This document shows, piece after piece, positions 1-51,891 of a DNA stretch of 51,891 bases (the first letter of the stretch is position 1; each line of letters begins with the position of its first letter). The DNA comes from Deltaproteobacteria bacterium (lineage in GTDB: Bacteria > Myxococcota > JACRCW01). The notes under the pieces were generated by a model, which saw only the letters and a list, made by a program, of their open reading frames with translations, did not search any database and had not been told where the DNA came from. The stretch spans positions 1-51,891 of the forward strand of contig JACRCW010000097.1 in assembly GCA_016218805.1 (NCBI GenBank). Reading direction: 5' to 3'. The position numbers were made by a program, and so were the translations under genes.

Positions 1-1455
1 GCCGCCCACCACCATCACCGGCACGCGCTGGTCGTAGCTCCACGTGGACCCGTGGTCCGTGCCGGTGCCCTCCGCCGGGTCACGCCAGATCCAATAGGGG
101 CGCGTCTCCACCAGGATGTGCCCACCGCGAACCGGGTGGTGCGCGTTCTTGAACGCCTCCCACGGCATCCCGGAGAGGTGCTCCAGCCGGCACGCGCTGA
201 CGCCGGTGGCCACGCCGTCCACGGACAGCGCCGCCCGCGCCGCGCGCTCCAGCACGTCACACGGGAGCGCGTCCGCGGCGGGGTCCAGCCACACGTTGGG
301 AGGACTTACCAGTTTCACCCAGTCGCGCGGGCCGGCGCTGGCATCCAGCGCGCCGTCAATCGCGGCGGAAACGTCTCCATACGCCACGCGCCCCGCCGGG
401 ATGCGCAGCGCCGCGGTGTCCTCCGGGATGGGCGCCACGCCGTGGTCCGAAGTCACGACCACCGCCAGCCGGTCCCGTCCCACGCGCTTCTCCAGCTCAC
501 CCATGAGCCGCGCGATGTTGGCGGACGTACGCACCACGGTGTCCGCGCGCTCCACGCTGTAGGGGCCCCACGCGTGGCCCACCATGTCGTAACCGCTGAA
601 ACTGACCCACAACAGGTCCACTTCGTCGTCACGGCCCAGCTCCAGTGCGTCCGCGCCCGCCAGCGCCAGGTCCGCCACCCAGCCATCCAGCAGCGGTGCG
701 TAGCGCGCGGCGGTGCCCAGTTTGCCCGGGGGCACTTTGGCCGGGTCCAGCGTCTTGGGCAGGGTGGGCGGCAGGCCCAGGCGGGCGGATTCGGCGCGCG
801 CGTCGTCGGGGCGGGTGAGGGGCAGGTAGCTGGACACCGGGCGGACGGCGTCCCAGCGGTAGCCGCTGAGTTGCGCGGTTGTATGCGCGGCATTGAACGT
901 CTTCAGCCACGCCGGCATCTCCGCCGCGTAATACGTGCTGGAGGTGAAGGTGGCCTGGTCCGGGTCCCACCACGCGGCCAGGTCCGCGCTGAAACCGCCG
1001 GTGAGAATGGCGGAGCGGTCCTTGGCCGCCACGGCCAGCACGCGGGATTTCCCGTTGCTGCGCACCTTCAGCGTGTCCCCCACGGTGGGCACCCGCAGCG
1101 CGGCGGGGGACCGTCCGTCCGGCGTGGCGCGCCCCCACACCGGGTAACGGTCGTCGACAATGACGTAGCGCGGTCCCTGCTCCGTCATGGCCAGGTTGGT
1201 GGCAATGCCGTGCTCATTGGCATACGCGCCGGTGGCAAGCGTGGCGTGCCCCGGGCCCGTCTCCGTGTTGGCCGTCAGGTAGCGCGCTTCAAACGGGGTC
1301 CCGCGCGCCGCCAGTCCGCCCAGCCCGCCGGGGCCCAGCAGCGGGGCGTAGTGATCCAGGTCCTCCATGCGGAGCTGGTCCACCACCATGACCACGACGA
1401 GACGGGGTGGAGCGGCCGCGGCCAGCAGGGCCAGGCAGGGGAGCAGGGGTGTCAC
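1..1455 (-). CDS. Alkaline phosphatase superfamily protein (PafA/nucleotide pyrophosphatase-like); 3' end runs off the window
   Basis: Minus frame read manually from GTG 1455: signal-like N-terminus, then LVVVMVVDQLR and ANTETGPGHATLATG, typical PafA-type metal-binding and catalytic motifs. Absent from the ORF track because it has no stop in the window. Confidence 0.85.
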   Translation of the reverse strand, partial: MTPLLPCLALLAAAAPPRLVVVMVVDQLRMEDLDHYAPLLGPGGLGGLAARGTPFEARYLTANTETGPGHATLATGAYANEHGIATNLAMTEQGPRYVIVDDRYPVWGRATPDGRSPAALRVPTVGDTLKVRSNGKSRVLAVAAKDRSAILTGGFSADLAAWWDPDQATFTSSTYYAAEMPAWLKTFNAAHTTAQLSGYRWDAVRPVSSYLPLTRPDDARAESARLGLPPTLPKTLDPAKVPPGKLGTAARYAPLLDGWVADLALAGADALELGRDDEVDLLWVSFSGYDMVGHAWGPYSVERADTVVRTSANIARLMGELEKRVGRDRLAVVVTSDHGVAPIPEDTAALRIPAGRVAYGDVSAAIDGALDASAGPRDWVKLVSPPNVWLDPAADALPCDVLERAARAALSVDGVATGVSACRLEHLSGMPWEAFKNAHHPVRGGHILVETRPYWIWRDPAEGTGTDHGSTWSYDQRVPVMVVGG

Positions 1456-1456
1456 G

Positions 1457-3628
1457 TCATTTCCAGGAGAGGGTGTAGGCGGCGTCGGCCGGCACGCCGC
1501 GGTCCGCGGTCACCACCGCCGTGCACGGCGAACCGCAGCGGCGCGTGCTGAGCGGCAGGGAGAGCTTCTCGCCGTCCTTGCCCGCCCGCCGCAGCACCTG
1601 GCGGCCCTCCGGGCCCACCAGCTGGACCTCCAGGGCCAGGCCCTCGGACGGGGTGACCTCCAGGCGGTGCTCCGCCTCGTCGGCGGGGAGGTGGATGCGG
1701 AACTGGTCCTCGTCGTCGGCCGGGTGGATGCCGGCCTGCAGGCGCGCGCCCTCGGTGAGCACGGTGGCCGTTTCGCGGCGGTCATTGGGCTCACGGTCCT
1801 CGTCGGCGGTCACCGGACGCAGCGCCTCCACCGTGAGGCGGTACGGCACCTCCACCGGGGAGGGCGGGACGTCGCTGGTGGCGTTCTCCTCGCGCACCAT
1901 GAGCGTGAGCCGCTTGCCCTCCACCAGCACGCGCTGCACGCGGCTGACCGGGAGCCGGTTGCCCCACCCGTCAAACAGCAGGTGCCCGTCCACCCACGCG
2001 CTGAGCCCCAGGTTCACCTTCATGGGCCCGCGCGTTTCCACCTGCGCGTCCAGGAAGCGCGGCCCGGGCGGCAGGTCCACGGCAAACAGGTCCTTGTCCG
2101 CCTGGCCCTGCACGGGGACCGCCAGCACGCCGGACACGGACGAGTCCGCGCGGATCGCCGTGGCGTGCAACGCGTCGTTGTTGGGCTCGCGCTCCTCGGT
2201 GACCGCAGGCGCGCTGGCATCCTCCAGCAGGGACGGCGCCACGTACGCCACCGCGCCGCCCAGGACGCACGCGGACACCAGCGCGGCAAACGTCCGCCGC
2301 CGCCGCTGCGCCACCAGGAAGCGGGACCACTCATCGCGCCCGGCCAGTTGTCCGCCGTCATCAAATGAATCGTCGTCCGACGCTTCAATCAGCGGGGCGG
2401 GGCGCGCGGCGCCCGGCAGCGGCGCGGGCGTGGCGGTGGCGGACACGCCGTCCTGCTCCGCGGCGTGCTCCATGGCCTCACGCATGGTGGCGGCGGAATC
2501 AAACCGCTGGCCGGCCTCCTTCTGCAGCGCGCGCTGTCCCACGCTCCACACGGCCGAAGGAACCTCCGCGCTGGGCGCCAGCTCCCAGGGTTGCGGGAGC
2601 GGGTCCTGCAGGATGGACATGATGACGTCAATGGGCGTCTCCCCCTGGAAGGGGCGCTTGCCGGTGAGGCATTCGCACAGCACCACGCCAATGGCCCAGA
2701 TGTCCGTGCGCACGTCCACCGGCATGCCGCGCGCCTGCTCCGGGCTCATGTACTCCGGTGTGCCCACCAGCAGGTCGTCCTGGGTCAGCGGCTGGCCCCC
2801 GTCCCGTGGCGCCATGGCCTTGTCCGCCTTGGCAATGCCAAAGTCGATGAGCTTGGCGAAGTCCTTCTCCTCGCCGTCCACGAGGAAGATGTTGTCCGGC
2901 TTGATGTCCCGGTGGACGATGCCTTTCTCATGCGCCTCCTGGAGGCTGCGCAGCACCTGCGCCAGCACGTGCACCGTGCGCCGTGGGCTCAGCGGTCCCT
3001 CGCGCAGGGCGGCGGCCAGCGTGCGGCCGCGCAGGTGCTCCATGGCCAGGTAGAGCTGGCCTTCGGGCGTCTCGCCAAAGTCAAACACGGCCACGGTGTG
3101 CCGGCTCTCCAGGCTGGACAGTGCGTGCGCCTCGCGGTGGAAGCGCGCGCGCACGCTTGGGTCCCGGGACAGCTGGCTGCGCACCACCTTGAGCGCCATG
3201 ACCTTGTGCATGCGCTCATGCCGGACGCGGTAGACGCTGCCCATGCCGCCGGTGCCCAGCACGGACAGCACGCGGTAGCGCCCGTCAATGACCGTGTCCG
3301 GTGCGAATTCGCGCGACACCGGGGAGTCCTCTGCGCCCGCCGCGCCCGGGCGCGTGCCGGGGGACGAGCCGCGCGGGTCCCGGGACGGCTCCGTGGGCGT
3401 GCCGCCGGTGTCCGCGCGCGCCACCAGCGTCTCCTTGCGCCAGTCTCCCGGCGGCACGGGCGTGCTGCCGGGTCCACCGGCTCCCGAGGGCGTGTGCAGC
3501 GAGGGGCTGGTCGCCGGCAGCGGCGTCTCGTCGGCCTGTGTGTCGGCGGCCAGCACCATGCCGCACTGCGGGCAGAAGCGCGTGTTGGGCACGCGCGCGG
3601 CGCTGCAGCGGGGGCACGTGTCGGCCAC
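1457..3628 (-). CDS. Membrane Ser/Thr protein kinase with N-terminal zinc ribbon and C-terminal PPC-like extracellular repeats
   Basis: CPRC...CPQC; LGTGGMGSVY, HRDIKPDN, DFGIAK, GTPEYMSPE; TM helix after RRRRT; two EREPND-type repeats. Confidence 0.93.
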   Translation of the reverse strand: MADTCPRCSAARVPNTRFCPQCGMVLAADTQADETPLPATSPSLHTPSGAGGPGSTPVPPGDWRKETLVARADTGGTPTEPSRDPRGSSPGTRPGAAGAEDSPVSREFAPDTVIDGRYRVLSVLGTGGMGSVYRVRHERMHKVMALKVVRSQLSRDPSVRARFHREAHALSSLESRHTVAVFDFGETPEGQLYLAMEHLRGRTLAAALREGPLSPRRTVHVLAQVLRSLQEAHEKGIVHRDIKPDNIFLVDGEEKDFAKLIDFGIAKADKAMAPRDGGQPLTQDDLLVGTPEYMSPEQARGMPVDVRTDIWAIGVVLCECLTGKRPFQGETPIDVIMSILQDPLPQPWELAPSAEVPSAVWSVGQRALQKEAGQRFDSAATMREAMEHAAEQDGVSATATPAPLPGAARPAPLIEASDDDSFDDGGQLAGRDEWSRFLVAQRRRRTFAALVSACVLGGAVAYVAPSLLEDASAPAVTEEREPNNDALHATAIRADSSVSGVLAVPVQGQADKDLFAVDLPPGPRFLDAQVETRGPMKVNLGLSAWVDGHLLFDGWGNRLPVSRVQRVLVEGKRLTLMVREENATSDVPPSPVEVPYRLTVEALRPVTADEDREPNDRRETATVLTEGARLQAGIHPADDEDQFRIHLPADEAEHRLEVTPSEGLALEVQLVGPEGRQVLRRAGKDGEKLSLPLSTRRCGSPCTAVVTADRGVPADAAYTLSWK

Positions 3629-3720
3629 GACGGGGGGAGTCCTTTCACCGCGTGGGGGGACGCGGCAGCCGGCGGCATGTTACGCACGCCCCGTGATGCG
3701 CGTCCACACGGCGCCCGTCG

Positions 3721-3810
3721 TCAGCCGCCGGGCGGCGCGGCGGTGACCAGCCCGCGCACGCGCGCCAGCAGGTGCGGGCCGATTCCGCGCACGTCCCGCA
3801 CGCCGGGAAC
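3721..3810 (-). pseudogene. Possible 3' remnant of a ComEA-like helix-hairpin-helix gene
   Basis: DVRGIGPHLLARVRGLVT followed soon by a stop resembles the C-terminal HhH of ComEA; no matching 5' part seen. Confidence 0.35.
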
Positions 3811-4192
3811 GGGGTTGGCAGATGGATGATGAGCTTGGCCGGCAGCTGCGCGGCCTGCCCGCCGCACCGCCTCAGGAAGCCCTGGTGTACGCCTTGGCGT
3901 TGCCCAGGGGGCCTGCACCCTCGGCAACCAGCAAGACGGACCCGAAGAAGGTGCCCAACGTGCGGTCGCTGTTGCGTGGTGCGGGTCTGGTCGTCGTAAC
4001 TGGGAGGAGTCAAGCGCCACGCCAACGGTGTGTGGTCAGCGGGAGTTCTTCATGCGCCCCCACCGTGATGGCCGAAGCACCAACCGCGACGACACAGGCG
4101 CGGCCATGGTGCTGGTTCTGGTGGTCATTGCGCTGGGCCGCTGCGGTTGTCCATTTGGCCGCTGCCACGTGAGCGCCGCGCGCGGCGGCGGG

Positions 4193-5386
4193 TCACGGCA
4201 GGGTGGCGCGGTACAGCCCATTGCCGTACGGCGCCGCCAACACGGTGCGGGTGCCGGTGCTTGAGTACGTGAGCAACTGGCTCAACCCAACACCGGGGCT
4301 GGTCAGCGCGGTCAGGGTGCCCCCGCAGGTGGGGCCGTAGTAGGCGGTATTGGTCGAATTGAGGTGGCGCAAGATCGTGCACGACCCATCCTGCGCGACC
4401 ACCACCGGAGTCTTGCCGGCGACGCTGTTCAAATCAGATTGGATGACTGTCCACAAGTCTCCCTGATTGGTTGACTCATACAGCTGCCCTGACCCGTAGT
4501 AATAGACGTGGTTGTCAACTGGATGACTCACCAGGGTGCCGTTGACGTCCGTGAGGCCCTGGGTGATGGGCTGAAAGCTCAACCCATGGTCGCGTGAACG
4601 CTTGGTCCTTCCATAGAAAACGTTGGGGTTCGCAGCATCAAACGCCGTGGGGAACTCCTCCATGGACTCATGGGTCCATGTGTCGCCGTGGTCGGTGCTC
4701 ACCCCCACCGTGTTGATGCCCGTCCCAAATTCCAGCCAGGCAAACACTTCCCCCCCGGGTGCCACACTGAATTCCAGGACGCGGATGGTGGCCGCCGTGT
4801 GCTGCGGGTCGTAGGCCGGATGCGGGTCGAACGTGACGCCGTCATCATCGCTGCGCATCACGGAGAACGGTACGGTGGAGCCCTTGGCAAACAGCTTGCC
4901 GCCGCGCCACACGAGCGTGCCGTCCGCAAACTCCCCTTCCACGTGGGTCCACGTTGCTCCCCGGTCTGTGCTCCTGAACATGCCCTGGTCTGTCTGGACC
5001 AGGTAGGTGCCGGCCATGGTGACAGCCGCGGCATTCACCGCGCGTGGCAACGGCAGGGAGTCCCAGGCCAAGCCGCCCGAAGAGCTGGTTGATGAGCCAC
5101 CGGAGGAACTGCTGGATGAACTGCTGGATGACCCACCGGAAGAGCTGCCGGAGGAGCTGCTTGATGAGCTGCTCGGGCAGCCCGAGCACGCGTCATAACC
5201 TGCTCCCGCGGCGTTGCAGGTCTGGGTGCCCTGCGTGCCCGCCGTGCCATCGCACGCACAGGCCACCGTCTGACCAGGAGCACAAACCGGCCCGCCACTT
5301 GACGACGATGAACCCTGACCGCCCGAGCAGCCAACGGAAGCCAGCGCCACCATCCATGCCAAGCGCCGACCAAGAAACGCGTTCAT
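4193..5386 (-). CDS. Secreted lipoprotein with Cys-rich repeat, Ser/Gly linker and BNR/Asp-box beta-propeller
   Basis: Start moved to ATG 5386 (MNAFLGRR...LASVGC lipobox); CAPGQTVACAC; poly-Ser; repeated SxDxGxTW Asp-boxes. Confidence 0.8.
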   Translation of the reverse strand: MNAFLGRRLAWMVALASVGCSGGQGSSSSSGGPVCAPGQTVACACDGTAGTQGTQTCNAAGAGYDACSGCPSSSSSSSSGSSSGGSSSSSSSSSSGGSSTSSSGGLAWDSLPLPRAVNAAAVTMAGTYLVQTDQGMFRSTDRGATWTHVEGEFADGTLVWRGGKLFAKGSTVPFSVMRSDDDGVTFDPHPAYDPQHTAATIRVLEFSVAPGGEVFAWLEFGTGINTVGVSTDHGDTWTHESMEEFPTAFDAANPNVFYGRTKRSRDHGLSFQPITQGLTDVNGTLVSHPVDNHVYYYGSGQLYESTNQGDLWTVIQSDLNSVAGKTPVVVAQDGSCTILRHLNSTNTAYYGPTCGGTLTALTSPGVGLSQLLTYSSTGTRTVLAAPYGNGLYRATLP

Positions 5387-5632
5387 CCATGACTCCTGCT
5401 GCTTGCGCGCCAACTGGCGGCCCAACGTGAGGTCAGGGTGGCTAGCCCCCCGGGCCGGGAGGACGCAACAGAGCACTGCGCATCCCGGATGATCTGCGTC
5501 GCGACGTGGAAGCACGGGCGATTTGCACGGTCGCGGGAGATGGCGGACTGGGCTAATTGCCGTCGGCGCATAGCAATGGCCGTTGCCTGTGCACGGCGCC
5601 GCACCAATGAGCGCAAACCGACCCATCTAGTG

Positions 5633-6241
5633 TTAAGTTAAGCGACGCACCAGGTCCGCGGGGTCTCTATCAGCGCGCTTGCGAATCTCGGTCCGGTACT
5701 CGTTGTTCGATTTGAGGACAGCGGTGATCTTCGCCGTGAGTGCGGCAAGAAAGGGAACGCCGCCCTTGGCGGACGCCTCAGTTTCAACGCTGCCAACGAA
5801 CTCCTTGCTGTGTGTCTCGGTCAGAACCTCTTCCGCGAACCACTGCTCAAGCAGCTTCTGCTCGGTAGTCGGCAGGTTAACGGAGAGGTCGCGCAGCTTT
5901 TCCAGCACGCTGCGCGAGATGACGAGAAGGATGTCTGCAAATGTGAGGCTGTCCTGGTCCAGTGTGGCCAGGGTGTCAATGAAGACCGGCTCGATCCCCC
6001 ACGTGGAGAAGTCCTTGGCAGCACGGCGCAACTGCGTGGTCTTCCCGGTGCCGCGGTGGCCCACGACGCCCAGGTGAACAAACTCGCGACGGTTGGCCGC
6101 CGGGGCAAAGTGGCGGCGCAGCTTGGCGGCCAGTCCATACCTGCTGGGATCGAAGCCGCGCTCGATGTCGACGAACCAAGGGTCACCAGGTTGCACAACA
6201 GCGAACGGGTCGAGCGTCCAGAAAGCGTCCCCTGTCGTCAT
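5633..6241 (-). pseudogene. Truncated P-loop ATPase
   Basis: Walker A GHRGTGKTT present, but the ORF stops after 202 aa at an AT-rich junction with no recognisable Walker B. Confidence 0.6.
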
Positions 6242-6442
6242 GGCACGGGTCTAGGGCATGGGGCGCATCTATCGGTCACGCACAGGCGAGTCAAACCGCG
6301 GTGCTCGGCCGTTTGTCCACGTGCGGGAGGAGTTCCCGGACCCGCACATGACGGGGCCAACGGCGACGCGTTCAGGACGGCGCGCAGGCAGTCCCGCCTG
6401 ACCCGTTGGCTTCCGGCGGAAAACGCGCCACAACCCCGCGCC

Positions 6443-6937
6443 ATGGACGGCATGGATCCGCACGCATTGGCGGTCTCCTGGGCGGTGGCGGGCGTGGCCA
6501 TGATGGCCTCCGAGCTCGTCGTCCCCGGGCTCATTGTGGTCTTCCCCGGTGCGGGCGCGTTGATTGTCGCCCTGTTGGTGTGGCTGGGGGTGCTGCACGG
6601 CGTGATGCCGTGCCTGTTGGCGTGGGTGGTGCTGTCTGCCGTGCTGCTGTTTGGCCTGCGCGGGTGGCTGATGCGCAAGTTCCCGTCAGAGAAGGCGTAC
6701 GCACCGCACAACCCGGACGCGGAGGCGTACGGCACCGTGGTGGACGTGGTGGAGGCCATTCCCGCGGACGGCGCCGGGCGCATCCGCCATGAGGGCACCA
6801 CCTGGTCCGCCACGTCGCGCAGTGGCGCCATCCCCGCCGGTGCGCGCGCCCGTCTGTTGTTCCGCGAAAACGTGGCCTGGGTGGTGGAAGCCATTCCCCC
6901 GGCAGAAGCGCCGCCCGCGTCTTCATCAAAGACCTGA
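6443..6937 (+). CDS. NfeD family membrane protein
   Basis: Hydrophobic N-half, C-terminal GRIRHEGTTWSA OB-fold motif, directly upstream of SPFH genes. Start is ATG 6443 or 6452. Confidence 0.88.
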   Translation: MDGMDPHALAVSWAVAGVAMMASELVVPGLIVVFPGAGALIVALLVWLGVLHGVMPCLLAWVVLSAVLLFGLRGWLMRKFPSEKAYAPHNPDAEAYGTVVDVVEAIPADGAGRIRHEGTTWSATSRSGAIPAGARARLLFRENVAWVVEAIPPAEAPPASSSKT

Positions 6938-6951
6938 AAACGGAGGAACGC

Positions 6952-7905
6952 ATGGAAGTCCTGACCGCGTTCACGGTGTTGTTCCTGGTGACGCTGTTCA
7001 TCATCAGCCGCACGTTCATCGTCGTCCACGCCAATGAGAACGTGGTCAAGGAGCGCCTGGGGAAGTTTGCCGGTGTGCTCACGCCGGGGTTCCACTTCAT
7101 GATCCCCATCCTGGACCGGGCCGCCTACCGCCATGAAATGCGCGAGCAGTGCCTGGACGTGCCGCCGCAGAGCTGCATCACGCGGGACAACATCCAGATG
7201 GAGGTGGACGGCATTGTCTACCTCAAGGTGTTTGACGCGGGGCGCGCCAGCTACGGCATCGGCGACTACCAGCAGGCGGCGGTCAACCTGGCGCAGACCA
7301 CCATGCGCAGCGAGGTCGGCAAGCTGTCGCTCGACGAGACCTTCAGCGAGCGTGAGAAGGTGAACGACCGCATTGTTGCCGAGATTGACAAGGCGTCCGC
7401 CGCCTGGGGCATCAAGATGATCCGCTATGAGCTGCGCAGCGTGGACCCCAGCCGCCGCGTCATTGACACCATGGAGAAGCAGATGGAGGCGGAGCGGCAG
7501 AAGCGCGCCGCCATCACCGTCAGCGAAGGTCAGCGCGCCGCGCAGATCGCCATCTCGGAAGGGCAGCGCGAAGAGGCGGTGAACCTGTCTGAGGGCGAGA
7601 AGCAGAAGCGCATCAACGAGGCGGAGGGGCGCGCCGCGGAGATCCGGCTGCTGGCCACCGCCCAGGCGGAGAGCGTGCGCCTGGTCGCGGAGGCCATCCG
7701 CAAGCCCGGCGGGGACCTTGCCGTGAAGACGCAGCTGGTGGAGCAGTACCTGGTGGAGCTGGGGAAAATCCTGGAGGCCGCCAAGGTCACGGTGGTGCCG
7801 CCCCAGGTGGCCGGCATCCGCACCATGCTGGAAGGGCTGGGCGCGCTGGCCCACCACGTCGGTCCGCCTCCGCCACCACCCCCGCCGCCCCCGCGCCGCG
7901 CCTGA
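6952..7905 (+). CDS. SPFH/stomatin-like (paraslipin, QmcA-type) protein
   Basis: ERLGKF, Q.CITRDN, LAQTTMRSEVG, QMEAERQKRA; GGAGG RBS upstream. Confidence 0.93.
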   Translation: MEVLTAFTVLFLVTLFIISRTFIVVHANENVVKERLGKFAGVLTPGFHFMIPILDRAAYRHEMREQCLDVPPQSCITRDNIQMEVDGIVYLKVFDAGRASYGIGDYQQAAVNLAQTTMRSEVGKLSLDETFSEREKVNDRIVAEIDKASAAWGIKMIRYELRSVDPSRRVIDTMEKQMEAERQKRAAITVSEGQRAAQIAISEGQREEAVNLSEGEKQKRINEAEGRAAEIRLLATAQAESVRLVAEAIRKPGGDLAVKTQLVEQYLVELGKILEAAKVTVVPPQVAGIRTMLEGLGALAHHVGPPPPPPPPPPRRA

Positions 7906-7920
7906 CCAGGAGAGACCACC

Positions 7921-8841
7921 ATGGCCGCCTTCAACAGCATCGTCTGGGGCATCATCATCCTGTACACGCTCATCAAGTTTGCGCGCTGCGTGCGCATGGT
8001 GCCCACGCAGTCCGCGTACATTGTGGAGCGGCTGGGCCGCTACCATGAGACGCTGCGCCCCGGCTTCCACGTCCTCATTCCGTTTGTGGACCAGGTGCGC
8101 TTCATCCAGGACCTCAAGGAGGAGTCCATTGAGGTGCCGCCGCAGATGTGCTTCACGCGTGACAACGTGCAGGTGGAGGTGGACGGCATCATCTACATGG
8201 CCGTCACCGACGCGGAGGCCGCCTCCTACGGCATCACGGACTTCCGGTTTGGCGCTATCCAGTTGGCGCAGACCACGACGCGGTCCGTCATTGGCACGCT
8301 GGAACTGGACCGCACGTTTGAGGAGCGCGAAGCGGTGAGCGGCCAGGTGGTGAAGGTGCTCACGGAGGTCAGCAAGGCGTGGGGCCTGCGCGTGCTGCGC
8401 TTTGAGGTGAAGAACATTGTCCCGCCCGCCAGCGTGCGTGACGCCATGGAGCGGCAGATGGGCGCGGAGCGGGACCGGCGTGCGCTGCTGGCGCAGGCGG
8501 AGGGCGAGAAGCGCTCACGCATCAACAGCAGCGAAGGCAAGCGCATGGAGGCCATCAACCGGTCCGAGGGCGAGAAGCAGAAGCGCATCAACGAGGCCGA
8601 GGGCCGCGCCGCCGAGATCATGGCGCTGGCGCACGCCACCGCGGAGTCCATTGAGAAGACCGGGGCCGCACTCAGCGCGCCCGGCGGCGAGGCGGCCATG
8701 GCGCTGCGGCTGAGCCAGCAGATGATCGGCCGCCTGTCCGGGCTGGCTGACGGGACCACCCAGGTCATGCTGGCCGCGGACATCACGCGCGTGGACACGC
8801 TGTTGGAAGGCCTGGGCATCCGGCGATCGGGGACGGCCTGA
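7921..8841 (+). CDS. SPFH/stomatin-like protein, second paralog
   Basis: ERLGRY, CFTRDNV, LAQTTTRSVIG, QMGAERDRRA; AGGAG RBS. Confidence 0.93.
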   Translation: MAAFNSIVWGIIILYTLIKFARCVRMVPTQSAYIVERLGRYHETLRPGFHVLIPFVDQVRFIQDLKEESIEVPPQMCFTRDNVQVEVDGIIYMAVTDAEAASYGITDFRFGAIQLAQTTTRSVIGTLELDRTFEEREAVSGQVVKVLTEVSKAWGLRVLRFEVKNIVPPASVRDAMERQMGAERDRRALLAQAEGEKRSRINSSEGKRMEAINRSEGEKQKRINEAEGRAAEIMALAHATAESIEKTGAALSAPGGEAAMALRLSQQMIGRLSGLADGTTQVMLAADITRVDTLLEGLGIRRSGTA

Positions 8842-8842
8842 C

Positions 8843-10744
8843 GTGCTCTCTGCCCAGAACCTGCGGCTCGCGTTCGACGACCACGTACTCTTTGACGGAC
8901 TGTCCATAGGCGTGGATGCCGGCGAGCGCCTGGCGCTGGTGGGCACCAATGGCGTGGGGAAATCCACGCTGCTGCGCATCCTGGCCGGCGCGCAGAAGAG
9001 CGAATCCGGCCGCGTGGACCGCCGTTCTGATGCGCGCACCGGGTACCTGGAGCAGGAGCCCCATCTCGACGAGACGCTGACCGCGCACGAAGCCGCGGCC
9101 GGCGGCCTGCGCGAGCTGGTGGACGCCATCCGCGAATACGAACGCATTGGCGACCAGGTGGCGCATTCGCACGACGACGCGCGGCTCATGCAGCAGCACG
9201 CGGAGTTGCAGGCGCGCATTGAGCGGCTGGGCGGGTTTGATGCAACGCACCGCGTGGACCGCGTGCTCACGCTGCTGGGCGTGCCGGACCCGTCCATCCC
9301 CGTGCGCGATCTTTCCGGTGGCGGGAAACGCCGCGTGGCCCTGGCCGCGTTGATGGTGGCCCGCCCGGAAATCCTGCTGCTGGATGAGCCCACCAACCAC
9401 CTGGACCTGGCCTCCATTGCCTGGCTGAAGAACGAGCTGCGCACCTATCCGGGCGCGGTGGTGTTTGTGACGCATGACCGGCAGTTCCTGGATGACGTGG
9501 CCACGCGCGTGGCCGAGCTGGCCGACGCGCGCATCTACGTCCACGGCGCCTCCTACGCGGACTACCTGGAGGGGCGGTTGGAACGGATGGAGCTGCAGCA
9601 GCGCACCGCGCACAAGCGCGAGCGCATGCTGGCGCGCGAGCTGGCCTGGCTGCGCGCGGGAACGCCGGCGCGCACCACCAAGCAGCAGGCGCGGATCAAG
9701 CGCGCCAATGAACTGCTGGCCATGGAGGCGCCCGTGGAGCGGCAGATGGACGTGCGCCGGCAGTCCACGGGGCGGTTGCAGAAGACCATCCTGGAGTTGA
9801 AGGACCTGGAGCTGGGGTACCCGGGCAGGACCGTCCTGCGGAACCTGTCGCTGATCATGGTCGCCGGGATGCGCATTGGGATTGTGGGGCCCAACGGCGC
9901 GGGGAAGACCACGCTGCTGCGCGCCATCCTGGGTGAACTGGCCCCGCTGAAGGGACGCATCATCCTGGGTGAGCAGACGGCGCTGGCGTACTTTGATCAA
10001 CACCGCCAGCTTCTGGATGACGACGAGTCCGTGCTTCGCTCCGTGACCGACGAGACACACGTGGACGTGGGCGGCAAGCGCGTGCACGTGCACGGCTACC
10101 TGGAGGGCTACCTGTTTTCCGGCGACGACCTCAAGCGCAAGGTCCGCAGCCTCTCCGGCGGGGAGCGCAACCGCCTGCTGCTCGCGCGCCTCATGCTCAA
10201 GGGCGCCAACGTGCTGCTGATGGATGAGCCCACCAACGATCTCGACCACGACACGCAGGGCGTGCTGGAGGAGATCCTGCTCACGCACGACGGGTGCGCG
10301 CTCATCTCCAGCCATGACCGCCGCTTCCTGGACCGCGTGGCCACGCACATCCTCGCCATTGACCCTGATGGGACGTGCGAGCTGTTTGCCGGCAACCACG
10401 AGATGTACCTGACGCTGGTGGCGCAGCGGCAGGCGCGCGAGGCGCCCAAGGAACTCCCGCCGCCCGCGCCGGAGCCCGTGCGCCCGACGGAGAAACGCGC
10501 CGCCGGCAAGCCAAAGCTCTCCTACAAGGAGCAGCGCGAGCTGGAGGGCATGGATGCGGCAATCCTGCAGGCGGAGGAAGCGCTGTCCGCATTGCAGGGC
10601 GAGGTGAACCACCCGGACTTCTTCCGCACCGCGGGAGCGTCGGCGCCGCAAAAGGTGGCCGCGCTGGACGAGGCGCAGGCGCGTGTGACCGCGCTGTACG
10701 CGCGCTGGCAGGAGCTGGAAGCGCGGGCGCAGGGTGCCGTTTGA
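8843..10744 (+). CDS. uup: ABC-F family ATPase, Uup-like
   Basis: Two ABC domains ([44 protein letters not shown]), no TM segments, C-terminal [11 protein letters not shown] coiled coil. Confidence 0.88.
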
Positions 10745-10793
10745 CGTGCACCGCTGCGATTGTTACGCCCACCCGCCTCGCGAGGAGGAAGCC

Positions 10794-11069
10794 GTGCGTG
10801 TTGTGATGTGCGTGAAGATGGGCAAGGAACTGCCGGGCCTGGCGCGTGATCCGCTGGGTGGTGAGCTGGGCAAGCGCATCTTTGAGCAGGTCAGCCAGGA
10901 GGCGTGGAACCTCTGGCTGGAGCACCAGAAGATGCTGCTGAACGAGTTCCGCTTGAACCTCGCCGACAAGAAGGCGCGCACGTTCCTCACCGAACAGGCG
11001 GAGAAGTTCTTCTTTGGCGAGGGCGCGCAGCTCCCGCCGGACTTCCGGCCGGCGCCGCGCAAGGGCTGA
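10794..11069 (+). CDS. yggX: Oxidative damage protection / Fe(II)-trafficking protein YggX
   Basis: GTG start after GAGGAGG; V.C.K.GKE..GL...P..GELGKRI...VSQEAW..W..HQ.ML.NE.RL signature. Confidence 0.92.
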
Positions 11070-12496
11070 CGGCCCCCTTGCTGCTGGTCTCCACGTACAC
11101 CCTGGGGCACCAACCGCTGGTGCTGGCGGTGGCCCAACGGGCGCTGCGCGACGCGGGCTTTGCGCCACAACTGCTGGACATCCAGCTTGAACCCGCCACA
11201 CCGGAGCGCCTGCGCGGGCACGCGCTCGTCGCCATTGCCGCGCCCATGCACACCGGCACGCGCCTGGCCGCGGGACTGTGCCGCACCGTGAAGGCCGCGG
11301 ACCCGTCCACGCGCATCTGCGTGTTCGGGCTGCATGCGCCGCCCAACCGCGAACACCTGTTCGCCTCCGGCGCGGATGTTGTGGTGGGGCCAGACTTCAC
11401 CGGCGCGCTGGTGGCGCTGGCGCGCGCCGTGACGCAGGACAGGCCGCTGCAGGGGATTCCCGGTGCGCTGCTCCCGGGTGACACCACGGACCCGGTGCCC
11501 GGGCGTCCCGCGGTCCTGCGCCCGGACCGCACCGGTCTGCTGCCGCTGGCCCGCTACGCACAACTGGAACGCGACGGCGTGCGCACCACCGCCGGCTACG
11601 TGGAGACCACGGTGGGCTGCAAGCACGTGTGCCGCCATTGTCCGCTCACGCCCGTGTACCGCGGGCGGTTCTTCGCGCTGGACCGCGCCGTGGTGCTGGA
11701 TGACATTGACGGCCTGGTTGCCGCAGGCGCGGGTCACATCACGTTTGGAGACCCGGACTTCCTCAACGGACCCGGCCACGCGCTGCGCATCACCGACGAG
11801 CTGCACCGCCGCCACCCGGGCGTGACGTGGGACGCCACCGTCAAGGTGGAGCACCTGCTGCTGCATGCGGACCTGCTGGGGACCTTCCGTGACCGCGGGT
11901 GCGTGTTCATGGTCAGCGCGGTGGAGTCGCTCTCTGACGAGGTGCTGCGGCAGCTCCACAAGGGCCACACCGGCGCGGACGTGCGGCGCGCGCTGGCGCT
12001 CACGCGCCAAGCGGGCATCCCGCTGCGTCCCACGTTTGTAGCCTTTACGCCGTGGACCACCGCTGCGGACCACCTGGCGCTGTGTGACCTGGTGGACCAG
12101 GAGGGCCTCCACGACGTGGTGGACCCCGTGCAGATGACGCTGCGCCTGCTGATTCCCCCGGGGAGCGCGCTGCTGGAGACGTGTGCCGGCCAGCCGTGGC
12201 TGGGCCCGGTCAACGTGGCTTCGCTCACGCACGCCTGGACGCACCCGGACGTGCGCATGGACGCCCTGTGCCAGGAACTGGGGGACGTCGCGGCGGCGGG
12301 CGCGTCGTCGGCCGAAGGCCCGCGCGACACGCTGCAGAAGATCGCCCAGGTGTCACGCGCGCGGCTGGGCGGGGTGCCGCCGCGTGGCGTTGCACCGTCA
12401 ACCGGGAGGGCGCCGCGCCTGACCGAACACTGGTTCTGTTGAGCGGAACCCACGGAAGGCCAGTTGGCCTTCGTGACTCTGGGCGCCAACTTCTGA
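11066..12496 (+). CDS. CUAEP-tail radical SAM selenoprotein (B12-binding-like N-domain); UGA 12440-12442 probably selenocysteine
   Basis: [13 protein letters not shown]-terminus, CKHVCRHC cluster motif, ending [19 protein letters not shown], with a hairpin just downstream of the UGA. Start is CTG 11066 or TTG 11078. Confidence 0.85.
12451..12475 (+). promoter_or_regulatory. Putative bacterial SECIS hairpin
   Basis: CAC-G-GAAGGCC-AGTT-GGCCTTC-GTG: perfect 7-bp stem plus 3-bp extension starting 8 nt after the in-frame UGA. Confidence 0.65.
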
Positions 12497-12546
12497 GCGC
12501 ACCGGTTGACCCCCAATCCGCGCCGGCATTAGGCGTGGCAGCACAA

Positions 12547-13365
12547 ATGATCACCCCGCTGCTGCTGTGCGTTGCCCTGCAGGCGCCGGCGCCCGAGGAA
12601 AAGGCGTCCGTGGCCGTCATGGGCCTGCTGGCGGGCCAGAACGTGACCCCCGCGCTGGCCGCGCTGCTGACGGAGAACGTGGGCGTCAGCCTGCGCAACA
12701 GCAACCGGTTTGACCGGGTGGTGAGCACCGCGGACGTGGAGACGGTGTTGTCCCTGGAGGCGCGGCGGCAGCTGACGTCCTGTGACAGCAACACCTGCAT
12801 TGCGGAGGTGGCCGGGCTGCTGGGCGTCACGCAACTGGTGACGGGCACGGTGGCGCACGTGGGCGAGGTCTACGTGTTCAACCTGCGCCTCGTCCGCACG
12901 CAGGACGCGCAGACGCTGGCTGGGGTCAGCCGCACCATGGAGGGTGATTCGGAGGCGGTGCTGGTCCGCGCGGTGGATGACCTGGTGGCGGAGCTGCTGC
13001 GGCGCGCGGACGGTGAGCCCGCGCCGGCCGCCGTCACGCCGGAGCCGCCTGCGCCCGCGGCGGCCAGCCCGGAGCGGGCGGCGGCGCCAGCGCCGCGGAC
13101 CGGCGTGGTGAAGCCCGTGCTGCGCGGCCTTGCCGCCGCGGGGGTGGTGGCCGCGGGGGTGGGCGTTCTCGTCGTGGTGGCGGGTCTGGGCGCGGCGGCG
13201 GGGTCCCTGGGTGCGGTGCGGGTGCCGGGGAGCGACCATTGGGTGACCGCGCTGCAGGCGGGCTTCACCGTGGGGCTGGGCGCATCCGTGTTGGGCGTGC
13301 TGCTCACCGTCACCGGCGTGATCACGGCGGGCGCGCTTCTGGGCGTGTCGTTGGTGGGAGGCTGA
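12547..13365 (+). CDS. Secreted/membrane protein with CsgG/TolB-N-like domain and C-terminal TM helices
   Basis: Signal-like MITPLLLCVAL; C...C.AE...LLGV...VTG motif shared with the 49884 protein; two hydrophobic C-terminal segments. Confidence 0.7.
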   Translation: MITPLLLCVALQAPAPEEKASVAVMGLLAGQNVTPALAALLTENVGVSLRNSNRFDRVVSTADVETVLSLEARRQLTSCDSNTCIAEVAGLLGVTQLVTGTVAHVGEVYVFNLRLVRTQDAQTLAGVSRTMEGDSEAVLVRAVDDLVAELLRRADGEPAPAAVTPEPPAPAAASPERAAAPAPRTGVVKPVLRGLAAAGVVAAGVGVLVVVAGLGAAAGSLGAVRVPGSDHWVTALQAGFTVGLGASVLGVLLTVTGVITAGALLGVSLVGG

Positions 13366-13366
13366 G

Positions 13367-15532
13367 ATGCGTCGCGCGTGGGTGGCCGTGGTTGCCGTGG
13401 CGGGTGTTGCCGCCGCCTGCAATCCGTTCTGGTGGTGGCCGTCATCCGCCTGTGACGACGACGCGGACTGCCGCAGCGGACGCATCTGCGTGGATGGCAC
13501 CTGCCGGGCGGGCGGGCGGACGCCGGCGGCAACCGGTGACGACAGGTCCATTGCCATGGGTGGGGAGTTCGCCTGCGTCCTCAGGGACGGCGGCGTCACC
13601 TGCTGGGGAGGCAACGCGTTCGGGCAGCTGGGTACGGTGTCGGCGTCACCCGCGCCGGCGGTGGTGCCCGGGTTGCAACCCGCGCAGGCCATCACGGTTG
13701 GGTTTGGGCACGCGTGCGCGCTGGCCGGAGGCACGGCGTGGTGCTGGGGCTACGCGGACCGCGGCGCGCTGGGCACCGGTTCCATGACGACGCAGCCCGG
13801 GCTCATTGAACCGGTGGCCTTCACCGACTGGGTGCAGGTGGACTCCTTTGGCCACCACACCTGTGGCATCCGCGAGGGCGGGGCGCTGTACTGTTGGGGT
13901 GACAACAATGCCGGGCAGCTGGGGCTGGGGCCCGGCGCGGCCACGCAGTACGCGGAGCCGGTGCAGGTCCCGTTTGTGGGAGGCGTCGCGGAGGTGTCCA
14001 CGGGGTGGGACTTCACGTGCGTGGTCTCCACCGACGGAAGACTGTGGTGCTTTGGGACATCCAATGAGGTCCTGGGGGGCCGGCTGGACGCGCCCACGCA
14101 GATGCCAGAGACGGGCTGGTCCAACATCCAGGCCGCAGCCACGCACGTGTGCGGGCTGCGTGGAGGAGAGCTGTGGTGTTGGGGCGAGGCTGGCCACGTG
14201 GGACAGGGCGACGAAGCCGCGCTGCAGCCCACACGCGTGGGCTCTGCCGGGAACTGGCGGGGCGTGACGTGCGGCGCGTTCCACAGCTGCGCGTGGAACG
14301 ACGTGGGCGAGCTGTATTGCTTTGGGGCCAACGCCGCAGGGCAGTTGGGCACCGGGCCGGGCGGAATCAATGCGGGGACGCCCAAGCGGGTGCCCACGCC
14401 GGACGGCGCGTGGCAGGCGGCGGCCATGGGGCCGTCAGAATCCACGTGCGGCCTGCAGGACGGGCGGGTGTACTGCTGGGGCTCCAACGAGCACGGTGAG
14501 CTGGGGCAGGGCTACGCGGGCCGTTCCGCGGCGCCGCGGGAGGTGGGGCCGGACGCGGGGCACCGCTGGACGCAGGTGCGCGCGGGAGACCGGCACGCGT
14601 GCGCCGTTGACCAGGAGGGTGGGCTCTACTGCTGGGGCAGCAACGACGTGGGGCAGCTGGGTACGGCCGACATGCCCGTGCAGCACCGCACGCCGGTGGG
14701 CGTGGACGGCGGCGCGTGGTCCCGCGTGGTGGCCGGTGAGATGACGACGTGCGCGATGCAGCGCGATGGCGGTTGGTTCTGTTTTGGCTCGGATGGACTG
14801 TCGGTGGGCCTGGGAGGGCCGGAGCAGCGGCCGGTGCGCATCCCCGGGCCGTTTGTGGACGCGGTGGTGGGCAACTCGTTTGCGTGCTTTGTCGACGGGG
14901 CCGCCGGGCTGCAGTGCACCGGGTCATACTTTGACCGCACGGAGTTGCGGGCGGCGTTGCCGGGGGTGACGTGGGACGCCGTGGCCGGCCGCGGTGACGT
15001 TGTTGCGGGCACTTCTGGCGGACGGATGCAGCGCTGGACGGTGTGGGACGCGGACGCCGGCTTTACCAGCGAGACCCTCCCCGGCCTGGCGATGCGTGCG
15101 CCGGTGGCCCGTGGCACGGGACACGACTGCGCCGCGTCGTCCGACGGCGGCAGCCTGTTCTGCATGGGCGACAACTCAAACGGCCAGCTGGGCGTCCCCG
15201 ACGGCGGTCCGGGGCCACAGGAGGTCCCGCTGCCGGGCGCGGTGCTGTCGGTCTGCGCCGGGCAGGATCACACCTGCGCCATTGTGGACGGCGGCTCGGC
15301 GTGGTGCTGGGGGCGGGGCGAGGAGGGCGAGACCGGCTACCGGGTGGACTACCAGAGCCCCACCCCGCGCGAGGTCAGCGGCGGAGCCTTCACGGACATC
15401 ACCTGCGGCACGTCATTCACCTGCGGCATCCGTGCCGGCGGGACGCTGTGGTGCTGGGGCAGCAACCGGCGCGGCGAACTGGGCGACGGGCGCGGCGGCT
15501 CACCGGTGCCACAGCCCGTCACGCTGCCCTGA
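13367..15532 (+). CDS. RCC1/BLIP-II repeat lipoprotein
   Basis: Lipobox AAAC; many H.CA....G...CWG.N..GQLG repeats. Confidence 0.92.
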   Translation: MRRAWVAVVAVAGVAAACNPFWWWPSSACDDDADCRSGRICVDGTCRAGGRTPAATGDDRSIAMGGEFACVLRDGGVTCWGGNAFGQLGTVSASPAPAVVPGLQPAQAITVGFGHACALAGGTAWCWGYADRGALGTGSMTTQPGLIEPVAFTDWVQVDSFGHHTCGIREGGALYCWGDNNAGQLGLGPGAATQYAEPVQVPFVGGVAEVSTGWDFTCVVSTDGRLWCFGTSNEVLGGRLDAPTQMPETGWSNIQAAATHVCGLRGGELWCWGEAGHVGQGDEAALQPTRVGSAGNWRGVTCGAFHSCAWNDVGELYCFGANAAGQLGTGPGGINAGTPKRVPTPDGAWQAAAMGPSESTCGLQDGRVYCWGSNEHGELGQGYAGRSAAPREVGPDAGHRWTQVRAGDRHACAVDQEGGLYCWGSNDVGQLGTADMPVQHRTPVGVDGGAWSRVVAGEMTTCAMQRDGGWFCFGSDGLSVGLGGPEQRPVRIPGPFVDAVVGNSFACFVDGAAGLQCTGSYFDRTELRAALPGVTWDAVAGRGDVVAGTSGGRMQRWTVWDADAGFTSETLPGLAMRAPVARGTGHDCAASSDGGSLFCMGDNSNGQLGVPDGGPGPQEVPLPGAVLSVCAGQDHTCAIVDGGSAWCWGRGEEGETGYRVDYQSPTPREVSGGAFTDITCGTSFTCGIRAGGTLWCWGSNRRGELGDGRGGSPVPQPVTLP

Positions 15533-15538
15533 GGCGCT

Positions 15539-16006
15539 TCACGCGCGGTGGTAGGGCTCCCCGCGCAGCACGGTGAACGCGCGGTACAGCGCCTCCAGCG
15601 CCACCACGCGCGCCAGGCGGTGTGGCAGCGTCAGGGTGGACAGGCTCCACTGCTCCACGCACGCGCGCAGCAGCTCCCCGTCCAGCCCCGTGGGGCCGCC
15701 CTGGTAGAGCACCACGTCACGCCCCGCGTTGAGCCAGGCCTGCAGGCGCGCGGCCAGCTGCTCCGTGGTGTACTGCCTTCCCGTCACCTGCAACGCCACG
15801 GCGTGCGCGCCCGGTGGCGCCACCTTGCGCAGCTTGTCCGCCTCCAGGCGCTCCACCGGTTCGCCGCCGCCACGGCGTGCGGAGGCCTCCACCGTGCGCA
15901 ACTCAAAACGCGCGTAGTGCGTCAGGCGCTCCGCGTAGTCCTGCGCGGCCTGGTCCAGGAAGTCCTTCTTGGACACAGGGCCCACGCCCGCCAGGACAAT
16001 GCGCAT
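15539..16006 (-). CDS. rlmH: 23S rRNA m3-pseudouridine 1915 methyltransferase RlmH
   Basis: GGPTGL, SLSTLTLPHRLARVVALEALYRAFTVLRGEPYH; start at ATG 16006. Confidence 0.92.
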   Translation of the reverse strand: MRIVLAGVGPVSKKDFLDQAAQDYAERLTHYARFELRTVEASARRGGGEPVERLEADKLRKVAPPGAHAVALQVTGRQYTTEQLAARLQAWLNAGRDVVLYQGGPTGLDGELLRACVEQWSLSTLTLPHRLARVVALEALYRAFTVLRGEPYHRA

Positions 16007-16416
16007 CAGTCCCGCAGCCAGTGCCCAACGAGCTGCAGCCACTGCCAGGCAATGAGCAGCGGCCCCTGGTCCGAGTTGGCGGCCTCCAGCAACGGGTTGC
16101 GCCCGGAGCTGGCCACCACCACGTAATCCACCTTGCGGCCGTCCAGGAACACGTACTGCAGCTTGTCCTTGCTGTAGACCCAGCGCTGCACGGGCAGCCC
16201 CGTCTTGAGTTCCTCTTCAAAGACCATCGTGTCCGGCGTGCCGCTTTCGTCCAGCGCGCGCCGCTGGTCCGGGCTGAGCTGACTGCGGTTGAGCCGCACC
16301 ACGTCAAACCGGTCATTGGTGACGCGCATACCCCGCTCAATGGGCGAGCGCAGGACAAACATGCACCCGCCGCCGAGCGGCGCGAGGAGCAGGACGAGCG
16401 CGAGGAGCCGGGCCAT
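16006..16416 (-). CDS. Hypothetical lipoprotein
   Basis: Signal peptide ending LGGGC; host-like codon usage; stop overlaps the rlmH start. Confidence 0.75.
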   Translation of the reverse strand: MARLLALVLLLAPLGGGCMFVLRSPIERGMRVTNDRFDVVRLNRSQLSPDQRRALDESGTPDTMVFEEELKTGLPVQRWVYSKDKLQYVFLDGRKVDYVVVASSGRNPLLEAANSDQGPLLIAWQWLQLVGHWLRD

Positions 16417-16461
16417 GGGTCGGGGTGCTAGTAGTGGACGCCTCTCCCGGGCTCAACCGCC

Positions 16462-17790
16462 ATGACCCATCACGCACACGCCGCCCCCGCGCTGGAGACC
16501 CTCAAGGCCTTGCTGCGGGTAGACACCACCAACCCGCCAGGCAATGAAACGCCGGCCGCGCAGCTGCTGGCGGAGCGGTTTTCGGGCGCGGGGCTGGAGC
16601 CGCGGCTGCTCCACAAGGAGCCGGGGCGGGACAACGTGGTGGTGCGCCTCAAGGGCCAAGGCGCGGGCCCGCCGCTGCTGCTCACCGCGCACCTGGACGT
16701 GGTGCCGGCCGAGCGCGACCGCTGGACGGTGCCGCCGTTTGACGCGGTGGTGCAGGACGGGTGGTTGTGGGGGCGCGGGGCCATTGACATGAAGCACATG
16801 GCGGCCATGAGCGCGCACGTGCTGCTGGCGCTGCAGGAGGAGGGGGTTGCCCTCAAGCGGGACGTGATCTTTGCCGGCGTGGCGGACGAGGAAGCCGGCT
16901 GCGCGGCGGGCAGCCGCTTCCTGGTGGACCAGCACGCGGACCTGGTGCGCGCGGAGTACGCGCTGGGCGAGGTGGGCGGCTTCCCGCTGGACATTGGCCC
17001 GGTCCGCTACTGGCCCATCCAGGTGGCGGAGAAGGGCGCGGTCCGGCTCACGCTGACCGCGCGTGGTGACCCGGGGCACGGCTCCATGCCGCACGGGCAG
17101 CAGGCGGTGCTTCGGCTGGCCGCGGCGCTGGCGTCATTGGGCGGTGCGCGGTTGCCGTTGCACGTGACCCCGCCGGTGTACCGCTTCATTGCTGAAGTGG
17201 CGCGCCGCCAGCCCATCCCCGCCAAGCTGGTCCTGCCCCTGCTGCTGCACGAGAAGACGGCCCCGCCCGTGCTGGACCGCGCCATCCCACCGCACCTGCG
17301 GGACGGGTTTGCCGCGCTGCTGGCGGACACGGTGAGCGCCACCGTGCTGCGCGCGGGCGAGCGCGTGAACGTCATACCTTCGTTCGCCACCGCGCAGGTG
17401 GACGGGCGCACGCTGCCGGGCCACACGGGCGCCACCCTGGCTGAAGAAGTGCGTGACCGCGTGGGCGCGGAGATTGAGATCACCATAGACAGTGACGAGC
17501 CGCCCACCGTGTTCCCCGCAGACACGCCGTTGTTCACCGTGCTGGCGGAGACGCTGCGCGAAGCCGACCCCAACGGCGTGCCCGTGCCGTACATGATCCC
17601 CGGTTACACGGACGCCAAGGCGTGGGCCCGCCTGGGGACCACCTGCTACGGGTTTGCGCCCACGCGGTTCCCCGCGGGGAGCGTGGCGTTCAACAAGCTG
17701 TACCACGGGCATGATGAGCGCGTTCACGTGGACGGGTTCCTGTGGGGGTTTGGCGTGCTGTACCGGGCGGTGAAGCGCTGGTGCACGTGA
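16462..17790 (+). CDS. M20/M25/M40 family metallopeptidase
   Basis: DTTNPPGNE, AHLDVVP, GRGAIDMK, ADEEAG, GHGSMP, PGYTDAK, HGHDERV. Confidence 0.93.
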   Translation: MTHHAHAAPALETLKALLRVDTTNPPGNETPAAQLLAERFSGAGLEPRLLHKEPGRDNVVVRLKGQGAGPPLLLTAHLDVVPAERDRWTVPPFDAVVQDGWLWGRGAIDMKHMAAMSAHVLLALQEEGVALKRDVIFAGVADEEAGCAAGSRFLVDQHADLVRAEYALGEVGGFPLDIGPVRYWPIQVAEKGAVRLTLTARGDPGHGSMPHGQQAVLRLAAALASLGGARLPLHVTPPVYRFIAEVARRQPIPAKLVLPLLLHEKTAPPVLDRAIPPHLRDGFAALLADTVSATVLRAGERVNVIPSFATAQVDGRTLPGHTGATLAEEVRDRVGAEIEITIDSDEPPTVFPADTPLFTVLAETLREADPNGVPVPYMIPGYTDAKAWARLGTTCYGFAPTRFPAGSVAFNKLYHGHDERVHVDGFLWGFGVLYRAVKRWCT

Positions 17791-17906
17791 GCGTGCGGGG
17801 TTGAGGAGGAACAGCCAGATGCGTCAGCGACCGGCCGGAGGCCGGTCCCACGTGGGGCCCGGGCGACGGGGACCTGTGCCGCGGATGGTCCCGCGCACGC
17901 CTCGTC

Positions 17907-17940
17907 GTAGGGCGGGGGCTCGTCGGGCTCGTCCCCCGCC
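17907..17940 (+). repeat. GTAG-type REP-like palindrome, copy 1
   Basis: GTAG-GGCGGGGG-...-CCCCCGCC between convergent genes; a close copy lies at 38001. Confidence 0.6.
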
Positions 17941-18063
17941 CGAGTGAGATACTGGGTCTTTCAGCGGCGTGACCTGCTCCACCACGTCGCAGGAAGCCGG
18001 TGTCCGCCCTCTACGCGGAGGTGGGGCGGGTGCTCGAAACACCCCTCGCCGCATGGACCCTGC

Positions 18064-18783
18064 TCAGCGGCCAAACTCCAACAGCTTGCTGACCACGCCG
18101 TGCAGGATCCTCAGCTCCTCCTCCGACGGTGCGGCGCGCGCGAGCAGCCGCTGCATCAGGCGCCACGGCCGCCGGGACCGTCCGTGGGTCTGCCACCCCG
18201 CGCGCACCAGCAGCGCCTCGGCGTCCTGGGCCAACCGCGCGCGCTGTGCGCGGTCCACCGGTGGCGGGGCGCTGCGCCGGCGCTCACCCGCCACCGTCCA
18301 CGCGTAACCAAACACCGCCACCGCGTGGGACAGGTTCATGCTCGGGTGCCCCGCCGCCGTGGGAATGCGCACCAGCGCGTCACACCGCAGCGCGTCCGCC
18401 GTGGACAGCCCCTGCGCCTCCGTCCCAAACACCACCGCCGCCCGCGCGCGGCTCGCCCGTACGCGCGCCAGGACCTCGTCCACGCCCTCCGGGTCGCCGC
18501 GGTGCCGCCCGCTGCGGGCGCTGAAGCCCACCACCAGCGCGCACCCCGCCACGGCCTCCTCCAGCGTCGTCACGTGGCGCGCGTCCCGCAGTACCGCCGC
18601 GCTGTCGGTGGCGCGCAGGCACGCTTCGCGCTCCGTGTTGATGCCGGGCGCGCCCACAATGACCAGCTCCGCCATGCCAAAATTGCCCAGCACGCGGGCG
18701 GCCGCGCCCACGTTGCCGGGGAACTGCGGTTCCACCAGCACCACGCGCGGCGGCGCGTCAGCGGGGTTTCTGGGCGGCGCCAA
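18064..18783 (-). CDS. TrmJ/LasT-type SPOUT RNA methyltransferase
   Basis: VVLVEPQFPGNVGAAARVLGNFG, VFGTEAQGLS, SMNLSHAV; exact start uncertain. Confidence 0.88.
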   Translation of the reverse strand: MAPPRNPADAPPRVVLVEPQFPGNVGAAARVLGNFGMAELVIVGAPGINTEREACLRATDSAAVLRDARHVTTLEEAVAGCALVVGFSARSGRHRGDPEGVDEVLARVRASRARAAVVFGTEAQGLSTADALRCDALVRIPTAAGHPSMNLSHAVAVFGYAWTVAGERRRSAPPPVDRAQRARLAQDAEALLVRAGWQTHGRSRRPWRLMQRLLARAAPSEEELRILHGVVSKLLEFGR

Positions 18784-20497
18784 CCTGGGGATCCTTCACG
18801 TACAGGACCAGCTGCTGGCCCACGCGCAGCCGTCGGCGCCGGTTGAGCCCGTTCCATGCGGCCACACTGCGCACGTCCACGCCGTGCTTCACGGCAATGT
18901 CCCACAGCGTGTCGCCCTTGCGGACCACCACCTTCACGTGGCGGCTGCCCCGCGGGGGGGCGGCTTTCACCACCCGGCCGCGCCGCTCGGTGACGTCGTC
19001 GTCCAGGTCGCCCGCGGGGATCGCTCCGCCGGGTGGTACCGGGATGATCAGGTCTTCGCCGGGTTGCAGCTTCTGGTTGGGGAGGTTGTTTTCGGCAACA
19101 ACCAGGTCCGTGCGGGTCTGGTAGCGGGCGGCCACCGCGGCCAGCGTGTCACCGGGCCGGACATGGTGGCGGCGGTAACGCGCGCGCTCGCCCTCGGTCA
19201 GCGTGACCAGCCCGGCCTGGCACCGCTCCAGGCTGCGCGGGGGCACGCGCAGGTCAAAGGTGGGGTTGGCCGTGGTGGGCGGGGGCGTGATGGGCCGGCG
19301 CAATGCGGGGTTGAGCTCCAGCAGCACCTCCACGTCCGTGCCGCAGGCGCGCGCCACCGGGGCCAGGTGCAGGTTCTCCGTCAGCGTCAGCACGTCAAAC
19401 TCAAACGGCGCCAGCGGCTCAATCCCGTCAAACCCGTACTGGGCCGGGTCCCGCGCAATGGTGGCAGCAGCAAGCAGCTTGGGGACGTAGTTGCGCGTCT
19501 CCCAGCGCAGTGACCGCGTGCGGGCCAGCGCAAAGAACTCCCGCGTGCGCTGCCGGTGGATGGCGCGTGAAACCTTGCCGGGCCCGGCGTTGTAGGACGC
19601 CCACGCCAGGTGCCAGTCCCCCCAGGTGCGGTACAGCTCGGCCAGGTAGCGGGATGCCGCGTACGTGGCCTTGATGGGATCGCGGCGCTCGTCCAGCCAG
19701 TAGTTGACGGCGAGCCCCATGCGCACCCCGGTGGGACGGATGAACTGCCAGGGCCCGGCGGCGTGCGCAAAGCTGTACGCCTTGGGGGAGAACCCGCTCT
19801 CAATCATGGACAGGTACACCGTGTCTGACGGCAGCCCTTCCTCGACGAGGATCTTGCGCATCATGGGGCCGTACCGCCAATAGCGGGCCACCCACAGCCG
19901 GTAGTACTTGGCACCCACGCCCTGGAAGAAGGTGATCCAGCGGCGGACCATGTCGTTGTCCGCCATGGGGATGTCACCCGCCACGTCCAGCGGGCCGGAC
20001 GTGCGGCGGATGACCACGGTGCGCCGCAGGTAGTCCGCCAGCAGCGCCGCCTCCTCGCGTGATTGCGCCTCGCGCACGCGCTCGGACAGGCCCTCCGTCC
20101 CCAGCGCGCCCAGCATGTGCACGCCCAGCCGCGCCGGGGCGGCCACGCGGCGCAAGCCGCTGTCGTCGTCAACTGGGAGATCCACGGGTGGCAGCAGGTC
20201 CCGGCGCAGCGTGCGTTCCGGCGCCGGAGCCGGTGGCGTGGGGGCCGCGGGCGCTTCCGGCTCGGGCAGCTTTCCCTCGCCCCCCTCGCCGCCCGTCGTC
20301 GTCGCCTCCATGTCCTCGATGATGTCGCTGGCCGCGGGCTCCGCGTCCGGGGGCGGGTCCTCGTCGTCAGCGGGGTCCTCCGGCGGGTCCGGCGCGTCCA
20401 CGGGGAGGGGGCCTCCATCCGTCGCCTCCGCGGCGCGGCCGTCCGGCGCCGCCAGGCACAGTGCGAACACTCCAAGGACCGCCGGGATTCGCCGCAT
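18758..20497 (-). CDS. MltD-like lytic transglycosylase with LysM domains
   Basis: MIESGF, AAGPWQFI, DERRDP, ASYNAG, ETRNYVPK; LysM motifs VRPGDTL and VRKGDTLWDIA. Confidence 0.93.
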   Translation of the reverse strand: MRRIPAVLGVFALCLAAPDGRAAEATDGGPLPVDAPDPPEDPADDEDPPPDAEPAASDIIEDMEATTTGGEGGEGKLPEPEAPAAPTPPAPAPERTLRRDLLPPVDLPVDDDSGLRRVAAPARLGVHMLGALGTEGLSERVREAQSREEAALLADYLRRTVVIRRTSGPLDVAGDIPMADNDMVRRWITFFQGVGAKYYRLWVARYWRYGPMMRKILVEEGLPSDTVYLSMIESGFSPKAYSFAHAAGPWQFIRPTGVRMGLAVNYWLDERRDPIKATYAASRYLAELYRTWGDWHLAWASYNAGPGKVSRAIHRQRTREFFALARTRSLRWETRNYVPKLLAAATIARDPAQYGFDGIEPLAPFEFDVLTLTENLHLAPVARACGTDVEVLLELNPALRRPITPPPTTANPTFDLRVPPRSLERCQAGLVTLTEGERARYRRHHVRPGDTLAAVAARYQTRTDLVVAENNLPNQKLQPGEDLIIPVPPGGAIPAGDLDDDVTERRGRVVKAAPPRGSRHVKVVVRKGDTLWDIAVKHGVDVRSVAAWNGLNRRRRLRVGQQLVLYVKDPQVGAAQKPR

Positions 20498-20506
20498 GAG
20501 TCCCCC

Positions 20507-22195
20507 CTACTTGGCTCCCGGTGACAAGTTCTGCAATGCCGCCGCACCGTGCCCGGGCCCCAGCACGTGCCGCAGTCTGTCTGCGTACACAAAGCTCTCC
20601 GTCGTGGGGATATGTGGGACCCGGTGGCATTCGCGGCATCCCTCTTCGCCCGGTGACAGGCGGATGTCCGCTTTCTCCTCGGTCTCTGCGTGCCGGCTGC
20701 CGGGGCCGTGGCACGTTTCGCACCCCACGTTGCCCCACTTGGGCGCTTCCGACACCTTGCAGGTGCCCCCCGGCAGCTCAAACCCGACGGAGTGGCAGCC
20801 CACGCAGTCGCGGTTGCCGGTGGCGTCCTTGTCCTGCAGCGTCTTCCACGCGCGCGCGTGCCCCAGCGCGCCAGCGCGGGCCCCGTCGTTGACCACGGCG
20901 CCCTTCCACTGCTCATACGCCTCCTGGTGGCACTCCGCGCACACCAGCGTGCCCACGTACGCTTGCGCGCCGGGCGGAGGTGGCGGGCAGGTGATGTTCT
21001 TCTCGCACTCCAGGTTGAGCGCGCGCAGGGACGCCTTGTACGCCAGCAACTCCTTTTCCACCGTCGGGTCGCCCGCCACCTGCCTGGTGAGCGGGAGCGC
21101 GTCAAAGCGGAATGTGTTGCGCACGGTCACGTTGGACTGGGTTGCGCTGGCGGGCGTCGCCGCCGCCGCACGCAGCTGCTGGGCCTTGTGCCGCCGGGCG
21201 TCTGCATTGGCGGTGTCTCCGCGCGCGGCAAAGTCCGCGGCCTGGTCCTCCAGCAGCTGCGCCCGCTTCACCGCGTGCTCCGCCTGGGCCCGCGCCGCAC
21301 GCCCACCGTCGTCAAACGCCAACCGGGCTCCACCCGGGGCGGGCAGCGTCACGTGCAGCCGGGCCAGGTACTGCCCCTGCTGACCGGCGGACACCAGCCA
21401 GGACCCGGGGACCACCTCCAGCGGTGTGGTGGGCTCCTCGCCGGGCTCATGGCCCTGGACCAGCACGTCAATGCCCTCCACCGCGCCCAGCAGCGCCACC
21501 GAGCGCGCGCGCGGCATCTGCGACAGCACCACCACGACGTGCGCCCCGTCTGCGCGCAGCGCTGCCACCTGCGCGCGCACGGCGCTTTCCGGGTTGCGCA
21601 GGGTGAGGCCATGCCACGTCACGGTGTTGTCTCCCGCCGGTGCGCCGGCATCCGCCGGCCAGGTGGCACCGGTGAATCCGACGCGCACACCCCCGGCCTC
21701 CTTCACGGTCCGGGCCACCACGCCGCCGGCGCCCTCCACGTTGGCCGTGACGACGGGAAGTCCCGCGCCGCCCAGGGTCTGCGCGCGGAAGGCTTCGCCG
21801 CGCGACAGGTCAAAGGGCCCCAGCCCGGTGAGCGCCAGGCCGCTGGCCCCAGCCGCGCGCACCAACAGCCGCACGCGTGCCTCCTCCTGGCACTGCGCCG
21901 CCGCGGGAATCTCCATCCTGTCGAACAGCAGGCTCCCCGTATCAAAGAACAGCACGGGCCCCGCGGCGCGCATGCGCGCCAGTTCCGCGTGGATGCGGTG
22001 GATGCCTCCCAGCGGATCCGCCGTGCACCCGCACGGCTCCACCCAGCCGCGCACGTGGGACGTGAACGCCAGCGTGACGGCGGGGGGGCCCGCGGGCATG
22101 GGCGCGCGGCGCGGACAGGCCATGGCCGCCAGGCAGGGGACAAGCAGCAGCGTCAGGGGCGCGCGTCGCAACTCGGTGTTCCTCCGGGCGCGCAT
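20507..22195 (-). CDS. UshA/5'-nucleotidase-like domain fused to a tetraheme c554-type cytochrome domain (probable lipoprotein)
   Basis: GWVEPCGC....GG N-terminal motif; four CxxCH motifs (CAECH, CVGCH, CETCH, CRECH). Confidence 0.85.
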   Translation of the reverse strand: MRARRNTELRRAPLTLLLVPCLAAMACPRRAPMPAGPPAVTLAFTSHVRGWVEPCGCTADPLGGIHRIHAELARMRAAGPVLFFDTGSLLFDRMEIPAAAQCQEEARVRLLVRAAGASGLALTGLGPFDLSRGEAFRAQTLGGAGLPVVTANVEGAGGVVARTVKEAGGVRVGFTGATWPADAGAPAGDNTVTWHGLTLRNPESAVRAQVAALRADGAHVVVVLSQMPRARSVALLGAVEGIDVLVQGHEPGEEPTTPLEVVPGSWLVSAGQQGQYLARLHVTLPAPGGARLAFDDGGRAARAQAEHAVKRAQLLEDQAADFAARGDTANADARRHKAQQLRAAAATPASATQSNVTVRNTFRFDALPLTRQVAGDPTVEKELLAYKASLRALNLECEKNITCPPPPPGAQAYVGTLVCAECHQEAYEQWKGAVVNDGARAGALGHARAWKTLQDKDATGNRDCVGCHSVGFELPGGTCKVSEAPKWGNVGCETCHGPGSRHAETEEKADIRLSPGEEGCRECHRVPHIPTTESFVYADRLRHVLGPGHGAAALQNLSPGAK

Positions 22196-22277
22196 GGATA
22201 CCCTCTTCCGTGCGCAGTTTCAGCCCCGCCGTGCGGGGATTGGCGGCGCCCCCGGGAGGTGGGCCATCATCGGCCCC

Positions 22278-22841
22278 ATGGCGGAGCCCCGCGTGGAGAC
22301 CGGCGGTGGGACGGGTCGGGCGCTGGGCGCGCTGGACCGGGCGCTGGACTGGCTGCTGCCGCTGACGTTGCTGGGGGGCGTTCTGTTTGCGCCGGAGTGG
22401 CTGGTGCAGTGGGCGTTTGAACGGCGCCTGCGCGCCGGCGCCCGCAGCCTCCCCGGGGCGCTTGCCGCGGTGGACCCGCACGGGTTCCTCGTGGTGGAAG
22501 TGCCGGGCCGGGAGGAGGTGCGCATCAACGTCCGCGGCACGCGCCGCGTGTCCTGGATGGTGCTGCCGCGCGTGTGGGGCGTGCGGAAGACCGCGTGTGA
22601 TCTGGTCCGGTTTGACACGCCTGCGGGGAGTTTTCTCGTCGAGAATCCGCCCGCGGGCCTCACGCGGCTGCTGCGCGCCGCCGGTGGCCGCGTGGACACG
22701 CTGGGCTACGGGCGCACCGTGGAATGGGCTGCGCTGGCGGTGTGGTGGGGCGTGCTGGCGCTGGTCCTGTACGGCTACTTCCCGTGGCATGGCTTGGCGG
22801 AGGCGTGGCGCACCTGGCGTGCGGACGTCCAGCTGCCCTGA
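22278..22841 (+). CDS. Hypothetical membrane protein
   Basis: Two hydrophobic segments, host codon usage, fills the gap between opposite-strand genes; start uncertain. Confidence 0.6.
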   Translation: MAEPRVETGGGTGRALGALDRALDWLLPLTLLGGVLFAPEWLVQWAFERRLRAGARSLPGALAAVDPHGFLVVEVPGREEVRINVRGTRRVSWMVLPRVWGVRKTACDLVRFDTPAGSFLVENPPAGLTRLLRAAGGRVDTLGYGRTVEWAALAVWWGVLALVLYGYFPWHGLAEAWRTWRADVQLP

Positions 22842-22878
22842 CCGCGGGTAGGAACGCCAAAGCAAACGCCACGCGGTG

Positions 22879-23985
22879 TCAGCGCCGCCGGCGGGCCAGC
22901 CCCAGCGCGACGACCAGCACCGCCCACCCCACGGCTCCGCCGGCAGAGGTGCAACCGGTCACCTCGGCGTGCCAGTCGTTGGTGCGCTGCTGCTCCAGGA
23001 ACGCGTGCGCGCGGCTCAGTACCTCGTCGCGCGTTGCGTCAATCTCCATCAGCAGCTCATGCCGCGCACCGGGCAGCTGTTGCCGCGTGCAGTCGCGCGC
23101 GGCACGGCACACCGCGTCCTGCCCGTCGTTGCGCACCACGGTGTCCGCGCCGGATTGGAGGATCAGCGTCGGCGCCAGCAGCCGCCGCGCTTCGCGCCGG
23201 GCGGACCCCGCGGCACCAAACGCCTGCTGCACCCAGCGGTAGGTCACGCCCCCCATGCGCAGCTGCGGGTAGCGGTCCGGCAGCGCCTGGTTGAACTCCC
23301 AACGCACGCGGCTGCGGGACACGCGGTTGTCCGCAAACTCCCCGTGCTCAAACCCGCCCTGCGTGAGCCCGTATTCGTCGCCCTGGGCGGTCAGCACGCC
23401 GCCCCAGCCCAGGCCCTGCGCTACCGGTTCCGGAAACGGGGCGGTGTAGAAACGGTGCATGGGCGCGCACAGCACCAGCGCGTCCACGGCGTGCGTTTCC
23501 CGCTCCAGCAGCCGCGTGGCAATGAGCCCGCCCATGGAGTGCGCCAGGATGAACACCTTGCGGTGCTCCCCCCGCGCCACCACCGTGTCCAGGAACGTGC
23601 CCAGGTCATCCACGTAGTCCTGGAAGTGCTCCACGTGCTGGCGTTCCGGGTCCTCCAGCAGGCGCTGGGACAGGCCCTGGCCGCGGTGGTCATACATGTA
23701 CAGCGAGTACCCCCAGTCCCGCAGGTCGTAGAACACCTCCGTGTACTTGAGATGGGACTCCGTCCGCCCACCCAGGATGACCACCGCCACGTCACTGGCC
23801 GCGGTGGGGAAGCTGACCGCGCTCAGGTGCACCCCGCCGCGCCCCACCAACGTCTCCATCACGCGGTGGTCAAAGTAGTAGGATTCGGCCAGGGCGCGGC
23901 GGTCCTGCGCGTACGCCGCCGTCTCCGGGAGCGCGCGCGCCCACGACGCAGCCAGCAGGACCGCAACCAGGGTCAGACGGGTCAT
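22879..23985 (-). CDS. Secreted alpha/beta hydrolase (PldB lysophospholipase-like) with MYXO-CTERM-like tail
   Basis: Signal peptide; GGRTES, DHRGQGLS, AHSMGG nucleophile elbow, ARHELLME; ends GC...hydrophobic helix-RRRR. Confidence 0.88.
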   Translation of the reverse strand: MTRLTLVAVLLAASWARALPETAAYAQDRRALAESYYFDHRVMETLVGRGGVHLSAVSFPTAASDVAVVILGGRTESHLKYTEVFYDLRDWGYSLYMYDHRGQGLSQRLLEDPERQHVEHFQDYVDDLGTFLDTVVARGEHRKVFILAHSMGGLIATRLLERETHAVDALVLCAPMHRFYTAPFPEPVAQGLGWGGVLTAQGDEYGLTQGGFEHGEFADNRVSRSRVRWEFNQALPDRYPQLRMGGVTYRWVQQAFGAAGSARREARRLLAPTLILQSGADTVVRNDGQDAVCRAARDCTRQQLPGARHELLMEIDATRDEVLSRAHAFLEQQRTNDWHAEVTGCTSAGGAVGWAVLVVALGLARRRR

Positions 23986-24162
23986 GGCCGCCGGCTTGGC
24001 CGGACGCTGGCGCCGGGTCAAGCCCACCTCCCACCAGGGCGGCCTTGCGGGTGGCAACCTGCCGCTGCTAGACCTTTTCCCTTTCCAACCAGAGGGTTGG
24101 ACGGGGGCCGCGCGCGCGCGGCTTGGTCCAAACGTCGCATCAAGCGTCCGGGTGGCAATCAT

Positions 24163-25686
24163 ATGGGCGACATCATCGGTATTGACCTGGGCACCACCAA
24201 CAGCTGTGCCGCGGTGGTGGACAACAAGGGGCAGGTCAAGCTCATTCCCTACAAGGGCGGGGAGTACACCATCCCGTCCATCTACGCCGTCGACGACAAG
24301 GGCAATGAGCTGGTGGGTCACGAGGCCAAACGACAGTGGCAGCTCAACCCCCGCAAGACCGTGTACGGCGCCAAGCGCCTCATCGGGCAGCCGTTCAAGG
24401 GCGAACTCGTCAACAAGATGGGCGAGTACTTTGCCTACGAGATGAAGCGCGGCCAGGAGGACAACGTCCTCATTGGGCTGGGGAAGACCGACTTCAACCT
24501 CACGCAGATCAGCTCCAAGATCCTGGACAAGATCCGCAACGTGGCCGCGGACTACCTGGGCAAGCCCATCAGCCGCGCCGTGGTCACCGTCCCCGCGTAC
24601 TTCAATGACCGGCAGCGCCAGGCCGTCAAAGAAGCCGGCCGGATGGTCAACATTGACGTGGTGCGCATCATCAATGAGCCCACCGCGGCCGCGCTTGCCT
24701 ATGGCGTGCAGCGCAACGTCAACCAGACCATTGCCATCTTTGACCTGGGCGGCGGCACGTTTGACATCAGCGTCATTGAAATCCGCGGCAAGACCTTTGA
24801 GGTCAAGGCCACCGGCGGTGACATCTTCCTGGGCGGTATCGACTGGGACAACGCGATCATTGACTACATCCTGGAGGACTTCAAAACCAAGAACGGGATT
24901 GACCTCAAGGGCGACCCCATTGCCATGCAGCGCATCAAGGACCTGGCTGAGCGCTCCAAGATTGACCTCAGCGTGCGCGCTGAGGCGCCGTTCAACATCC
25001 CGTTTGTCACCATGACGCCCGAAGGCGAGCCGCTGGACATTGACCTGGTCATCACGCGCCAGAAGGTCAATGAACTCACGCAGCCGCTGGTGGACCGCGC
25101 CATCAGGATCACCACCGAGGTCCTCAAGGACGCCAAGGTCGCCGTCAACAAGCTGGATGAGATCCTGCTGGTGGGCGGGCAGACGCGCTGGCCCGCGGTG
25201 CAGGAAGCCGTCACCAAGTTCTTTGGCCGGCCGCCCAGCAAGCACGTCAACCCCGACGAGGCGGTGGGCATTGGCGCGGCCATCTTTGCGCACAGCCTGG
25301 AAACCGACGCGGTGGATCAGCGCATCCAGCTGCTGGACGTCCTGTCACGCGCCATTGGGATTGAAGACGCCGCGGGCAACATGTTCAAGATCTTTGACCG
25401 CAACGCGCCCGTGCCCAATGCCAAGGCGCAGCTGTTCACCACCGCGCAGGATGACCAGAACGAGGTCATCATGCGCATCTACCAGGGCGAGCAGAAGAAG
25501 GCCCGGGAGAACCAGCAGCTGGGCGAGTTCACCTTCAGCGGGCTGCGCGGCGGCAAGGCCGGCAGCGTGAAGGTGGAGGTGCTGTTTGACGTGTCCTCCG
25601 AAGGCATCCTCACCATGAGCGCCAAGGACCGCGACACCGGCAAGGAAATGAAGACCACCGTCAAGGTGGAATCCGGCGACGCGTAA
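24163..25686 (+). CDS. Hsp70/DnaK-family paralog lacking the C-terminal lid (507 aa)
   Basis: IIGIDLGTTNS, VTVPAYFND, IINEPTAAA, DLGGGTFD, LVGGQTR, LLDV linker; ends right after the beta substrate-binding domain. Confidence 0.92.
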   Translation: MGDIIGIDLGTTNSCAAVVDNKGQVKLIPYKGGEYTIPSIYAVDDKGNELVGHEAKRQWQLNPRKTVYGAKRLIGQPFKGELVNKMGEYFAYEMKRGQEDNVLIGLGKTDFNLTQISSKILDKIRNVAADYLGKPISRAVVTVPAYFNDRQRQAVKEAGRMVNIDVVRIINEPTAAALAYGVQRNVNQTIAIFDLGGGTFDISVIEIRGKTFEVKATGGDIFLGGIDWDNAIIDYILEDFKTKNGIDLKGDPIAMQRIKDLAERSKIDLSVRAEAPFNIPFVTMTPEGEPLDIDLVITRQKVNELTQPLVDRAIRITTEVLKDAKVAVNKLDEILLVGGQTRWPAVQEAVTKFFGRPPSKHVNPDEAVGIGAAIFAHSLETDAVDQRIQLLDVLSRAIGIEDAAGNMFKIFDRNAPVPNAKAQLFTTAQDDQNEVIMRIYQGEQKKARENQQLGEFTFSGLRGGKAGSVKVEVLFDVSSEGILTMSAKDRDTGKEMKTTVKVESGDA

Positions 25687-25690
25687 CCGT

Positions 25691-27364
25691 TCAGTTCACC
25701 ACGCCGCCCACCACCGCGTGCACCACGCGGCCCCGCCACAGGCTTGCCGGCACCCCGGGGTCCACCCCCGGTGACAGCACCACCAGGTCCGCCCAGCGGC
25801 CCGGCTCCAGCGTGCCCACCTGCTCTTCGCGGGACACCGCGTAAGCGCTCCCAACCGTCCAGGCGCGCACCGCGTCGTCCCAGCTCAGCGCCTGGTGCGC
25901 GTTCCAGCCGTCCTTGGGGTCACCGTTGGCATCCCGGCGCGTGACCGCCACCGCCAGCCCCCACAGCGGGTTGGCGCTCATCACCGGCCAGTCCGTGCCA
26001 AACGCGAGCACCGCCCCCGCGTCCCGCAGGCTCTTCCATGCAAACGTGCGCGGCAACCGCGCAGCCCCCAGGTTGCGCGACCACACACCCTCGTCCGGGT
26101 TGGGGCCGCCGGGGTTGGCGTGGAACGGCTGCATGCTGGCAACCACGCCCAGCCTGGCAAACCGCGGCATGTCATCAGGATGCACGCACTCAATGTGCTC
26201 CACGCGGTGGCGCGGGTGCTGCGCCGGGTGGGCGCGCTGCGCTTTCTCATATGCATCCAGCGACGCGCGCACCGCCGCGTCCCCAATGGCGTGCAGCGCG
26301 ACGGGAAAGCCCGCGGCATGTGCGCGTTCCACCAGCGGGTCCAGCTTCTCCGGCGGCAGCGCCGGCGTGCCGCGCTCCGTGCTGCCCGCGTACGGCTCCA
26401 GCATCCACGCCATGCGCGACTCAATGACGCCGTCCACAAACCCCTTGAGGAACCCGAACCCGACACGCGGCCCGCGGTGCGCGTCACGCAGGACGGCATA
26501 CGCGGCCAGGTCCCCGTTCAGCGGCAGCGACACGGTCACCCGTAACGGCAGCCGCCCGCGGCGGTCCAGTTCGTCCAGCAGCGAGAACGTCTCCGCGCCG
26601 GGGGCGATCTCGTCCACGCTGGTCATGCCCAGCGACCGCAGCTCGCGGGCCGCGCGCTCCAGCGCGGCCAGTTTTGCGGCGCGGTCCGGTGCGGGTACCG
26701 CCTCCATCATGCGGCCCTGCGCGCCCTCCAGCAGCGCGCCCTCCGGCGTTTTCCCGTCGGCTTCGCGCGCAATGCGGCCCTCCGGCGGGTCCACCGTCTC
26801 CGCCGTGATGCCCGCCGCGTTGAGCGCCGCCGAGTTGGCCCATCCCGTGTGCCCGTCATACGCGCGCAGGAACACCGGCCGGTCCGGCACCACGCTGTCC
26901 AGGTCCGCGCGCGTGGGGAACTTCCCGTCCGGGACAATGCCGTACTGCCAGCCGCGGCCCTGGACCCACGGCAGCGCCGGGTGCGCGTCCGCAAACGCTT
27001 TCACCGCCTTGAGGGTGTCCGCCATCGTTGTCGCGGCAAAGAGGTCCACCTGGCCAAGGGACAGCCCGCCCCCCAGCATGTGGATGTGCGCGTCGTGGAA
27101 TCCGGGGAGGACCAGCGCGCCGTTCGCGTCCAGCAGGGTGGCGGTGGAGGGGACTTTCTCCCGCAACACCGCGGCCGGGCCCACCGCGCGGATGATGCCG
27201 CGTTCCGCCAGCAACGCGTCCGCACCGGCGGGCGCTCCGTGGATGCGCGCGTTCACGACGAGAAGGTCCCCAGTGGGCGGCGCAGGCGGGGCCACCGCGG
27301 CACGGCGGCCGCCGCACGCGGCAAGGACGGCAACGGGGAGGATGACGGCGTACGAGCGAACCAT
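25691..27364 (-). CDS. YtcJ-like amidohydrolase 3 family lipoprotein
   Basis: Lipobox LAAC; PGFHDAHIH, HAIGD, HRVEH, FGTDWPV, GRWADLVVL. Confidence 0.92.
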   Translation of the reverse strand: MVRSYAVILPVAVLAACGGRRAAVAPPAPPTGDLLVVNARIHGAPAGADALLAERGIIRAVGPAAVLREKVPSTATLLDANGALVLPGFHDAHIHMLGGGLSLGQVDLFAATTMADTLKAVKAFADAHPALPWVQGRGWQYGIVPDGKFPTRADLDSVVPDRPVFLRAYDGHTGWANSAALNAAGITAETVDPPEGRIAREADGKTPEGALLEGAQGRMMEAVPAPDRAAKLAALERAARELRSLGMTSVDEIAPGAETFSLLDELDRRGRLPLRVTVSLPLNGDLAAYAVLRDAHRGPRVGFGFLKGFVDGVIESRMAWMLEPYAGSTERGTPALPPEKLDPLVERAHAAGFPVALHAIGDAAVRASLDAYEKAQRAHPAQHPRHRVEHIECVHPDDMPRFARLGVVASMQPFHANPGGPNPDEGVWSRNLGAARLPRTFAWKSLRDAGAVLAFGTDWPVMSANPLWGLAVAVTRRDANGDPKDGWNAHQALSWDDAVRAWTVGSAYAVSREEQVGTLEPGRWADLVVLSPGVDPGVPASLWRGRVVHAVVGGVVN

Positions 27365-27429
27365 CCGGCGGGTGTACCAGGGCGCGGCCATCCGGGGCAG
27401 GTGCCTGATGCGCGTGGTACGGTCACGCC

Positions 27430-27999
27430 ATGGTCGCTCACGCCCGCAAGGCGCCCACCTACGAGGACATCCTCGCCCTGCCCGAGCACCTGGTGGGCGA
27501 AATCGTCGCCGGCGAGTTGGTCGTGATGCCCCGGCCGGCGCCACGCCACGCCAGCGCGGCGACGTCACTGGCCGGTGACCTGAACGGGCGGTTCCAGCAT
27601 GGACGCGGCGGCCCCGGCGGCTGGTGGATCCTCATGGAACCGGAGCTGCGGCTCGGCATTGACCGTGACTACGACACGGTGGTCCCGGACATCGCCGGGT
27701 GGCGCCGTGAGCGCCTTCCCGAGTTGCCGGAAACCGCGTCTTTCTCCCTCCCCCCTGACTGGGTGTGCGAGGTCCTGTCGCCCGCCACGGCACGGCTCGA
27801 CCGCGCGCTGAAGATGCCGTTCTACGCGCGGGCCCGCATGGGGCACCTTTGGCTCGTGGACCCCCTGGTGCGCACGCTGGAGGCCTACCGCAACGTCGAG
27901 GGCCGTTGGCTCGTCCTGGGCGCCTGGAAGGACGCGGACGTGGTCCGGGTGGAGCCTTTTGACGCGGTGGAGGTGGCGCTGGGGCCGCTGTGGGGATGA
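27430..27999 (+). CDS. Uma2 (DUF820) family endonuclease-fold protein
   Basis: EIVAGEL...P.P...H, VPDIAGW, PDWVCEVLSP, D...K...YAR, LWLVDP. Confidence 0.92.
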   Translation: MVAHARKAPTYEDILALPEHLVGEIVAGELVVMPRPAPRHASAATSLAGDLNGRFQHGRGGPGGWWILMEPELRLGIDRDYDTVVPDIAGWRRERLPELPETASFSLPPDWVCEVLSPATARLDRALKMPFYARARMGHLWLVDPLVRTLEAYRNVEGRWLVLGAWKDADVVRVEPFDAVEVALGPLWG

Positions 28000-28049
28000 C
28001 CGCTCCCGCGGGAGTCACAGACGGCCGTTGGTGAACACGCGGCGGCGTG

Positions 28050-28676
28050 TCACTCCTCTTCCTCTTCCTCCACGGCCTTCTTCTTCTTCTTCTTCTTCTT
28101 GCTCTTCTTCTTGTCGGACTTCTCGCTGACGCCACCGGCCGCCACGGAGTCTGAATACGCGAACTGCAGCGCACGCGGAAACACCCAGAACGAGAAGTAG
28201 TTCACGACGACAAGCGACAACAGGAACGGGATGCCCCCAAGCACCCAGCCCACGTACGGGACCATCCAGAAGATCATGAACGGCAGCCACAACCACGCCA
28301 CCACGGTGGCGGCAATGCCAAGCGTTCTGGCCGCCGGGGGCGCTTCAATGTCCTCGTACGCAAATGACGGCGCCCACAGGTGGCCCCCAAGCTCCGCGAA
28401 CAGGCCGCCCACCAGGTGCTCCAGGACGCGCCCGTCCTGGACCTCCTCGGCAACGTCCGGACCGCTGAACAGCAACGACATCTTGACGTAGTCAAGCGCG
28501 CCCTTTTCGCCGTCGTCCTCGTTTTCGCTTTCATCCTCATCACGCGACTTCTTGACCGATTGGATTCCGTGCGCTCCGTCCGCCGGCGCCACCAATGGCA
28601 CCGGCGCTACGGCGGGAGAAGCAGGCAGTAGGAACAGGCCCGAGCTGAACAGCATTGACGCAGCAAGCATGAGCAC
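28050..28676 (-). CDS. Hypothetical membrane protein with poly-Lys/poly-Glu C-terminal tail
   Basis: Signal-like N-terminus, 2-3 TM segments, ends KKKSKKKKKKKKAVEEEEEE. Confidence 0.65.
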   Translation of the reverse strand: MLMLAASMLFSSGLFLLPASPAVAPVPLVAPADGAHGIQSVKKSRDEDESENEDDGEKGALDYVKMSLLFSGPDVAEEVQDGRVLEHLVGGLFAELGGHLWAPSFAYEDIEAPPAARTLGIAATVVAWLWLPFMIFWMVPYVGWVLGGIPFLLSLVVVNYFSFWVFPRALQFAYSDSVAAGGVSEKSDKKKSKKKKKKKKAVEEEEEE

Positions 28677-28890
28677 TCCGTTGATGAGGGGCTTTCATTC
28701 GCTTAACAACGACGCCGCGGATTGATCAAGCCGCTCAGACCTGTGCGTTGTGCACGGCTGTGCACGGCCCACTGAGGGATGACGCAATCGCGGTCCCCGG
28801 CGGTGCCATCCAGCCCGGTGACCATGAGAAATCCTCAGGGGCCTGCTTCCGCGCATGGGGACGCGTATAGGTATGGAGACGAGGAGCCCC

Positions 28891-29241
28891 ATGCCGAAGC
28901 ACAGAATCTTCACGACGTCCTTTGCCAGCGTGTACCCCCTCTACGTCCAGAAGGCGGAGAAGAAGGGGCGCAAGAAAGGGGAAGTGGACGACGTCATCCG
29001 CTGGCTGACGGGCTACAGCCCCACAGCGCTGGCGGAGCAGATTGAGAGGGAAAAGGACTTTGAGGCGTTCTTCCACGAGGCGCCCGCGATCAATCCCAAC
29101 GCGGGCAAGATCACCGGCGTGGTGTGCGGTGTCCGCATTGAGGAGCTCACGGACCCGCTGATGCGCAACATCCGTTGCCTGGACAAACTTGTGGACGAAC
29201 TGGCCAAGGGCCGGCCCATGGAGAAGATCCTGCGGAAGTAG
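28891..29241 (+). CDS. DUF2200 family protein
   Basis: F.SVYPLY..KAEKKGR...[43 protein letters not shown] before ATG 28891. Confidence 0.9.
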
Positions 29242-29259
29242 GCCGACCCTTGGGCGCGG

Positions 29260-29706
29260 TTACGGGTTGATTTCGGGCTCAACCAGCTTGACCAGCATGG
29301 CCAGCGACTCCTGCCACCCGAGGTAACACATCTCGACGGGTATCGCTTCGGGGATGCCTTCCTGCGTGACGGTCAGGTCCGTCCCGCAAGAGACGGCCCT
29401 GAACACCGCCGTCGTCTGCATCGTCCCGGGCAGCTTCGGGTCGTCAAAGCGGTCGGTGTACCGGAGGCGCTCGTTGGGGACGAGCTCCAGGTATTCTCCG
29501 CCGAACTTGTCACTCTGCTGCGTGGTGAAGTTGGTGAAGGCCATCCTGAACGTCCCGCCCACGCGCGCATCCAGGTGCTCCACCGTCCCGTAGAACCCGT
29601 TGGGCGGCAGCCAGCGCGCCAGCGCGCCCGCCGTCACAAACGCCCGGTAGACCCGCTCCGGCGGTGCACGCAGCACACGGTGAAGTCGAACATGTCCTCC
29701 CGGCAT
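29260..29706 (-). CDS. SRPBCC/AHA1 family protein
   Basis: LHRVLRAPPERVYRAF, FGGEYLELVP, CYLGWQESL; AAGGA RBS before ATG 29706. Confidence 0.92.
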   Translation of the reverse strand: MPGGHVRLHRVLRAPPERVYRAFVTAGALARWLPPNGFYGTVEHLDARVGGTFRMAFTNFTTQQSDKFGGEYLELVPNERLRYTDRFDDPKLPGTMQTTAVFRAVSCGTDLTVTQEGIPEAIPVEMCYLGWQESLAMLVKLVEPEINP

Positions 29707-29848
29707 GGTTGGGTCCTTTCTGCGGTGGATTGGTGTGCGGCCCACCGCGCTGAGGGAGTAACCGTTGTGAGGCGGTCCGGCAGGCGGCGTTGCCGCCCCC
29801 AACCGGGGTCCAACCGGGGGGCACTCGTGGGCTAAGGGAAAGGGTGGG

Positions 29849-30556
29849 TCACGCCGCTGCCGGTGAGTGCGGTGTCCACGTCCATGCGGATTCCGGTGGC
29901 ACCTGCTGCGGTCCCGTTGGGGCGTACAGGCGCGTTACCGTGCGACTGCTGTCATTGCGGTCGATCGCGACGGTCAACCGGCAGCTACCCTGGCGTGCGG
30001 GCGCGTCGGGGGCGAGTGGCTCGTACCAGCGCGTCGGAGGCGGCTCCGGCACAACATCAACGCGGTCAAGGAGCAGGTTGTTGTCCCCCGCGAACGGGAG
30101 ACCGTAGCGGTCACCGGCCAGCTCCCCGCGCAGGCCCTTCACCACGCGGTCCAAGACCACGGAATCCGTGCCGCGGACGCCGATGATGCAATCCATGTCC
30201 ACCAACAACTCCCTGCGTGTTGGCGCGATCCAGTACTTGGCCCCGTGTGTGCCCTTCGCCAGGGCCTTGCCGCTGTCCCCGACCGGGTATGTATGGAGTT
30301 GCTGGTAGAGGGAGCCGACCACACCCGCATGGTCGGGCCCTGAGCCCACCACAATGCACAACGGAGGTGCCTCAGGGTTCACCAGCGTGGTGACCCCGGA
30401 GGAATCGCCGCGGGTCTCCAGGGCCGCGAAGTTGAGCACCATGCCCCACGCCGCGCTGTGCGGAATCACGGGGCTGGTTGCCCGCCATACTCCCGCTTGC
30501 ATCCACCGGAACGCCGCGAACGGCGCCCTGATGCGCAGCCAAAGCGGCTGGTTCAC
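29849..30556 (-). CDS. cas5: Type I-MYXAN/I-B Cas5 (Cmx5/DevS)
   Basis: LRIRAPFAAFR, P.SAAWG...N, YQQLH.YPVG, KY.I.P.RRELL, RYGLPFAGDNN; GTG start overlaps the cas7 stop. Confidence 0.9.
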   Translation of the reverse strand: MNQPLWLRIRAPFAAFRWMQAGVWRATSPVIPHSAAWGMVLNFAALETRGDSSGVTTLVNPEAPPLCIVVGSGPDHAGVVGSLYQQLHTYPVGDSGKALAKGTHGAKYWIAPTRRELLVDMDCIIGVRGTDSVVLDRVVKGLRGELAGDRYGLPFAGDNNLLLDRVDVVPEPPPTRWYEPLAPDAPARQGSCRLTVAIDRNDSSRTVTRLYAPTGPQQVPPESAWTWTPHSPAAA

Positions 30557-31476
30557 GGTTTCACCCCGAGTGCCTCCTCGGACACCTCCGCAAGGAGCGC
30601 CTGCGGGTTCTCGTTCAGGTGGGCTCCCCACGCGGCGAGGTTGTCCCGGGTCTCTTTGTCCAACTGCCGCACCACCTCGCCGCCAAACCAGAACTCCTTG
30701 GGCGGCAGGTCCTTCGCTTCCTTGGTAATCCGCTTCATCTCGGCGAACTTGCCATCCGCGGTGAACGCGTACGTCTGGTAACCGGCAACGAGCTGGGGCG
30801 ACAGCCGCATGATGATGCTGCGCGGGGCGAACTCGAAGTAGCTGCGGGCGTGACCGCCCGCGACGTTCGTGAGTTCCCCGATGGCCTTCAGCAGCTTCGC
30901 GGTCCACTCCTTCTGGTCCCTCGAGCCGCTGCAGTCCTGCATGGCAAGCGCAAAGGGATACTGAAAGGCGGTGTCACTCACCTCGCGGTGCAGCAGCGCG
31001 GACGTGCTGGAGTTCTTCCAGGGACTGTCGCCCGCGTTCATGGGGGACTGGTGAAAGGTGGCATTGAACCGGTACGGATTGAGAGCGACCGCGAGATTCA
31101 TGCGGAGCACGCTGTCCCTCTTGGCCGGCTTTCCCTTGTTCTTCTTCACGGCATCCTGGTCAGCCACAAGGAACCCGAACAAGAAGTCATCTGCGAACTT
31201 GGCAGCATCCGGAAACGACTTGAACTCAACGGCGAGTTGGTCCTCCTGCTCCAGGCGCCGACGGTTCATGGACAATCCGTAGCCAGCGAGGATCTCCCTG
31301 AGCGCATTCCGCATCGCCTCCGGGCTGACGACGCCGTACTCCAGACTATCCCGGGTGATTCGCTGGATGACCGTGCGGTTCAGTTCACTTTCGCCGTGAT
31401 AGTTGGAACTCGGCGCGGCATACGTCAGCACCGTTCCGAACAGGTTCAACTTGGTCTTGTCGTTCTGCGTGGTCAT
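30553..31476 (-). CDS. cas7: Type I-B Cas7 (Cst2/DevR)
   Basis: LFGTVLT..APSSNY.GE, VSPEAMRNALRE, DD.LFGF, GGHARSYF.FAP.S; position between cas8 and cas5. Confidence 0.9.
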   Translation of the reverse strand: MTTQNDKTKLNLFGTVLTYAAPSSNYHGESELNRTVIQRITRDSLEYGVVSPEAMRNALREILAGYGLSMNRRRLEQEDQLAVEFKSFPDAAKFADDFLFGFLVADQDAVKKNKGKPAKRDSVLRMNLAVALNPYRFNATFHQSPMNAGDSPWKNSSTSALLHREVSDTAFQYPFALAMQDCSGSRDQKEWTAKLLKAIGELTNVAGGHARSYFEFAPRSIIMRLSPQLVAGYQTYAFTADGKFAEMKRITKEAKDLPPKEFWFGGEVVRQLDKETRDNLAAWGAHLNENPQALLAEVSEEALGVKP

Positions 31477-31487
31477 GTCGGCTCCTT

Positions 31488-31856
31488 TCAGGCGCGGGCG
31501 CTGAGCGCCAGCATGGTGAGGGTGCGGATGGTGTCGGGGTCGCGCAGCAAGGCGCGCGAGAGCCGGAGAAAGTCCTCCTCCGGAAGGAACTGAGGAACGC
31601 TGCACAGCGTGCTGGTGAAGTACTCTGCGAAGTCCTTCCCTGAGCGCGAGCGACAGGCAAGGAAGGCATCGAGCGCTATCTTCTGTTTCTTCTCATTGTA
31701 CTCGGCCTTCTTGGCGTCGTTCCCCTTCACATCCTCCCAACGAAGACCGTACTTGGAGGCCAACCGCCGCAACAGGTAGGCGCCCACCATGCGGTAGGCG
31801 AGGACTTCTTCCGTGGCGGTTTCCTTGGCGCCGTCATTCTGCGTGGTGGGGTCCAT
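31488..31856 (-). CDS. Putative internally translated Cas11 small subunit (122 aa), in frame within cas8
   Basis: GAGGA-ACCC-ATG in frame at the linker before the C-terminal helical domain of Cas8. Confidence 0.65.
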   Translation of the reverse strand: MDPTTQNDGAKETATEEVLAYRMVGAYLLRRLASKYGLRWEDVKGNDAKKAEYNEKKQKIALDAFLACRSRSGKDFAEYFTSTLCSVPQFLPEEDFLRLSRALLRDPDTIRTLTMLALSARA

Positions 31857-33146
31857 GGGTTCCTCGTCTGGCCGGACGTTGGCGCCGGCGGCCTTGAACG
31901 CTTCCCGCGCGTCATGCGGGAAGCGTTCCTTGGGTGAAAAGAAGACATGCTGCGGGAGCGTCCGGAACACAGGCAGGAACGCCGTGTACCAGGGCTTCCG
32001 GTCAATCAGGTTCTTCAACCGCTGCCGGCGAAAGAATGGGTTCCAGTAGGTGCCCTTGAACTGAGCGTATTGGTTGACCGCAAGCGGGTCCGGAACGACA
32101 CGGGCCAGTCCCCGCACGCGCACGTTGTTGCCCTGTTTCTCAACATGGACAACATCGATCGCCTGAACACAGGCCAGCCCGGCGGAGGCCTTGCCGATCT
32201 GCTCAGCAACCAGCGCCAGGCGCTGGAGCGTGTCCATCCCTGATTCCAATGGGAGGTCCACCAGGGCGCCGCGAGGGCGATATCCAGCTTTCTCTTTGGC
32301 GCGGGCACACATCATTGGCCCAAACGATGCGCAGAACCCCTCAAGGTCGCAGACGTCCGGGAACGCGACGGCGAAGCCAGAGAATTCGTTCTTTCCGTCA
32401 TGAGGATCCACCGTTACAGGAACATGGATCTGAATAGCAAACGGCCAGAAATGAAGGAGGAACTGGCGTTTGACGATGTCCTTCACACCGACATTCTCAG
32501 CGGTCTTTGCCTGCGCACCGAGAAAGAATGTGCTCGGCAACTCAATCGCCTGAGAAGGATGCAGCGCCAGGGCCTCGTAGAGCTCGGCGGCGTCTTTGTA
32601 CGGCTTGCCTTCGCCACGCTCCTCATAGGGCAGCCGCTGGGCCGGAATCCCGCGAAGCACTCCCCACAGCAGGTCACGCCACAACTTCACCCACAGACCG
32701 TTCTTGCCCTCCAGCGTGGGGTCCAACTCCCTGACCACGGCGCCATCCGGAACTGTCACCGGGTAGACGTAGAACGTCTTCTCAACCTCCTTGCCGCGCT
32801 TGTCGGTAACCTTGCGCTGCTCCGTACGTAGCGGCTCCTTGATGTTCTTGGCCTTGTCCTTCCATGGCTTCTCAACCGATTGCTCCTCCTCAGACGCGGC
32901 ATAGACCGCGTCCATCAACGCTTGCATTCCAGCGGCGTCGCACCTGAGCATGGCGGCATGGGCGGTCACCGAGAACTCGAGCGTCCCTGTATGCTCCTGC
33001 CGTCCCACCCATTCGGCCATCAGAACCAGCCCGGCAAGGCCGGCCCTGTGCTGTGACGTGGGAAGTTCCTCCAACGTCCATGTCACCTCCAGCACCGCCG
33101 GCAGGACCGCCTTGGCCTTGGTCTTCCTGGCAGCCTTCGCAGCCAT
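31488..33146 (-). CDS. cas8: Type I-MYXAN Cas8a1/Cmx8 (DevT) large subunit
   Basis: LPTSQHRAGLAGL, WVKLWRD..W..LRG.P, LGAQAKTAENV, FLLHFWP, C-terminal RTLTMLALSA; start ATG 33146 or GTG 33149. Confidence 0.88.
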   Translation of the reverse strand: MAAKAARKTKAKAVLPAVLEVTWTLEELPTSQHRAGLAGLVLMAEWVGRQEHTGTLEFSVTAHAAMLRCDAAGMQALMDAVYAASEEEQSVEKPWKDKAKNIKEPLRTEQRKVTDKRGKEVEKTFYVYPVTVPDGAVVRELDPTLEGKNGLWVKLWRDLLWGVLRGIPAQRLPYEERGEGKPYKDAAELYEALALHPSQAIELPSTFFLGAQAKTAENVGVKDIVKRQFLLHFWPFAIQIHVPVTVDPHDGKNEFSGFAVAFPDVCDLEGFCASFGPMMCARAKEKAGYRPRGALVDLPLESGMDTLQRLALVAEQIGKASAGLACVQAIDVVHVEKQGNNVRVRGLARVVPDPLAVNQYAQFKGTYWNPFFRRQRLKNLIDRKPWYTAFLPVFRTLPQHVFFSPKERFPHDAREAFKAAGANVRPDEEPMDPTTQNDGAKETATEEVLAYRMVGAYLLRRLASKYGLRWEDVKGNDAKKAEYNEKKQKIALDAFLACRSRSGKDFAEYFTSTLCSVPQFLPEEDFLRLSRALLRDPDTIRTLTMLALSARA

Positions 33147-35504
33147 CACGTGCTCCCTTCCACGATGAATCCCAGTTCCGTCGAATACCGTTCATCCGGG
33201 ATGATCCGAAGGTATGCGGGGAAGTCGGGCTCATCCGACCTCGCTCCAGCGCGTGCGGGTACCGGGATAATCCACTCAACCAGCGGCTTGCGCGCCCTTG
33301 CCGCCGAAACCACCGCCGGCACATCCCGCTGCCAGACGGCGCTCTCACCAAACGCATCCTCGTCACGGAAGCTGCCGGGAATGGCGTAGATGCCGCTGTC
33401 CAGGAACGTGGCGCCCGGACGGACAACGCCCTCACGGGTACCGAGTTTCTCGAGCGCCTCCGCCAAGTCGCGCTGGGACAGCCCCTCATCAGGGAGCGCG
33501 GCCAGCATGCGCTCCGCGTCCGAGATGTCCTCCTTCTGGTAGGGCAGCACCTTCTCCGGTGCATACACGATCAGTTCTGCCTGGAAGCCCGCGGGCTTTC
33601 CCTTGGTGTGGCGGTTGGCCCGTCCGAACCGCTGAACCAGCGAGGACCCCGGTGCCAGCTCCGTGACGAGGACATCCGCATCCAGGTCGAGACTCATCTC
33701 ACAGACCTGCGTCGTGACCGCGATGGCCGGCGCTGCGCCGGTCTTGAACGCGGCAACAACCTCGGCATGCCGGCGCTTGCGGTCTAACAGGCGGAACCGG
33801 CTGTGGTAGCAGAGCGGCCGTGACCCGGTCCGCGCCGCCAGTGCGGCAACCTGGGCCTGGCATCGGCCGACGGTGTTGACCACCCACAGCACGCGCTTGC
33901 CTGCCTCATGCGCGCGCACTGCGTGGTCCAACGCCTCCTCGGCTGCCCGTACGTGGCTCCGGCGATACCGCGGATGCGCCTCCGCAGCCGCCAGATCCTC
34001 AAGCTCCGAGCGCTCCTGCTCATCCGGGAAGACCTTCAGGCCCACCTCCTCCAGTTGCTTGCGTCTTGACGGCACCAGCGTGGCCGTCATGCACAGCACT
34101 GGAACGTCAAACCGCCGGAGGAACGCGACCAGGTTACGGAACATGGCCGGAGTCGAAGCTGTGCACCTCGTCGATGATCACCGCGGCATCGGCGAGGGCC
34201 GGCAGCAGGCACAGGCTCTCGTATCGGTGCTCCATGAAGGCCAGGAACTGGTCCACCGTAGCGCTGAAGTAGCGGCGGTTCCAAAGACCCAAGGCGAACA
34301 GCCGCGCCGCCGACTCATCCACGTAGTTCTTGCCGGCCGTGGCGTCGGACGGGTTCTCTTGCATTCCGGCGAGCTCGTAGGCGGCGCTCCCGTGCAGAAG
34401 CATGGCTCGGTCCTCGGGCGCGTGACCCACGTAGTCGCGGAATCCCTCGGTCGCCGTTCCACGCGTGGGATAGAGGAAGATGACCCTGCCAAGCGGACGG
34501 CTTGCCAACTGGCTCTTTGCCCAACGGTAGGCGGCCAGCGTCTTGCCTGAGCCACAACTTGCCAACAGCAACGCGCGGGACGGCTGCTCCGCAGCCAGGT
34601 CCTGGAATCGGTGCCACTCGAATGGCCGGCCCGAATGCGCGGACAGCTCCGCAGCGCGCGGTTCGAGGATCTCACGGTCGACGTCCCGGGGACTGAGCGG
34701 GGGGGCGTGAACGACTGCCTCCACCCACGCGGAAATGGACTCGTCAACCCGAAAGAGGCCGCTGGCGACAGAATCCGCAACCACCAGTCCCGCCTTGGTG
34801 GCGAGCAGCAACGACTGCCGTAGGGGGTCCGTGGCGACCTTTCCCCCGAACCCGGTTCCGGTCCCTCGCCGCACTTCTTCCGCCAGGCGCAGGCCCGCAC
34901 CCAACGCGGTGTTCCACTCGGTGTCGGGCAGCGTCCTGTCCAGAGTCCCGCCGGGAAGCAGGGGCGGCGGTTCCAGGTTCGCGACTTCGGCGACCCGGGC
35001 GAGGATGCGCGCACAGTCCGGATGATTCAGGAAGACCTTGAGCCCGCCCGCACGGCGTGGCTCGCACCACTTGTCAGGCTCGCTGGGGCCAGCCTTGAGA
35101 TGATGTGACAGAACAGCGCCCGTCAACACGCCCAGGTCCAGCGCCGCGTTGGCGGCCAGCCACGCGTTCACCACCGGCAGTTGCAGTACCAGCGCGCTGA
35201 GGTGCTCGTGGCGGAAGTACTGCGTGAGGCCATGGGTACCGCGGGTCATCGCAACGAAGTCCGCGTTCGCTTTCCCCAGATCATGGAACAGTGCGGCGAC
35301 ACGGAGGTTGATCAGCCAGCGGCCGGCGTGGTGCTCCGGGATGCGGAAGAACCGGATCCACGCCTTTCCCCACCGGCCGTCGGGTCTGAAGATGAGCCGC
35401 GCAGCTTCGTCGGTCTCCAAGCAGTGCTGGGGCAGCGGAAGAACCGCCTGGTCGGCGCGGCGCGGGCTCTTGGCGGGCAGAAAGTCCACAATTCCCCCGG
35501 TCAT
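33146..35504 (-). pseudogene. cas3: Cas3 HD nuclease-helicase interrupted by a +1 frameshift near 34146
   Basis: HD motifs (HDLGKAN, RHEHLS, SHH, ADSVAS), CGSGKT and DEVH in frame 1; MTATL, TQVCEMSLD and QRFGRANR in frame 2; total span 2359 = 3n+1. Confidence 0.88.
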
Positions 35505-36136
35505 CCACGCGCAGGTTGAAAAAGGCCGGCTCCCATGTGGCGGCGGCCGCCAAGGCCATGCCGCTGGACAGCAAGGGACGCGGTGACCGTCAACCCGTCC
35601 AGCCCCACGGCGAACCCGACCACCTTCTTGCCGGCAATGGTCATGATCCGCCGTCCCTGTTTCACCTCTGGGACAACGACGTTGATGGACTGCGGGTCCT
35701 GCCCGAGGTCCGGAGTCGCGGCAAGCTGGACACGCAACGCATCAACGAACGTGGCGCGCTCCGTGTGGTTCTTGATGGTCACGATATGCGCCTTCAGCGC
35801 CGCCACCGGCCGAACCGGCCAGATGCGGGGCGGTAGCAGCGTGATGGTGTTGCCATCCAGTTCCAGCGTCTTGCCAATCAAGGACATCAGCCCGCCCAAC
35901 TCAGTCGGCCGGATGCGCAGGGTCACCGAGGAACCCGCCCGGAGCGTGAGATGACCGCGCTCTGTCTTGACCCCACGAATGGGGTGAACGCCGAGGGAGG
36001 TCATGGAGTGGAGCGCTGGAATAATGCGGCTGAGTGCGCTGAACAGCGCATACCCGTGGTCCAGCGGAACCTTGGCGCCCTGCACCGGGAACGCGACATC
36101 CACCACTTCTTCCGCGCCAGCACTGCTGTTGCTCAT
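35501..36136 (-). CDS. cas6: Type I-MYXAN Cas6 (Cmx6)
   Basis: VDVAFPVQG..VPLDHGYALFSAL, C-terminal G-rich loop GLGGRRHMGAGLF; AGGAGG RBS before ATG 36136. Confidence 0.92.
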   Translation of the reverse strand: MSNSSAGAEEVVDVAFPVQGAKVPLDHGYALFSALSRIIPALHSMTSLGVHPIRGVKTERGHLTLRAGSSVTLRIRPTELGGLMSLIGKTLELDGNTITLLPPRIWPVRPVAALKAHIVTIKNHTERATFVDALRVQLAATPDLGQDPQSINVVVPEVKQGRRIMTIAGKKVVGFAVGLDGLTVTASLAVQRHGLGGRRHMGAGLFQPARG

Positions 36137-36159
36137 GTTTCCCCTCCTACCCGGGCGAC

Positions 36160-36178
36160 GTCTCACCTTGCATGAGAC
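36160..36178. promoter_or_regulatory. Palindromic operator-like site upstream of cas6
   Basis: GTCTCA-CCTTGCA-TGAGAC, 23 nt from the cas6 ATG; same arms as 41960-41978. Confidence 0.65.
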
Positions 36179-36353
36179 ATCCTCGTGGCAACGGACCCTA
36201 CGCACCACCGGGCCGCGCGCTCAACGTGTCCCCGCGGAAGCACCACCATGCCGATTCTGCGCAATCATTCTCCTTGCCAGGCTTTGCGGGGCCCTGGTAG
36301 AGACGCCGCGACATGAAGCTGGGCCGCATGGCCCAATGAGGGGAAACCAACCG

Positions 36354-37043
36354 ATGCGACTTCCATCCGAATCCGCGGCACCTCAGGAACGCGTGAGTTT
36401 CGGCCGCTACGTTTACACCCGTTTGAAGCGGGCCAAGTTGGAGGACCTGGCCCAGAACGTGGACGGCGCCAACAAGGCCGTGAAGGCCGCCGCCCGCGCC
36501 GTTGAAGACGCCAATGAGCCCGTGCAGGACGGGCAGGCCGTGCGTGATTCCATTGATGATGATCTTGATGATTCCGCCCAGAACTCGCGGCTTGCTCTCG
36601 GGAGCCGCTCGCTGCACGCAACCGACGAGTCGCCCTACAAGGACATCTTTCCCCGGGGAATCGAGTACTACACGGCGGCTCCGCAGGATAAGGAAGTCCA
36701 GGTTTTCAGCGAGTTCAAGCAGCGCCTGGAGACGCACCTCCCGGCGACCGATGCGGTCCGCACCACGACCGTTCCCCTGGTGACCCAGGGACTCACTGAC
36801 TACGCCGGCGCCATTGACTCCCTCACCAAGGCGCGCAACGCGCACGCCATCCTGAAGACCGCGTTGGAGACCGCTGAAGAGAGCTGGGGTCTGCTGATGG
36901 AGAAGACCTATGGCGCGTTGGTGGCGCGGTTCGGCAAGCGCAAAGCGGAGCGCTACTTCCCGCGCCGCAAGCGCGCGGAGGCCACGGAGAACGGCGGCGA
37001 AGCCAGCGAGACGCCCGTCCCCGGGACCACCACGCCGGGCTGA
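36354..37043 (+). CDS. Hypothetical all-helical protein (229 aa), divergent from cas6
   Basis: ATG after GAGGGG; GC3-biased codons; helical composition; no recognised catalytic motif. Confidence 0.8.
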   Translation: MRLPSESAAPQERVSFGRYVYTRLKRAKLEDLAQNVDGANKAVKAAARAVEDANEPVQDGQAVRDSIDDDLDDSAQNSRLALGSRSLHATDESPYKDIFPRGIEYYTAAPQDKEVQVFSEFKQRLETHLPATDAVRTTTVPLVTQGLTDYAGAIDSLTKARNAHAILKTALETAEESWGLLMEKTYGALVARFGKRKAERYFPRRKRAEATENGGEASETPVPGTTTPG

Positions 37044-37140
37044 CCCGCGCGGGTGCCAGTCCCACCTCTGCCCACCCCCAGGAACGCGCCTGATGCGGGT
37101 GGACGGTGCCGCCAGGGAGGGCGGGAAAGCCAAGCCTCGG

Positions 37141-37354
37141 ATGTGATCAAGGTGCTCCGGGGGGCCCGCGGTGGCTTGATCACATGTGATCAAGGTGCTC
37201 CGGGGCCCCTGGGCCGCGTGATCACATGTGATCAAGATGCTCCGGGGGCCCCTTGGCCATGTGATCACATGTGATCGAGGTGCTCCGGGGCCCCCTGGGT
37301 AGCTTGATCACTTGTGATCAAGGTGCGCCGGGCCCCACTGGGTACCTTGAGCAC
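37141..37354. repeat. Five tandem 42-43 bp hairpin units
   Basis: Units start at 37141, 37184, 37226, 37269 and 37312; consensus ATGTGATCAAGGTGCTCCGGGG-variable-(C/G)(T/G)TGATCAC; junctions form the palindrome TGATCACATGTGATCA. Confidence 0.92.
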
Positions 37355-37555
37355 GCTGGAAACGTGAGCAGGGTCACCCGGGACGCCGGTGGGCGAGTGC
37401 GCCCAGTCACACGAAGCGGTGCTTGCTCGCGTTGGACGGCCTGGGTCGCGGTGCGGTACCCCGCGCCAGGTCCGCAGCGCGAACTTCATGGGCCTGTGGC
37501 CGGCCCTCTGGGTGGAACGCGAGGCGGCGGGTGTGTCCCCACACGGTCAGCGGCT

Positions 37556-37713
37556 GCCCCCACCCCAGCCCTCCCCCCGCCCTCGCGTGCTGATTTCAAC
37601 CAGGCGGGGGGAGGGAGCACGGCGGAACCCCCTCCCCCCGTCGTTGCACGCCATTGCGGATGCGGATCCAGTGGGTCAGTCAGTGGCGACGGGGGGAGGG
37701 CTGGGGTGGGGGC
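37556..37713. repeat. 158-bp MITE-like element with perfect 24-bp terminal inverted repeats
   Basis: GCCCCCACCCCAGCCCTCCCCCCG (37556-37579) and its exact reverse complement (37690-37713), with two internal CCCTCCCCCCG/CGGGGGGAGGG hairpins. Confidence 0.75.
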
Positions 37714-37804
37714 TCACGGAGTTGACCATGCGGGACACACCGGAGGCGGCTCCGAGCCCGACTCCAGCGCCCCCATTCGCTGGGGTTCACTCAGCAGCGG
37801 GCCC

Positions 37805-38101
37805 TCCAGCGAAGGCTGGCCCTGACGGGTGGCGACAAGGCACGCGCGGACCGGCGGGTTGTCGACGGTGACCCCGCTGGGGCGGGGGACTACGAGGAAT
37901 CGGTCTCGACGCAGAAGGGTCCCAGAGGCTGGGTTTCCAGAACAGGTTGTTGCCCCCAGTGACCCGAGGGGGACAGCGGCCCATTCGCAGCCCATCCCTT
38001 GTAGGGCGGGGGCTTGTCCCCCGCCGGTCCAGCGAAGGGGTGGCCCTGACGGGTGGCAGCCAACCCGCGCGGACCGGCGGGTTGTCGACGATGACCCCGC
38101 T
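37805..38101. repeat. Two imperfect 74-bp direct repeats (37805-37878, 38028-38101)
   Basis: Both read TCCAGCGAAGG..TGGCCCTGACGGGTGGC....CGCGCGGACCGGCGGGTTGTCGACG.TGACCCCGCT. Confidence 0.85.
38001..38025 (+). repeat. GTAG-type REP-like palindrome, copy 2
   Basis: GTAGGGCGGGGGCTTGTCCCCCGCC. Confidence 0.6.
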
Positions 38102-38205
38102 CGGACAAGCCGCCGCCCTGCGAAGGCGAATCCCTGGTGCCGGTTCCAGTCAATGCGCGGTTGGTGATAGGGGAAGTCCGCCGGTGAACCGGCGACGGTG
38201 AGCGC

Positions 38206-39354
38206 ATGCCAGAGCCGAATGACCTGATGGGAGCCCCGTGGAGCATCACGGTCACCAACCTGCGAGCATTGCGCGACTTCCGCTGGGAGCCGCGCGGCCT
38301 GGTTCTCCTCGCCGGTCGGAACGGCGCCGGCAAGAGCACCGTGCTGAATGCGTTGGAGCTGTGCCAGACCGCCGCGGAACAGGGGCCCGGGCGCGCCATC
38401 CGAGCGCTTGGACTCTCGGGTCTGCTGACCCGGGGGCTGCCGGAGGGGACGGATGTTTCCGTTGAGCTGGCGCTGGGGACGGTGAAGTGGATCCTGACCA
38501 TCCAGTGCGAGCGTGGTGCAGCCGACCATCGTCTCGGCGAAAGGGTCCTGGACGGGAACACGGTCATTGCTGAGGTCGACGCAGGACAGGACCAGTGGCG
38601 TTTCCAGGGCACTGACCGGCCACGCCCCGAGCGCTCGCTCCTGGAATTCCTGGAGGCGCGTGACGGGATGCCATGGGCCGCCACATTCAGGGACTTTGCG
38701 CGCAACCTCCGCGTCTTCGCGGAGCCCCGGACGGACATCTTGCGACGGGTCTCACCGGGTGGAGAAACCAGCATCTCCCACAACGGCGGGGGCCTTTGGA
38801 GCGTACTGGATCGTTGGAAGCGCGCGTCCAAGAAGTACGAAGGCAGGTACGAGTGGGTCGTGCAGCAGGCGAGGAAGGCCTTCCCGGGCATCTTCCATGA
38901 CCTGGACCTTGAAGACCGCTCCCCGGGCGTTGAGGCGCGGCTCGTGCTTGATGCGGATTCATCCGACGGGTCGCTGCCCATCTACTGCGCAGCGAACGGC
39001 CTGCTGCTGGGTCTGCTCCACCTTGCAGAGGTGGCGGAATGCCCGGATGGCGGCGTGGTCGCCATCGACGAATTCGAGAACGGCCTGCATCCCGCGGCCG
39101 TGCATTCGCTGATTGAGTCCATCCGTGAACGCTGCGAAGCGCGGCATCTGACGGTGATTCTGACGACGCACTCGCCGGCGGTGATGAACCAGTTCAAGAC
39201 ACACCCGGCGGATTTCTATCTGCTGGATGCGGTTCCAGGGCCGCCCCGTCCATTGCCGACCCGCCTCACGGACTTTCACGATGAGGACTGGCTTGCGCAT
39301 TTCTCACTGGGCGACCTGTACCTCCATGGCGACATTGCGAGGCAGGGGAACTGA
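38206..39354 (+). CDS. ABC-type (AAA_15/AAA_21-like) ATPase, defence-associated type
   Basis: Walker A GRNGAGKST, Walker B IDEFENGLHP, H-loop TTHSP, C-terminal LGDLY. Confidence 0.88.
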   Translation: MPEPNDLMGAPWSITVTNLRALRDFRWEPRGLVLLAGRNGAGKSTVLNALELCQTAAEQGPGRAIRALGLSGLLTRGLPEGTDVSVELALGTVKWILTIQCERGAADHRLGERVLDGNTVIAEVDAGQDQWRFQGTDRPRPERSLLEFLEARDGMPWAATFRDFARNLRVFAEPRTDILRRVSPGGETSISHNGGGLWSVLDRWKRASKKYEGRYEWVVQQARKAFPGIFHDLDLEDRSPGVEARLVLDADSSDGSLPIYCAANGLLLGLLHLAEVAECPDGGVVAIDEFENGLHPAAVHSLIESIRERCEARHLTVILTTHSPAVMNQFKTHPADFYLLDAVPGPPRPLPTRLTDFHDEDWLAHFSLGDLYLHGDIARQGN

Positions 39355-39356
39355 GA

Positions 39357-40223
39357 ATGCGGGTGCTGCTCCTGGTGACCGGACGCGCGGAGGAGCTGGG
39401 CTTGGCCGTGTGTTTGAAGCACGCCTTTCCAGACCATGAGTTCACCACGTGGTTCGGGGATGGCTTCACGTCAAGCTGGCCCATCCCGCGCAACGCACGG
39501 GCGCCGACCAACCTCGACAAGCTCGTACAGCGGCTGGCTGCCGAGGTGGCCTGCCATGATCATGTCGTCCTGGTGGAGGACGCCGATGCGGCGTACTGGA
39601 AGGATGACATGGTGGGCCTGGTTGGCGCGGTGCGAGCCGCTGTCCGCCTTCACCTGGAGAAGACGCTGAATGATCGGATGCGGACGCGCACGGGAGACCT
39701 GCTGAAAGCGCGGGCCTCATTCCACCTCGCTGTTCCCATGCTGGAGGCATGGTTCTTCGCGGACACCGGCGCGCTTCAAGCCGCCGGGGTGCCGGCGGGC
39801 ACCGCGCAGCTTGCCAAAGCTGGTGACATTGAAGACTTCCAGACGGACGACCCCGCGTACGAGTCGGCAGACGGGGCGGAATGTGCGGCCTGGCATGCCA
39901 AGGGAGACCCGGCGAACCAGCGCCCGCAATGGCTGCGCAGCCTCCCGCGCTCGCGGCATCCCAAGGCCTACTTGAGTTGGTTGCTCCGTGCCGCGAATGA
40001 GTTGAATTGCAGCGCCTATCGGGAGACCCGCCAGGGCGTTGATGCGCTTGCCGCGCTGAACCTCCGTGCTGCGGTTGCGGCGCCCGGGCAATGCCGTTTC
40101 CTGCGGGCCCTTGTGGATGACCTCGCAGACGCCCTGGGCGCCGTTCGCCCCGAGGGAGACTGCGGGCAGTTGACCGCTCGCGCCAACCCGGACCGCCTGG
40201 ACCCCGTGCTCCGGAACATCTGA
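39357..40223 (+). CDS. TOPRIM-like / DUF4276-like ATPase partner
   Basis: 2 nt after the ATPase stop; VLLLVTG..E, VEDAD (DxD), PMLEAWFFAD, HPKAYL. Confidence 0.7.
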   Translation: MRVLLLVTGRAEELGLAVCLKHAFPDHEFTTWFGDGFTSSWPIPRNARAPTNLDKLVQRLAAEVACHDHVVLVEDADAAYWKDDMVGLVGAVRAAVRLHLEKTLNDRMRTRTGDLLKARASFHLAVPMLEAWFFADTGALQAAGVPAGTAQLAKAGDIEDFQTDDPAYESADGAECAAWHAKGDPANQRPQWLRSLPRSRHPKAYLSWLLRAANELNCSAYRETRQGVDALAALNLRAAVAAPGQCRFLRALVDDLADALGAVRPEGDCGQLTARANPDRLDPVLRNI

Positions 40224-40304
40224 CTGCGTACGCCGGGGCGACGTAGACGGACGTGGACAGCCGGCTGGAAGCGATCACCAAGCCGGCTGCTCCCGTTGGG
40301 GCTG

Positions 40305-40848
40305 TCACGGACGTCCGCCGCCTCGCGTGCCCGCGATCGCGGGGGGCAGTGGTTCGTCGGGGTGGCCGGCAATCACCGCGGTCGCACCGCACCACCGGAG
40401 ACCGCGCTTGAGATCCTGCAGGAAGGTGTTGCGGCGGACCAGGGCCCTTTGGCGAAGGACCGGGTCGGCCGACATGCGTTCCGGCACGTACAGCGCGACG
40501 ACGAGCCGCGCCCGGTCAAGGCGGGTAATGACCTGTTTTGGGAATTCGTGGCGCCCACCCACGGCCGCGCCCGCGAGTCCGGCCAGCGTGTCGCGGACCT
40601 TCTGGAGGATCTCGTCTTTTGTCGCCGCGCCAAGGCCCGGCTTTGGCAGCCTGCCAGCGGGTGAAATCCGTCACCTCCAGCAGCAGGCAGTGTCTGCCAT
40701 CAAAGGCCACAACGTCCATACTCTTGGAGCCCTCGACCTGGTCCCGTAGCGCCAGCCTCGCGGATGCGTTGTCCCAGGCGCACGCAGACCATCCGTCTGC
40801 GAAGACGAAGACCCGGCCGTCAACGTCGACCTCAAGCGGAGTGCTCAC
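40305..40848 (-). pseudogene. Frameshifted PD-(D/E)xK-like ATPase partner
   Basis: Frame 1 has G.KSMDVV..LLLEVTDF; the protein-like continuation DEILQKVRDTLAGL lies in another frame ending at 40305; span 544 = 3n+1; start overlaps the ATPase stop. Confidence 0.65.
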
Positions 40849-41900
40849 GGCTGTGCCGCCTCCCGCTGGAGGAGGGCAAGTTCCTCGCGGTGGTACGCGG
40901 CGAACTCGTCGAGCACCGGGTTGTGGGAAAGGTCCGCAGCCGTGTCCCCCGACTCCACGTCGACCATTCCGCGCGTGGCACTCAACGCGAAGAACTTCAT
41001 GGGCGGCACAGGCTGACTGCCGCGGTGCTCCGCGATGAGGGACAGGCGATGCAGCAGCAGGTAGTCATGCGTGGCAATGAACACTTGGATTCCCTGTGTT
41101 GCCAACTCAACCAGCACATCGATCACGCCGCGGACGAGGGCCGGATTCAGGTTCGCCTCGGGCTCGTCCCACAACAGGGTGCCCGACTCAGCCAGAGACC
41201 CGTTGGCGATCAGTTGGGCCAGGGAAGCCAGCTTCCGCAGACCTTCCGCGAGCAGGTGCGCTTCAAACTGGCCGGAGCCCGGTTGCGACACGTAGAAGCG
41301 CCCGCCCTTGAGGAACACCCGCCCGCCCAGCACCTTGCTCATAGGGCGCAGCAGGGCGGCGGCAGCCTCGCCTCGGGGCCCACGAAGCTGGGCGCCGGAC
41401 AACATCACGCAGAGGTCGTAGTAGGTCTCGTCGAACGACAACTCCCGGTTCTGGTACGCCGGAATGAACCCTTCAAACATCGCAAGGGCCTCGCGCGTCG
41501 GGAGGAAGACGGCCGGTGATGGCGGCACCCACGTGGCACTGCGAACCGTGACCCGGTTGCCCTTCAGGCCGATGTCAAACACGAGGCGCTTGCCATCAGC
41601 ATCAACCGCGACGGTGCCCGAGTTGCTGCCCCGCCGACGCGTCACCAGCCGACCGACGGCGCCCCCATCGGGCCGGAAGAGCCCGGCCAACTTGTTCGCA
41701 ACGAGGACATCCACCTTGGCCTGCGAGGGACCCTGCAGGTTCCGACTGCGCATGATGGAATGGCAGCCATACAGGAGCTTGAGGAGGTGGGACTTCCCAG
41801 TTCCGTTCTTCCCGATGAACACGTTGATACCGGGGGAGAACGTGAGTTCCGCCCCGGAAAACACCGTGAAGCTGTTCAGCCTGACGGACGTGATGGGCAT
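40845..41900 (-). CDS. Second ABC-type (AAA_15/AAA_21-like) ATPase
   Basis: GINVFIGKNGTGKS, AEGLRKL, WDEPEANLNP, ATHDY; start ATG 41900. Confidence 0.88.
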   Translation of the reverse strand: MPITSVRLNSFTVFSGAELTFSPGINVFIGKNGTGKSHLLKLLYGCHSIMRSRNLQGPSQAKVDVLVANKLAGLFRPDGGAVGRLVTRRRGSNSGTVAVDADGKRLVFDIGLKGNRVTVRSATWVPPSPAVFLPTREALAMFEGFIPAYQNRELSFDETYYDLCVMLSGAQLRGPRGEAAAALLRPMSKVLGGRVFLKGGRFYVSQPGSGQFEAHLLAEGLRKLASLAQLIANGSLAESGTLLWDEPEANLNPALVRGVIDVLVELATQGIQVFIATHDYLLLHRLSLIAEHRGSQPVPPMKFFALSATRGMVDVESGDTAADLSHNPVLDEFAAYHREELALLQREAAQP

Positions 41901-41959
41901 GGGCGCCTCGTCCCATATGCGAAGGAAGGCAGTCAACGAGCCACGCCGGGCGCCTGGGC

Positions 41960-41978
41960 GTCTCACGGATCATGAGAC
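41960..41978. promoter_or_regulatory. Palindromic operator-like site upstream of cas1 and the divergent ATPase
   Basis: GTCTCA-CGGATCA-TGAGAC, 22 nt from the cas1 ATG. Confidence 0.65.
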
Positions 41979-42000
41979 GGGAGCCTGCCAGCCTGACCGC

Positions 42001-43674
42001 ATGTCCACCACCCCGGCCCCCCAGGACGACCGTGCTCCCATATTCCGCGTGATGGCGCTGCACGCGCTCGTGTACTGCGAACGGCTCTTCTACCTGGAGG
42101 AGGTGGAGGAGATCCGAGTCGCCGATGAAGCGGTGTGGGCCGGCCGCGCGCTCCACGAGGAACTTGAAGAACCCGCCGAAGTGGTGGACCTGACGTTGGA
42201 GTCCGCGGCGCTGGGGCTCAAGGGGCGGGTGGATGCGCTGCGCCACCGCGACGGCACGGTCTTCCCGGTGGAACACAAGCGCGGCCGTTCCCGGCGCATG
42301 GGGAAGGACCCGCCGCAGGCCTGGCCATCGGACCGGGTGCAGGCGGTGGCGTACGCCATGCTGCTGGAGGAACACCTGGGCCGCCCGGTGGCTGAAGCCC
42401 GCATCCGCTACCACCGCGACAACGTCACCGTTCGTGTCCCCGTGGAAGAACGCACGCGGCGCGAAGTGCTGGACACCATCCAGCGCGCACGTGTGGTCAC
42501 CGCCCTCCCTCAGCGGCCGCCCGTGACGGAGGATGAGCGCGTCTGCGTGCGGTGTTCGCTGGCGCCCGTGTGCCTGCCGGAGGAGAGCCGCGCCGCCCAG
42601 GAGGGCCCCGACCACGACCCCTCCCTCACGCCGCTGCGGTTGTTCCCACCGGATACCGACCGGCGCAGCCTCCACATCGTCCGGCATGGCGCGCGGGTCG
42701 GTCGGTCGGGGGAGAACCTGGTGGTCAGCGAGGGGTTTGATGAGGTGCAGCGGATTGGCGTGCGGGAGGTGGGTGACGTCTGCCTCCACGGGTTTGCCCA
42801 GGTCACCGCGCAGGCACTCCGCCTCTGTGCGGACGAAGGCATCCCGGTCCACCTGCTCACCAGCAGCGGCAGCCACATCGGCATGTTCGCCGGCCACCAC
42901 GGTGGCGTGCAGCGGCGCTTGCGGCAGTACGCGGGCCTGTCCAAGGAAGAACTGGTGGTCTCCCTGGCCCGCAAGCTGCTCGCCGCCAAGGTGGAGATGC
43001 AACTGCGGCACGTGCTGCGCGCGTCCCGCGAGGAGGAAACCGTCCGCGCGCGGCTGGTGGACCCCATCAGCGTGATGCGTCGCAGCCTTTCCGGTGTCCA
43101 CCGCGCCACGGACCGCGCCGGCATGATGGGCCACGAAGGCGCTGCGGCGCGCGCCTACTGGTCCGCGCTGGGCGAGCTTGTGCTCCCGGACGCCGGCGAG
43201 GAACTGCGCCCCAAGGGTCGCACCCATCGGCCTCCCAAGGACCGGTTCAATGCGCTGCTGTCGTTCGGGTATGGCCTGCTCTACCGGGACATCCTGAGCG
43301 CGCTCATCCGCGTGGGGTTGGAACCCGCGCTCGGCGTGCTGCACCAGCCGCGCAGCGCCGCGTGGCCGCTCGCGCTGGACCTCATGGAGCTGTTCCGTGT
43401 CCCCGTGGTGGACATGGCGGTGCTGGGCGCCGTGAACCGGAAGACGTTTGACGTGAAGGCGGACTTCCAGATCGCGGGACCGCGCGTTTGGCTGAGTGAT
43501 GAAGGGCGTAAGAAGTTCATTGCCGTCTATGAACGCCGCAAACACGAGGAATACCGGCACACGGTGCTGGGGTACTCGCTGTCCTACGCGAGGATGATGG
43601 AACTGGAGGCGCGGCTGATGGAGAAGGAGTGGAGCGGAGAACCCAACGTGTTTGCACGTTTCAGGATCCGGTGA
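42001..43674 (+). CDS. cas1: Cas4-Cas1 fusion (type I-MYXAN)
   Basis: Cas4 part: YCERLF, G.VD, VEHKRG, CVRCSLAPVC. Cas1 part: GHEGAAARAY, NALLSFGY, G.LH, LALDLMELFR. Confidence 0.95.
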   Translation: MSTTPAPQDDRAPIFRVMALHALVYCERLFYLEEVEEIRVADEAVWAGRALHEELEEPAEVVDLTLESAALGLKGRVDALRHRDGTVFPVEHKRGRSRRMGKDPPQAWPSDRVQAVAYAMLLEEHLGRPVAEARIRYHRDNVTVRVPVEERTRREVLDTIQRARVVTALPQRPPVTEDERVCVRCSLAPVCLPEESRAAQEGPDHDPSLTPLRLFPPDTDRRSLHIVRHGARVGRSGENLVVSEGFDEVQRIGVREVGDVCLHGFAQVTAQALRLCADEGIPVHLLTSSGSHIGMFAGHHGGVQRRLRQYAGLSKEELVVSLARKLLAAKVEMQLRHVLRASREEETVRARLVDPISVMRRSLSGVHRATDRAGMMGHEGAAARAYWSALGELVLPDAGEELRPKGRTHRPPKDRFNALLSFGYGLLYRDILSALIRVGLEPALGVLHQPRSAAWPLALDLMELFRVPVVDMAVLGAVNRKTFDVKADFQIAGPRVWLSDEGRKKFIAVYERRKHEEYRHTVLGYSLSYARMMELEARLMEKEWSGEPNVFARFRIR

Positions 43675-43677
43675 CCC

Positions 43678-43974
43678 ATGGCAGAACCGCGACACTGGCA
43701 TCTGGTGATGTACGACGTCAGCGGCCCGGCGATTCTCCGCCAGGTCCACAAGAAGCTGAGCGCTTGGGGGAAGCCCGTGCAGTTATCCGTGTTCCGCGTC
43801 CGCTGCACCGCGCGGGAACTGGAGCAGTTGCGGTTTGAGCTGGCGAAGATCATGGGAGAGGAGGACCGCCTGATGGTCGTCCGCCTGTGCCCCGGTTGCG
43901 CAGCGCGGGTCATGGTGCGTGGCGACATCCCCGCGCCGTTCGAAGAGGACACCGCGCCGTTCATCATGGTATGA
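43678..43974 (+). CDS. cas2: Cas2
   Basis: LVMYDVS, WGKPVQLSVF, EDRL; 98 aa directly after cas1. Confidence 0.95.
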   Translation: MAEPRHWHLVMYDVSGPAILRQVHKKLSAWGKPVQLSVFRVRCTARELEQLRFELAKIMGEEDRLMVVRLCPGCAARVMVRGDIPAPFEEDTAPFIMV

Positions 43975-44219
43975 GCCGCGATCATGGATGGGTCGGCGTT
44001 CGGACACGCCTGGTAGGTTGGCATTCGAATAGGGACGGAAATACAGGGGAATCGACGCGGGCTGTGGAGAGGAGGTGCGTGAATGGTGAAACGCGGAGCA
44101 ATCACGGGATGTTGGCGGGACGTGAGGTGTGCCGCGCGTCGAGTTGCGGTGCTGGGAGGCGCGGTGCGTGTGGAAAGGCGGGAAAAAGCGAGGAAGATGA
44201 GCCGCTTGGAGGGCGGGCG
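43975..44219 (+). promoter_or_regulatory. CRISPR leader (putative)
   Basis: Non-coding 245 bp between cas2 and the first repeat. Confidence 0.6.
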
Positions 44220-45848
44220 GTGAATCCTTCCTTGATGCCGGAAGGCGTTGAGCACCGGAACCGCCTCTACCAGCGTTTCCCCGAGAACTACCGTGAATCC
44301 TTCCTTGATGCCGGAAGGCGTTGAGCACCTGCAGCGGCAGTTGGGATGCAGTGGTGGGCGCAGAACAGTGAATCCTTCCTTGATGCCGGAAGGCGTTGAG
44401 CACCGGCACGCGTGACACAGCGTTGTCTGCGTCGTGTGGTGAATCCTTCCTTGATGCCGGAAGGCGTTGAGCACCACGCGGAGGCGGCGAGGTTCTGCGC
44501 GTGGCTCAAGAGTGAATCCTTCCTTGATGCCGGAAGGCGTTGAGCACCCCGTTCCAGAAAACGTTCCGAGGCAGTCAAAAAAGAGAGTGAATCCTTCCTT
44601 GATGCCGGAAGGCGTTGAGCACATTGCCGCCTCCGCATCCCGAGCTTCCGCAGCGTATGTGAATCCTTCCTTGATGCCGGAAGGCGTTGAGCACAACGGC
44701 CGCGCAAGAGTGCTCCGCCGCCGCAGCAGCAGTGAATCCTTCCTTGATGCCGGAAGGCGTTGAGCACGAAACGGAACGCCGCTGTATGTACGTAGCGATG
44801 ACGTGAATCCTTCCTTGATGCCGGAAGGCGTTGAGCACACAGACTTTGAGCACGTGTTTCCTGTAGATCTTGAGTGAATCCTTCCTTGATGCCGGAAGGC
44901 GTTGAGCACCGTGCGACGGCGCGGCGTGCCCGCAGGCGTTCAACTTGTGAATCCTTCCTTGATGCCGGAAGGCGTTGAGCACCTGATGGAGATGGACAAC
45001 GACGCCGGAATCACGGGTGAATCCTTCCTTGATGCCGGAAGGCGTTGAGCACAAAGTCGTAACAATAGATAGGACCCTCCACCCGGGTGAATCCTTCCTT
45101 GATGCCGGAAGGCGTTGAGCACGAGAATGGTTGGATTTGGTCACTTGGGAAGGTGACGTGAATCCTTCCTTGATGCCGGAAGGCGTTGAGCACTTCACGA
45201 TGACGTCTCCGCCACCACCTCCACCACTTCCGGTGAATCCTTCCTTGATGCCGGAAGGCGTTGAGCACTCGGTGAGCTGGGGTGAGGAGGAGAACTCCAC
45301 CGGGTAGGTGAATCCTTCCTTGATGCCGGAAGGCGTTGAGCACACAGGACAGGACACCACCATGACCACGATGAGCTACCGTGAATCCTTCCTTGATGCC
45401 GGAAGGCGTTGAGCACGCGCGCGGCGGGGCCCAGCGCGCCTCTTGGTGCCAGTGAATCCTTCCTTGATGCCGGAAGGCGTTGAGCACCAACTGGCGCATC
45501 GCCCGGTCCACTGCCCGTATCGTCGTGAATCCTTCCTTGATGCCGGAAGGCGTTGAGCACATGCGCCACGTTGCCGTGATTGTCCTCGCTGGTGTGCGTG
45601 AATCCTTCCTTGATGCCGGAAGGCGTTGAGCACACGGAGGGAATTGCAACGCGCGCGGATTCACACCTGTGAATCCTTCCTTGATGCCGGAAGGCGTTGA
45701 GCACACGACGACAACGACGACCGCCACCACCACCACCACGTGAATCCTTCCTTGATGCCGGAAGGCGTTGAGCACCGCCTGCGCGCGCTGCGTGACGCGG
45801 GGCTTGTTACGGGTGAATCCTTCCTTGATGCCGGAAGGCGTTGAGCAC
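44220..45848 (+). CRISPR. CRISPR array: 23 identical 36-bp repeats, 22 spacers of 34-39 bp
   Basis: Repeat GTGAATCCTTCCTTGATGCCGGAAGGCGTTGAGCAC; the TTGATGCCG..AGGCGTTGAGCAC 3' half is typical of Cmx8-type I-B repeats. Confidence 0.99.
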
Positions 45849-45916
45849 GCACTGTGGCTGCCCCCCCCCCCCCCGGGATACCTGTTCAGACGGCCGCCCC
45901 GCCGACCGGGGAAGGC

Positions 45917-46864
45917 CTACTCGCCATAGTGGGAGAGCGCCGCCGCGAGCTCCTTCCTCACCTTCACGCGCAACTCGGGTGGTTCCAGCACCTCCGCCTT
46001 GGCTCCCCAGTTGAGAACCCAGTGCGTGACCTCCTGCAAGCCGGCCACGGTGGCGCGCACCACGGCGCCCCCGTCCGCCTGCCGCTCCACCTGCTGGTCA
46101 TCGGTGAGCGGCCACTCGTTGACGAACCGCCCGCCGCTCGGATCGATGCGAACCGCGACTGCGACCGAGGGCGCGTTCCACACGCCGACGCTGTGCGCGA
46201 ACAGCTTCTCCGCGTCATAGCCCTCGCGGTGCGGGGCCTTCTCCGGGAGGAGGACCACGTCCGCCGCGCGTGAGGGCTTGAACACGCGCCAACCTCCGCT
46301 GAGGCGGTCCCAGGCTGTGACGTAGAGTTGTTGGTGCACCATGCGCATTTCACGTGGTTCCACGATGCGTTCGGACGGGGAGAACGCGCTGGCGGACTGG
46401 TAGAGCAGGCGGACGCAGCGCCGCTCGGCGGCGGCGCGGTCCAGGAAGGTGACCACCTCCGGCCGGGCGGAGGCGGTTCCGGCACCGCCCACCGTGAGTG
46501 GGACGTTGGCGGGGGCGTTCTTCGCATACTGCCGGACCAGACCATCCAGTTCCTTGAACGCCTGCGTGCCGCGCAGGGGTTCCGCGGCATTGCGCAGGAC
46601 AATGAGCGCGGTGAGCTGGAGTGGCGTGGGTTTCAGCGGTGGGACGTCCCAGTCCAGGAGGTAGCGGGTCTCGCCGTTGACCACCTCCGTGGTGATGGGG
46701 ATCTGGGTGTCCATGAGGAGCTGGATATCCCGGTATGCCGTGGCGCGGCTGATGCCGGCGCGTTCGGCGAGTTGTTCGGCACGGAGGCCACGGCGGACGG
46801 TGCTGAGTTCCCGCACGTGGCACAGGATGCGGGTGATGATGGCGCGGCTCTGGGTTCGGGGCAT
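45917..46864 (-). CDS. HTH-WYL-WCX transcriptional regulator
   Basis: wHTH LAERAGISRATAYRDIQLL; WYL core Y.S..RIVEP..LYVTAWD...WRVFK.SR; C-terminal WVLNWG.AEVLEPPELR; start ATG 46864. Confidence 0.92.
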   Translation of the reverse strand: MPRTQSRAIITRILCHVRELSTVRRGLRAEQLAERAGISRATAYRDIQLLMDTQIPITTEVVNGETRYLLDWDVPPLKPTPLQLTALIVLRNAAEPLRGTQAFKELDGLVRQYAKNAPANVPLTVGGAGTASARPEVVTFLDRAAAERRCVRLLYQSASAFSPSERIVEPREMRMVHQQLYVTAWDRLSGGWRVFKPSRAADVVLLPEKAPHREGYDAEKLFAHSVGVWNAPSVAVAVRIDPSGGRFVNEWPLTDDQQVERQADGGAVVRATVAGLQEVTHWVLNWGAKAEVLEPPELRVKVRKELAAALSHYGE

Positions 46865-47074
46865 GGGGGTACCGTGATAGTACCGGGGCCCTTGGGGTGG
46901 AACGTCAGCGCGAGGAGTGGCCGTGTACGTCACTACGTTGAAGGCGCAGGGGATGCGGTGTTTTGACGGTTTGAAACCTGGGTTCCGCCGGCAGGGGAGC
47001 GAAGTCCCGGAGGGCGCACGCTGCCGGTTCCATTTCGTTCGAGTGGGCATTCCCACCGGCGGGTGTCGATGACC

Positions 47075-47197
47075 ATGGACTTCTTCGAGTTGGACACACG
47101 CGAGGCTCTCCTCCGGGACCGCTGCGAGATCATCAAGGCGCAGTGGTTTGCCCACTACTTCAAGGAAGCGGTGCGCTACCTGGAGAACCACTCATGA
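47075..47197 (+). other. 40-aa ORF or gene remnant whose stop overlaps the amidohydrolase start
   Basis: MDFFELDTREALLRDRCEIIKAQWFAHYFKEAVRYLENHS; ATGA overlap at 47194-47197. Confidence 0.35.
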
Positions 47198-48474
47198 CCG
47201 CTGGCCTCTGGCGACGGGCCGCGGCCTGGGTTCTCCCCGCGCTGCTGTGGGCGTGGCCCGCATCCGGTGGGCGTGATCTTGCGGCGCAGCTCACGCGCGA
47301 CGCGGACGGAATGAAAGCCGCGCTGGTGGAAACGCGGCGGCACTTCCACGCGCACCCGGAGCTGTCCAACCGCGAGGTGGAGACCGGCAAGGAGATTGTC
47401 CGGCGCCTCACGGCGCTGGGCTACGCGCCCACGGCGGGCGTGGCCGGTCACGGCGTGGTGGCGACGTTGCAGGGCGGCCGGCCGGGCCCGCTGGTGGCGT
47501 ACCGCGCGGACATGGACGCGCTGCCGGTGGAGGAGAAGAACGACCTCCCGTTCAAGAGCGTGAACCCCGGGGTGATGCACGCGTGCGGGCACGACCTGCA
47601 CGTGACGGTGGCGCTGGGATTGGCGGAGTTGTTCATGCGGCACCGCGCGGAGTTGCCGGGCAGCGTGCGGTTCATCTTCCAGCCGGCGGAGGAAGGCGCG
47701 CCACCGGGCGAGGAAGGCGGCGCCCCGTTGATGATCAAGCAGGGCGTGCTGGAGGGTCCCGCGCCGGTGGCGATCTTCGGATTGCACACGCAACCGGAGT
47801 TGGAGGCGGGGGACGTGGCGCTGGTCCCCGGGCCGTTCATGGCGGCGGCGGACCGCTTCCGCATCACGGTGCACGGCAAGCAGGCGCACGGGGCGCAGCC
47901 GCAGCAGGGCGTGGACGCGGTGTACGTGGGGGCGCAGGTGGTGACGGCGCTGCAGTCCGTGGTGAGCCGCCGCAATGACGCGCGGCGGCCGCTGGTGTTG
48001 ACGGTGGGCAGCTTCCACGCGGGCAGCCGGTTCAACATCCTGGCGGAGGAGGCGGTGCTGGAGGGAACGCTGCGCACGCTGGATCCGGACGCGCATGACC
48101 AGGCCCCGCGGGACATCCAACAGGTGTTGGACGGCGTGTGCGCCGCGCACGGGGCCCGCTGCACGTTTGCCAACCAGGTGCTGGCGCCGGTGACGGTGAA
48201 CCACGAACCGCTGGCGCGGCAGCTGTTGCCCGCGTTGGAGCGCGCGGCGGGGCCGGGGCACCTCAAGCCGTTCCCGCGCGTGATGATTGCGGAGGACTTT
48301 GGGTTCCTGGCGGAGCGGGTGCCGGGGTTCTACGCGTACCTGGGGGTGTCCAACACGGCGCGCGGCCTGAAGGGGACGCTGCATTCCCCCGGCTACCTGG
48401 CGGACGAAGACGCGCTGGTGGTGGGCGTACGGGTCATGGCCGCGGTGATGCTGGCCCGGCTGCAGGGCGGCTGA
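47194..48474 (+). CDS. M20D family amidohydrolase with signal peptide
   Basis: RRHFHAHPELSNRE, RADMDALP, MHACGHD, FQPAEEG, AEDF, LHSP. Confidence 0.93.
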   Translation: MTAGLWRRAAAWVLPALLWAWPASGGRDLAAQLTRDADGMKAALVETRRHFHAHPELSNREVETGKEIVRRLTALGYAPTAGVAGHGVVATLQGGRPGPLVAYRADMDALPVEEKNDLPFKSVNPGVMHACGHDLHVTVALGLAELFMRHRAELPGSVRFIFQPAEEGAPPGEEGGAPLMIKQGVLEGPAPVAIFGLHTQPELEAGDVALVPGPFMAAADRFRITVHGKQAHGAQPQQGVDAVYVGAQVVTALQSVVSRRNDARRPLVLTVGSFHAGSRFNILAEEAVLEGTLRTLDPDAHDQAPRDIQQVLDGVCAAHGARCTFANQVLAPVTVNHEPLARQLLPALERAAGPGHLKPFPRVMIAEDFGFLAERVPGFYAYLGVSNTARGLKGTLHSPGYLADEDALVVGVRVMAAVMLARLQGG

Positions 48475-48519
48475 CGCCGTTCTTGACGCCCCACCGTAAG
48501 GGCTGGAAGAGTCCTCGTC

Positions 48520-49854
48520 GTGCGGGACAATCAGCGCGGCCTGGTGCTGGTGGTGGACGATGACGCGTTCCAGCGCGCGCTGCTCAAGGAGATTCTGGAG
48601 AGTGACGGGCACCGCGTGCTGGTGGCGGGCACCGGCGCCGCCGCGCTGCAGATGCTGCGCAACCACGCCGTGGATCTGGTGGTGCTGGACCTGTCCCTCC
48701 CGGACATCCACGGGCTGGAGATCCTGGACCGCATCCGCCGGCGGGACGGGACCATTGAGGTCATCATCTGCTCGGCGTCCCATGACCTGGACTCCGTGGT
48801 GTCCGCGTTGCGCGGGCGCGCGGCGGACTACCTGGTGAAGCCGGTGGTGCCCGCCGTGGTGCAGCGCGCCGCGGTCCGCGCGCTGCAGGGGCGGACGCTG
48901 CTCAAGGAGAACCACAAGCTGCGCCTGGCGCTGGACCTGGTGCAGGCCGGGCAGCGGGTGCTGGCGGCGCCGGACCTCCGCAGCGTGCTGGAGGAGGTGC
49001 TGGAGTTGCTGTGCGCGCACACCAACTCGTCCGGCGGGGTGGTGGGGGTGCCCGGGCATGAGACGGCATCCTCCGGGCTGCCGGAGGCGGTGGTGGCCCC
49101 GGCGCTGGCGGCCGCGGCGGCGCGCGGGCTGGCCTCACCGGACGTGCAGGAGGCGGGGGACATGGCGCCCATCCCGGATCACGGCCCCGGGTTGTTCCTG
49201 GCGCTGGGGCCGCCGGGGGTGGTGGGCGCGCTGGCCCGCGCGGACGGCGCGGAGCCGTATGAAGCCGGCGAACTGGAGTCCGCGCAGTTCCTGGTCCGCC
49301 ACGCGCACCTGGCGCTGCACAACCACCAGCGCTTTGCGGCGGCCACGGATGCGGCGCGCCGGGACAGCCTGACGGGCCTGCTCAACGCGCAGGTGCTGCA
49401 GGCGGCGCTGAGCCAGGCGGTGGCCCGCGCGTCCCAGGAGGGTGGGCACTGCGCGGCGGTGTTCCTGGACCTGGACGGTTTCAAGCAGGTCAATGACACG
49501 CTGGGGCACCTGATGGGGTCCAAGCTGCTGGTGGAACTGGCGGGCCTGCTGGGGCGCAGCGTGCGTGATGGGGACGTGGTGTCGCGCTTTGGCGGGGACG
49601 AGTTTGTCATCCTGTTGGCGGGCGCGGACGCGGATGACGCGGCGCGCGTGGCGGAGCGGTTGCGCTCGCGCGTGGACGGCCACGAGTTCCTGCTGCGTGA
49701 CGGGCACCGCGCGCGCGTGTCCATGTCCGTGGGCGTGGCGGTGTTCCCGCAGGATGCGGCCAACGCGGCGGACCTGCTGCACCGCGCGGACGAAGCGATG
49801 TACCGCGCCAAGCGCGGCGGGAAGAACGCCGTGGTGCGGTGGAAGGCTTCCTGA
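48520..49854 (+). CDS. Response regulator receiver - GAF-like - GGDEF diguanylate cyclase
   Basis: VLVVDDD, LDLSLPD, YLVKP; DSLTGLLN, DLDGFKQVND.LGH, SRFGGDEF, ADEAMYRAK. Confidence 0.93.
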   Translation: MRDNQRGLVLVVDDDAFQRALLKEILESDGHRVLVAGTGAAALQMLRNHAVDLVVLDLSLPDIHGLEILDRIRRRDGTIEVIICSASHDLDSVVSALRGRAADYLVKPVVPAVVQRAAVRALQGRTLLKENHKLRLALDLVQAGQRVLAAPDLRSVLEEVLELLCAHTNSSGGVVGVPGHETASSGLPEAVVAPALAAAAARGLASPDVQEAGDMAPIPDHGPGLFLALGPPGVVGALARADGAEPYEAGELESAQFLVRHAHLALHNHQRFAAATDAARRDSLTGLLNAQVLQAALSQAVARASQEGGHCAAVFLDLDGFKQVNDTLGHLMGSKLLVELAGLLGRSVRDGDVVSRFGGDEFVILLAGADADDAARVAERLRSRVDGHEFLLRDGHRARVSMSVGVAVFPQDAANAADLLHRADEAMYRAKRGGKNAVVRWKAS

Positions 49855-49883
49855 GGACGCGCGGGTCCACTACAAGGCGCGGC

Positions 49884-51116
49884 ATGCAGACGTTCCTGGG
49901 TGCGTTCCTGGCGGGTGTTCTCGTTGTGGTTCCGGCGGCGGCAGCGCCGTTGAAGGTGGCGGTGGTGGACCTCACCGTGGGGGAGGGCGCTGCCGCGGGC
50001 ATGGCGGGTCCGCTGACGCAGGCGGTGGTGGCGGAGGTCCGCAAGGTGGGCGGCACGGAGGTGCTCACGCGGGAGGAGATTGCCGCGGTGCTGACGCTGG
50101 AGCAGCAGAAGCAGCTGCTGGGTTGCACCAGTGACAAGTGCCGGGCGGAGCTGGGCAGTCTGCTGGGCGTGGACCGGCTGCTGATGGGGGACCTGGGGCG
50201 GCTGGGTGAGAGCTGGCTGTTGCACCTCAAGCTGCTGGACGTGCGGCAGGCCCGGGTGGTGAGCCAGGTGGACCGCCGGCAGAAGGGCGGCACGGTGGAT
50301 GACCTGTTGGACGCGCTGCCCGCCATGGTGAAGCAGTTGCTCGCCGGCGAGGTGAAGGACCCGGGCGCGCCGGTGGCCGCCGCGGCGGTGGCACCGGTGG
50401 TGGCGGCCCGCACGCCGCGCCACGGTGCGGACGAGCCCATGCCCGCGGCGCCCGCCGGGCTGGACCTGCTCACCGACGGAAAGGGCCGCTATCTGGCCTA
50501 CCGGCCGGGCGCGCTGGACACGCTGTTTGCCGGGGACGGCAAGGAGCTGCGGGAGGCGTGGGTGTCCGGCGGCGGCCGCAGCGGCACGGAGAGCTGGGAC
50601 CAGGTGTTCTGGGACCCGCGCGTGGCGGAGCGCTGGCGCGCTTCCGTGGGCATGCGCCACGGCGTGTACACGCTGCAGTGCGGGGAGACCGCGGTGACGC
50701 TGCGCCCGGTGCCGGATGCGGAGGAGCAGAAGCTCCTCAAGCAGGCGCGTTTCCTCAAGGCGCGGTGGCAGCGCCGGCCGCACCTGTTTGGGCGTGATGA
50801 CCTGGGGAACTACTTCCTGGTGGACGAGCGGCGCGACAAGCCGGGCACGGACCTGCGGCTGTACGTGGGGCGCAAGGGCGCGCTCAAGCCGGTGGTGGTG
50901 GAGGACGCCATGGTGGACCGCGGCGGCCTGGTGCTGATCACGCCCACCGGGCGTCTCAAGCTGGATCGCAAGGCGGACACGCTGGAGTGGCTGGAGGGCC
51001 AGGCCACCACCAAGCTGAAGAACCTGGACGTGGAAGAGCACCACGTACTCATCTACACGGACCTGGGCGTGTACCGGACGGAGCCGCTGGGCACGCCCTG
51101 CGACGGGTTGCTGTGA
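49884..51116 (+). CDS. Secreted protein with CsgG/TolB-N-like N-terminal domain
   Basis: Signal peptide; QLLGC...C.AELG.LLGVD motif shared with the 12547 protein. Confidence 0.75.
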   Translation: MQTFLGAFLAGVLVVVPAAAAPLKVAVVDLTVGEGAAAGMAGPLTQAVVAEVRKVGGTEVLTREEIAAVLTLEQQKQLLGCTSDKCRAELGSLLGVDRLLMGDLGRLGESWLLHLKLLDVRQARVVSQVDRRQKGGTVDDLLDALPAMVKQLLAGEVKDPGAPVAAAAVAPVVAARTPRHGADEPMPAAPAGLDLLTDGKGRYLAYRPGALDTLFAGDGKELREAWVSGGGRSGTESWDQVFWDPRVAERWRASVGMRHGVYTLQCGETAVTLRPVPDAEEQKLLKQARFLKARWQRRPHLFGRDDLGNYFLVDERRDKPGTDLRLYVGRKGALKPVVVEDAMVDRGGLVLITPTGRLKLDRKADTLEWLEGQATTKLKNLDVEEHHVLIYTDLGVYRTEPLGTPCDGLL

Positions 51117-51119
51117 CCC

Positions 51120-51623
51120 TCAGCGCGGCCGGCGCGCGCGCCACGTGCCCCGCAGGCGCGCCACCTCCGCGCCCGTCTTGGCGTCCTTCACCACGCTTTC
51201 CAGCACCACCTCCGTGTTCTCGCCGCGCTCCAGGCCCGCGCGCACCTGCTGCCGCGTCTCCTCCGTGATGCGCGCCTCCGCCAGCACGTCACCGCGCGCC
51301 TTGGCCGTGTAGTCAATGTGCTGCGTCACCAGGATGAGCTCCGCCCCCATGGCGCCCGTGTTGGCCATGATGGCCAGGCCCTGGACGTATTCGCCCACGG
51401 TGAACAGCGCGGCCGCGTGCATGCTCCCCAGGTGGTTGGCCATGGTGCGCCGCATGCGCAGGGACACCTGCACTTCATCCAGGGACACGCGCGTGACGGC
51501 AGGCTTGAGCGCCACGTTGAAAGGCACCACGCGCCACAGCACGCGGTCCAGCGCTTCGCGGCCCATGGGGAACGCGCTCAGGCGGTTGAACCAGGTCACC
51601 AGGTCGACGCGCGGAATGGCCAT
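51120..51623 (-). CDS. Hot-dog fold thioesterase (DUF4442/PaaI-like)
   Basis: VPFN, NHLGSMHAAALFT.GE, IDY.AKARG. Confidence 0.85.
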   Translation of the reverse strand: MAIPRVDLVTWFNRLSAFPMGREALDRVLWRVVPFNVALKPAVTRVSLDEVQVSLRMRRTMANHLGSMHAAALFTVGEYVQGLAIMANTGAMGAELILVTQHIDYTAKARGDVLAEARITEETRQQVRAGLERGENTEVVLESVVKDAKTGAEVARLRGTWRARRPR

Positions 51624-51750
51624 GAGCGCTCCGGGAAAGGGCGTCGCCTGTAGCGGGGCGGCGCCCCGTACGCCAGCGCTCCGCGGGGGCCGGCGGCGCG
51701 TGCGGTTGACACGCGGCGCCCGTCGCCATAACTCGGCGCACCGACCTCGA

Positions 51751-51822
<72 letters not shown>

Positions 51823-51832
51823 GCGGAAACCC

Positions 51833-51880
51833 GGTGACCGGGTGCCTTCGGCAGCAACGGGGGCACCCGGTTCGCCTTTC
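51833..51880 (+). terminator. Hairpin downstream of the tRNA, possible intrinsic terminator
   Basis: CCGGGTGCC...GGCACCCGG stem followed by a short TTTC. Confidence 0.45.
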
Positions 51881-51891
51881 TGGGGCGTGCC

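Follow-up and report, generated by a model that had tools for sequence, protein, structure and literature searches.

The split locus and its features

The window analysed here, a stretch of 51,891 nucleotides from a Deltaproteobacteria bacterium (contig JACRCW010000097.1), carries a split type I-MYXAN CRISPR-Cas locus (Cmx8, a variant of type I-B). Cmx8, Cas6/Cmx6 and Cas1-MYXAN all score above their curated cut-offs, and a CRISPR array is present. The features are listed below, with the strand where one applies.

29849..33149, minus strand: cas8 (cmx8), cas7 and cas5 (TIGR04413 above cut-off)
33146..35504, minus strand: cas3, split over two frames (34134-35504 and 33146-34144) with the break just past the DEVH motif
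35501..36136, minus strand: cas6/cmx6, first gene of the interference operon (TIGR02807 above cut-off)
36144..36149, minus strand: TAGGAG, predicted to be a weak -10 box; the palindrome is 10 nt away on one side and the cas6 ATG 7 nt away on the other
36160..36178: palindrome copy 1, with arms that reach 9 bp, imperfectly; the WYL protein likely binds here at the cas6 promoter
36179..41959: cargo that separates the palindromes and is specific to the lineage
36354-37043: cargo, helical hypothetical ORF
37141-38126: cargo, repeats
38206-40223: cargo, HEC-01-like ABC ATPase pair (weak match)
40516-41900: cargo, HEC-02-like ABC ATPase pair
41960..41978: palindrome copy 2, where the WYL protein likely binds at the cas4-cas1 promoter
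41989..41994, plus strand: CAGCCT, predicted to be a weak -10 box; the palindrome is 10 nt away on one side and the cas4-cas1 ATG 6 nt away on the other
42001..43974, plus strand: cas4-cas1 fusion and cas2, the adaptation half (TIGR03983 above cut-off)
44220..45848, plus strand: CRISPR array, 23 repeats and 22 spacers
45917..46864, minus strand: regulator of 315 aa (wHTH, helical bundle, WYL, WCX), DriD/PafBC-like; likely binder of both sites

The cas3 gene is read in two frames here and in a single frame in 69 of 69 relatives, and the frameshift sequence is also found in a contig from a second sample. A self-targeting spacer that might explain the break was not found among the spacers, the best partial match being 23 of 24 nt. 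Since cas3 is frameshifted, the regulatory circuit described below may be partly dead in this strain.

An exact palindrome in front of each half

The first-pass annotation had reported the same palindrome, GTCTCA-N7-TGAGAC, ahead of both halves of the locus, and this description holds. The two copies lie at 36160-36178 and 41960-41978, the 20-mers at the two sites are identical at 16 of 20 bases, and the gaps to the start codons are 23 nt (copy 1 to cas6) and 22 nt (copy 2 to cas4-cas1). On the other side copy 1 is 175 nt from ORF 36354 and copy 2 is 59 nt from the ATPase ATG at 41900; these distances place both copies in divergent intergenic regions, again as reported. Exact N7 copies number two in the 6,433,327 bases of the genome, both at this locus, against 0.068 expected from hexamer counts. 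Seven more N7 sites elsewhere in the genome have one mismatch. When two mismatches are allowed the count within the window is also two, which is not above chance (mean 1.16), so the significance of the pair comes from its exactness, placement and conservation. No copy was found in the stretch preceding the CRISPR array, and upstream of the WYL gene in the window the best match has four mismatches. With a 5-nt spacer (N5) the same 6-bp arms are found in 18 copies across the genome, where they belong to a longer palindrome of another kind.

The palindromes appear to take the place of a -35 element

On the gene-facing side of the palindrome we observed a Y-A dinucleotide exactly 10 nt away in eight of nine cases, compared with one of nine on the reverse side and a background of 0.08. 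From this positional conservation we read the Y-A at offset 10 as a predicted weak -10 box. Each of the nine offset-10 hexamers has exactly two of the three key -10 bases, the best -35 match reaches at most 3/6 in eight of nine sites, and a conserved -35 is absent from the spacer. The palindrome thus appears to sit where a -35 is missing, at a fixed distance before a weak predicted -10, which is the arrangement of activator-class WYL sites. The PafBC promoter, TGTCGG-N10-TANNNT, has the same 10 nt between the recognised element and the -10. The CAGCCT hexamer before cas4-cas1 is found, identical and at the identical offset, in genome G001, which is of the same family; TAGGAG before cas6 overlaps a GGAGG and could alternatively be read as a ribosome-binding site. 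The Y-A is absent at the two N6 sites of locus L105 and at the distal copy of L026.

The signal also helps to judge other matches. None of the seven one-mismatch sites in the genome has a Y-A downstream, and a search for a wider regulon found none in this genome, the Y-A occurring at about background frequency (23 of 253 oriented N7 sites with up to two mismatches). A 20-nt match to site 1 (G000:C72:5228-5247) was set aside as chance or unexplained, having neither a Y-A nor a WYL or cas gene match. Towards the cargo the picture is different: site 2 has no -10-like signal facing the ATPase, and site 1 has a poor one (CAACGG) facing ORF 36354. The earlier suggestion that the inserted genes are co-regulated is not borne out by this arrangement, and the cargo is probably outside the control of the palindromes.

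The palindrome follows a clade of WYL proteins

We compared loci with and without a related WYL gene, accepting sites with at most one mismatch and a spacer of N7 or N6. Nine of the 11 loci that have a close WYL homologue bore the site, compared with 0 of 49 with a distant one and 1 of 53 with none; two pairs of loci are near-duplicates, so the first figure corresponds to seven of nine independent loci. The close-WYL loci that bear the site span type I-B, type I-G (L106 and L110) and non-CRISPR loci, so the palindrome crosses cas subtype. Their nine WYL sequences form one clade (94/94, where 94 falls below the starred threshold and the tree labels were set by eye) and share the helix R-A-T-x-Y-R-D. 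The two close-WYL loci lacking the site are L129, in which the recognition helix is changed, and L133, which is partial. A second clade of six WYL sequences (98/94), those of L055 and L038 among them, is accompanied by another palindrome, GTGAC-N7-GTCAC, at the same place, with TA at N10 in seven of eight copies from seven loci. In these comparisons the palindrome is tracking the WYL protein rather than the cas genes.

Genomes G001, G068 and G401 each have one exact copy, always at the WYL-cas locus, and G124 and G402 have none. Scanning for the motif first pointed to G246, where a site lies about 2.5 kb upstream of the best homologue there of the WYL protein in the window and heads an operon that includes the WYL gene. 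Matches in five of the nine genomes scanned in this way (G344, G353, G264, G127 and G080) were unrelated, with cas and WYL genes absent within 1.5 kb. The one-mismatch site of L070 was likewise rejected, as the locus has no WYL gene and the Y-A is absent. A metagenome contig scan with a single protein returned 67 pattern matches, of which none was confirmed, and tblastn against plasmids gave distant WYL matches only (26-28% identity among the best 12 of 61 records). Among 80 cas1 loci compared, a large share had a WYL match.

Could the palindromes belong to another factor, either the binder of the 18-copy N5 palindrome or the second WYL protein of the genome (C44)? The N5 element does have identical 6-bp arms and a second WYL gene does exist. 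However, G001, G068 and G401 all bear the N7 site and lack the N5 element, while C44 is 27% identical, falls outside the clade on a long branch, and the palindrome follows the WYL gene of the locus through distant genomes. We regard another factor as very unlikely.

The first-pass annotation had also raised the idea of a duplicated site or recombination core on either side of the 5.8-kb insert, considered here as a target-site duplication made by a mobile insert. Deleting the DNA between them would leave a compact divergent region, the spacers agree at three of seven bases in the plus orientation, and L062 offers a case in which DNA inserted between its WYL gene and cas6 did duplicate a site of the other clade. 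Against this, the two sites of G001 surround unrelated genes (ORF 36354 and the intervening ORF of G001, considered as possible homologues, are not homologous), and the site is present in the unsplit loci L026 and L128, so that relatives keep it with other content or with no split at all. The spacers differ at four of seven bases and vary freely, the flanks are unrelated (8/20 and 8/20, about chance), the predicted -10 boxes point outwards in opposite directions, and no recombinase is annotated among the insert ORFs scanned. A direct joint of site 1 to site 2 was not found in contigs from four DNA runs of one study, although contigs cannot show absence. Taken together this origin for the pair is highly improbable, more so than binding by another factor.

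The regulator resembles DriD and PafBC

Pfam identifies HTH_11, WYL and WCX domains in the WYL protein, and the predicted model (pLDDT 85.7) places helices at 81-114 between the wHTH and WYL domains. This is the architecture of the DriD/PafBC/SiwR-type activators (wHTH, helical linker bundle, WYL and WCX, in about 310-330 aa). Sequence matches in the PDB run from E 1e-25 to 1e-15 for PafBC and DriD and from 6e-6 to 6e-4 for BrxR and CapW, the latter confined to the WYL region. Foldseek agrees, with DriD and PafBC as the top matches, DriD the best of all (E 2e-18, TM 0.59), and CapW/BrxR at E ~1e-8 and TM 0.30-0.35. The sequence and fold are thus not of the BrxR/CapW type. Residues R166, Y181, R193 and R199 align by spacing with the ssDNA-groove residues R181, Y196, R208 and R214 of PafB; within the conserved basic patch K196 stands at the position of R211 and S189 at that of R204.

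A site over the -35 is also capable of repression. The same WYL protein could therefore act with the opposite sign: bound over the -35 region, or over a promoter lying further upstream, it would repress transcription of both halves until released by ssDNA, in the manner of BrxR, CapW and Synechocystis Sll7009. The co-occurrence evidence fits this equally well, the palindrome of G246 heads an operon containing the WYL gene itself, and the defence-linked WYL proteins described so far are mostly repressors (PMC9122601, PMC11662680). Yet the protein is DriD/PafBC-like in sequence and fold, a repressor would find no good -35 and just a weak -10 to act on, and the WYL gene in the window has no site upstream. 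Nor does the regulator's promoter carry an operator of its own behind the -10, G246 being a partial exception; the BrxR box is described downstream of the -10 (PMC9122601), whereas the palindrome here lies upstream of the predicted one. Repression is unlikely, if less so than the two alternatives considered above.

We conclude, with a probability of roughly three in four and on sequence and predicted structure, that the palindromes are sites of the WYL protein of the locus, a predicted DriD/SiwR-type activator of the cas6 and cas4-cas1 promoters. The first-pass proposal of a WYL operator shared by the interference and adaptation halves would therefore be largely right, as the co-occurrence with the WYL clade indicates, with its sign most likely reversed. 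The class assumed there, a repressor of the BrxR/CapW type, is most likely wrong, given the far better match to DriD/PafBC and the position of the site over a missing -35.

Proposed mechanism and implications

In the proposed mechanism a WYL homodimer would take ssDNA, from phage replication, DNA damage or degradation by Cas3, into its WYL domains, which would free the winged-helix domains. The dimer could then dock on the palindrome over the -35 position and recruit housekeeping RNA polymerase to the weak -10, giving transcripts that in this genome are probably leaderless or have a short leader. In unsplit relatives a single site cluster, in the gap between the WYL gene and cas6, heads the entire operon. 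In this family, where the locus is divided into divergent halves with one site apiece, a common signal would induce interference and adaptation jointly. The cargo of 5.8 kb would be a passenger between the two promoters.

It is possible, though this is more tentative, that the WYL gene, a 3' palindrome and a weak -10 form a portable cassette that uses ssDNA as its trigger to switch on type I CRISPR-Cas and further defence operons, with palindromes matched to the WYL clade. If so, because Cas3 makes ssDNA, the loop would feed forward to boost interference and spacer acquisition jointly, which would explain why both halves of the split locus keep the site. If the activator reading is right, weak promoters would hold many type I loci low until single-stranded DNA turns them on, a consideration for anyone expressing such loci outside their host. 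Many type I cas operons have a WYL gene alongside, and its product is usually taken for a repressor by analogy with Sll7009, BrxR and CapW. The present analysis supplies named sites, a fixed promoter geometry and two WYL clades with different palindromes, which make the role of CRISPR-associated WYL proteins directly testable.

Comparison with known systems

BrxR, CapW and Synechocystis Sll7009 are also WYL regulators of defence loci that act on inverted repeats at defence promoters, and Sll7009 represses a type I-D CRISPR locus (PMC11662680). They differ in being repressors with a much weaker sequence and fold match to the protein here (PMC9122601, PMC11662680), and the BrxR box, with 11-bp arms and a 5-bp spacer, is unlike our palindrome (PMC9122601). 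PafBC of mycobacteria belongs to the same WYL class and its basic ssDNA-binding residues may be largely conserved here, but it is a heterodimer acting on a non-palindromic element in a global DNA-damage regulon (PMC11804915).

DriD from Caulobacter crescentus shares the wHTH-three-helix-WYL-WCX fold and binds a palindrome whose arms are 7 nt apart; it occupies the place of a missing -35 and keeps a fixed distance from a weak -10 (PMC13004042). From palindrome centre to hexamer the distance is 18.5 bp for DriD, with hexamers starting in CA (read off the promoters printed in PMC13004042), compared with 19.5 bp here. Its arms (ATACGAC/GTCGTAT) differ, identity is about 20%, and DriD governs a DNA-damage regulon instead of being dedicated to CRISPR-Cas (PMC13004042). 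SiwR from Mycobacterium smegmatis is a homodimeric local WYL activator; the palindrome it binds, 19 bp long, is upstream of the -10 that serves the neighbouring operon. It controls dinB-like genes through an unlike motif, and its site is flanked by divergent genes, at the siwR 5' end (PMC10693628), whereas here the site usually follows the WYL stop codon. DdaA of the Moraxellaceae is a WYL activator that raises type I-F CRISPR-Cas and restriction-modification under DNA damage, but as a global regulator replacing SOS, and its site precedes the start site by about 50 bp (PMC12392091). Compared with DdaA, the regulator described here is encoded within the locus, has one or two sites per genome and travels with type I-B and I-G loci.

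Two palindromes head a split CRISPR-Cas locus

Both halves of the split type I-MYXAN (Cmx8) locus are headed by the palindrome GTCTCA-N7-TGAGAC, a real feature of the sequence. As the first-pass annotation had claimed, the 20-mers of site 1, before cas6, and site 2, before cas4-cas1, have 16 of 20 bases in common, site 1 being the more symmetric. The layout in the window is as follows.

34134-34144: break splitting cas3 into two frames, just past the DEVH motif
36160-36178: site 1, 23 nt from the cas6 ATG; leftwards, the interference half (cas6, cas3, cmx8, cas7, cas5)
36354: hypothetical ORF with a helical product, whose family has no Pfam annotation
37141-37354: tandem 42-43 nt units downstream of this ORF, each with the palindrome TGATCACATGTGATCA at its core
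37528-38126: perfect 24-bp inverted repeat element, also present on several other contigs, then a pair of 39-nt direct repeats
38206-41900: two modules, each an ABC-ATPase with its partner, convergent and embedded in the locus
41960-41978: site 2, 22 nt from the cas4-cas1 ATG; rightwards, the adaptation half (cas4-cas1, cas2, 23-repeat array)
45917-46864, minus strand: convergent HTH_11-WYL-WCX gene (the locus WYL)

The DNA between the sites holds the hypothetical ORF, repeats and two ABC-ATPase pairs, one HEC-01-like by a weak match and the other HEC-02-like (ATPase E 3e-91), after systems described in bioRxiv 2024.01.29.577857. The cas3 gene is in one frame in 69 of 69 relatives with both cas3 parts matched; a second sample of that study yielded a low-depth contig with the same sequence across the break, and no self-targeting spacer that would explain the break was found.

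Exact N7 copies in the 6.43 Mb genome are confined to the two window sites, a count of two where chance predicts 0.068. At two mismatches the number of N7 sites in the window, counted alone, is within chance, and no wider N7-site regulon rises above background in the genome. Neither the stretch before the CRISPR array nor that upstream of the window's WYL gene contains a copy. We also observed that 20 nt at C72:5228-5247 of the same genome exactly match site 1 with the flank on its cas6 side; this copy lacks a -10 signal and adjoins an antitoxin-like gene, a resolvase and an integrase.

Arms identical to those of the N7 site but only 5 nt apart are present at 18 places in the genome, 17 of them within a longer 27-bp palindrome, consensus AAAGTGTCTCATTAAATGAGACACTTT, which is intergenic and often paired (for example C42:13397 and 13631, C72:32255 and 32429, C97:20300 and 20610). 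Because this N5 element is missing from G001, G068 and G401, all genomes carrying the N7 site, we treated it as separate; exact searches of four other genomes for its core did not recover the element, giving a single core match, in G124. It may be a repeat element or else be bound by some other regulator.

The site follows the WYL protein

We compared 113 loci (L021-L136 minus L022, L126 and L127), counting as a site at most one mismatch with a spacer of 6 or 7, as a close WYL a tblastn match of at least 120 bits, plus the partial L133 added by hand, and as no WYL none in the fetched stretch. Where a close WYL was present, 9 of 11 loci had the site (two pairs being near-duplicates, this is 7 of 9 independent loci). 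None of the 49 loci whose WYL is distant had it, and among the 53 without a WYL it occurred in one. In the same-family genome G001 the divergent layout is the same with different genes in between, an exact copy before cas1 overlapping the WYL stop codon and a one-mismatch copy preceding cas6. In the unsplit operons L026 and L128 the site lies between the WYL gene and cas6, with none before cas1, and in L106 and L110 between the WYL gene and type I-G cas3.

The WYL tree of 48 rows, labelled by eye, omits 12 rows that were duplicate or partial and every row shorter than 270 aa. Its nine site-bearing rows form one clade (94/94) within an 11-row clade (100/99); in the other two rows of the latter the site is absent and the recognition helix is altered. 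A separate six-row clade (98/94) has GTGAC-N7-GTCAC at the same position before cas6 (L055:3350, L038:3164, L056:3935, L057:3239, L039:3476, L034:3594, L062:2672 and 3563), and, 10 nt beyond it, an extended -10 of the TGnTA type; in L062 an insertion has duplicated the site. Other clade-specific N7 palindromes lie directly after the WYL gene and before cas6 at L081:3890 (CTGATC/GATCAG, with CATGAT at 10 nt) and L082:2328 (TGAGGA/TCCTCA).

A motif-first scan of 401 genomes, used as a held-out check, gave matches in nine: three already known, five unrelated and one, G246, in which the site heads an operon whose last gene, about 2.5 kb away, is the best homologue of the locus WYL in that genome. 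This unannotated operon (L154:9397-12666) encodes three small proteins, an IetA-like AAA ATPase and the clade WYL, is flanked by IS elements and is a candidate defence system. The earlier proposal that the palindromes are the operator of the locus WYL is well supported by this distribution as regards the binder, and the protein very probably binds both sites, whatever the sign of its effect.

Promoter geometry points to activation

A pyrimidine-A dinucleotide, read as the start of a weak -10, lies exactly 10 nt past the right arm in 8 of 9 N7 sites in the gene-facing direction versus 1 of 9 in reverse (background 0.08; related sites are not independent). The sole exception is the distal member of the L026 tandem pair; among the N6 sites, kept outside this count, one of three has the dinucleotide, and 7 of the 8 GTGAC-clade copies have TA at that offset. 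In the nine signal-bearing sites, every hexamer matches two, and no more, of the key bases T-12, A-11 and T-7; eight of the sites have no -35 match better than 3/6, and the position three bases before the left arm is always G. This geometry points to activation, and we give a probability of about three in four to the palindromes being activator sites of the locus WYL. In the window the predicted hexamers lie 7 nt (cas6) and 6 nt (cas4-cas1) before the start codons, which suggests leaderless transcripts.

Co-regulation of the inserted genes, also proposed at first pass, found no support, as on the ATPase side of site 2 nothing resembles a -10, and site 1 offers ORF 36354 only CAACGG, with one key base. 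The alternative that the two copies are a duplication or recombination core fails, because their flanks are unrelated, their spacers are free and relatives keep the sites whatever lies between. That a tandem pair such as that of L026 was the source of the two sites is speculation.

Comparison with described WYL regulators

With a five-sequence profile of the locus WYL, E-values were 1e-25 to 1e-15 for PafBC and DriD, against 6e-6 to 6e-4 for BrxR/CapW. The best fold match of its structure model (pLDDT 85.7, pTM 0.53) was to DriD-ssDNA-DNA complexes (E 2e-18, TM 0.59), against TM 0.30-0.35 for CapW and BrxR. Aligned by spacing, four of PafB's six ssDNA-groove residues are identical, one is Lys and one Ser. 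The PafBC motif is TGTCGG-N10-TANNNT.

A division of the WYL family into activators and repressors is stated in PMC11662680. WYL control of CRISPR-Cas has been published in both directions, activation by the global regulator DdaA (PMC12392091) and repression by Sll7009 (cited in PMC9122601). Among the titles and abstract openings listed by full-text searches of open-access papers, none reported the GTCTCA-N7-TGAGAC motif or a DriD-type activator of type I-B/I-G loci that is encoded at the locus itself. The box of BrxR is placed downstream of the -10 (PMC9122601). The palindrome recognised by SiwR, 19 bp long, is upstream of the -10 (PMC10693628). The DriD site, ATACGAC-N7-GTCGTAT, covers a missing -35 and keeps a fixed distance to the -10, and DriD recruits RNA polymerase (PMC13004042). 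In our reading of the DriD promoters printed there, the hexamers CAATCT and CAAGGT lie 8 nt past the arm, in agreement with the 17-bp spacing of that study's engineered -35, and, measured from the centre of the palindrome, their distance is within 1 bp of that at the present sites.
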